Assembly (NCBI GenBank): GCA_036867785.1
Contig: CP145409.1
Location: forward strand, 744,001 to 808,000
DNA: 64,000 nucleotides
Direction: 5' to 3'
From: Plasmodiophora brassicae
Taxonomy: Eukaryota
Shown: piece by piece, positions 1 to 64,000 of the stretch
Numbering within the stretch: position 1 is the stretch's first letter
Layout of the letters: the number at the start of each line of letters is the position of its first letter
The notes under the pieces: model-generated
Seen by the model: the letters and a program-made list of their open reading frames with translations, nothing else
What the model was told of the DNA's origin: nothing
Database searches by the model: none
Position numbers and translations under genes: made by a program

Positions 1-2401
1 CATGCGCCGTTCGTGCTGAACATTCTCGTCGTGTTCTTTCTGACTCAGCACGCGAGGCACTGCGTTGCGCTGGATACGCTCGGCGCGGTGCCTGTCTCTC
101 TCCTCGCACAACGCCGCACACTGAATTTGGGCCTGTGGCATCAACACCCACCAATGTCGGAACGTAAGCGATGAATACTTGTGCCAAGGTTACGTACCTG
201 GTCCTCTTGATGCTGCCGCTGCAGGGCAGATTGCTCACGGTGGGCCTGCTTCTCCAATCTTCTCTGGGCTCCCACCGAAAGCCGAGTTTCCCTGGCCTGA
301 AGGACACGCGCCGTTTTCTCTTCGATGTACCTTTGCGACACTTGCTTGGATGTCTGGATGCCTTGCTGCTTGGTCTGACAGACGCTCCACGTTTAGTCCG
401 ATGGGTGGTTTGAAAAGCGGGCGCAATTCGACCTGTAGCTGCCGCATGTGCTCCTCTTTGATAAGTTCGCCCCGTTGTTTCATTTCCACGATGGACATTT
501 CCGCCATCAGTCCGCGCCGACTCGACGTCGTGGGATCGAACGACTCATGATGGTCTTCGACCCTGACCAAACATAAGTTCATTCGTCACGTACATGAACG
601 GCCTGACTGTACAGCGGACTCTTACCTGGCCCGCGCCGAAGCCTTCATTATCCGAATCCGCCGAACTAAGTCGACGACTTGCACACGCCGATGGTCTGCG
701 ATGGCGCTCTTCTCGTTAGCCAACGACCTCAGGAGGCCACGAACGACGCTCGAGATGCCGCGGGATTTCGACATTAGACTTTCAACGCGCTGATCGGGAA
801 CACCTGACAGCATCGTTACAACGACCCCCTTTGTGTCGCTTAAATGAATCCTACCGATGTGTGACGACCGTATGCATCTTGCAACATGAACGCGCTTCTC
901 GTGGTCAATTTCGTCAAACGCACGTCGAGCTGCCTGCAGGCGTCTGAGATGAACGTCTTGGATGCGAGCCTGCTCTTTCTTCCTGTCGAACGTCTGCTTC
1001 CGATTCTCTCGAACGGCAAGCGTTTGCCGGTAAGCGTCCGCTTTGCGCGCGTGAACACTCTGGGCCTTAACGACCTCATCCCGAGCTTCTTGCTCTCGTC
1101 GCCATTCCTGTACACAGAGCAATTGTTAGGACTTTGCCATTGGGCACGCGACACGTTTACCCACATCGAAGTCCAGCCTATCCATCATGTCGACCTCGAA
1201 CGCCTTCATTACCTGAACCTGTGACTCCTGACGGCGCCGTGCCAGGCACTCTTCGCGGAGGATTGCTGACTTTGACATCGGGATACTTGATAGGCTGACG
1301 GCCGTCAGTGGCCTTGTCCGCATGCCAACCTGATCTCCACGATCAGTTTTCCGTGTCATCGCCCGCATCTCCCGCTACTGACATTGCTGGACGCGTTTGG
1401 AACGCCCTGCTCACGCGGGTCTGGATCAACATGGTCTGTTCGTATCCTCGCAGGGGCTGTCATCAGCTGGACGGGGACCTTCGCATGTTCCTCTTGCCAG
1501 TGCTTAATCGACATCTGAAGCAGTCGGCTTCTTCGTTGCTTTTTCTCATCATTGATCTCAACCAGACGTGGTTTCCACAATGCCGGCGTCCTGGTGTCAC
1601 CGTCAGCGCAGACACATTTGCTTGTTAGCAAACTGATTCGTACATGGTGGAGGTCGCCTTGATCCTGGCGTCAATGCGAATAGGGTCGATGCGGCATTCA
1701 CATGGAATATTATCGGTGGCGAACGAGAACGGCATTGCTGTTGTCACCTGCCGCTGACTGCGGGTGTCCATGGCAGAAGCGGCGCGGCGTGGTACGCGCG
1801 CCCTGCCAGGTGGAGCCAAGGCCTGAGTCGACCACGACATCAAAGATTCTTGATGCAGTCGAAGCGGATTGAGGACGCGCTTCTCTGTGTACGATCTGTC
1901 GAGGTGTCGCGACAGGTGGGAGCATAGAATTCCCGTGTCGGTTAGATCGCCAACAACAAACTGGACGAACAGCGCGACCTTGACCGGGTTCGGGTGGCAC
2001 TGAACGAGAACCGCTCGGAGCTCGTCAAACTCGAATTGCTCATCATCGATGCGGTACAGAAGGATGAACAGTACGACCGTGTAAATAGACCTGTCTTGCG
2101 GGATTGCCGTTCCGACATTGTCGATGTAGAACCGTGACACGATGTCCTGCAGTGGGCTATGCGCTTCATCGATCATGTACAGCAGCGGGCGAACCCGTTC
2201 CAAGTCGTGACGGTCAACATCATCATCACGAAGGACTGTTTCGAGGAACGCATCTGGCGGCACGTGCTCGCGTACCCGTTGAAACGCGGCGTGGACCTTG
2301 GCCGTCAGTTTCAGGAGTCGAACCATTTCGGCCAGGACCGCCGCCCGGTCGTCATCCGTCCGATCATCACAGCCATGGCCGATGTCGGGACCGGACGACA
2401 T
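1..2401 (-). CDS. CFAP99: CFAP99-like cilia/flagella-associated coiled-coil protein (multi-exon, 3' end runs off the window)
   Basis: ORF 1625..2698 has DRSIYTVVLFILLYRIDDEQFEFDELR...KVALFVQFV...HLDRSYTEKRVLNPL, resembling the CFAP99 N-terminal domain. Downstream minus-strand exons (1356-1631, 1126-1368, 622-1122, 235-582, 141-341) are E/R/K/Q-rich coiled coil. Start taken at MSSGPD. Confidence 0.65.
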
Positions 2402-5012
2402 TCGCACGCGTATCGACCGCCGTCTTCGTCGACTCAGGCAGGTACCGTTCGCTGTACCCGTACCAGCGATCATTTTCAATTTAGGACCCGACCATAGTTT
2501 CCCACAGTCGCGAAACTGGTTGTGGAGCGCCCAAGCAGACACCGCGTACGGTAGGTAGTCGAGTCGGGCCGTCGTGGACAACGTTATACTTTTGGAGTCC
2601 GCAGAAGTGTAGACACGACGATGGCAGGGGGAGCGACCATGACTGCGTTCGACCTGTACGAGGCTGAGTCCGTGAGGCATGTGAGGGTGCCTGTGCAAGG
2701 CCCGTCGCTGCCAGGCGCTGCTTGGGGGCGCGTCGCAGGCGATCTGGTCACATTTGTGCTATTTATTCGCGAGCAGATGTCGGCGTATGATGATCAGTTG
2801 GGCGTGCGGTTGCTTGGACGGCCACATTGACGGTGATGTGCAGGCCGTATGCTCAAATAAGGGCTATTGTCGATCGTGAGTTGCAGAGAAGGTCGAACGG
2901 GATTTCGCAGCGCTCTTCGCAAATGAATCGGCATATCAAGGTGGGGAATGCAGGCTGCACTGCATTTGCTGCATTACCTGAAATGGGGCCCTTTGTGTAG
3001 TTCGCGAATGAAGTGCAATCCGTCCTGGATGCTGTATCATGTCTATTCGCCAGCCGCCGGGTGTATCGTCTCGAAATTGTGATTGGATCATCATTATCAT
3101 CATTCAGGGAGTCCTACGTATGCCCTGAACGGTCACTTTCCGTTTGCCAAATTGAACAATGCCCTGATGCAGTGTATGTGTCTCGGAGACGGTCTCGCTG
3201 GACATTCCATGATCGTCGATGAAGACGCGGCTTCACGGGTCAGAATCTGGAGAAATTCTGCAAATTGACCGAGCCACTAACGCGCGTTGTGCGTGCTTTA
3301 GGCGAGCGATACGTTATCGCGCCACTTGATTCGCTTGCTGATCTCTGACTGCTCAGACCACCTGTCAGCTCCAATGCCAAAATGTTCCACATTCTTGCTG
3401 GCACTGTGCGATCGTGAAGGAACCTCTCCGCCTGGGTTTGCGCCAAAGCACAACCTTCGTGTCCGGCCGCGAAAGGGTGCTCGCTCAATACGGCTACGAT
3501 TCGACTTGGTTGACGACGAGGAAGGCACGAATCATGCATGCGATCGCATCTGGTTCCAGAGTTTGTCAACGATTTCAGGCTTGCGAGGTCCCGTCAAAAG
3601 CTTGTAACGATTACATATCCGCAGATTCTAAGCACACAGAAGTGTTTATTGCGTCTCGGTTTGGAGCACAGATCGTTTCTTTGAATGCACGAAAGTATGG
3701 GGTGCACATCCTGTACGGTGTCTTGGCCGAGGTCGTCCTCCGTGCGGCAACTCGGCAAAACATGTCCGTCACGGTGGAGCCGGGCGGGTAAGAAGATGCG
3801 TAACGCGGCGGGATGTCCGGCGCAACCTTTCCCCAGTCATTCGGCTCGTTCCGATTTTGCGGGGCCCCGAGCCCGACACCCCGTTTCCCTCCCAGGCGGT
3901 CAGTTCTCACCGGTTCTGGCATGGTGGCGGAGGTGAGGATGATGCAGTCGGATCCCGAACGGCAAGGCCGTTATTTGCAAACCGGTGTCGTCGGGGACAC
4001 CACCGTACGTCACATAGGCATGGGCTGCAGGATCGTCGCCGGTCAGTACTGGCGGGAGCGCCAGCCCAGGCTCGGAGGCACTCTGCATGACAATCGCTCG
4101 ATGTTTTGGAGGTGGATAAGGTCATACGCATGCTCTATACAGGTATATCAGTCATGACTGAAGATCATTCGCAAGCCTGCGCTGCGGGTCATCGGCAGCT
4201 GGCTGTTTGTACGCCACCGGCCTTACCGGGAAAGACTCAGACGAGGGTGAACCAATGACAAGTTTCTTCCTCATATTCAACGTGGTCTGAGTGCTGTCTA
4301 TAGGCTACGTAACTAAGTATTTGAATGGGTCGGACGAGTAACAACATAGTCCAGCAGTATAAAACTGGCATAATGCGTTACCCGCTCTACGAACTTTGGC
4401 GCAACACTTCGTTGTGCATTGTTTTCCATGGTAACAGCTCTGCGATGTTTGTTGCGTTTCATACTATTGACGGCGGCATCGTATTTCAGTTCCCTAGAAC
4501 GAAAGACACACGTGGATGCTTAGGGATGATCTTGGGTTGTTTTAGCCTGAACAGGTACCCTTTGATAGTCTTCGGATCTATCTTGCTTGTGCTTGCGTCA
4601 TTGTCCTCGTTCTCGCACCGTCATGCTGCTAATCGACTTTATTTTGACACGAGAAGCTGAACTTGTACGGCAATTGTGAATCCAGACGTCGATAAGGCAA
4701 TGCTCGGTCAAGGACGTGTTCCCCATTAGCCCTTATCGCGCACATGCCCTGGCTCGTCTCAGCCGCCCCTGGTATTCCATTCCTGCGCCGGCACGCCCGC
4801 TCTGTCGGACGTTCGCAGAGTGGGCTGCGCGCCGCGGGTCCCGCCCAGTGTCCAGCCGGAACGGATGCGCGACCAAGAATCCCGTCCGGAACCCCTTGCC
4901 TCTACCCTCGGGGCGGGTCGGGCGGCAATTGCGCAAAGTTTCCAGATTGTCCGCAGAATCCCCGCTCCCGCGGACGCATCGTCTTCGCGCCGTCGCCGTC
5001 GTCGTCTGCCAA

Positions 5013-6143
5013 ATGTCGGCAGGCCGCGTCCGAGTCGCTTGTACGGCTTGTGCCACCAGCAAGACTCGGTGCGATGGCGAGCGTCCATGCGGACGATGTG
5101 TACAACGAGATATGGCTGCGTATTGCATTGACCGACCCGTGCACTCCATGAGGCCGCGCGAACGCTTCAGGTTGCCACCTGGAATCGCGTGTACACCTTG
5201 TAAGAAATCAAAGGTCGCCTGTGCTGCCGTACGTCCCTGTCCGCGATGTTGTCAAAGGTTCGGCGACGCCGCAGTAGTGCGCTGCGTTGACGCGCCTGTG
5301 GTCGCCGCCGCTCCCGCCACAGAAGACCCTCGGCGAAATCTGTGGCCTGAAAAGTCGTCTCCATTGGCGATGTACCGTCCAGTCCCGAAGGCGATCTCTG
5401 ACGCTTTGCGGGATTGGTGCCTACAGATGGATCCGCGCGCCATTCGACGCTTCCTATTGTCGACGCCATTGTAAGTCGTGTCGTTGTTTCAGCAGAGTCC
5501 AATGATGACCGTCGTATGCAGGGAGCCTGAGTTGACTGTGTTTATGCCACACGACGAAGCCAGACAGCTCATTGCGATCTTGAACGACATGGCTGAGACA
5601 TCAACTCTCGAACCCGAATCCGAAGACTGCTTCGATATGGACATGCTGAGCCACTACAGCAACGACGTGATTCAATGCTCCATCTTGTGGAAGCAGTCTG
5701 TCCCATTTGACTCGCCGTCTTCGGCGCAGATCCGGTTCGACAGCGACATGCGACTATCCAGCAAGGCGACCAGGGCAACGTTCAACCAGTCCGCGCTGAA
5801 GCTGTTTGGGTATGACGAAGCCGAGCTGGATCGGTACCTCTCTGGATCGGGTGAGCCGCCTGACGAAGGCCCTCTGATAATGCCTGCCTTCTGGCGGTTA
5901 TATGCACCAAGCGACTGGTTACCAATGATCGAGCGATACGTGCGCACGCTGTTTCAGAGATGGTCATCGTTCTACTGGAAGGCATCCATTATCAGGCGCG
6001 ATGGCAAGGCGATACCATGTATCAATGAGACCACTGTTTCCATCTCTCCCGACGGCAACACGGTGTCCTATTTCCTGTCAATTCGCCCAATGGACACTAC
6101 TTTTATTCCCACAGACGTACATCCAACCATCGAAATACAATAG
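5013..6143 (+). CDS. Transcription factor with two tandem Zn(II)2Cys6 clusters and a C-terminal PAS-like domain
   Basis: ACTACATSKTRCDGERPCGRC..C and ACTPCKKSKVACAAVRPCPRC..C. Intron 5471-5521 (gtaagt..tgcag) joins this in frame to FNQSALKLFGYDEAEL...IIRRDGKAIPC (PAS/PAC pattern). Confidence 0.85.
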
Positions 6144-6200
6144 AGTGAGTATATACAATACATCATGCTGCGGGCCGCGAGCAACATCTGATTAGGTAGT

Positions 6201-6859
6201 TTATTCACTTCGCTGTGGCAACGAATCACCAGTGCCTTTCCTGAAATGCAGACGCATGTCGTACGCGTCTTCGCCATCCGCATAGTACTTGGCCTCGACA
6301 TCGTGCTGTTCATAGCCAAGCGTCTTGGTGTACAAATGGAATGCACCAGCGTTGCTCTTGCGAACATGCAATGACACATATTCGGCTTTGAAGATGTGCT
6401 CCATTGCATGCTGTGCTGCCGTCATCAGCTTCGTCGCGATCCCCATCTTACGATGCGTCCGCAGGACGGCCAACGAGGTGATATGCCCATGAAGTTCCTT
6501 GGAGTCCTCCTCCCTGATACCAAGAAGTTTAGCACAATGGCGGGTTTCACAAGATGGGTTTCGAACATTTTCGCAAGGACATAGCCAACGATCTTCCCAT
6601 TGTAATCTTCAGCCACATATGGAAGCTGCGGCCATGAGAGGATATGGTACAGGTAGTATTTCATTTGGTCTACGCCGATCTCCTTAAACATGAGCAGTCC
6701 TGAGCGGACCGTCGAGGCGACTTACAATTTTCGGGCAAACACCTGAACGAACATCAGTAAGGTGTAACGAAGCGATTCACGCATGACGACTACGGACAGT
6801 AGGTTGCAATTCTGCATCTCCAGCAGATCGGCCACTGTGCATGGACGGATACACACCAT
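6201..6859 (-). CDS. NAA10: N-alpha-acetyltransferase 10 (ARD1), NatA catalytic subunit
   Basis: Spliced [42 protein letters not shown]...[22 protein letters not shown]...[12 protein letters not shown]. Three introns, with a 17-nt exon at 6726-6742. Confidence 0.97.
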
Positions 6860-7167
6860 CGTCGATCCGCCAACGTCCTCCTGACACAGAGGCAAAGTCC
6901 GCGACGCACACACGCGCACTCGTCAGTCGTCACTGCAGCTCAGCGGCGCCAGGCTGTCTCCCCGGCCCCCTCAACGTTACTGCGCCCGAGCCGCCTACTG
7001 AATACCTACTCCCACTACATCATTCGCATTAATCGAGGCTGTTGACACGCCTGAGTAGGAATGCGCAGCGAATTCATAACAAACGACATGTCGATCTGTC
7101 GTAACAGCAGTGAGATACCGGGTCGTGTACATGGATCGGTCGGTGTGAAATCTATTGCTGGCCGGTC

Positions 7168-8994
7168 ATGGCGTTCGTGTCCCGATGTCCTCGGGATACC
7201 GCCGCCGCTCTGGCACGACCGTCGGCGACCAACGGCAATATTGGCCCCGGCACCTACGAAGTTCGTCGCCTCCTTGACCAACCGAAGAACGCGCAAGTCA
7301 GTTACGTCCCGTTTGGCAGCGGGGCATCCCGGGAAGATACTTTGGCATTATCGGCAACGTTCGTGCCTCCTACCGGATCCTACATCACGCCGCGTGACTG
7401 GAAGCAGGATACCCAAGGTCCATGCGCTTCGGCCGCCTTCAAGTCGTCGACGGATCGGTTCAAGCGCCCTGGGGGAGGCTCCGGGCAGCAGGTCGACGCC
7501 GATCTGCCCATCGGGTGCACCCACAAGCCATGGATCAGCCCCCGACCCGATCGACCACGTCAACGGCACCCATCACGAAGTCGGCCCGTTGAGCGCCTGA
7601 GCGTGCCATCCATAACCACGCGGGACCACCATGGGTACATAGAGACCTCCACCGGGTGTCTCATGCTACGCGACCCTCCTGGCCCACAATCGGATACTCG
7701 TCCTGCGCTCCAGCCGTCGACCCTAACGACAAACAAGGCGCCAAACTTCGCTCGAACCTCCGAACGCTTCCGTCCAACGGCCACCGATGCCCGCCCGGGC
7801 CCTGGCCACTACAACGTGGTCGACGCCCATCTCATGCAGTTTGATCGAACCAAGGCCACACGTCTATCGTCGTCGTTCGCGTACCAAGGTCCTCGAGGTC
7901 GGCAACGCATCCAATATGTGAACCGCCAATGTTCAGGCCCACTGATGACGATGATCTACTTAGGGACCGAACTGCCAAAGGCGTCGGATGAACCCGGCCC
8001 TCTGGATTACCAGGTTCGGTCCGATATCGTGAAGCGTCCCGTCTGGGCCTCCAAGTTCCAGAACTTTGGATCACGCACCGGGTCGGATCAGGTCTCGTCA
8101 TCGATATCGCCGACGCCGTCTCACTCTACTGTTGTCGCACAGGCGAGGCCGGGAACCGTTCAAGGAGGACATCGGGCCTGGACCCGGCGCCTACAACGTG
8201 TCGCGCGATCCTGTATACATTCGTCTGCGCCCGCCCCTGACCGTCCCATTCGGGTCGAAATCGGACCGCTTCTCGGAAGAGCACCCGGCTGCCGACGGTC
8301 CCGGCCCAGGTGAGTATTCCCTGCCCTCCTCCATACGAATTCGTCCAAAGAACGCGCCGGTCCCGTTTGGATCGCGAGTCGAACGCTTCACTGAGCAGAG
8401 GCGTGCACCGACCCCGGAACCGACACCGGCACCCCCGCCAGGCCCTCGTTCCCGGCGACCTGTTCGACGCCAACGCCACCAACGTTCCACTGGGCGTTCG
8501 CCTGTCCGACGAGTCCCCGTCCCGTCGTCCGTCGTCCCGGCACCCGGCACCTACGATGTCGATCGCGTGACGACCGCCTTCAAGCCGTTAAAGTTCAAGG
8601 TTCGCGGTCCGATAGGTCTCCGTTTCAGGATGCTGACTGTCGCGTTCAGAGCAAAGGGTTCCAGTTCGCGTCCAAGTCAGCACGGTTCGAATACGAGAGG
8701 GAGATCGAGCGGGAACCGACGCCAGCGCCGCCCGACCCCGCTAGAGACGACCAGGGGACCGCGAATCGGCGGGCGCTGCCGGCGGGGTCGTCAGCGTTCC
8801 TGTCGCGCGTGAACCGATTCGCAGAGCAGTACCAGGCGATGGGGCTGCCCGGACCCGGCGACTACCAGATCACGTCATCGCTCATCAAGCGGACGTTCAA
8901 CGTGACGATCGACCCGAACTTTGACCGCGTCGCCGCCGACGATGCCCTGGCGACCGACCGCGCCATCGTCCGAGTCGGGAAGCCCTCCTTCTAA
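7168..8994 (+). CDS. Sperm-tail PG-rich (SHIPPO) repeat protein, STPG2/ODF3-like
   Basis: Repeated PGPGxY motifs (IGPGTY, PGPGHY, PGPGAY, PGPGEY, PAPGTY, PGPGDY) with F-x-S-x-x-x-RF spacers across several exons. Confidence 0.85.
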
Positions 8995-9129
8995 AATATG
9001 TAAACCAGTGTCGCCTGTCCACGATGTGGTGGCGGTCTGATTTTGAGGAAACGGAGGCGCCGCCCGAACGCTAAACCGTGACGTGGCGGTAGGACGGATC
9101 CGAAGAGCGAGGGTGTTTGTTTGCCCGAA

Positions 9130-11054
9130 ATGGCGACCGAGCCCCTGTTGTCTCCCGGCGCGGCCGAGCCGGTTGTCATCCTGGAGGCGCCCAAGATCGA
9201 GGGTGCCGATGACTGGACCGTCCCTGAATCCGTCAAGCAGCACCCGTATTTCGTCGAAGTAAATGCCTGCGATCCCGACCGTATCGCCCGCGCCGTCTGA
9301 TGGTGTACTGTGCAGGTCACGTCGACGCTGGCGAAAGCGCTGCGAGAACTGGATGAGCGTATGCGCAAGAAGAACGATTACCATTTGATCAGCGGGAAGC
9401 GGTCGCATATGGTCGGCGGGAAGGTCGTCAGCGCCGGTGAGATGGCCGTCTGGAACCGCAACGGCCGCCCGGTGATCGCCATTGATTCCGGCAATTACTG
9501 GAACCTGTGAGCGCACGCCCACCCGTCAACTGCGTCCTTGAGGCCATCCTGACGTCATGGGCAACAACAGGTCTCCTCGTCACGAGTGGGTCGGCCTGTT
9601 CAATTTGTCGGCGCCGGTCGACGTCCTCGGCCTGACGGTGGCCCAAGCCGGCCAGTCAGAGGCCCTCGTCGTCCAGGACCCGCAGAATCGCGTCTTCATT
9701 ATTCGAAACGGCGGATTCGCCTCGTACGGCAACGTTGGTCGATTCAAGGTTGCATCCGGCGCCGTCAGCAGGAACGCATCGTGCGACTGATACAAAGCGC
9801 CAGGTGCTGGCCCTGGTCGACACGTTGAATCTAGGTGCAGACTGTGTCGTGATGGAACCGGGGACGAACAGGATCCTGGGATGGAAGAAGGAGGTCAAGA
9901 CCAGCGCGGACAACACGTCGACCCAGTTCACCGTCGCCACGTTCTTCAACGTCCCCGCCAACAATGTTGTCATTCTGCAGCGCGGCAACACAATGCTGCT
10001 CATGTCGGCAGGGCAGCATGTCCTGACGAATCCGAACACGACCTACCGTTGCGTGAGTTCGACAATCAGCCACCAGAGTCGTGGCACTGATCGGCTGACC
10101 ACTTGTCTCCCATAGTTCTATTCGCTCGGTGAGCGTCAGATCAAGTTCAAAACGCAGCCTGCGTACACAATCGAAGGCGTGCCTGTCCTCCTCAACGTCA
10201 ACCTTCGGTACCGCGTTATCGACCCGCTGAAGTTGACCGCCAATTACGACGACGTGTAGGCCCATGATGACGGCTGTATTTGCCTGCCGCGCTGATATAC
10301 AGATTGCAGGCTGCAGGCGCTGGCCAATCCAGCCCAGTCGGCAGTGAACTCGGTCGTCTCGCGAATGTCCTATCAGCAATTCATGCGGGCACAGAAGATC
10401 GACCCGAGCACAGGAGCACATCATGCGCCCTGGGTGGAGGCCTTCAAAGCGGAATGCCTCGGTGATCTGCAAAAGCAGGCCATTGAGTACGGGATCAACG
10501 TCGAGTCGTTCGACGTGCTTGACCGCGAGCTGGAGGGCAAGCTGGGCAAGGACCTGGAGAGCCAGAGCGAACAGGTTCTCCGCAACCAGGTCCAGGCGAC
10601 GCAGGTCGAACTCCAGAACCATATCGCCACTGAGGCACAGCGCGGCAAGCTCCAGATCGCACAGGTGGAGGCGCAGATACAGAAGGTGACGGCCGATGCC
10701 AACTACTACACAGCGAACCGGGCGTCCGACGCCGAGTACTACATGGTGCTGAACGCGGCCAAGGCCAGGGCCGAGGCGTCACGGTTGGTGGTCGAGCAGG
10801 AAGCCAAGAACACGGTCGCCCTAGCCGGAGCGAAGACGACAGAGATCAACCTGATCGCCGAAGGCAACGCCAGCGTCCCCGGCGGACACGCCCAGCTCAT
10901 GCAGCTGTCGTTGTTCGAGATCGAGAAACGTAAGGCGCTGCCGGCGTCCACTGTGTACTTCAGCGGGGACCTCGGCGAGCACGCTGGACTCCAGGGCAGC
11001 CTGGTCGGCGGGTTCGCCCTAGCATCCGGCATCGATGCCGCGCGTGTCAAGTAA
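9130..11054 (+). CDS. SPFH/Band-7 domain protein with C-terminal coiled coil
   Basis: TIEGVPVLLNVNLRYRVIDP...AVNSVVSRMSY...LQKQAIEYGINVESFDVLD followed by an A/E/Q-rich helical tail. About five short GT-AG introns. Confidence 0.8.
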
Positions 11055-11165
11055 ACGCCGGATCGAGACGAGGTCCACGTTCCAGAACCATCGCGAACGC
11101 GTTGATTGTTTCTGGCGGTGCCTCATTTCCAGATTACGTGTGTGCAGGGCGACCCGCGTAACCGG

Positions 11166-12022
11166 ATGGCGAGGGATGGCACCACCATGCCGTCCTTAGA
11201 TCGGTTCCTGAATCGATACGAACCCGGTTCAGTAGCCCGGCACGGGATCGAACCGGCCAGCCAGCGACTAACGCCACACCTGTTCTGGTTCGGTTGCGAA
11301 GACGACGCGCACGTTGTAGGGTTTACCCACCAATAGTCGTTAGACAGCTTTGCACTGAACGGAATCGTAAGCTGGCCGTGCTGACGGTATATTCAAGGTT
11401 CCTGGGGCTTCCCGATCCACGACGTACGATCCGGTACAATGCTGTGCAATTCGTTGGCCATGTGCGACGGTGGATCGCGGAAGATCCAGGACTGCTGCCA
11501 TCGACGTGCACCAAGTTGGTTACGTTCGACCGCGTGTCCGTCTATACCCGTAGCGGGCATACAGTGACATCGCAGGACGATATCATACCAGACAGCATCG
11601 TCTTCTGCCTGACGGTCTGGGACGCCTGTGATGGGTAACGCCGCCAGCATCGTGCAGCGCTTTCGCAGCTGAACATGTTGCTCCTGTTCAGGTGGCCGAT
11701 CGAGCTGGTTGAACTTGATTCAGGGATGCTATCCAGACCCGTGCGACGTCGTCTCGAGCGTGCCATCTGTGACATGAGTTGCGATGGCATGAACAGGGTC
11801 AGCGACTGGTTCTTCTGGCCGCAGTCCCATTATGAAGATGGCATCCTGCGGTCATCGCGCCGCCCATTCGATTCAAACCGGCCTCTACAGCATCCCATGC
11901 TGGCCCAGTACCGTCTGCTACACCCGCCAGCTCCAGATTTCCAGTACTCGCATTCCCTACCCCGTCTTCTCCATGCCAGACCGAACTGGAGGGGACCAGC
12001 TAGGCGTTCACGTCAGAACTGA
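11166..12022 (+). pseudogene. Disrupted ORF of unknown family
   Basis: ORFs 11294..11638 and 11675..12022 are in the same frame, separated by one TAA. ORF 11106..11336 joins them by a frameshift. No clear intron signals explain the breaks. Confidence 0.4.
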
Positions 12023-12142
12023 GCATAAATCGAGTGTTCGAGATTACGTCCGGTGTTGAATGACACAGCTGATGGCGAAACGTTGGCGAACTTGAACAGA
12101 TAGGTATGTAGACAGACAATCATGTGACCAGTCGACCTGAAG
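12010..12142 (+). repeat. 133-bp direct repeat, copy 1
   Basis: acgtcagaa...gtcgacctgaag, 7 mismatches versus 13033-13165 by manual alignment. Confidence 0.95.
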
Positions 12143-12386
12143 TATACAGGACCTCGGGTGTATTATACAGGACCTCGGGTGTATTATACAGGACCTCGGG
12201 TGTATTATACAGGACCTCGGGTGTATTATACAGGGCCTCGGGTGTATTATACAGGGCCTCGGGTGTATTATACAGGACCTCGGGTGTATTATACAGGACC
12301 TCGGGTGTATTATACAGGACCTCGGGTGTATTATACAGGACCTCGGGTGTATTATACAGGACCTCGGGTGTATTATACAGGACCTC
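12143..12386 (+). repeat. 21-bp tandem repeat (TATACAGGACCTCGGGTGTAT) x11 plus a 13-bp partial unit
   Basis: Directly visible. Units 5 and 6 carry an A>G variant. No spacers between units. Confidence 0.98.
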
Positions 12387-12545
12387 CGGAGATGCCTCCG
12401 TTTAACATCCCCCTCAAACTGGGATGCATCTACATCATCCTACGTAATATGCATGGGTCGCCAGGACTACACAACGGCACACGCGTCATCCTGTTGGGAT
12501 AACATCGCCCACCTATTCCACGTTCGCATAGCCACAGGGGCAGCC
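12374..12545 (+). mobile_element. Helitron/PIF1-type helicase fragment
   Basis: PPEMPPFNIPLKLGCIYIILRNMHGSPGLHNGTRVIL then, frameshifted, HLFHVRIATG. This matches the PPHxLxLKxGxxxxLLRNxxxxxGLxNGTR motif of Helitron/PIF1 helicases. Confidence 0.8.
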
Positions 12546-12707
12546 GATCGGTGCGACCGGGAAATCCAGTCTGATCGCCGTCCTCGCACAGGAACCACGC
12601 GTCATATCTACAGCACTATTGCACGCGCGGACATGACTGACTCATGCGTCACGACAGAGTCGCGCGTACGAACCGTCACGTCATTGAGGAAACGCCTGTA
12701 CGTCGCT

Positions 12708-13082
12708 ATGAGCCTCCATCTTTGTGCGCATTGCCAGACGCCCTTCCTGAAGACTGCCCCAAACCATAAGTACTGTACGGACAGAGCTTGCGTCGCGGAA
12801 CGCCAACGACATCGTCGCCTTGACCGTAATTTACGGCGCCGCTATCGTCGCAACATCAATGCGCTGGCCATCCATGAATATGGCCACGTCCTCCCAGCGG
12901 CTGCCGTGGCCGCGTACGCGAACCGGGCCGTCGTTACCATAAGCGCCGACGCTAACTGTCTATCGCTGCTTTACACGTCTGCAGTGGAGGCGGCTGTCTC
13001 CGCTGTTAGGCGCGCCATCACCGACAACGAGGACGTCAGAAATGAGCATAAACCGAATGTCCGAGATTACGTCCGGTGTTGA
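12708..13082 (+). CDS. Small hypothetical protein with CxxC-x13-CxxxxC zinc ribbon and Arg-rich helix
   Basis: MSLHLCAHCQTPFLKTAPNHKYCTDRACVAERQRHRR. Intronless, terminates inside direct-repeat copy 2. Confidence 0.45.
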   Translation: MSLHLCAHCQTPFLKTAPNHKYCTDRACVAERQRHRRLDRNLRRRYRRNINALAIHEYGHVLPAAAVAAYANRAVVTISADANCLSLLYTSAVEAAVSAVRRAITDNEDVRNEHKPNVRDYVRC

Positions 13083-13165
13083 ATGACACAGCTGATGGCG
13101 AAACGTTGGCGAACTTGAACAGATACGCATGTAGACAGACAATCATCTGACCAGTCGACCTGAAG
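13033..13165 (+). repeat. 133-bp direct repeat, copy 2 (ends about 78 bp upstream of the SF3B3 ATG)
   Basis: Matches 12010-12142. Confidence 0.95.
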
Positions 13166-13242
13166 GCCAGACACGGCAGGTAAATCGTGAACTGCAATCG
13201 CGTCACGGAGTCCGCCGAAGTCGATCGGCAGTCGACGACGTC

Positions 13243-16200
13243 ATGCACCTGTACGCGCTGACCGTCAAGCCGGCGACGGCCTGCGTATCGGCTGTGTTCG
13301 GGTCGTTCTCCAAGCCGAGGGCGCAGGAGATTGTCATCAACCATGGTTTGTGGTGCTGTTGCAGGGCCCTGTGCCTGGATGGGTGCTAAATCTCGGCTAG
13401 GGTCGTCGATATCGCTGCAGCGGCATGACGGAGAACTGGCGCTCGTTTGCCATCAGAACGTATTCGGGTACGCCAATTGTACTATCGCAATGAACACACA
13501 GAGATAAACCGTGGAGTCAGGTGCGTTCGAGTCTGTGCCCCATTCCGGCTGACAGGTGCCGATACCGACTTCCTTGTGCTCGGCACCGACTCCGGCAAGA
13601 TATCGGTTCTCAAGTTTGATGCTAACGTACAGGCCTTCGTTAAGGTATGCATATTGTCATGCTGGCATGGCTGAAATGCCTATTTAAAAACGGTCAGGTT
13701 CACGAGGAAACCTTCGGCAAGACCGGCTGCCGTCGGATTGTCCCTGGACAATACCTTGCAGTCGATCCAAATGGTCGAGCTGTCCTTATAGGGGCCGTTG
13801 AGAAGCAGAAATTTGTTTACATCCTGACGCGTGATTCCAAAGCAAATCTCGTATGTACCTGCGCCAGCAGCAGCAGCAGTATCGGGGCTGACTGCAGGAA
13901 TAGGTTATTTCCTCTCCACTGGAGGCGCACAAGTCCCATACGGTTCTTTTCGACGTTGTCGGCGTTGACGTTGGGTTTGAAAACCCGCTGTTTGCGTGTC
14001 TAGAGTTGACATACCCAGAAGGTGCGGGTACATATTCACGCTGTTTGATGTCGTTAACATCCTGCATAGCCGATGACGATAGCGCGAAGGAACGACCTGC
14101 AACGATCAACAAGTCGTTAACATACTATGAGCTCGATCTCGGTCTTAACCATGTGACCCGAAAGCTTACTGTTCCGTATGTTTCCGTGTGGTTCAAACGC
14201 TATGCTGCCTGCCACAGTCTAACTTTGCTTGTTAAGCGTCCCTGAATCCGCGCATCGACTGGTTGCTGTGCCTGGTTCTTCTTGTGATGGACCTGGAGGG
14301 GTTCTCGTATGCTGCTCGGATCTCATCCTGTACCACAACCCTGAGTTTGGCAATTCGATATCCCTGCGCTGCCCGATGCCTAGCAGCACGCGAATGTCGG
14401 ACTCTGATACGAACCTAATCGTCAGCAGTGCAACTCATCGTCAGCATTCTACTTCGAAACAGAAAGGGTAGATTATTGCTCGGAAATGAATAGTCTCGAG
14501 ATTCTGATGTCCACCTCGTTTATAGATTCTTCTTCTTCCTGTTGCAAAACCAGCGCGGCGACTTGTTCAAGGCTTCTCTTGTGATGGATGAAGCTAGTGG
14601 CACCGTCCAGGACATTCTGATGTCGTATTTCGACACGGTCCCAGTTGCGACGTCTCTGTGCATATTGCACACGGGTTTCCTTTTCGTTGGCAGCGAGTTC
14701 GGCAATCATATGCTCATGCAGTTTACGTCTCTCGGCGATGTGGATCCCTCTGAGCAGTGCAGCACCTCCAACCAAGTCGCGTACACGCCGCGCTCGTTAA
14801 GCAACCTTGTTGCCGTCGATGAGATTGAGTCTTTGGCACCCGTAACGTCAATGATGCTGACGGATCTTGCTCGCGAGGGTGCCGCTCAGTTCTATCTGAC
14901 ATGTGGTCGTGGTCCTTCGAGCACGTTGAGGGTATTGCGCCAAGGTCTCGCTGTGGCTGAAATGGCTGTATCGGACGTCCCCGGTTCACCTTGTGCTGTG
15001 TGGTCCATTCGCGGTGCTCGCGACGAACATTTCCACAAGTACATCGTGGTTTCCTTTACGAATGCCACGCTGATACTGTCGATCGGCGAGACTGTTGAAG
15101 AGATCAGCGACAGTGGCTTCTTGAATGAGGTCCAAACACTCCAGTGCGGATTGATCGGTACAATGCGGTTTGACGACAGTCGTGTCAATGCCTAATCGAT
15201 TTTGTAGGGAACAACGTCATGGTCCAAGTATACCCTGGAGGCATCCGACTTATTCCGACGGCGACGAACCTGATATCTCAGTGGTCCCCGCCTGGAAACA
15301 AGACGATTGTTACTGCCGCCATCAATCAGACGCAAGTTGTGATTGCCATGACTGGTCGAAGTCGCACTAACCTGGTACTTTAAACGCTCTAACGTGTCTC
15401 GTAGGCGGGGAGCTGGCATATTTCGAGCTCGATGCCGCCTCTGATGCGCTGATTGAAGTTGATCGAAAGGACATGAGGAACGACGTTTCATGCCTTGCCC
15501 TTTCTGATGTCCCGCAAGGTATTTGTGTATTTTACAATCGACTCTACAGATCGTTGACATTGTTCACAAGGTCGCCAGCGCGCGAAGTATCTTGCAGTTG
15601 GATGCTTCGATCAGACTGTGCTGCTCTGCCAAGTTGATGATCCGGCTGCTCCCATGCTGCAGTTGACGATCCAGAGCGTTGGCGCGATACCGAACTCTCT
15701 TTTGTTGGCGGAACTGAACGGCCAGATGCAATTGCTATGCGGCCTTCAGAATGGTGTCCTTATCCGTTCTGTCGTCGACACATCCAACAACGCCCTCACT
15801 GATGCCACGAAGCGGTTCTTGGGGTCTCGTCCAGTTGGCTTGTTTCGCGTTGTATGCGAAACGATCCAGTGCGTTATCTGTATCTCGTCGAGATCTTGGC
15901 TTTGTTACTCGGCGCCGGGCCCTGGGGCCCAAACCGTTTCCCTTGTCCCGCTTGCGTACGAGCCGCTGGAGTATGCTGCGCCATTCCAGTCAGACCAGTG
16001 CACTGACGGTATCGTTGCCATTGCTGGTTCCACGCTGCGCATCGTTGCTGTGGAGAAGTTGGGTGTCCCATTCTCATCTTCCGTTGTACATCTGACGCAC
16101 ACGCCTCGCCGTATGATCTCGCATCCTGTGCATCCGAACCTGGCCGTTGTCATCGAGACGGATCATCGTCGCCCACTCGTCGACCGGGTTAGCTGGTCCC

Positions 16201-17696
16201 TCATGTTCGTGGTGCCATGCGGAATTAACCCTCTGTGTGTAGGACACGGATGAAGTGATGGCGGATGGCGATCGCCGGGACAGGTGCTTTGTATTACCTG
16301 TTACGTTTTGAGGAAACTGACCTGTGTTGTGTAGGGGTGACGATGAAGAGGATGAAGAGGAAGCCCTACCGTCTTCGTTTGCACAAGCTTCTCGGGGTCC
16401 CCCTGGAACTTGGACCTCCAGTGTGCGCATTATCGATGTGCTGAAGGGGCGGACAAAGCTGACCATTCCTCTTGACCCCGATGTTGCTGCGTGCTCGCTC
16501 GCATGTGTCGAGTTTGCCGACCGGGCGGGCGATGTGTACGTTGCGGTCGGAACGAGTACCAGTATGAAGCTGAAGCCTCGATCCGCTGCGTCATCGGCCA
16601 TTCTCCTGTACCGGTTCAACAAAGAGGGTACTCAGCTCGAATTCATCCATAGGTAGAAGACACGTTCTCGACGGGCAGCCTCATCTTTACTCAATGTATT
16701 TGTAACAGCACGCCAACCGAAACCGTTGCACAGACGATGATTCCATTCCAAGGCCGTCTCCTGTGCGGTATCGGCCCGACTCTGCGTCTCTATGATATTG
16801 GACGTGCTCGTCTGCTTCGAAAAGCGGAAAACATGAACTTCCTGTCGCCGATCGTTACCCTTCATGCCAATGGTGACCGTATCTACGTAACAACAGTTGC
16901 GGAATCGGTGCACGTCGTCCGGTTTCATCGGGCTGAGAAACAGTTCGACATTGTTGCTGACTGTACTGAACCGCGTTACACTGTGTGCACGTCGCTTCTG
17001 GACTACAACACTGTCGCTGGTTGCGACAAATTCGGTATGCGGCAATGTGTTCTTTCACCGTTTCGTCCCGTGTAACTGTGCTCGCAGGCAACTTCTTTGT
17101 TACTCGCCTGCCCGTTGATGCACAGGCGGACCTTGATGATGAAACGGGGCCAGACGTTGGGACTCCGGCAGGCAGCATATTACTGAAAGGCGCGGAGCAT
17201 AAAATGAAGACGATTGTGAACTTCCACTTGGGTGACATTGTCAGTTCATGTGCAATGTCCGCCTTCGTGATGCTGACCGTTGCTTAGGCGACATGCATTA
17301 CTAGGGGGACCCTTGTTTCTGGTGCCGTTGAGGCCTTGTTCGCGGGCACCGTTTCCGGGGCTCTGGTCGCGTTCGTCCCATTCCAAACGAAAGAGGTACG
17401 GCTTTCACGTGCACTCTCGTGCTGCTGTTATTGACGAGTAGCGGATTATCCAGGACGTCGATCTTTTCTCGCACCTAGAAATGCACATCAGGCAAGAAGC
17501 TCCACCGCTAGGTGGCCGCTCGCATCTTTCGTATCGGTCGGCGTACTTCCCAGTTAAGGATTGCATCGACCTTGATCTTTGCGAGATGTACGCGACTCTT
17601 CCAGAAACAACGAGACAGACCATTAGCTCCGAACTCGGTATGGAGCAAGCTGACCTGATCAAGAAGATCCAGGAAATGCGCAACCGTGCAATCTGA
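13243..17696 (+). CDS. SF3B3: Splicing factor 3B subunit 3 (SAP130/Rse1)
   Basis: MHLYALT...; VHEETFGKTGCRRIVPGQYLAVDPNGRA; YYELDLGLNHV; CGRGPSSTLRVLRQGLAVAEMAVS; GRSHLSYRSAYFPVKDCIDLDLCE. Many short introns. Confidence 0.98.
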
Positions 17697-17802
17697 TAGC
17701 GGACGGGACATCGCCAGCACGTGCAAAGTGTATAAAACTTTGTGCTTCAAACTGTACGTAGATTCATAGAGTGATGTATTTACACCGTGCTATCGTAGCA
17801 GA

Positions 17803-20651
17803 TCAGTAATTCCACCCAGAGCGAACATTCTCTTTCCGTTGGCGGACGCGCCCGGCCATTGCTACCGTCTGGGCACCAAACGCATTCTTCAGGCGCCTCG
17901 CCGTCCCTGGTATATGAGCGCTTGATGACCGGACAGCAACCCTGCGAGGTGTTGTGGCTGTCGAATTGGCATTCCGCTCCACGACGGTTTTGGCGGACGT
18001 CGATGCCTGGAGGGGTCGGTCCACACTGGACTGCGGTGGATCTCTGAAAGGCGGTGTGACAGTCCCGACTGTTCGCGTTGTCGGCTTTGATGCCATTAAC
18101 CGCAGGGTCTCGTCGAGCTTAGCTTGCAGCATCTGCACTCGCGATGATCAGGCACAAGGGCTGCGCGTCCAACAAGTGAAGCACACACATTGGCTCGTTG
18201 AATCGATGCAGCGTGGTTCGTTTCTAGACTGGAGATTTGTTTACGCAACGTGGCGACCGTTCCGTTCTGCGAACTTTGGCCCAGTTCGCCTAGCTCCACC
18301 TAACAAATGCTTCAGATTCTCGTGATTCTCTATAGCCAAATGACCCTATGGCAAATACCTTTCGGACACGATGAGCAAACTTGGCCGTGCAAACGGATTC
18401 CGGCAGGTCGGCGGCATCAGGACTCAGATGACACAGCATAACGGTTCGGCCGTCGCCGGCTAACGAACACACGTCAGCGTTGCAAATTGTCGACGAGCAA
18501 GAAACCCTCCCTACACAAGGACTCTTGAAGGAGGTGGGTCAGTGCAGAGTTGCGGTACGGGACAAAGATTGATGCAGTAGCCGCAGATGCCCCTTTCCTG
18601 ATGATCTCGTCCCATCAGGGGTCAGATCAAGCCATACGTGGGGCCAAACGTACCGGCGCTGAACGGATCTGGAATATAGCGCTGACATTACATTTCCAAG
18701 AGCAGACAGGGACCGGTTGATGGCCCCGGCTTCTTTCAACTGGCTACCGGTGACTTCCGATCGTGCGACACGTTCCTGTAGTAATGTTCAGCAATCGGAC
18801 GCGTGAGCAAGTTCCGTCGCAGTGCCTCATGCTATACCGATCCGGCCAAATCCACTAACGTTAGACGCGCATGCTGTACCCCGCCTTTCTCGAGTTGCAG
18901 CATGACTATCGAATGCGACCTGGCAACCTCGTCACAGACAGGCGACCCTCTCAGAAACCGCTTGGCAAATACCGCGATGATCGCTGGTTCAATGCAGTGG
19001 AGCTTGTTTGCCTGGCGGCCGCAGCTCGGTCGCACAGGACTAGAACCTTCGCGGACGTGAAGTTTCAGGCACAATGGAATGGAAATACTGAGAACGATAC
19101 CTCGTCGGGGGTGGAGACTCGATGTCTCGACAGTCCTGCTACGTGAATGTTCTCGTTATCGCCTCGGATCCGCAGCGACGACGTTTCAGCACTCCCGCCG
19201 AGTAAATCTCGCAACGTATCGTTGTAGATTTCGACGAATGACGCACTGACGCTGAAACGTTCTGAAACATCACTATGCTGCATAATCGCCTAAGTGGGGG
19301 GCGTAATTCCCTGGAAATGTTGGGGGACAAGTACCTTGGTAATCTCATCAAACAAGCAAATAATGGCCCGTTGAATCAGTCCGACCGTCGATGTTCGCGG
19401 GTCTCCCGACATGGTGTACGTTTTCCCTAAAGGCGCCTTTGTCATCCCAGCAATGCAATGCATTGTCAGCGGGCCGGGCTCACCACTGCCTGTCTGACCA
19501 TAAGACATGACGGTCACATGATATCCTTCGACGCACGACTGTATGAGGGGGTGAAACTCCTTCCATACTAGTGCAACGTTAGACGGTGCAAACATCAGGT
19601 CACAAGTTAGCATACCGTCGAGCTGCGTCGATCTACTTCCAAACACATGGTCAAACTCGTACGAACGGCAGCCTGAAATGCCATTAGCGCCCAAGTCTAC
19701 ATCATGGTCCGCTGTCAGGGTGAACCTTCCAGCGTGACCGTTCGTTGATCTAAGCAGGCAACTACAGGTTCTTGGTCGTCGGACAGTGGCGGCCGCAAGC
19801 GAACAAGAACTCTGCACCGGCGTGTGAGGCACACAATCGCCACTCATGCGTGATTCCCGACCGAATGTTGCCGCGAAGGTCGATGATGTCGTTGTTCAAC
19901 TTGCGGCACCTGTCGAGCTCACTTGCCAGCGACGCTCTCAGCTTGGCGTCTTCCTGACGAAGTGACTCCTGCACCACCACCGGTGTCAAACGTGCACCGC
20001 GAATCTAGTCGTGTGTCGGCCTGCCCCACCATTTGCTGTACGAAATCGTTGCCAAACTGGCTGAGTTCGCACTGCACGCGCCGCTGCACGTCTCGGATGC
20101 CGTTCCGAAGCATTGTGATGTGGTTGCAAAGGTGCGACTTGCCCAAACGTGCGACCACGTCGGGTCTAGCGCTGGACCTCCCGGTCAACAACGTTTTCAG
20201 GGCAGCAATGCGGGAGGTCAGGGATGTCGCCAGCCCGTTATTGTCTTCTTGCTGTACAGAATAACGGCCAACCTAAGTCGCTGGATAACGTTGTCGAAAG
20301 CACATGACGCCCGTTACGTACGATGGACGCGAGCAGCGCTGTGGATGCGGACGCGATGTCGTCTATGGCAGAGCGCAGGGCGGTATCGGTCGTGGCGTGC
20401 GCGGCGGGTAGGCCATGGGGGTCGGCGCCGCCCGCCCCCGACAACTGTTGGACCTGTACCTCCAGCGACCTAGCGTGGTCCTTGACGGCCCGCAGCTCCC
20501 CCTGGAGCTTCTCGATCTGCCTGTCCCGCTCGAGCAGCTTCGTGTTGTACACGCGGTGCAGCGCCATGGCCAGCGCCGTCTGCGGGCAGGTCGACGTCTC
20601 ACCCATCGATCGTTTCCGCTTCGGGGCGGCATCGCCTGCCGGCTGCTGCAT
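17803..20651 (-). CDS. Kinesin-14 family motor (N-terminal coiled coil, KIFC/KCBP-like neck)
   Basis: Neck RKLNNDIIDLRGNIR, P-loop YGQTGSGKTYTM, spliced switch I NQRSSRSH, LVDLAGSE, AINRSLSALGNVMSAL. Start approximate. Confidence 0.92.
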
Positions 20652-20878
20652 CGGTACGGGTCGCTCTGGGACGACGTGACCTCGATGCCCCCTGAGCCCT
20701 GCACCGCACCGCCGCGCAACCACCTGCGGCGCACGGCACAACGACGACGACGCACACGGCACACCCCTGTCCCGCGCCTCTGCTCATCTCGGTCCGCGTC
20801 ATCGCGCGCGACAGTACCTGCCGATACCTGTCGCACACACCGGCAGCAATCGACGGGCGTCGCACGTAACTTTAATGC

Positions 20879-21740
20879 TTAGTTGGACGTCGACGTGGTG
20901 GAATTGGCGGCGGGCGTGTCTGTGGAGGGATTGGGCGGCGAGCTGGTTGCGGAGGCGGGCCCCGGCGCGGGCGTCTTGCCCGCCGGCGGGGACGTCGACG
21001 CGCCCGATGCCGACTGTCCCAGCAGGCTGGATCCCAACCACTCGACGAGTTTCGAGATGGCGTTCATGCCGGCGTCGGAGTCGGACGCCGACGACGACGA
21101 CGCCAACGTGGCGCTGGCCGACGACTTGTGCTTCTGCTTGCCGGATCGTTTCGACGATGACGACGAGTGGCTGCTGCTGCTGCTGCTGCTGTTGCTGCTT
21201 CCGTCTGACGGCGTCGTGCCGTTCGTCATGTTGGACGCCAGGCGCTGTACGGCCTCTGAGACCGGCGCCGAGCTATTCGCGCTGGGCTGGCCAGGCGCGG
21301 GGTCGCTTGCGTTGGCGCCCAGCCACTGGACGACATCGGAGACCGGGTCGGACGCGTTCGAAGCGGGCTGGGCCTGCGCTGGAGACGTCGGCGCGAACGT
21401 TGCGCTCTTGGGCGGCAATGACTTCGCGACAGGCGCCATTGTCTGGTTCACGTTGCCGTTGTCGACGGCGATCGGCCACGACGTCGTGTTGCCGGGCGGC
21501 GTGGGCCTCTGGTCCGACGAGTTCCCTTGCTGGTACTCGAGGGGGATCAACGGGAACGGCACCAGCAGGTCGCAGGAGGCGCCGTCGGCGGAGATCCTAA
21601 GCGGCACGGGCGACGGCAGGTTCTGCTTGGACAGCCAGAACAGAATCCTTGCCATGACGTCGTGCGGCGTCGACGTCGTCTGCGGCGTGCCGACCTGCAC
21701 CAGCGGCCGACCGTCATGCTGCTGGCCTTGCTGGCCGACG

Positions 21741-21773
<33 letters not shown>

Positions 21774-22054
21774 GTATGGGTCGGCTGCCAGGGTCGTCGC
21801 GAGGCGCCCGTGTTGCTCGCGAACACGCGGCCGCTGATCATCGGGGCGGCAGGTGGCAGCAGGTGAACGCCTGAGCCAGGTGCGCCCATGGCGCTCATCG
21901 CGGCCTGCATCGGCGGGCCACCTTGCTGCTGTCCGAAGATGCCGAGTTGGGGCGTGTCGCATTCGGCGGGCGCCGGCATCTCGAACGACAGAGTGAGCGG
22001 CGACGCCAGAGCCAGGACGACGATGGCGAGCGGTAGAGTCGGGATCTGCTGCAT
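20879..22054 (-). CDS. Intronless predicted secreted low-complexity (Q/S/T/P-rich) protein
   Basis: Signal-peptide-like MQQIPTLPLAIVVLALASPLTLS, poly-Q, poly-S, several NxS/T sequons, strong GC3 bias on this strand. Confidence 0.75.
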
Positions 22055-22382
22055 GGGCGGTTGGGGCGATCGTCTTAGGGAACTACTAGGTAGGAGAGGT
22101 CGAGCCACCCGCGGGCCTCGTCCTGCCTGGCGAGGTTGGATCGGGTACGTTGTTCTGGAGGAAACGACTGCAATATGATTATGTGGGCGTGGGCCTCTGT
22201 GGCAATCTCGACATGGCGTCATGTAGAGTCGGGTCTCCAACGATATCCTCACCGCCCCAGTCGCGTCACGACCTCGTGTCAACTTTCACATGGCCTCGCA
22301 CGGTACCGCCTGTGGTGACTCAACCGACAGATTCTCTGCGAGCGTTGGGTCTTGCATTCGGAAACAGGCGTTTATATACGCG

Positions 22383-25300
22383 TCACTGGAACGAGACGTT
22401 GCGCTCGGACCGGCTTCGTTGCATGGCGTGTCGGGGCGACTCCAGCGCCACGTTGGCCAGCTCGGCAATGTTCTCGACGTCGGTGGGCGATTCGCCCGCG
22501 TTGATGCGCTTCTTTCTCTCGAGAACGGCGAACACGTTCACGTCGGGCGTGTACCGATCGTAGGCGAACACGAGTTCGTCCGTGTGGAACGGACGGTACA
22601 CCAGCGATGTCGAGACGGTCGGCGTCGTCGCAGTCGTCGTCGTCAACCGCTTGCCGCATCCGTCCGACGCCAGCTGGTTCAGGACGGCGTCGCCGGCACA
22701 GTGTTTCATCAGCGACATGCGCTCCAACTCGGTCTGGCCGACGACCAGGTCGGGCAGCGTTAGCGACGACAGGACGGGCCACATCTGGACAATGCATTTG
22801 GCGAATTCCGACCGCACCCGGATACGGTCGCGCTTGTCGGCCCGGGCCAGCGCCTTGAACACCTGGTCCCATCGTGTCGCCAGCGATGACAGCGCGTCCG
22901 TGTCTCGCAGGATCCGGTCGACGAACAGGCGCAGAGGGACCTCCTGCCGCTGATGGGCGGCAGCCGCCGGCACCGGTTGGGCACATCGAACCGTCGCATC
23001 CGCTGCCAGGTCCATGAAGGCGTGCAACGCGTTCACCGCGTGCGCAGGCACGATGACGTCATTCGGTAACCATCGCCACGACGCCGGCTTCAGTTTCTGG
23101 GCAGCCATCGCCAGCGTCAGAGTGCGATGTGGGCGCGCCGCCGTTGACCATCGTGTACCTTCCTGGGCGGCGCCGGGCCGATCTGCATCTTCAGGATCGG
23201 CGCGGGTTTGCCCTTGAACATGGACGAGACACGGCGCCAGCCTGCACGCCGCGCCAGGATCTCGTCGTCGTGGATCGGGGCCCGGGCCCGGAACGTGCCG
23301 CCGGCGACGGCCACCGACTCGACGACCTTCTTGGCGAGCATCTCGCCGGTCAGCTCGAGCACAGCGAACCCGCACGTCATCTCGGTGACCGCGCTGGACT
23401 GTTCGCCCTCGACCATCACGGTCAGCTCGGCCAGCAACGTCGGCTGTGGGTAGGCGGTCTTGACCAGCACATGGTGCAACGCGTCGCCGTCTGGAATATC
23501 GAACTTCCACCTGTCCTCCTCGTCGGGGTCCCACCGCGCCCTGACGACGTACTGGTTGGAGACGGGCCGGTCGCCGTCCAGCAGCGCGAGTCGCAGGCGC
23601 CGGGCCTGGATCCGGTCCCTGTGCATAACGGGCGCCGGGATGCCCTCGGCGCCGATGACCTCGATCTGCAGGCAGACAGCGCTGGCGATCGGCGCCAGCA
23701 CGCCCGTCGTCCTGTCGACGTGCACGTTGGCGAACGACAGGCCGAACTCGCCCGGCGCCGACGCCAACCGCGGGGCGACGCGCGTCCCCAGGTACGATCC
23801 CGGATCGCCCTAGGGCAACCGTCAGCGTGTCTGCCTGCCTCCCTGTGCACGCTCGCGCGGCTCCTACATCGAAGGGCGCAAGCGCCGACGGGCGGAACGA
23901 GGACGGCATCTTGGAGAAGGCGGCCAGGTGCTCGACGGGTGTGGGCAGATGGGCGCGGAACAGCTTCCGGGCGAGCGCGCGCGACGCGTCGTCGTTCCGG
24001 CTGAGGAAGGCCATGAACTCCTCGAAGTCGATGGTGCCGTCGCCGTTGACGTCGGCGATGCCGACGAGCTGGTCGATGCGCGTCCCGGACAGGTTCGGGA
24101 ACTGCTGGCGAAGGACGTGGGCGAAGTCGGCCCGGGCGATCTCGCCGTCGCCGTCCGGGTCGGCCCGGGCGAACGCCGCCTGCACGCGATGCAGCGGCAG
24201 GCCCCTGGCCAGCTCGGCGCTGCTCACCTGCCGATAGTACAGGGCGAACTCGTGGACGTCGAGCGTCCCGTTCCTGTCGATGTCCGCCTGCGGGCGAGGC
24301 ATCAGTGTGTGCACATGCTATTACGGGGGACGTCTCCCGACCTTTGCGAACAGGTCGTTGATCTGCTCGTCCGACGGGTCCAGCCCGACGGCGCGTAGCG
24401 CCGTGCCCAGGTCGCGAACGGCGACCCCGCCCGCCCCGTTGTGGTCGTTCATCGCCACGAACGCGTCGAACGCGCCGCGTATGTAGTCGAGGTCGTCGTC
24501 GTCGAATGCGTCAGGGGCGCCGCTGCTGTCCGCGACGACCAGCGCCCGGCCTGGCGCGACACGATCCAGCGGGTGATCCGGTGACAGCGATCGCCTGGGC
24601 CTGGCGTCCTCCGCCGGAGGCCTATCGGCGGGTTCGCCGACCCGCTGCGCGTCGACGTGCTCCATGGTCATCGTCCGCGCCCGACTGACGCTGGGGGGCG
24701 GCGACGCGTTCGCTTTCGGCGACGGCTCCGGCTCCTCGCCGTTGGTGGTCGTATGTCGCCTGGGGTCGGTCTGCGTCTCCAGCGTTCTGGGCGGCACCGG
24801 GGCCCCGTTGTCGTCGCCTGGGATCGCCAGCGCCGGCAGCCGGAACTCGCCGGGCCCGAACCGCACAGACAGGTTCTGTGGCGGCGACGTTGGTTCCGAG
24901 GCCTTCGGTCCAGGTGCGTCGTCGGGCACAGGAGCCTTCAGGTGGTGCTGGGATCGATCCGGCGCCGGGGCGGGTGGTGGCGACGTTGCGGCCGGGTTCG
25001 CGTCCGCGTCCTCGTAGCCGAGGAGCCGGTAGACCTTCGAGAAGTTGAAGTCATCGTTGGCGCGCAGGGTGACCAGCTGCGTCAGGTGGTGGACGAGGTC
25101 GTCGGGACCGGTGGCGCCCGTTGCGATGTAGGCCTCCTGGAGCGCGTCCTCAGGCAGCCCCTGCAGAAGGTCGTTGACGTGCTCGACGACGTACGAGTCA
25201 ATGGCGCCGATGACGTCGATGAACGCGACAAAGTCGTTGAAGTCGAGCTGGGCGCGCCCGGTCCCCTTGGTCTGGTCCGACAGGATCTGCCCGACCATCT

Positions 25301-25469
25301 CCTCGCTGTACGCGTAGTGCAGGGCGCGCAGACACGCTTGTGCATCGCCGACCGGCAGGACGCCGCCCTGCGCCGACCCGTCGAACACGCGGCGAAGCTC
25401 GCCCATCTCGTCGTCCGTGTACCCGACCTTGGGCAGCACCGACAGGCGGCCGATCAGCGTGCCCGACAT
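22383..25469 (-). CDS. NPHP1: Nephrocystin-1-like protein with N-terminal EF-hand repeats
   Basis: EF loops DIDRNGTLDVHE, DPDGDGEIARAD, DVNGDGTIDFEE. NPHP1-type motifs MPSSFRPSAL, RRLRLALLDGDRPVSNQYVVRARW, EMTCGFAVL, GGT, YRPFHTDE. Confidence 0.75.
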
Positions 25470-25882
25470 TGCCGTCGCCGCCCGTCAAGGCAACCTGCCG
25501 CTGGCCGTCGGACCACAGCCCACCACACGAACGTGTGTGACGTGTGACATGCATCAAGTGTCGACCGCGCTGTGGCCATCGTGCTTGTTGAAACGCTCCA
25601 CCCCCGGGGCGAGCAAGACGGGAGCGTTGACGTCACCGCCACACAGCGGCTGGGCATCCCGCCGCGAATGGCGGATGGTCGTCGGCGCCGTGTTGAGTCA
25701 CGTTCGGTCGGTCGGGGGCTGCCGTGACGTCACACGCGGGCGGGACATGACGTATCTGGTGGCAACGTATGGGGACGCCCCGCCACAATCCTATTCTCGA
25801 CGTATCCATCGAACGTTTATTATACGTTTTCGGGGCCTCTTTGATAACAAAGCGCCGACCGGCCACTGTTAATCTTGCTATA

Positions 25883-27235
25883 ATGCAACAGCAACAGCTC
25901 ATGATCGTCTGCGGCATCGTCCTGCTGGCGGCGGCGGCGACGACGTCGACGGCGACGCACGCGACCGGCAAGGCGACCGGCAAGGCGAAGGCGCTGATCT
26001 ACACCGACAGCGGCTGGACGTACAAGCCGGCGAACGCGACGAGCAACGCGACGCAGATCGAAGGGTCCATCCAGGCGCGCGACGGCGCCAAGCTCGTCGG
26101 CTTCAACCAGACCGCCATGCGCCTTCGCCCGGCGCTGGACACCACAGCGCCGCCATGCAACTCCACGATTCGTCAGCGTGGCGCGCGAGCGCCCTCCAAG
26201 ACTCTGATTCGTCAGCGTCAGGCGGCGCCGGCGCCGGCTGTGCCGATGGCCGACGAGATCCCGGTGGTCACCGGCACCGGCGAGGTCCTGCTCCTGTCCG
26301 GTTCGGTGGTCCCCGTCAGCGCGCTGGACGGCACCGTGATCCTGGCGTCGCGTGACGCGTTGCACGTCCCGTCGTCGCAGGACGAGCTGACGGCGGCGGC
26401 GACCAGCAGCGCCCAGGGCGTCACCGCAGCGATGGACGCGGCCGCGGCGGCCATCGAGAAGCAGAACGCGGCCGCCCAGGCCGGGTTCGCGCTCGGTGCT
26501 GTGAACGACGCGACGCCGACCAGGAAATCGATGACGGCGGCAGCGGGCCAGCAAGCGCCAACGCCGGCGGCAGCGGCCATGAAACGAACGCCGATGCGCC
26601 CCTACCAGCGCCAGCGCCCGGTCGGCAACGGCAACGTCGCCACGACCGTTCCCGGGCCGTCGAACAGCGAGACCGACGCGAACATGCCGGCGCCAGTGTA
26701 CGCCAACCGTGTCGTCGTCGGCACCGCCAGCACCCAGCGCCAGGCGAACGCCAACGCCGCTGTCCAGGGTCGCCCGCGGAAGGGCATGTTCGGCGAGCAG
26801 ACCGCCATGGAACAGCAGCGACAGGCGGAGGACCAGCAGACCGACGACATCCTGCTCGCCATGCTGCTCGGCGAGGTCCCGCTCCCTGGCGCAGACCAGG
26901 CGCAGGCGCACCAGGCCGGGCGCAAGCCCCAGCACGGCAAGAAGAAGAAGGGACACAAGGCGCGTCGTTCCCACAGGAACAAGAACAAATCGGGCAGCGG
27001 CCAGGCTGGCGCGTCGGGCGTCATGTTGTCGGCCACCGGCGAAGGCGCCAGCGTAAACAACACGACCGGGGCCGACGACGACCGGGCAAAGCCGATGAAC
27101 GCGAACACGGCGGAGACCGGGCACGCGACGAGTGCGCCATCCCAGAACGGGTACGCGACGTCGGCATCGCCCACCAACAACAATGGGTATGCGACGACGG
27201 CGCCCGCGTCTGGCAGCCGCGCCTACTCGAACTAA
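25883..27235 (+). CDS. Intronless predicted secreted Ala/Thr/Gln-rich protein
   Basis: MQQQQLMIVCGIVLLAAAATTS signal-like N-terminus, N-glycosylation sequons, basic patch KKKKGHKARRSHRNKNK, C-terminal G[HY]AT repeats. Confidence 0.8.
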   Translation: MQQQQLMIVCGIVLLAAAATTSTATHATGKATGKAKALIYTDSGWTYKPANATSNATQIEGSIQARDGAKLVGFNQTAMRLRPALDTTAPPCNSTIRQRGARAPSKTLIRQRQAAPAPAVPMADEIPVVTGTGEVLLLSGSVVPVSALDGTVILASRDALHVPSSQDELTAAATSSAQGVTAAMDAAAAAIEKQNAAAQAGFALGAVNDATPTRKSMTAAAGQQAPTPAAAAMKRTPMRPYQRQRPVGNGNVATTVPGPSNSETDANMPAPVYANRVVVGTASTQRQANANAAVQGRPRKGMFGEQTAMEQQRQAEDQQTDDILLAMLLGEVPLPGADQAQAHQAGRKPQHGKKKKGHKARRSHRNKNKSGSGQAGASGVMLSATGEGASVNNTTGADDDRAKPMNANTAETGHATSAPSQNGYATSASPTNNNGYATTAPASGSRAYSN

Positions 27236-27349
27236 GCGCCTACGCCCGCGATCTTTATCAGCATAAAACCGTAACGCGATACTCGACATGGGATTTGTTG
27301 TTTGTATATACGTCTGAAGGCCAGCCGCGTTCGAGATAGGTAGACCAGA

Positions 27350-27777
27350 TTATTTGGCGGGCTCGGCAGCAGGGGCGGCCTGCTTCTTACCGGAGCGCTG
27401 GCGCAGGACGGCCTTCACGATCTTCTGCTCCTCGATGAGGAACGCACGGATGATGCGCTGGCGAACGCAGGTGCCGCAACGGGAACCGCCGTACGCCCGG
27501 GACACTGTTCGCTGGCGCTTCGAGACCGACTTCATTTCGATGGGGCGCAGAGCAGGGATCCCGTTGATCTTCAGGCCACAGTCACCGCATTTCGGCCCGT
27601 TGGCACGCTTCTTGCGGTACTGGAGAACGTTCTTGCCACCAGGGGTCTTAACAACCTTGACCTGTACGATGCATCGTTAACATGGCACGTTTCTACGCGA
27701 GGCGAAATTGGGCGATATCAAACCTTGTTGGACTTGGTGTTGTACGAGTGCCGACGGCGGTACGTCAGACGCTGCAT
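27350..27777 (-). CDS. RPL34: 60S ribosomal protein L34
   Basis: [27 protein letters not shown]...[31 protein letters not shown]. Intron 27662-27723. Confidence 0.98.
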
Positions 27778-27885
27778 ATTGTAGAGAAGCTGCGGAAACG
27801 GGTTAGATTAGATGACGGGCGCCCGAGGAGACGACAAGACCCCTACCGCACGGACACCAGCGACCAGACAATTGCTCGATCGCGG

Positions 27886-27909
27886 CTCCGTCACGGACTT
27901 GGCCGCGGA
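27886..27909 (-). promoter_or_regulatory. Candidate ribosomal-protein promoter motif upstream of RPL34 (TCCGCGGCCAAGTCCGTGACGGAG)
   Basis: 22/24 identical to 29350-29373, in the same orientation relative to its gene, 108 nt before the ATG. Confidence 0.6.
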
Positions 27910-29349
27910 ACTCCGTGGAAACAGCATTAGGGCGCGGCACGTATATGTCGGTGCGCAGGCAGTGACGTTGACACGATGTATCCATTGTCTGGAGGGGACA
28001 GCGGAACAGGGCACGTTTCCCATCTCGTTGGCGGCCAGTTAGAGGGATCTTCGGCTCCCTGATTCCCGAGTAGCGAGCCGTTAGAACCCTCTTGCCGATA
28101 CAGCCACACTACGGACGAGGTAAACACCGTCGACTGCCGATCAGCCATGGCATCAAATTTACCATTTTAAGACAATTGCGGCACACACAATCACCTTCTC
28201 AGGAGTTCACCGATGAGTGCGAATATCAACACCATCGCGTCTGCAGCATAGTCTATTGGAATCGCGGTCTAACGCAGCGTGCAATACGAGCGTCCACCCT
28301 GCACCGTGGTCCTCATAGAACGCTCAGTGAGCAGCGAGAAGACCAAATTGTAATGCCGATTTCCGAGGAACCGAATGTGGGCATCGGTGTCGCAAAGTTC
28401 GGATCAGCCAGAGGTTCTACACGTACGCATCTCCTCGACCGATATTTCCTGCACGGAAAGGTTATATTGGTATGATCTGTTCATGGGTTGTACAATATTG
28501 AAACGCCTCACGACCACCATGCCTCGTGTTACTTAAATCCACATTAGGACTTGGTATTCTTGCTTATCGAACGTTGTACGATGATCACGGGACGCAGTTT
28601 GAACGTTTAATACATCAGGCTGCGATCCCAACTAGGCGACTCTTCGTCGCGATGACTGAATTTGCCCCATCCTCCATCGGCGAACCTATTGCAATAGACC
28701 CCTGCTGCTTCTCAACGGTAACTGGCTTAATGTAGGTACATCGCCTTGGGCTGAATCAGTTAGGTTACTTGAGGAACGGGTCACGAGGTTGGAGACAGAA
28801 CGGTGGGGTGGATCATCCTCGACGGTGCAGCTGGTTGCCATATGGCCAACGACCAGGCTGGCCGCGTTGCGCCCCAATGCTAATTAGCGATCTGCTCTCC
28901 AAGCGTTCTGCGTGGATCTGTTACAAACCGAATCACACATACCAGCATGGTGGAATGCCGCGGATTAGGAATAGAACGCCAAGCTCCCGCGGCCCGTCTC
29001 CGATAACAATTGCCAGCCCCATGTAGGTATTTGCTAATATAGTGACTCTATACACACAAACCGCGACCCCTTGCAAACGGGTGTCAGCGAAGATTCATCA
29101 ACTAGAGGAACACGAACCAGTAGCATAGGGAACGACCCATCAATACCGACTCGTTCAGGTTGTTCCTGCTGGAGATGCTCGAACTGGAAGTGGCGCCCCA
29201 GAAGACGTACTTGTGTCGAAGTTTCAACCTCGACAGCACCCAACGATACGAGGGCAAGGCCCGAGTCTTCTGAATCGTTCGTTGTCTGTCATGCAGACCA
29301 GTGTTGCTGCACGCAACAAGATTAGGGCGCCTCCGTATAGTGGAACGTG

Positions 29350-29373
29350 TCCGCGGGTAAGTCCGTGACGGAG
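29350..29373 (+). promoter_or_regulatory. Candidate ribosomal-protein promoter motif upstream of RPLP2 (TCCGCGGGTAAGTCCGTGACGGAG)
   Basis: 22/24 identical to the reverse complement of 27886-27909, 82 nt before the ATG. Confidence 0.6.
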
Positions 29374-29455
29374 TCGAGCGCACGCTGCTCCAATCTCTTT
29401 GTGCATCGCGTTCCGGCGGTTTAAACTACTCTGAGATCACCCACCCCCATCCGAT

Positions 29456-29846
29456 ATGAAGCACGTCGCTGCGTACCTGATGGCTGTCCTCGGCGGCAAC
29501 GCGTCGCCGACCGAGGCGGATGTCAAGAAGATCTTGGCGGCCGGCGGCATTGAGGCGGACGCCAACCAGCTCAAGCTGCTGCTCGCGCAGGTCCAGGGCA
29601 AGGACATCGGTGAGCTCATCGCTGCCGGCAAGTCCAAGCTGTCCGCCGTCCCGACCGGCGGCGCCGGTGCAGCCGCTGGTGCTGGTGCCGGCGCAGGTGC
29701 CGGCGCCAAAGCCGAAGCCGCTCCTGAACCGGAGGAGGAGAGCGAGGAAGAGGAGGAAGAGGAAGGTATCCTCCAAACCGTTAACGCCCATCCCTCTGCA
29801 ATTACTCTAACTCACCCCGGCGCTAGGCTTCTCTCTCTTCGACTAA
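29456..29846 (+). CDS. RPLP2: 60S acidic ribosomal protein P2
   Basis: MKHVAAYLMAVLGGN...GKDIGELIAAGKSKL, Ala/Gly hinge, acidic tail. Intron 29766-29826 restores the GFSLFD terminus. Confidence 0.98.
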
Positions 29847-29912
29847 GTGTGTGCACGTTGATAACAATAAATCGTTGGAGTCATGGATGTCACCCGCATA
29901 TCCGCCTTGCGT

Positions 29913-30146
29913 TTATCGCGTTATGAATGCGACGACGAGAACGGCCGTGACAGTAGGCATGCACCAGTTGATCGGGTGCATGGCATCGATTGTCGGGGCC
30001 GGCACCAGGTCACTGGTTTTGTCGCGATGCTCAGCGACCCGGCGCTCGACTGTTGCGGACCGGGACCTGGCATAGTACTCATCGTTGTCCATGGCCAGGT
30101 ACCTGGTCAATCGCATCAAACCCTGCAGCGCCATCATTGCCACCAT
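29913..30146 (-). CDS. Possible small protein with hydrophobic C-terminus
   Basis: 77-aa ORF filling the gap between RPLP2 and the DnaJ gene. No recognisable motif. Confidence 0.25.
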   Translation of the reverse strand: MVAMMALQGLMRLTRYLAMDNDEYYARSRSATVERRVAEHRDKTSDLVPAPTIDAMHPINWCMPTVTAVLVVAFITR

Positions 30147-30303
30147 TGTGTTCGCCTCGTAACTTGTTGCTGTTCTAATTCGAGTGTGCTGCTGGGCATG
30201 GCGGATGCCACTCCCTCCCTTCCGTCTGCCGATCGTGAGATGGGTTGACCCGACGCGGCCCAGATATTATCGCCATCGTAATAATATCGGAGGGCGGCGT
30301 CGA

Positions 30304-32297
30304 ATGGCGTTGCCGTCTTCGAACTTTCGGTTCGAGTTGGGCGCCGTTGGGTACTTCAGCCGGCTGGGGTTGGAGTATGGCGCCCCGGCGAGCTCCATTG
30401 CGAAGGCGTATCGACGGGCGGCTCTGGCCGCTCACCCAGACCACGCGGCCGCCGATGTGCCAGATGACGGCAGGGCGTCCGATGTCTTCCAGGAATTGCA
30501 GACGGCGCGCGCCATCTTATCCGATGAAGATTGCCGAGCGGGATACGAGCGCATCCTGTTGCTGAGAACGTTATTGCATCAACGCGATGATGCCCATGCC
30601 GAGATCGACCCGTGGTTGGCGTACTCGCTGGTGAAGATCAACAGGAAACAGAAACGCCAGGTCCGGATCGTGACGTTCGACTTCGTCACCAGGACGGTCT
30701 CGAACTGGAACAAGGATGTCATTCGGAAGACGTTCCATTTCGAGCAGATCACGGGTTAGGGCGTCGATCCAGACCCGCTTCTGGACTAACGCGTTCGTAG
30801 ATGTCGCCGAGATCGGCACGACCAAGTTCCAGATGACGGTGCGTGTGGCAGGCACCGATGAGGAACGCGAGTACCTGTACGAGTCGCAGACACCTCGGAC
30901 GAATGCCGCTGTCTGCCGAATCCTTCGCGGCATCCGAAACGGTGATCCTGATTGGACGGCGCATCGCCAAATGGTTCTGACGGGCCGCTCCAGACGACCT
31001 GATCATAAGCCGGGACGATCGCGTCGTCCCTGAGAGGAGTTACCTGAAAGGGCCGGTTGCAAAGAAGAAGGTCCAGGAGAGCACTCATTGTAATGGCGTA
31101 GCGTTTGCTGACGTTACGCGTGCGACGCAGAAGACGGCGCAGGGGCCATCCCTTCGAACGACCTGGGTGACGCGTTCGGTTATGATTGGTGCCAGCAACA
31201 TTCTCGTGTTCAGGGACGCCCAGTTCAAGTCGCTGGTGCAATGTATAGCGCATCGCGACCTGCAGGTGCCGCCTGCCCCTGTCGAGGGTGCCCAGGCCCA
31301 GGCCCTCACACTACGTTGGGACAAGACGAGGTGTGACACCCCTGCCAGCGGTACGTTGCCTGAACAATACGCCTGACATGTCCTGCAGTGGCCCGGGCTC
31401 CAAAGACCCAGCGATCACAATGCGGTTCGATACCGTCGATAAGTACCTGACGTGGTTGGAAATCATTCGACGTGTTGTGGTGCGCGCCCATTCCGCAACG
31501 CCACCCAGGTCGTGGTAAACTGACATCGGCGGCCCGTTATCTGCTGACGTACTCTGTTTGCAGGCCCGGTGACCTGTTGCTGTCCCCGATTCGCAACGCG
31601 AAATCGGACCCATGGTCGGGCCCAGAACCGTTGAGGATTGAGTATGCGGTCCATCCGCTACCAGAGGCCAACGGCGCCGCCAGCAGCAACGCGAACGACA
31701 GCGCTGTCGACGCTGTTGTTGTGGCTGCGTTGTCAGATGAAGACAGTTCGGTGTCGGAGGCATCATCCAATGGGCACGCGCACGGCGACGACGACGAGAT
31801 CTCAAGCAATACCGATACCCGAAGCCACACGAACGATAACACGGGCCTGGAAAGAAACACCAACGGCGGCATCGCATATCAGGGTAGGTCCCAGGGCTGT
31901 GCGCTGCCGTTGTCACAACAGCGGGCTTACATGAGTACCACCAGCTCGACGAGTGCCGCCGAGTCGCGTGAAGTCCAATGACCCAGCTCCAGTGGTACGC
32001 GACGAGGCTGTGAGAGGCGTGCCCCCGGTCCGGATCCGGTCGGAACCTGCCGTGACGTTAACAACCCGGCCTGATCCGAACGGCGACGAGAACCCGACGC
32101 TGATTCTGCAACTGGTGACGGTTCGCGAAGAGATCAACAACCTCCGCCGTCGTCTACATCTGCTACAGAAGCACGAGAAAGAATTGATGGTCGAACGAGA
32201 ACGACAGTCCGGCCTGGCGCAGCATCGTACCGGGTTCCTATCCGACATCGCGTCTAAGATGAAGTCTCTGTTCTCCAACCAGTCAACGTATCTGTAA
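30304..32297 (+). CDS. J-domain (DnaJ) protein with PH-like domains and C-terminal coiled coil
   Basis: IAKAYRRAALAAHPDH...FQELQTARAILSD (HPD motif); YSLVKINRKQKRQVRIVTFD (PH-like); second PH-like exon set (TWVTRSVMIG...KYLTWLEII); LVTVREEINNLRRRL. Confidence 0.8.
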
Positions 32298-32604
32298 TGA
32301 ACACACGCCATTGTATCCATTGTCGGGCTATACGGACGCAGCGAGCCAGATGAGCAACCTTTTCAGCGGGGCGAGGTACAGATGGAACGGCTGCAGGGCG
32401 GCCCCCTCAGCGAAGGATTTCGAAACGACACCTTGATTGCAGGGCGTGCACCTGGGCTCAAGCAGCATGCTGAGGCGCTGGAACCAGAGCGGTAGGACCA
32501 GTACGGTATTCCTGGTTGTTGACGCTTCGTCTGGGGCATGGGCCGCATGCCAGATTGTCGATAGTGTCAAAGTTTCGGTGTCTGTTGGCTGGGCTCCCGA
32601 TAAT

Positions 32605-33061
32605 CAAAAGTTGGTTCGACGGCCCTTCCAAGCGTCTGGATAGTCCTTGAGCTGTCGTCCTGCTCTTGCCAGTTTGCGCTTCACATCCGCAATCTGGGCA
32701 GAGTTTGCAACACAGAACGTTTCCCTCAGGTCTGTCGCAAATGAGAACGCAAGCGCGCCGAAATCTTGTTCACCCGATCCTAGCCACGGAAAGCAAACAT
32801 TGTACATCGCACAGCGTGTCCATAACCGAAAGTTGAGCCAAGACGCGGCTTCGCTGCGTATTGGCTCATTATTAATGGACTAACTGGACTGCGATATAGA
32901 ATGTTTGTCTCCGTGGCTAGGTTTGGGTAAACAAGAATTGGGCGCGCCTAATTTCTCGTTTGCGACAGACCCGAGGGAAGCATTCCTGTGTGAAGCGCAA
33001 ACTGGCAAGATCAGGATGGCAGCTCACCGAACGCTTGGAAAGAGCGTCGCACCAACTTTTG
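32605..33061. repeat. Imperfect inverted repeat (arms about 32605-32811 and 32890-33061)
   Basis: The reverse complement of the left arm (gcgatgtacaatgtttgctttccgtggctagg...tttgcgacagacc...gtgaagcgcaaactggcaaga...acgcttggaa...accaacttttg) aligns with the right arm, with indels. Confidence 0.85.
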
Positions 33062-33259
33062 GACACCCAACATTTGCCCAGATAGACTTGACTATCTCCA
33101 GCAGTAGATTCAGCAACAGTGTTGTCACAATAAACATAGGGATTCTGGAGTCATGGGCAAGATCACTTGGAGGTTACGTTGCGCATCGGTGGAGACAGCG
33201 TCAAGGGCTATACAGAGGCAGGACCGGTTACTCTGCACTGGTGTGTATAGTGTAAATGG

Positions 33260-34658
33260 TCATAGGGGCAGCTGTTTGCTGGCTCGCGTTGCCGGCGGTT
33301 TGACCAGGGCGGGTGCCTCGTCGACAATCGCCATGAAGTCGATCATGTAATTGCCGATCACGTCCAGCATCAACTGGAACACGTGTCATCGACGTATGCA
33401 TTCAGTCATCAACCGCAGCTGCACCTTTGTTTCCTCGACGTTCTCCGGATTGTCGCTGTCGTTGTCGGTGGTTTCAGCTGGCGCCGACTTTGGTGGTTCA
33501 TTACCGTCAGCCGTCGCCGTCAATTGTTTCAGCTGCTCGGAATGGTTCAACGACCCACATTGTCGAACACAGCGCTTGGACAGAAATCGTATCAGAGTTT
33601 CAGCAATTCGGTTTCAAGGCGACGCCCATACTTGGTATAGGTTGTTCACCGCCATAATGACCACGCTAATCTCTCGCGAGCGTTCCGCTTTGGCTCGTCT
33701 CCGCTTGTCTTCCTCGCTCTCGCGAAGCGCAGATGTGGACTCGGCCCTGTTCAGAACTCGTTACGAGATGGGGTTGACACTGGGCACCGTTTGCATGGCC
33801 TACTGTTCCAGTTGGGATTGCAGCTGGGCAATCTTGTTGTTTAGGTTGAGGTTCATGGTGATCTGCTCCTTGGTGTAGGAGCTGAATTCGTTCCTCAGCG
33901 TTTCGTTTCTGCTGATCATTGTGTTTTGCCTCTCCATCAGATCTGCCGACCGGGGCAGCAGGTCAGCCCTCGGTGCCAGTCAGTCGTGGCATGGCCGCAC
34001 ACCTTTGTAGGCCATCTCCAGAGCCTGTGATCGACTTAGGATGGATTCCAGTTCGGGCCATTCACTTAGGTTCTCATCTTGGACGCGCGTCAGGAACGCC
34101 TGGTATTGCTCGTGCTGCCGAACCTATATCGAGAGTCAGCAACCTGACAATGCGGGTTCCGCCCACGCCAGCGGACCTGCTTCTTGAGCTGACGGCACTG
34201 TATCTGGATGGTCTTGAGAAATTGCTGTCTACTGGCAATCTCCTTCTCTCGCATCTGCCGCTGTCGTCGTTCCTCCTGTGCCATCCGATCATACTTCATC
34301 CGTTTGTCGTATTTGTCCTATAGCAGGGCATTAAAGACATTCATCGTCGAGAGACAACGGATGCCAACCGCACCTTCAAGAACTTGTTGAATTGCACGAG
34401 AGATTCCTGTAGTTCGAGATCCTTCTTTCGCAACATGTCTTCTCGCCTCTTGTACGCTTCAGCCTGTAGACAGGCGAGCGTTCATAACGCAACGTGACTT
34501 AATCGGGGCGGGTGCACCTTTCGGGCATATTCCTCTTTTTGAGCGTCTAGTGCAATCTGGACCTCGTGCATCTGGCGTTGCTTCTCGAGGAGAAGTGTGG
34601 CGGGCGAAACATGGTCCAGCGTCAACTGAGCAGGCAAGTCCTTACCGTCGTCTGGCAT
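33260..34658 (-). CDS. CFAP73: CFAP73/CCDC42-like coiled-coil ciliary protein (DUF4200)
   Basis: Spliced MPDDGKDLPAQLTLDHVSPATLLLEKQRQMHEVQIALDAQKEEYARK|AEAYKRREDMLRKKDLELQESLVQFNKFLK; C-terminal QLMLDVIGNYMIDF. Confidence 0.8.
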
Positions 34659-34876
34659 GGCTGATGGGTTGTTCCGATGTGGACTGTATGCGCCCCGTTG
34701 TGACTACGACCCACTCGGCGGTGACCACCAGCGTCAGTGCCAATCGCCTGGGTACACCGTATCGATCCAATCCCTGTATCCGTTGCTAATCTCGATATGT
34801 GCTGGAAATTAACCTGGGCCGGGGCTGATGGAAAGATGCCACAAATGCATTGGTAATGCAGAAATGGGGAACCGGT

Positions 34877-35922
34877 TTATTGCGAGACGAGGTTTTCGAT
34901 CAGGTCCTTGAGTGGCTCCTGCTCCTTCTTGTCTATCAGGTTGAATTCGCGAACGAAGAACATGAAGCTGGGAGGCAGTCAAATACACGGACACGTTTGT
35001 GATCGATGGACGATACTGTTTGAAGCAGGTGTTGAGGTGCGCCTCGGCACCAAGCGCCTGCATCTTGGTGAAATGCTCATGGTACAGGTGAGCGTACACC
35101 CGGAACAATCGTTTGAACAGCGTCGGAATGATCTGGGTCTGGAAATTCTGCCGGACGACCAGAATCAGACTGGCTAGGCGGACATAAACGAGAAACATCG
35201 TTGGCTCACCTTCGGAAAGGGAGCACCAATCTGTAGTGGAAAGATATGCTCGTCGTTGAGTTGAGATTCCACCCAGGACATCAAATGGTCAACGTATTCC
35301 GGAGCAGAGCACTGCCGTTGACCACCGTGTTAAAACCAAATCGAGTGCGATACCTGACAAAAAGCATATGACCTTGATCGGTTTCTTGATTTTGACGCCA
35401 TCGGCCCACAGGTACTGGAACGCGTCGCCCGCGCTCATAGCTGGGCAGGATTCCGCGGTGCAGAACTCTGCAATGGTTCCGTACAGTAACGAGATCTGTG
35501 GCAGATTAGGGTCCTGGACACATATCCACCACTGTGGAATCGGTCACCTCACTGCAACAAAGGAATGGATTAGGTTCAACTCTTATAGATTGCAACCGCC
35601 AACCCGGACGTACTTGTAGAAATCGACAGTGTTAACGGCGAGCCATTCATTCATGTCCTGCAGCCATCGATTAACTCTAGGAACCCGAAGGAGCATTTTG
35701 TGTGGCGAAACCGACCTCGCCTTTAGGAAGCTTCACTGCCATGGCCATATCACCGGATCCGAGAGTGGCTTGCGCCTTCAGGTGCATCTCATCGCGCTTG
35801 CTGCCTTTCTCGTGGCTCTTCGTCGGTTTGAACGTCTTTTGTCCCATGCCACTGCTCCAGAGCAGTGCTTAGCGGGCATCGCGACGCGAGCAGGGCAACC
35901 GGGCTTACAAGATCCCCTTCAT
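34877..35922 (-). CDS. MOB1: MOB kinase activator 1
   Basis: KTFKP...ATLGSGD...[30 protein letters not shown]...CPAMSAG..YLWADG...FKRLFRVYAHLYHEHF...EAHLNTCFK. Includes a 4-nt exon at 35548-35551. Confidence 0.97.
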
Positions 35923-36256
35923 GGCTACAGAAGTCCAAATCGCAGAGTGAGACTAAAAGCGGAGACGGTCAAACTGATCCCCACGAAGGGAGGTTGCGCG
36001 GGCCAGCGCTGCCCACAGCGACTCAGCAGGCGAGTGTCGAGCAGCCCGTCGGCTACTCAATGACTATATCCGAGGCGAACGTTTTGAACAGCAACCGCAT
36101 TCGAACATTCGAACTTGTTCAGTGAGACCTGGGTTTTCAAATAGCAATAAACGCATTTGATCTATTCGGCAACAGCGAGACGCGTATGGTGCTCAGGAGA
36201 CCCATTTCTCTGGCCATGGTAGGCACGTTTCCCGCGCTGAACGCCCACGTGGTCTC

Positions 36257-46850: not shown

Positions 46851-48819
46851 TTAATGTCCCAATGCCTTCAGCTGCTCGCGTATGCCAGCTTCTCTGCCAA
46901 GCTTGTCCTTCTGTTCAGGCGTGAGCGACAGCGACGGGTCCGCCTTGATAGCCTCCTTGAGTTGTTCGATCTGCCGCAGCTTCTTGAGGAGGCCCTTGGC
47001 GGCTTTCGCGGAATCCGCCGAGGGGGTCGTCGCTTCTTCAGCAGCGGGCGCAGGTTCTTCGGCAGTAGCTGAATCGTTGGTGCTAGCTGTATCGTTGGTT
47101 GCAGAATTCCTTGCCCGGCGCTCCCGGCGAGCCTGATTCCTAGAGGCCTTCTTTGGGTCTGACGTCTTGGGTGCACTGGTCGCAGGCAAGTCCTGGGTGA
47201 TTTGAGGTCCGCCACTTTGGACGTTACGAAGCTGTTGCAGCATGGCACTGATTCCGTTCGTTGAACCCGATCCTGATGCCGCCGCTGCCGCTTCTCGAGC
47301 CTTTGGCGGACGATAGGCGGTGGTCTTGGATGCGCCTGCGGCAGAGATCTGGGACGCTTCCGAAATGTCTTTCGACTTGGCCAGGACCTCGGGCGACGAT
47401 GGCTCATTTGGGTACAGGGACTGTTCCTGCAAGGCGACGAACTGCACGTCGACTAACTTCTCGAAGTCGTGCTTAACGAGCAGTTCGCCATGGTACTTGA
47501 ACACGCTGAATCCGTTATCGACCTGAAGGAAATCGATTAGCGAAGCGAGAACGATCGTGCGTCATGGGGTGTGGTCATACCCGACGCCATGGAAACAGCC
47601 TAGCAGTTACGAGGCTGGACGAATCGGGCGACCACATGACGAATTTGCTGCCATGGTCGGATGCAGTGCCAAGGAGCCTCTTGGCGTCGCGATCAAAGAA
47701 CCACATGCTTCCTGGCAGGTTTCCGTACCCACCAACTAGCAGATACCGACCCGACGGGCTCCAGCGCACAGTATTCCATGCATTCTTCCCTAAATCGAGG
47801 ACGCACTTCCCTGAGGAGGACGCACATATCCAGGCACGTCGGCCGCAAATCACGGCGAACTCGCGCTTGTTCTTCACTGGGTTCCATTCGACATCGGCGC
47901 AAGCACCATCTGTGGCAGCGGAACAAATTGTCGACGCAGGTGTAACACCATCAGCTGGCAGAATAAACAGTGAAGCCGTTCCTAAACATCTGCATTAGCT
48001 TACGGTAGCAGTAGCAATAGTAAACAACGAAGTACCGTAGTAGGATTGTCCTGAGGCGTCATGGGCAGCCGACGCTTTTACCAGAGCAGCGTGCCCAGCT
48101 GGCGCCCAGAACACTTCGACATCGTCAGACTGATAGAACGATTTCGAGCAGACAACGGTGTCGAACGCGGCGACATTGTAGATCGAACATTTCGAGGGCT
48201 GGCCCTTCTTCCCGGCAACGAGTACCACAACGCGGTAAGACGGCACCGTCGATGGGCCCAACCAAAACCGTATCATGTCTGGAATGTGTAACCTCCAGAC
48301 ATAAGGTCGCCGCTCGTTATCAGGCACCGACGCTTCCAGGTCGTATCCGAGTAGCTCGGATCCGTTCAGGAGCCATGCTGTTTTCTCGTCCGAAGAGAAC
48401 TGTACTGGGTTCCCGGCGCTCTTCTCCAGTCGTTTCCTTCTGGATCGAAGCAGACATGCACCGGTGGCCACTGACCACACTGCCATGTTGTTGTCGGTCT
48501 CGCTGGTGAACTTCCGCCATGTGCACACATACGCGGATTTCGGCGAGAAACAGACAAAGGAGACGCCAGGTTCCGGAATGGACACTGCCGGTGCTGGGAC
48601 ATCACGCTTACCGACAGCGATATCCTCCGATCGGATGAGGTGAAGGCTAGACGACTCCTCGCCGGCGATCGCCAGGAACTGTCCATCCGACGACCACGCA
48701 TTGTACGATCCAGCACCGATTTTCACATCGATGCGCTGCATCGACTGAAACGGCGGCGATGCAATCGAGTACGCATCGGACGAGACGCTGCTCAGCAAGA
48801 CGGGCGACAGCATCGACAT
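46851..48819 (-). CDS. EIF2A: Eukaryotic translation initiation factor 2A
   Basis: DASGQSYYG, NTVRWSPSGRYLLVGGYGNLPGSM, WSPD...RVDNG, AYRPPKAR, KKLRQIEQLK...EQKDKL. Confidence 0.93.
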
Positions 48820-48975
48820 CTGAGTTGGGCGCCGTGCAAATGAGGCCTCACAGTCCGCCACGGACTCCGCGCCGGATTGTCTGCCCCGCGGTTCGGTACC
48901 TGGCTGGCGGCTTCCCAATACCTCTAGGCAGCCTGACAGTCACGTTCTGCGCTGTCGCCAATCGTTGCAGGCCAT

Positions 48976-49680
48976 TTATTGTCGTGTGTTTATTGATCCC
49001 AGCATCGCTGTCAGACGATCCAGTTTCGACGTCTGTAGGAAAGGTTCCATCAGCCATGCGCCCAGCTGGATGGTCCACTGGTCGCGGGTTAATCGCGAGG
49101 ATCTGCCTCCCCGGTGCTTCCCGAACGTGTTCACGATGACAGACTTGACGATGAGTTCCTTTGCGTACATGTCAAGTGTTGATTGCAACTCCCGTGCTGG
49201 CCAGTCAATAGTCAGTCCAGTGCGACAGCAAGCATCAGGTCACCAACCAAGGTCATCTATTTGCCAATTTGACAGACACATTGCCCTTGCCAGGTCCGCA
49301 TTTCTAGTGTTGAAGAGCCGATCCCGAAACGCCTCAAATGATGCGACTCCATCCCGAAGAGACACGTACGCCCGTCGCTGTGAAGTGACACGTTCAGTTC
49401 AACCGTCACCGGCCATGCCGGTCCCTGTTACCAGTTCAGCCAGCACTGCCCAGGCTTCACGCTCTTTCGCAAGCGCCGTTGCTTCCAGATCGCCCTCTCT
49501 AACTTCATCGCCGTCGCCGGCATATACGATTTCTAGCTCCAGCATGATGTTCACAAGGCATTGCACAAGCGCGAAACCTGTCGCGCTTAGCTGCGTCCAC
49601 GTGCTGCGGCAGTCAGCAAGGGCCTGCGCCACCGTCGACACGCATGCTGCCCATTCCGGATGCATGTCGTTGCGCAGCAT
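48976..49680 (-). CDS. CINP/C1orf109-like helical protein
   Basis: C-terminal LDMYAKELIVKSVIV...RDQWTIQLGAWLMEPFL resembles the CINP-family terminus; N-terminal ADCRSTW..LSATGF. Confidence 0.6.
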
Positions 49681-49832
49681 TGGCGCATTGCCGCCTTCGC
49701 GACTACCTACGCAAAACGTGGCAACAGGCGACTTCAACGCAAATCTGGAACAGGAACGCCTGAGGCGTTATAGGCGCTCTTTAACCACGACTGCAGAACG
49801 ATAGGAGCGCCGCAAATGAACCAGTGTGGCCT

Positions 49833-50072
49833 CTATTCGCGGGAGCCGCTCTTGTGTTTGTCGGCGAACTTGAGAAGGTGCACAGCAAGAAATGCCACTG
49901 GGTCCGTCGGCCTTAACTTGTCCATTAGCATCAGGATTGGTAGGAGCGCCGGCGCGATCTCCTTCTCGAGGTATTCAGACGGGCCGGGCATAGGTTCTGA
50001 CGTCGCAGCCGCCTCTGGCTGCGGAACAGCTTCTTGCCCAGGGACGTCCTGCGGAGGTACCGGCTCCTGCAT
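49833..50072 (-). CDS. Dpy-30 motif protein
   Basis: EYLEKEIAPALLPILMLMDKLRPTDPVAFLAVHLLK. Confidence 0.85.
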   Translation of the reverse strand: MQEPVPPQDVPGQEAVPQPEAAATSEPMPGPSEYLEKEIAPALLPILMLMDKLRPTDPVAFLAVHLLKFADKHKSGSRE

Positions 50073-50176
50073 AACCGTCATGAGAACCAGCGATAAGCGC
50101 ACAGCATTCCTACGAACCATGTTCGACACAGGTAGGTGACGTGCAAGTGCCGTCTGAGACTGTTGGCCAGGGTACG

Positions 50177-51958
50177 ATGACGGAAGTCAATCATCACTGG
50201 GCCGGACTGCGGGAAACGCGGCCGATGATGCAGTCCGGCTGTATGTTGGACACTGGATCGCTCGAGCATGTCGGGACGTTCCTGCGCGGGACCGAGATCG
50301 CTCGCATTCTGGCCGTGTCCTCGTTCTTCCGAGCGACACTCGACACTGTGCCCACCTGGCGACGCCTGTGCTCGCGCTGCCCGGACCCTGATGTGGTCGC
50401 CGTTGATGGGCGCGTCTTCGAGTTGAGGATTATGACGCTGGATGAGCTGCGGTCGCTCTACAGAACATTACTTTATTTCAAGGCGCTGGAGGTCCCGTGC
50501 AATGTCATTGTTGAAGGGGTATTTCAATCGTCAGCGGATGATGACCTACAGACGATTGCAGAAACACTGGATGATGCGCCAGAGACGTTCTGGTCGTCCG
50601 CAGGATCTATTACAGAAGATTGCGATGACCTACTCGTGTATCGACTGGCACATGCGTTATCTGTCGTCCAGAGCGTCGAGATAAAGCCTTTCAGAGCTCG
50701 CTATCAGCAGGTTGTCGTTTGGTAGTGACGCATTGCTGTCAGTGATCTGATTCGTCTTCACTCCTCAGGGAATGCAGTGCTATGCCCCGGTACGTGCCCG
50801 CGTCGTTATTCGACTTTTCGAGGATGATCCAGATAGTGAAACGCATGCTAGTGAATGGAAAATGCTGGATAATGAAGACCGTAAGAAGCGCTCCGTGACG
50901 CCCAAATGGTTTACACTGATTGTGTCTTTAGGGTATGCCACTTTCGATCTCGGTAGCGTGCTAGCTGTTGGTGCATTCCTACGCATTGAAATGGCCGGTC
51001 GCCGTACACGTCAGCTTTCCGATGGACTGTTCTATTCGTGTCTGGAGAGCGTTGTCGCTAAAGGCGTTCCAGTTGCTGTGCTTTCGGATGACGTGCCCTT
51101 CATACGCCTGCTTCATTCGCGTGTATCCAGGCACGTTTCTGTAGCGTTCGACCGGTTCTGTGAACAAATTGCCCAGCATCGGACATCTGCTCAGAAAGAA
51201 GTTGGTGCAGCAAATGATATGCGCCTCGCCTTCCTCCGCGTATCGCAGTTAGTTGTGGAGAAAGACATTCCTGGAGTTGTGTCAATAGTCACCGGCTTCA
51301 TCAACAACTTGGCGTTCAGAGATGCTGCCGTCCTCCTGGTTGACGAGCACTGTTCGGAATTCGTAAATGAGTACGTTGCCCAAATACCCTCCCTGGGAAG
51401 CCCCGTTCCCGTTTCCAAAGAGGAAACGTACGCTGTCGCTAAGAAAGCCTTATCTGGTGATCGTGATCTCTTTGAAGACCTTCGATGCCGCAACATGCTG
51501 TATCTTAGCGAACAACTTGGTGACCTGTTTTTCAATGCAAAGGATTACAGCCAAGCAGCGGCCTGCTATGCTGCCTGCCACATTCCAGACAAGGTTGGCC
51601 AGTTTTTCCCCTATTGTACGTTTATTTCAATCGATTCACGCTGTTTGGCCAGATCATCTCCACCTATTCGTTGATGTGCCAGCATCCTCATCTCGTGCGG
51701 TTTCTGGTGGCCGTCATCGTGAACTCCCATCTTGATGACAGGGTGCTAGCAGTCGAAGGAGCCCTGTCGCTTCTAGCGTCCAATCATCACCCGTACATTG
51801 CTGCTCTTTTCTGCGACATTGCGGTGTCTCAAGGCCTGATCGATGCTGACACGGCTTGCAGAATGCTTAACATCGTTCCCGTTGCAGAGTCGCCCTCGAA
51901 AGAGATTAACGATCTCGTCGAGACACTATCTGCCGATTACCGGCGCAACGCGACGTGA
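50177..51958 (+). CDS. F-box protein (At4g00755-like middle domain) with clathrin-linker-like C-terminus
   Basis: F-box-like LEHVGTFL..EIARILAVSSFF...WRRLC; FWSSAG...LVYRL...EIKPFRA.YQ...FLRIEMAGR..RQLSDGLFYSC; LSEQLGDL...AAACYAACHIPDK. Confidence 0.75.
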
Positions 51959-52220
51959 CGCTCTTTGCATTCAGTAGTCTAATCCCTATCATAACGTTAT
52001 CGATAAAGTGAACGCCAGATTGGCTATCCGATGACCGAGTTCCGAACAAATGTGCACGCTGGTATTGGCAAGACTGTGCCCCGTTGACGCAAGTCACACG
52101 AATCGCCCGTCAATACGTGTAGCCGTTCAGGGACCCGTAGACTCTAGGGGCGCACTTATCATCATCTCCTACCTGGGTTCATTGTTTTTATTGTCCACAA
52201 CGAAGAATGTGCCGACAGCC

Positions 52221-54029
52221 ATGGTAAAGCAGAATGAGTACAGTGGAGGACCCTGGAAACAGTCGGCCGTGTACGCATCTCGATACAGGGAGGGATCGTC
52301 GCCAATCGCCACTGTCGGGAAGGCCAGCAGTGCGCAGTGGACGGATCTGTGCACGGACATCGCACAGAGCGCGGTCTGCGCGGACCCCGTATCCGCCGCC
52401 ATGGACACGGATGGTCGACCTGGCGCCGTCCGACCGCGGCTCAAGCCCAAGCATAAGCCCGTCCGGGCGCGATGTCGCCGACTGAAGATCGGCAGCTGGG
52501 ACTTCGTACCCGCCTATGAGCCCATCGAATGCAAACTGCTGTTCTCCAGGTCGTCCGCGTCGTGCACAGTGTCGAATACGCCTAGTGAGCCATACTGCAG
52601 GAAGAAGCTCGTCTGGGAGTGGAAGGCCGATCCGAATACCAAGAGGAAGATTGAGATCGGCTTCACTACAATAGATAACTTATGTAGGCGTTCATCGCTC
52701 ATCGCCGTCCATACCCGGTAATTGCCTGACGGCACTGATGGCAGATGGCGATTACTTGGGGAGCAATGTATCGCGCTTCGTTGTCACCGTAAAGAGCCTA
52801 CCAGTGCTATACTATGGGACTGTTACGGCGAATACGCCAATCAAGTGGGCTCAGAGTCCCGATTTCACTGGCGGGCAAATCAAAACGTCATCGATGCACG
52901 AGCTGGACCTCAGCATGGATCAAGCTGGTCTGGCTGTATTCCTCCAATCGATATGTGACTACAGCGACAGGCAAGTGATGAATAGTATTGCTGTCGAACG
53001 CGTGCTAATCGATATTGGTCGCCCAGTTTCGGTGAGATGGTAAGAAGACGGCGCTCTAGAGACGAGGCTGTTCTCGGTCTGGATGGGCCAGCCGCTGAAC
53101 CCGCTCTTAAGCGGGCGCGAGTCGGTTCGTTTGTAGCGTCACCTACGATCCCCGTATGAGAATCCTTACTACGCTCAGCTTCTTGGTTGCTGACACGATC
53201 TCAGACTGTATCAGGAACATCTCCGACGAAAGCTGTTATATCTTCTACGGCGACACCAGCGCCTGTAATGTCAGGCTGTTCCTGTTCAGGGCCTTGCGAC
53301 CCACTTTCCTGTACATGTGTGCAATTGCTCCAGGCGTGCAACGCAAACATCTGCATGTGCGGTCGCTTGTGTCGGAGTCCTCTCACTTGTCTGTCTGAGA
53401 AAGGCGTCTCTCTGAATCGTCTTCGTTCGCATCGATGTCTTGCGGATAACCTTGCCATGGGCCAGGAACGGAAGCCCATGCAACAATTGTTTGGACGAAT
53501 TCGCCTACCTTGCTGCAAGTCGGAAACAATCGTCATCAACGCTTTGGCAGTCGGCATGCGATGCTTCTGTGGAATTGTATGGGACTATTCGTTCTGTCGG
53601 CGAACACTGGTCCAGACTGGCCGTCCGAATGTGATATTCCACTGCCCCAAATGCCGAACATGCCAGTCCGGGGATTCGCGCCATTGCGATACATGTGGTG
53701 TTTGTTCATCTCCAGGGCATCCATGCCCGTGCAGCAAACGGTCTGCTGTTGCTTCAGTCACCCAACAACAATCGAAAACGGAAGCCAACTTTGTGGCCAG
53801 CATTCTGGACGATGGTGACGACGTGCGAATGTCGACGCCAACGGAACTGTCCCCTGGTGACAGCCCAGCCCCATCGGCGATATCGTCGACGACGTCCCCG
53901 CAGGACACAGCGGCGACTGGCACGTCGTTATCGGACCTGTCGCACTGGTCACTGGCCATGCTTGGCCTTGGCGTCAAACCTCGCTTCTACGAGGACCTGC
54001 AGGCGCTCATTGCCGAGCTATACCGATGA
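52221..54029 (+). CDS. Protein with plant-type PH-like domain (KKLVWE/DFTGGQ family) and Cys-rich C-terminal region
   Basis: RRLKIGSW...CKLLFS|RKKLVWEW...KRKIEI...WAQSPDFTGGQ; later CSCSGPC...CTC...C...CMC and HCPKCRTC...HCDTCGVC. Confidence 0.7.
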
Positions 54030-54327
54030 CATTGCCTTATTTGTTACCTAATATAATGTATATCGTACCCGTGCGTTGCTGGATGACGTTGCAGCGTGTT
54101 TGCAATCGCGGTGAGTGATCATCAATACCAGGCGAATGGCGCGGCAAATCTGGCACGTGATCTGAGTTCGGATCTGACGCTCCAGACGGGGGGGCGGGCC
54201 CTTCTATTTCGTGTATCGGGTTAACGCCCGGGATGATGTGAGTGTCTGACGGCGGCCTCCTGTGCAATCCTGGAGGCAGCGCATCGCAAATCAGCGGCGC
54301 GAGGAGCGTCGCGACGTCCGCCGGGCG

Positions 54328-57300
54328 ATGCGGGGATCGCGGCTGGCCAGATGGAGTCCCGCTGCGATCCACTGTGTATCGGTAGCGACCTGGGCGTCGT
54401 CCTGGTACGTAATTGGCGTTGCCGTCCACGGCACGGGTCACCCGCTGCCGCTCGTCGTCGCGGTGTACTACGCGGCCTGGGGGCTGGCCATGACCGCTGT
54501 CCCACTGGCGTGGCAAGCCCTGGCACGTCGTGGATCGTCGCCGGTCATTCCGACTGCCGATACGCATGGAGTCGACCTCGGCGATCCGCTCCTCGGCACG
54601 ACTACGCAGGCCACGACCTCGCGTCGACGCGTTTCAGCAGCCGCAGCATCGTACGCTCTTGCCGTCACCAACGTCGCCCTCATCGTGTTCGCGGTGCTCG
54701 TCGACGACTATCGCGATCCGTCGTGGCTTGCCATCGTGCACGTGGCCTGCGTTGGCGCCGGTCTGCTGGCCAGTGGCGTTGCTAACGCTGCGATCATCGC
54801 CGTCGCCGTCGACCAACTTGTCGCGACGGCCGCGGTCCTCACCGACGTCTACGACGAAATCCCCGGTCTGGTCGTCGCTGCATTACTCTGCAACTCGGTT
54901 GCATTCCAATGCCTGCTGCTATCCCGCCAGGACAGCGCGCCGCCGACCAGAAGCGCCCTGGACGACGCCTCGTTCTTGTCAAGGTATACGTTCTGGTGGG
55001 CGTTTCCTACACTACGCGTTGGGAGAACGGTGGGCAAGCTCGAGGCAGGCGACCTGCCCAGGTTGCCCGACTCGGACGACCCCACGTACCTCGTTAACGA
55101 ATTCCTGCGCCACCGTCGTCGTTCATCGCCAACATTGTTCGGATCGCGAGCGCTCCGCCTTCTGGTCACCATCACGTTCTCCATCCAGCCCGGCGTGTTC
55201 CTGTCCTCCTACCTGCATGGCATCGCTTTTCTCGCCTGTATGTTCATTGACCCGATTGTGCTGGCCGCCTTGCTGTCCGCGTCGGCGCCGATGACGTTGT
55301 CATACGTTCTCGTCGGTGTCCTGTCTGTCAGCATGCTGGTCCGCGTGTCCTGCATGGAGTACTGTTACTTCCAGTCGACGCGAGTCGCGAACAACGCGCG
55401 AACGGCGCTCTGCCAAGCATTGTTCTCGTCAGTGATTCGGCAGCGCGTCGGCGTACGCGACCGACCCGACACGGGCAAGCTGGCTAACCTGATGGCCACG
55501 GACGCTGACAAGATCGGGCAGTGGGCGTGGGGCGTGTTCTTTCTGGCGCAGTGGACCTGGGCTGTTGTCTCGTTGCCGGCAGTCATCTACTTCCTCCATC
55601 GTCTGGTTGGGACGGGCGCATTCGTTGGTGTGGCGTGTCTGCTTGGCAGTGCGGTCATATCCCGGTTCGTCGGTCGCCGACTGGCGTCTATCACTCGTCG
55701 CCTTCAAGAGCGTCGTGACGAACGTTCCAGTCTGATGCGGTCGTTTGTCGCGTCGGTCAAGGTGACGAAACTGGAACGCCTCGAGCAGGTCTGGGTCGAC
55801 CGATTGGGACGCGCTCGCGATCGTGAGCTCGATGAGCTGTGGCTGGTCAACTCCCTGGTAGCATTCTCTACGCTGATGGGCTCACTGCTGTCCCTGACTG
55901 TCCCGGTTGCAATGTTCGCCTGGCATACGTTGATCGATGGCCAAACACTCGACGCTGCTGTCGCGTTCTCTGCCTTGGCCTGGATCTCGCAGATGCAGTG
56001 GTCGATTAGCACACTGCCGTCCATCTACAACGCATGGTCGTCTCTATCGCCGTCCCTTGATCGTATCGCCACCAGACTTGAACAAGAGCACGCCGATGAC
56101 GACCACAACCATGGTGTTGCTGCATGTGCCGCTCCCATCGATGTTCGTCCCGGGCTCCAGGTCATCGTCGGCGCCACAGGTAGCGGGAAGTCCACGGCTC
56201 TAGCGGCCCTGGCCGCCCGGCAACGAACAGGCGCGTCATACTCCCGACAGCGCCCGTTCCTACTGAACGCCTCGATCCAGGAGAATATCCTGTTTGGGTT
56301 GCCGCTGGACCGTGCCCGCCTGAATGATGTCGTTCAAAGGACTGAACTGGAAGCCGACCTCGCGGCCCTTCCCCAGGGTATCTTGACGCCGGTTGGGCCG
56401 AGCGGTGTTCAACTGTCAGGAGGTCAGAAGGCGCGCGTCTGCCTCGCCAGAGCTGTCTACGCAGACGCCGCTGTCGTTCTCCTTGACGACGTCCTTGCCG
56501 CTGTCGATCGTACAACTGGCTCAAGGATCTGGTCCAACGTCATTTGCTATGAACGCCTTCGAGGCAAATCCATTGTCCTTGTGACGCACGACCTACGCTG
56601 TTTGACGTCACCCGCTGTGGACAACATCATCCTGCTCGACCATGGCAGCATCGTTGCGTCTGGGGCGTTATCCGCGCTTGGCGAAGACTTTCTCATTGTT
56701 AATGCCGCGTTCATCAGCGATAACCCAGACGAGCCGGTGTCGTCGGAAGTGGAGCAAGGTGCCCCTCAACATGGTTTCCAACCTGACGATGACGACATGC
56801 TGTCACGCGACGAGGTGTACAGGTTTATCAGTGGACGCTTGCGGTCGCTGACCGGAAAGGTCATTGACCAGAACCTCACTGAGGGGCGTATATTGCGTTA
56901 TCTCAGACAGGTTGATACAAAGGATGGCGGCAATGAGGAGAAGAGCACAGGATCCATCACCATGGCTGACATGATGCTGTACCTACGAGAGTTCGGATGG
57001 TGGCTAGCGCCAATAGTTTCCATGGTCGGCGTCCTTACTATCCTCTCCGTATCGATGAACGTATGGCTTGCCATCTGGACGTCCTCTCAGACGTCGTCAT
57101 GGACCCAGCACCAGTACCTGCTTGTATATGTTGCGCTGGGCATTTCGGACGCCGTTATTTCGTGTCTCCAGACCCTTTTCTTTACACGGTGCACACTGAG
57201 GACATCACGCAGCATCCATCGCCAGATGATCCAGCGGCTCGTTGGGGCGCCGCTGTCATACTACGACACCAACTCGTCGGGGATGATACTCAGTAAGTGG

Positions 57301-58820
57301 ATGGCGTCGTCACTGTAAACACACACGCACGCACACACACACACACACACTAACGTGGCGGTTCGTCATGCCAGATCGGTTTCTGCAGGATATGGCCAGT
57401 ATCGATGGTTCAGTGCCGTACTCTGTGCTGGATCAAGTCTCGAAGACGTTCTCGATCGTCGCCCAGTTCATGCTGATCGTTGTCTACGCCCCGCTGGTCT
57501 TCCTCGTCCTGCCTGTCATGGTCATCATCTACGTTGGCATCTTCCGCACGGTTCGGATAGCAGCGCGGGATACGCGCCGGATCCAATCTGTTGCCCGGAG
57601 CCCTGTCTACGAGTTCTTCAGCGACGTTATTGATGGGCGCGATACGATTCAGTGCACCGGCGCTGAAGACCGCTTCGAGCGTGGGAACCACGATCGTGTC
57701 GAGAAGATGGCGCAGGGGACGTTCGGCAATGAGGCCGTTATGAAATGGGCGCAAGCGCTAACGACCCAGTCGAGTTGCATGCTGTACTTTGCCGCTGGCG
57801 TGGTCAGTGTCATTCTGATAAGCCAGAACAAAATGTCGCTTGGCGCGTTTGGTCTGGTTCTGATGTATGCCGCCTCTCTGCAACGCGCCATGATGGACTA
57901 CCTGATGGGCCTCACGAACGTGGAGACCAACTTTGTCTCCGTCGAACGGATAGCTGACATTCTGAGGATGCCCGTTGAGACCGACGATCGACTGCTGGCG
58001 ACCACAGAACAACCGGCCGGGTGGCCTGTGGCTGGAGAAGTGCGCCTCGATCGTGTTGCTATGCGATATACCATTGGCAGACCTGAAGTGCTCAAGGGCA
58101 TTTCCCTAACGATTCCGGCCGGATCTAAGGTCGCCGTTATTGGCAGGTACTGTCGTGATTCTCGTAATACGCTTTTTCTGTCTAATCGGGAAAGAATGCA
58201 GGACGGGGTCTGGCAAGAGCTCGATGGTATCAGTTTTGTCGTCATTGTATCCGATTGGTCGCGGATCGATCTTGATCGATGGTGTTCACTTGGAACGTTT
58301 GCCTTTGGATGCCGCTCGGCGTGCCGTCCGCGTTATTCCGCAAGACCCTGTGCTGTTTGGTGGCTCCGTCAGGTTCAATCTCGTGCTTGGTGACGACGGC
58401 GCCGACGATGCGAAGCTTTGGCAGGTCCTGAAACGAAGCAGAATGGATGAGCGTGTTAATGAACTTGGTGGCCTGGATGGGACCTTAGAAGATGCTGGCG
58501 GCAATCTGAGCGTTGGTGAGCGGCAGCTGATGTGTCTGGCAAGGGCCCTAGCTCAAGGACAGCTTCGCGTTCTGCTTTGCGATGAACCCACGGCAAACGT
58601 GGATCAGGTTACAGGCGCACTGGTTCTCCAAGTCCTCCTGGAAATGAAAGGCGTCACTGTCGTCATGATCATGCATCGTCTGGAGCATCTGGACCGGTTC
58701 GACCATATTCTCCTATTGGAATCTGGGAACGTAGTTGCCTTTGGGCCGTCCAAGGAAATGCTTCAGGATCCATCATCTCCGGTTAACGAATTCCTACTTC
58801 GGTATCAGGCTCAGCAATAG
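54328..58820 (+). CDS. ABC transporter, ABCC/MRP subfamily (TMD-NBD-TMD-NBD)
   Basis: ASFLSRYTFWW lasso; NBD1 GATGSGKST, LSGGQKAR, LLDD, VTH; YDTNSSGMIL.RF; VSVERI; WPVAGEV; NBD2 GRTGSGKSS, LSVGERQL, DEPTANVD, HRL. Confidence 0.96.
57319..57350 (+). repeat. (CA)n microsatellite inside an ABCC intron
   Basis: acacacacgcacgcacacacacacacacacac immediately before a ctaac branch-point-like motif. Confidence 0.9.
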
Positions 58821-59709
58821 GTACATAATAATGTACCCATATCATAACGGCCGTCTGGGTTGCGTTTGCGGAGCTAACAATTATCATACATTCTCCCTGA
58901 CTTGTAAAACCCGCAGGCTCGAGAAGTTTAGGGCGCGCGTCATATAATAATTTCCTGAAGTCCGTGGCGGATACCGCCACGGTATCCGGCTATCCTGCGG
59001 CGGTGCGCGCCCACCTCAACGTCAGACGCGCTATTGGTTCTGTGTGCGACGGTTCTACCTGCGTCGTAGAACTGTTTCAGTCTCGACAATGGGGTCGTAA
59101 TAGTGTACGGGTATCTTGTATCACGATACTGTTCCCGAAGCCAACTGGAGATCTCAACGCCGTCATCTGGGCCGCCTCGTGTTGCTCTCGGTAGGCCTGG
59201 TTGAAATTACATGCTGTGCATAACAGTTCCCTCTGCATGATGTCTTTCAGTCCTTTTTTCCAATTTGCAATGACGACAATTCCGATACTTCCTGACAGTT
59301 CTTTGTTGCTACGTTGACCATCATTTGTCTTGCGCTGGAATGCTGACGTTTTGATGCAGGTTTTGAACGTCACGGCTGTCGAGATGGTTTGGGAGAACAA
59401 CGATAGGTACAGCTCCTTTTCTTTGCATTTCTAGAAGGCACGATCGTTTTTCCGTTGCATGATGACGATATTTCAGTCTTCAACCCGAGCTACGGCCCTG
59501 AAGATTTCAGTTTCAGCCTTGTCTGACGCAACGTTCTTCACAATTATCTCCTGAATTGTCTGATAACCAGATATAGTAATTGTCGTGTTGCATAGGGCAT
59601 AGAACGTCATGTGAGTTGTCTAATTTATCCCTGCAATGGAGTTTCCCATTGGCAATAAAGAATGTGCGTTTCGACGGAATTGGGCCTGGTGACATGTGGC
59701 GAATATGTA

Positions 59710-64000: not shown

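Follow-up and report, generated by a model that had tools for sequence, protein, structure and literature searches.

Background

Every eukaryote has about 80 scattered genes for ribosomal proteins (RP genes) that have to be expressed in step, and the DNA signals by which this coordination is achieved are known in few lineages, between which they differ widely. The stretch of DNA analyzed here, a window of 64 kb from the genome of the rhizarian parasite Plasmodiophora brassicae, raises the question what such a signal could look like in a further lineage. Two RP genes, RPL34 and RPLP2, are located next to each other in this window and are transcribed in opposite directions, and an earlier note on the same DNA had pointed out that a nearly identical element of 24 bp precedes both. 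That element had been put forward as a candidate regulatory motif of RP genes, with the reservation that the two copies might also be the ends of an inserted element. Below we argue that the element is part of what is probably a two-part, DNA-level promoter module, common to genes of the translation machinery, of which the second part resembles the telomere repeat of the organism.

The 24-bp elements between RPL34 and RPLP2

The gene identities given in the earlier note were upheld by PFAM for both genes and by the solved structures in the PDB for P2. More specifically, exon 2 of RPL34 matches the family Ribosomal_L34e (E=7e-33), whereas RPLP2 encodes the acidic ribosomal protein P2, showing a match to Ribosomal_60s and having best solved relatives that are all P2 proteins. 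The RPL34 transcription unit is found at 27289-27860 on the minus strand, with a coding sequence (27777-27722 and 27659-27350) that is interrupted by an intron at 27660-27721. The RPLP2 transcription unit is found at 29406-29844 on the plus strand, with the ATG at 29456, an intron at 29764-29824 and the stop codon at 29842-29844.

The pattern that describes both copies of the element, TCCGCGGNNAAGTCCGTGACGGAG, has two exact matches in the window: element A (27886-27909, minus strand), upstream of RPL34, and element B (29350-29373, plus strand), upstream of RPLP2. A third match was absent from the window even when up to 3 mismatches were allowed, and 100 shuffles that preserved the dinucleotide composition yielded 0 matches, again with up to 3 mismatches. 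The differences between the elements are confined to the two N positions of the pattern, which makes them identical at 22 of the 24 bases. The gap between element and start codon is 108 nt for element A (RPL34 ATG at 27777, minus strand) and 82 nt for element B (RPLP2 ATG at 29456). Identity and gaps are as the earlier note had them, according to pattern match and coordinates alike, and the copies do have the same orientation relative to their own gene, each of them being gene-facing. Both the dyad TCCGT-G-ACGGA and a site reading TCCGCGG, reported earlier to reside within the element, were recovered. In element A, the core palindrome TCCGTGACGGA (27887-27897) comes 12 nt after the TCCGCGG, counted from start to start, and in element B the core palindrome is located at 29362-29372. 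Together, the elements make up an inverted repeat with arms of 27 nt (27883-27909 and 29350-29376) that are 89% complementary and 1440 nt apart.

The core box is found at four sites

Reduced to its core, TCCG-N3-CGGA (TCCGNNNCGGA), the element has 5 matches in the 64 kb and all of these are located at four sites, namely those of RPL34 (site A), RPLP2 (site B), the gene encoding eIF2A (site D) and a position upstream of a putative snoRNA gene (site C). The count alone is not significant (5 versus 2.0 expected, with 7 of 100 shuffles reaching 5), and it is the placement of the core box, rather than the number, that matters. The sequence AAGTCCGTGRCGGA, at 1 mismatch or less, has 4 matches in the window versus 0.04 expected, and those beyond elements A and B are at 58958-58971 (plus strand) and 48854-48867 (minus strand). 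In most cases AAG or GAG precedes the proximal box, as we will call the TCCG-N3-CGGA sequence. None of the four sites lacks a second CCG/CGG unit, the start of which is invariably 12 nt away from that of the main box. At RPL34 and RPLP2 this second unit is TCCGCGG, positioned upstream of the main box; at the 48.8-kb site it is TCCGGCGCGGA, likewise upstream; and the 58.9-kb site has an inverted ACCGCCACGGT, positioned downstream.

Site D (48854-48876, minus strand) consists of two tandem TCCG-N3-CGGA units, at 48866-48876 and 48854-48864, that are 12 nt apart. The proximal unit has the sequence GAGTCCGTGGCGGA and is located 40 nt upstream of the ATG (48813) of a gene on the minus strand (46854-48813), the N-terminal exon of which covers 47998-48813. 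The product of this gene contains the PFAM eIF2A domain, which continues in 46854-47561, and its best solved relatives are the eIF2A proteins of fission yeast and human (3wj9 and 8dys).

Site C (58958-58983, plus strand) reads AAGTCCGTGGCGGA, followed by the inverted second unit, and here too the CCG units are 12 nt apart. The site is located in a gap of 890 nt that separates two convergent genes at their 3' ends, one for an ABC transporter (ending around 58820) and one for a molybdopterin (Mo-co) oxidoreductase (ending around 59710), and no protein-like frame was found within this gap. Some 480 nt downstream of the site and on the same strand there is a candidate C/D box snoRNA (59453-59531, plus strand), which possesses a C box, a D box and a terminal stem of 6 bp. 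A structure scan of both strands recovered 3 such C/D candidates in the window versus 0.26 per composition-matched shuffle; the other two have stems of 4 bp. In Rfam, the candidate could be aligned end to end with several C/D families, albeit with scores that were all below the gathering thresholds, the best being Afu_455 (25.6 bits versus a gathering threshold of 48, E=0.025). The 18 nt of guide and D box are identical to the Afu_455 consensus, which would be the look expected of a conserved guide for rRNA methylation. Rfam matches at the gathering threshold amounted to 0 over the whole window. A weaker C/D candidate was read by eye at around 59229-59300.

Two PFAM passes were made over the window, one on the 100 frames of at least 150 amino acids and one on 118 of the 345 shorter frames, which were picked on basis of their codon-position G+C. 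These passes revealed no further ribosomal or translation gene among the around 30 genes in the window. A WD40 gene at 38455-39740 was considered as a candidate for the ribosomal protein RACK1 and was rejected, as it encodes a true G-beta subunit. The box is present at each of the translation-related units recognized in the window and, at 1 mismatch or less, absent from all other genes, which number around 26. The snoRNA unit does not provide an independent test, because it was recognized by virtue of the motif; the three protein-coding cases are independent. The proposal that the element is a regulatory motif of RP genes is supported within the limits of the 64 kb, and the box extends beyond the RP genes to two other translation-related units, eIF2A and the C/D snoRNA locus.

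A telomere-like box accompanies the core box

A second sequence shared by the two RP promoters, ATTAGGGCGC, had been noticed near 27926 and 29321, and it is indeed present there, separated from the 24-bp element by 16 and 19 nt on the upstream side, at 27926-27935 (site A) and 29321-29330 (site B). Both copies are on the plus strand and the 24-bp elements are inverted, so that the orientation of this distal box differs relative to the two genes: at site B it has the orientation of RPLP2, whereas at site A it is inverted relative to RPL34. A third copy, TTTAGGGCGC, is found at site C (58927-58936, plus strand), 21 nt before the AAGTCC box. At sites A and B the distance between TTAGGGCGC and the AAGTCC box is 26 and 28 nt, respectively, which implies a spacing of 21-28 nt at 3 of the 4 sites, irrespective of orientation. 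There is no TTAGGGCGC box near site D. The consensus of the distal box is WTTAGGGCGC.

The exact sequence TTAGGGCGC has 3 matches in the window versus 0.35 expected, a number reached in 0 of 100 shuffles; one of these accompanies RPL34, one RPLP2 and one the snoRNA locus. Moreover, none of the 3 is more than 60 nt away from a core box, a situation that arose in 0 of 1,000,000 random placements. No enrichment within the window was observed for TTAGGGCGC when 1 mismatch was allowed (8 versus 11.4 expected), nor for the bare hexamer TTAGGG (14 versus 11.1 expected).

The telomere unit reported for P. brassicae in two genome papers is TTTTAGGG (PMC11191646, PMC6823432). The TTAGGG of sites A and B covers 6 of the 8 bases of this unit and the TTTAGGG of site C covers 7. 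On basis of this content and of the unit that is used by the organism, the distal box can be considered an interstitial telomere-like motif. Judged from its letters, the distal box is telomere-repeat-like and orientation-independent, a point that was absent from the earlier note.

Transcripts at the RPL34-RPLP2 locus

The 14 DNA-type runs that were consulted, originating from 5 studies, contained 0.99-1.00 of the sampled words of 27300-29900, and five RNA-like runs contained 0.52-0.58 of these. All runs consisted of assembled contigs, which are unable to map transcript ends, and four of the RNA-like runs were aligned to positions 27000-30500. The RPL34 intron (27660-27721) was confirmed in all four of these and the RPLP2 intron (29764-29824) in two. 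One of the RPL34 contigs ends at 27790 with a loose end, of which the first 13 letters are those of 27848-27860 and the remainder is sequencing adapter. From this we infer a GT..AG intron of 57 nt (27790-27846) in the 5' leader of RPL34, and RNA that extends to at least 27860. Considering that adapter junctions also occur inside the coding sequence in the same data, position 27860 represents a minimum 5' extent rather than a start site. Element A is positioned 26 nt from this furthest 5' RNA evidence, which is a minimum extent derived from contigs. The RPLP2 contigs begin at 29406/29407 in runs from two studies, 33 nt from element B, but these starts give only a hint, because the loose ends are unlike and were taken for assembly chimeras. 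The boxes themselves are not covered by any contig of the four RNA-like runs, and this absence of cover was not counted as evidence.

The spacer between the two genes gives rise to a spliced, low-level transcript (27929-29038, plus strand) with a GT..AG intron at 28118-28169 (joint 28117/28170). It is covered in all four RNA-like runs, at a depth of 2-20 versus hundreds to thousands for the RP genes. The transcript starts at the telomere-like box of site A and contains no long ORF.

Other explanations for the shared boxes

Could the 24-bp copies be the terminal inverted repeats of a mobile element of 1.5 kb that is situated between the RP genes, as the earlier note had suggested as an alternative? 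The inverted repeat itself is real, and the G+C content of the interior (55%) is lower than that of the left flank (66%). However, the bases that flank the repeat differ on its two sides and thus there is no target-site duplication; a transposase is lacking, the longest ORF of the interior remaining without a PFAM match up to E=0.01; and the interior of 1440 nt has no second copy in the window. In addition, the adjoining TTAGGGCGC boxes are direct and not inverted repeats, the core box also occurs unpaired, at 48854 and 58958, and the interior has its own spliced low-level transcript. Strains with an empty site, which the earlier note had named in connection with this alternative, were not seen among the 14 DNA-type runs, 13 of which may be the source sample. 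Taken together, an insertion of this kind is extremely improbable. Another origin of the resemblance between the two promoters could be a local inverted duplication of a single promoter segment, in which case the similarity would be a neutral remnant and imply no shared function. In favor of such an origin, elements A and B have not only 22 of 24 bases in common but also flanks that can be loosely aligned (TCGAGC, CAAT-TCT), which is more than a binding site needs. It is hard to reconcile with sites C and D, which are 19-31 kb away and share only the core and the 12-bp phasing, their flanks being unrelated, or with the recurrence of the telomere-like box at site C, and as a full account of the data we consider it highly unlikely. 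Nevertheless, a local inverted duplication could be partly responsible for the high identity of elements A and B.

Two further explanations concern the level and the range at which the box acts. The elements could be signals in the 5' leader of the RNA, such as a hairpin UCCG-UGA-CGGA that affects translation or stability, comparable to the TOP-type control that operates in animals. The RNA evidence gives a minimum 5' extent only, and the letters of the core would allow a stem of 4 bp with a loop of 3 nt, although a hairpin this short would presumably be weak. The partner box, on the other hand, is present in both orientations relative to the gene, which fits recognition at the level of DNA and not a signal in the RNA, and one of the carriers is a snoRNA locus, which is untranslated. 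We therefore regard an RNA-level signal as very unlikely. Alternatively, the box may be a general core-promoter element, a substitute for the TATA box in strongly expressed or housekeeping genes that has no specific connection to translation. The proximal box is at most 26 and 33 bp away from the furthest 5' RNA evidence of the two RP genes, which is where core elements lie; the specificity is poorly sampled with around 30 genes examined; and the fission-yeast HomolD box is also present at 11.6% of all protein genes (PMC4138321). Against a general role speaks that 5 of 5 core matches are at translation-related units and 0 at the other genes (around 26), and we consider this explanation unlikely.

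A probable two-part promoter module

The reading that we prefer, and that we hold to be probably correct, is that of a promoter module that acts at the level of DNA, consists of two parts and is common to translation-machinery genes. The sequences of both parts, their non-random co-occurrence and the genes that they precede are apparent from the data above. According to this proposal, the distal part would be the telomere-repeat-like box WTTAGGGCGC, active in either orientation, and the proximal part would be the palindromic TCCG-N3-CGGA, located at 21-28 bp from the distal box, facing the gene and positioned 40-108 bp before the start codon. The distal box may be bound by a Myb-type telomere-repeat-binding factor (Tbf1/Teb1/TRB-like), as a protein of this kind would be the natural reader of a telomere-like sequence. 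The proximal box may be bound by a dimeric factor that reads the everted CCG/CGG half-sites, possibly a Zn2Cys6 protein. Jointly, the two factors would set and drive the initiation by RNA polymerase II. With both factors at the module, the RP genes, at least one snoRNA gene and the gene for eIF2A would be expressed in step. The support for the module comes from four sites within one window of 64 kb, of which site D contributes the proximal part and has no telomere-like box. Extending the pattern, we infer that a genome-wide regulon of translation-machinery genes may be under the control of this module.

Comparison with known promoter systems

Judged from its layout, the module resembles several of the known RP promoters but belongs to none of them. 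The closest parallel is provided by fission yeast. There, the HomolD octamer CAGTCACA/G precedes the start site by 39-52 bp and replaces the TATA box, while HomolE (AGGGTAGGGT) is found 0-32 bp upstream of HomolD in either orientation (PMC10253590). HomolD is common to RP and C/D snoRNA genes (PMC4138321) and has the invariant core AGTCAC (PMC10253590, PMC4138321). The two systems have in common that they are two-part, with a proximal box that may stand in for the TATA box here as HomolD does there, and that a G-rich, telomere-repeat-like box lies upstream in both orientations, at 0-32 bp there versus 21-28 bp here. For the connection between RP genes and C/D snoRNA genes, the putative parallel here is a single snoRNA candidate that scores below the Rfam gathering threshold. 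The differences are that the core AGTCAC is absent here, only GTCAC being common and this only at sites A and B, and that the distal box is TTAGGGCGC and not the HomolE sequence AGGGTAGGGT. Furthermore, the start sites in fission yeast are mapped and the factors Rrn7 and Fhl1 are known, whereas here the distances refer to RNA contig evidence and the factors are proposed ones.

In plants, the telo box AAACCCTA together with site II/TEF elements is found at snoRNA genes and at almost all RP genes (PMC3022908). The likeness consists of a short interstitial telomere-type motif that has a second element next to it in a fixed arrangement, at RP genes and, here, at a putative snoRNA gene. The plant telo box represents a full telomere unit and mostly resides in the 5' UTR, on the downstream side of its partner. 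Of the 8 bases of TTTTAGGG, 6-7 are present in the box described here, which in addition carries a CGC extension and is located upstream of its partner, in all of which it differs from the plant telo box. The sequence of the plant site II is TGGGCC/T, to which the partner box found here is unrelated.

In Candida albicans, Tbf1 binds TTAGGG-N6-CCCTAA as the key element of RP promoters, assisted by Cbf1 (PMC2834713), and Tbf1-type TTAGGG sites are also present at the C/D snoRNA genes of C. albicans and relatives (PMC2834713, PMC4138321). Similarly, TTAGGG-containing sites here accompany RP genes and a C/D snoRNA candidate, and a second element is found alongside. Unlike the palindrome of Tbf1, a single TTAGGGCGC is paired here with an unrelated CCG/CGG palindrome.

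The collections of metagenome and prokaryote genome contigs contained 0 matches to the composite pattern TTAGGGCGC-N18-32-AGTCCGTGRCGGA, these collections apparently being devoid of P. brassicae DNA. From the metagenomes, 80 RPL34 loci could be collected with an identity of 39-77%, and TTAGGGCGC was absent from all of these, as was the core box from the stretches upstream of the gene. Three of the loci showed matches with 1 mismatch, located inside or downstream of the gene, and one contained TCCGNNNCGGA around 700 nt downstream of the RPL34 match. TTAGGG/CCCTAA was present within 600 nt upstream at 7 of 53 metagenomic RPL34 loci versus 2 of 38 control stretches, a difference that is not informative. 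RPLP2 was encountered on none of the 80 loci. The relatives that carry these loci are probably too distant for a lineage-specific promoter code. Given this distance, the failure to find conservation lends no support either way. Full-text searches of the literature recovered no RP promoter motif for P. brassicae or for Rhizaria, and the literal motif strings occur in papers only as primers and in an unrelated spliced leader.

When the module is indeed used genome-wide, it would constitute the first promoter code for Rhizaria, which would become the third lineage with ribosome genes that are marked by a telomere-like box. It would then also provide a practical tag for snoRNA genes and for unannotated RNA polymerase II promoters, comparable to the use of the telo box in plants for locating cryptic Pol II promoters (PMC3022908).

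A zinc-cluster protein as a possible reader of the proximal box

The earlier note had pointed to CCG/CGG triplets as half-sites of Zn2Cys6 factors, and everted half-sites are exemplified by the Pdr1/Pdr3 element TCCGCGGA and by the Leu3 site CCG-N4-CGG. Like these, the TCCGCGG sequences at sites A and B, as well as the TCCG-N3-CGGA box, are everted CCG/CGG pairs with T..A flanks, a likeness that is one of letters only and is met here in an organism that is not a fungus. The everted TCCG..CGGA pair with its T..A flanks is present at 4 of 4 sites and fits the Zn2Cys6 half-site pattern, which makes a Zn2Cys6 protein a plausible reader of the proximal box, as far as can be judged from the letters of the box. 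To our knowledge, there is no Zn2Cys6 factor that governs RP genes.

Taken to its limit, the proposal would be that the whole ribosome and translation regulon of this rhizarian parasite, including RP, snoRNA and initiation-factor genes, is under one composite code, in which a telomere-derived box is read by a Myb-type protein and 12-bp-phased TCCG..CGGA units are recognized by a Zn2Cys6 dimer acting in place of the TATA box. We put this forward as a rather doubtful, speculative extension. If true, it would be the first code for a ribosome regulon in Rhizaria and the first example of a zinc-cluster factor of the 'fungal type' that acts as a master regulator of ribosome synthesis. It would likewise bring to three, plants and fungi being the other two, the number of lineages that have independently tied the binding of telomere repeats to the production of ribosomes. 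A protein with a zinc cluster is encoded within the window itself: the ORF at 4680-5471 matches the PFAM family Zn_clus (E=1.4e-7, 31.9 bits versus a cut-off of 21) and contains two six-cysteine clusters.

Transcripts around RPL34 and RPLP2

Most of the spacer between the divergent ribosomal protein genes RPL34 (- strand) and RPLP2 (+ strand) is occupied by a spliced, low-abundance transcript (27929-29038, + strand), which has a GT..AG intron at 28118-28169 and in which no long ORF was found. Its start (27929) coincides with the telomere-like box, the distal TTAGGG-containing element, of the RPL34 promoter. The transcript looks like a divergent non-coding RNA of a bidirectional promoter.

The 5' leader of RPL34 itself appears to hold an intron of 57 nt (27790-27846, - strand; GT..AG), a reading that comes from a single RNA contig with a loose end of 13 letters. 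Given this putative intron, the first exon of RPL34 would span 14 nt or more. At two places (29406-29407 and 27748-27791), contigs from several RNA runs continue into letters that are unlike the window and that differ from run to run. These continuations do not resemble a shared spliced leader; more probably, transcripts of the host or of other origin were joined to them in chimeric assemblies.

The candidate snoRNA locus

A C/D box snoRNA candidate was recovered at 59453-59531 (+ strand), the guide and D box of which (18 nt) equal the Rfam Afu_455 consensus. Around 230 nt upstream lies a second, weaker C/D-like unit (about 59229-59300, + strand) with a 3-bp terminal stem. The two units lie where two convergent genes leave a gap, and taken together they point to a host gene or a cluster of snoRNAs there. 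A TATA-like run, TATAATAA (58944-58951, + strand), separates the telomere-like and the palindromic proximal box at this site only.

Other features of the window

The ORF at 4680-5471 (+ strand) matches Pfam Zn_clus (E=1.4e-7) and specifies a pair of six-cysteine clusters of the Zn2Cys6 type, here in a non-fungal eukaryote. Its product is a candidate reader of CCG/CGG sites.

The G+C content reaches 65-68% between 20000 and 28000, versus 52-60% in the rest of the window; this block contains a large EF-hand gene (- strand) and has its end at RPL34. A GT-rich microsatellite of repeated GGGTGTGT-like units (38040-38105) is found around 300 nt upstream of a G-protein beta subunit gene.
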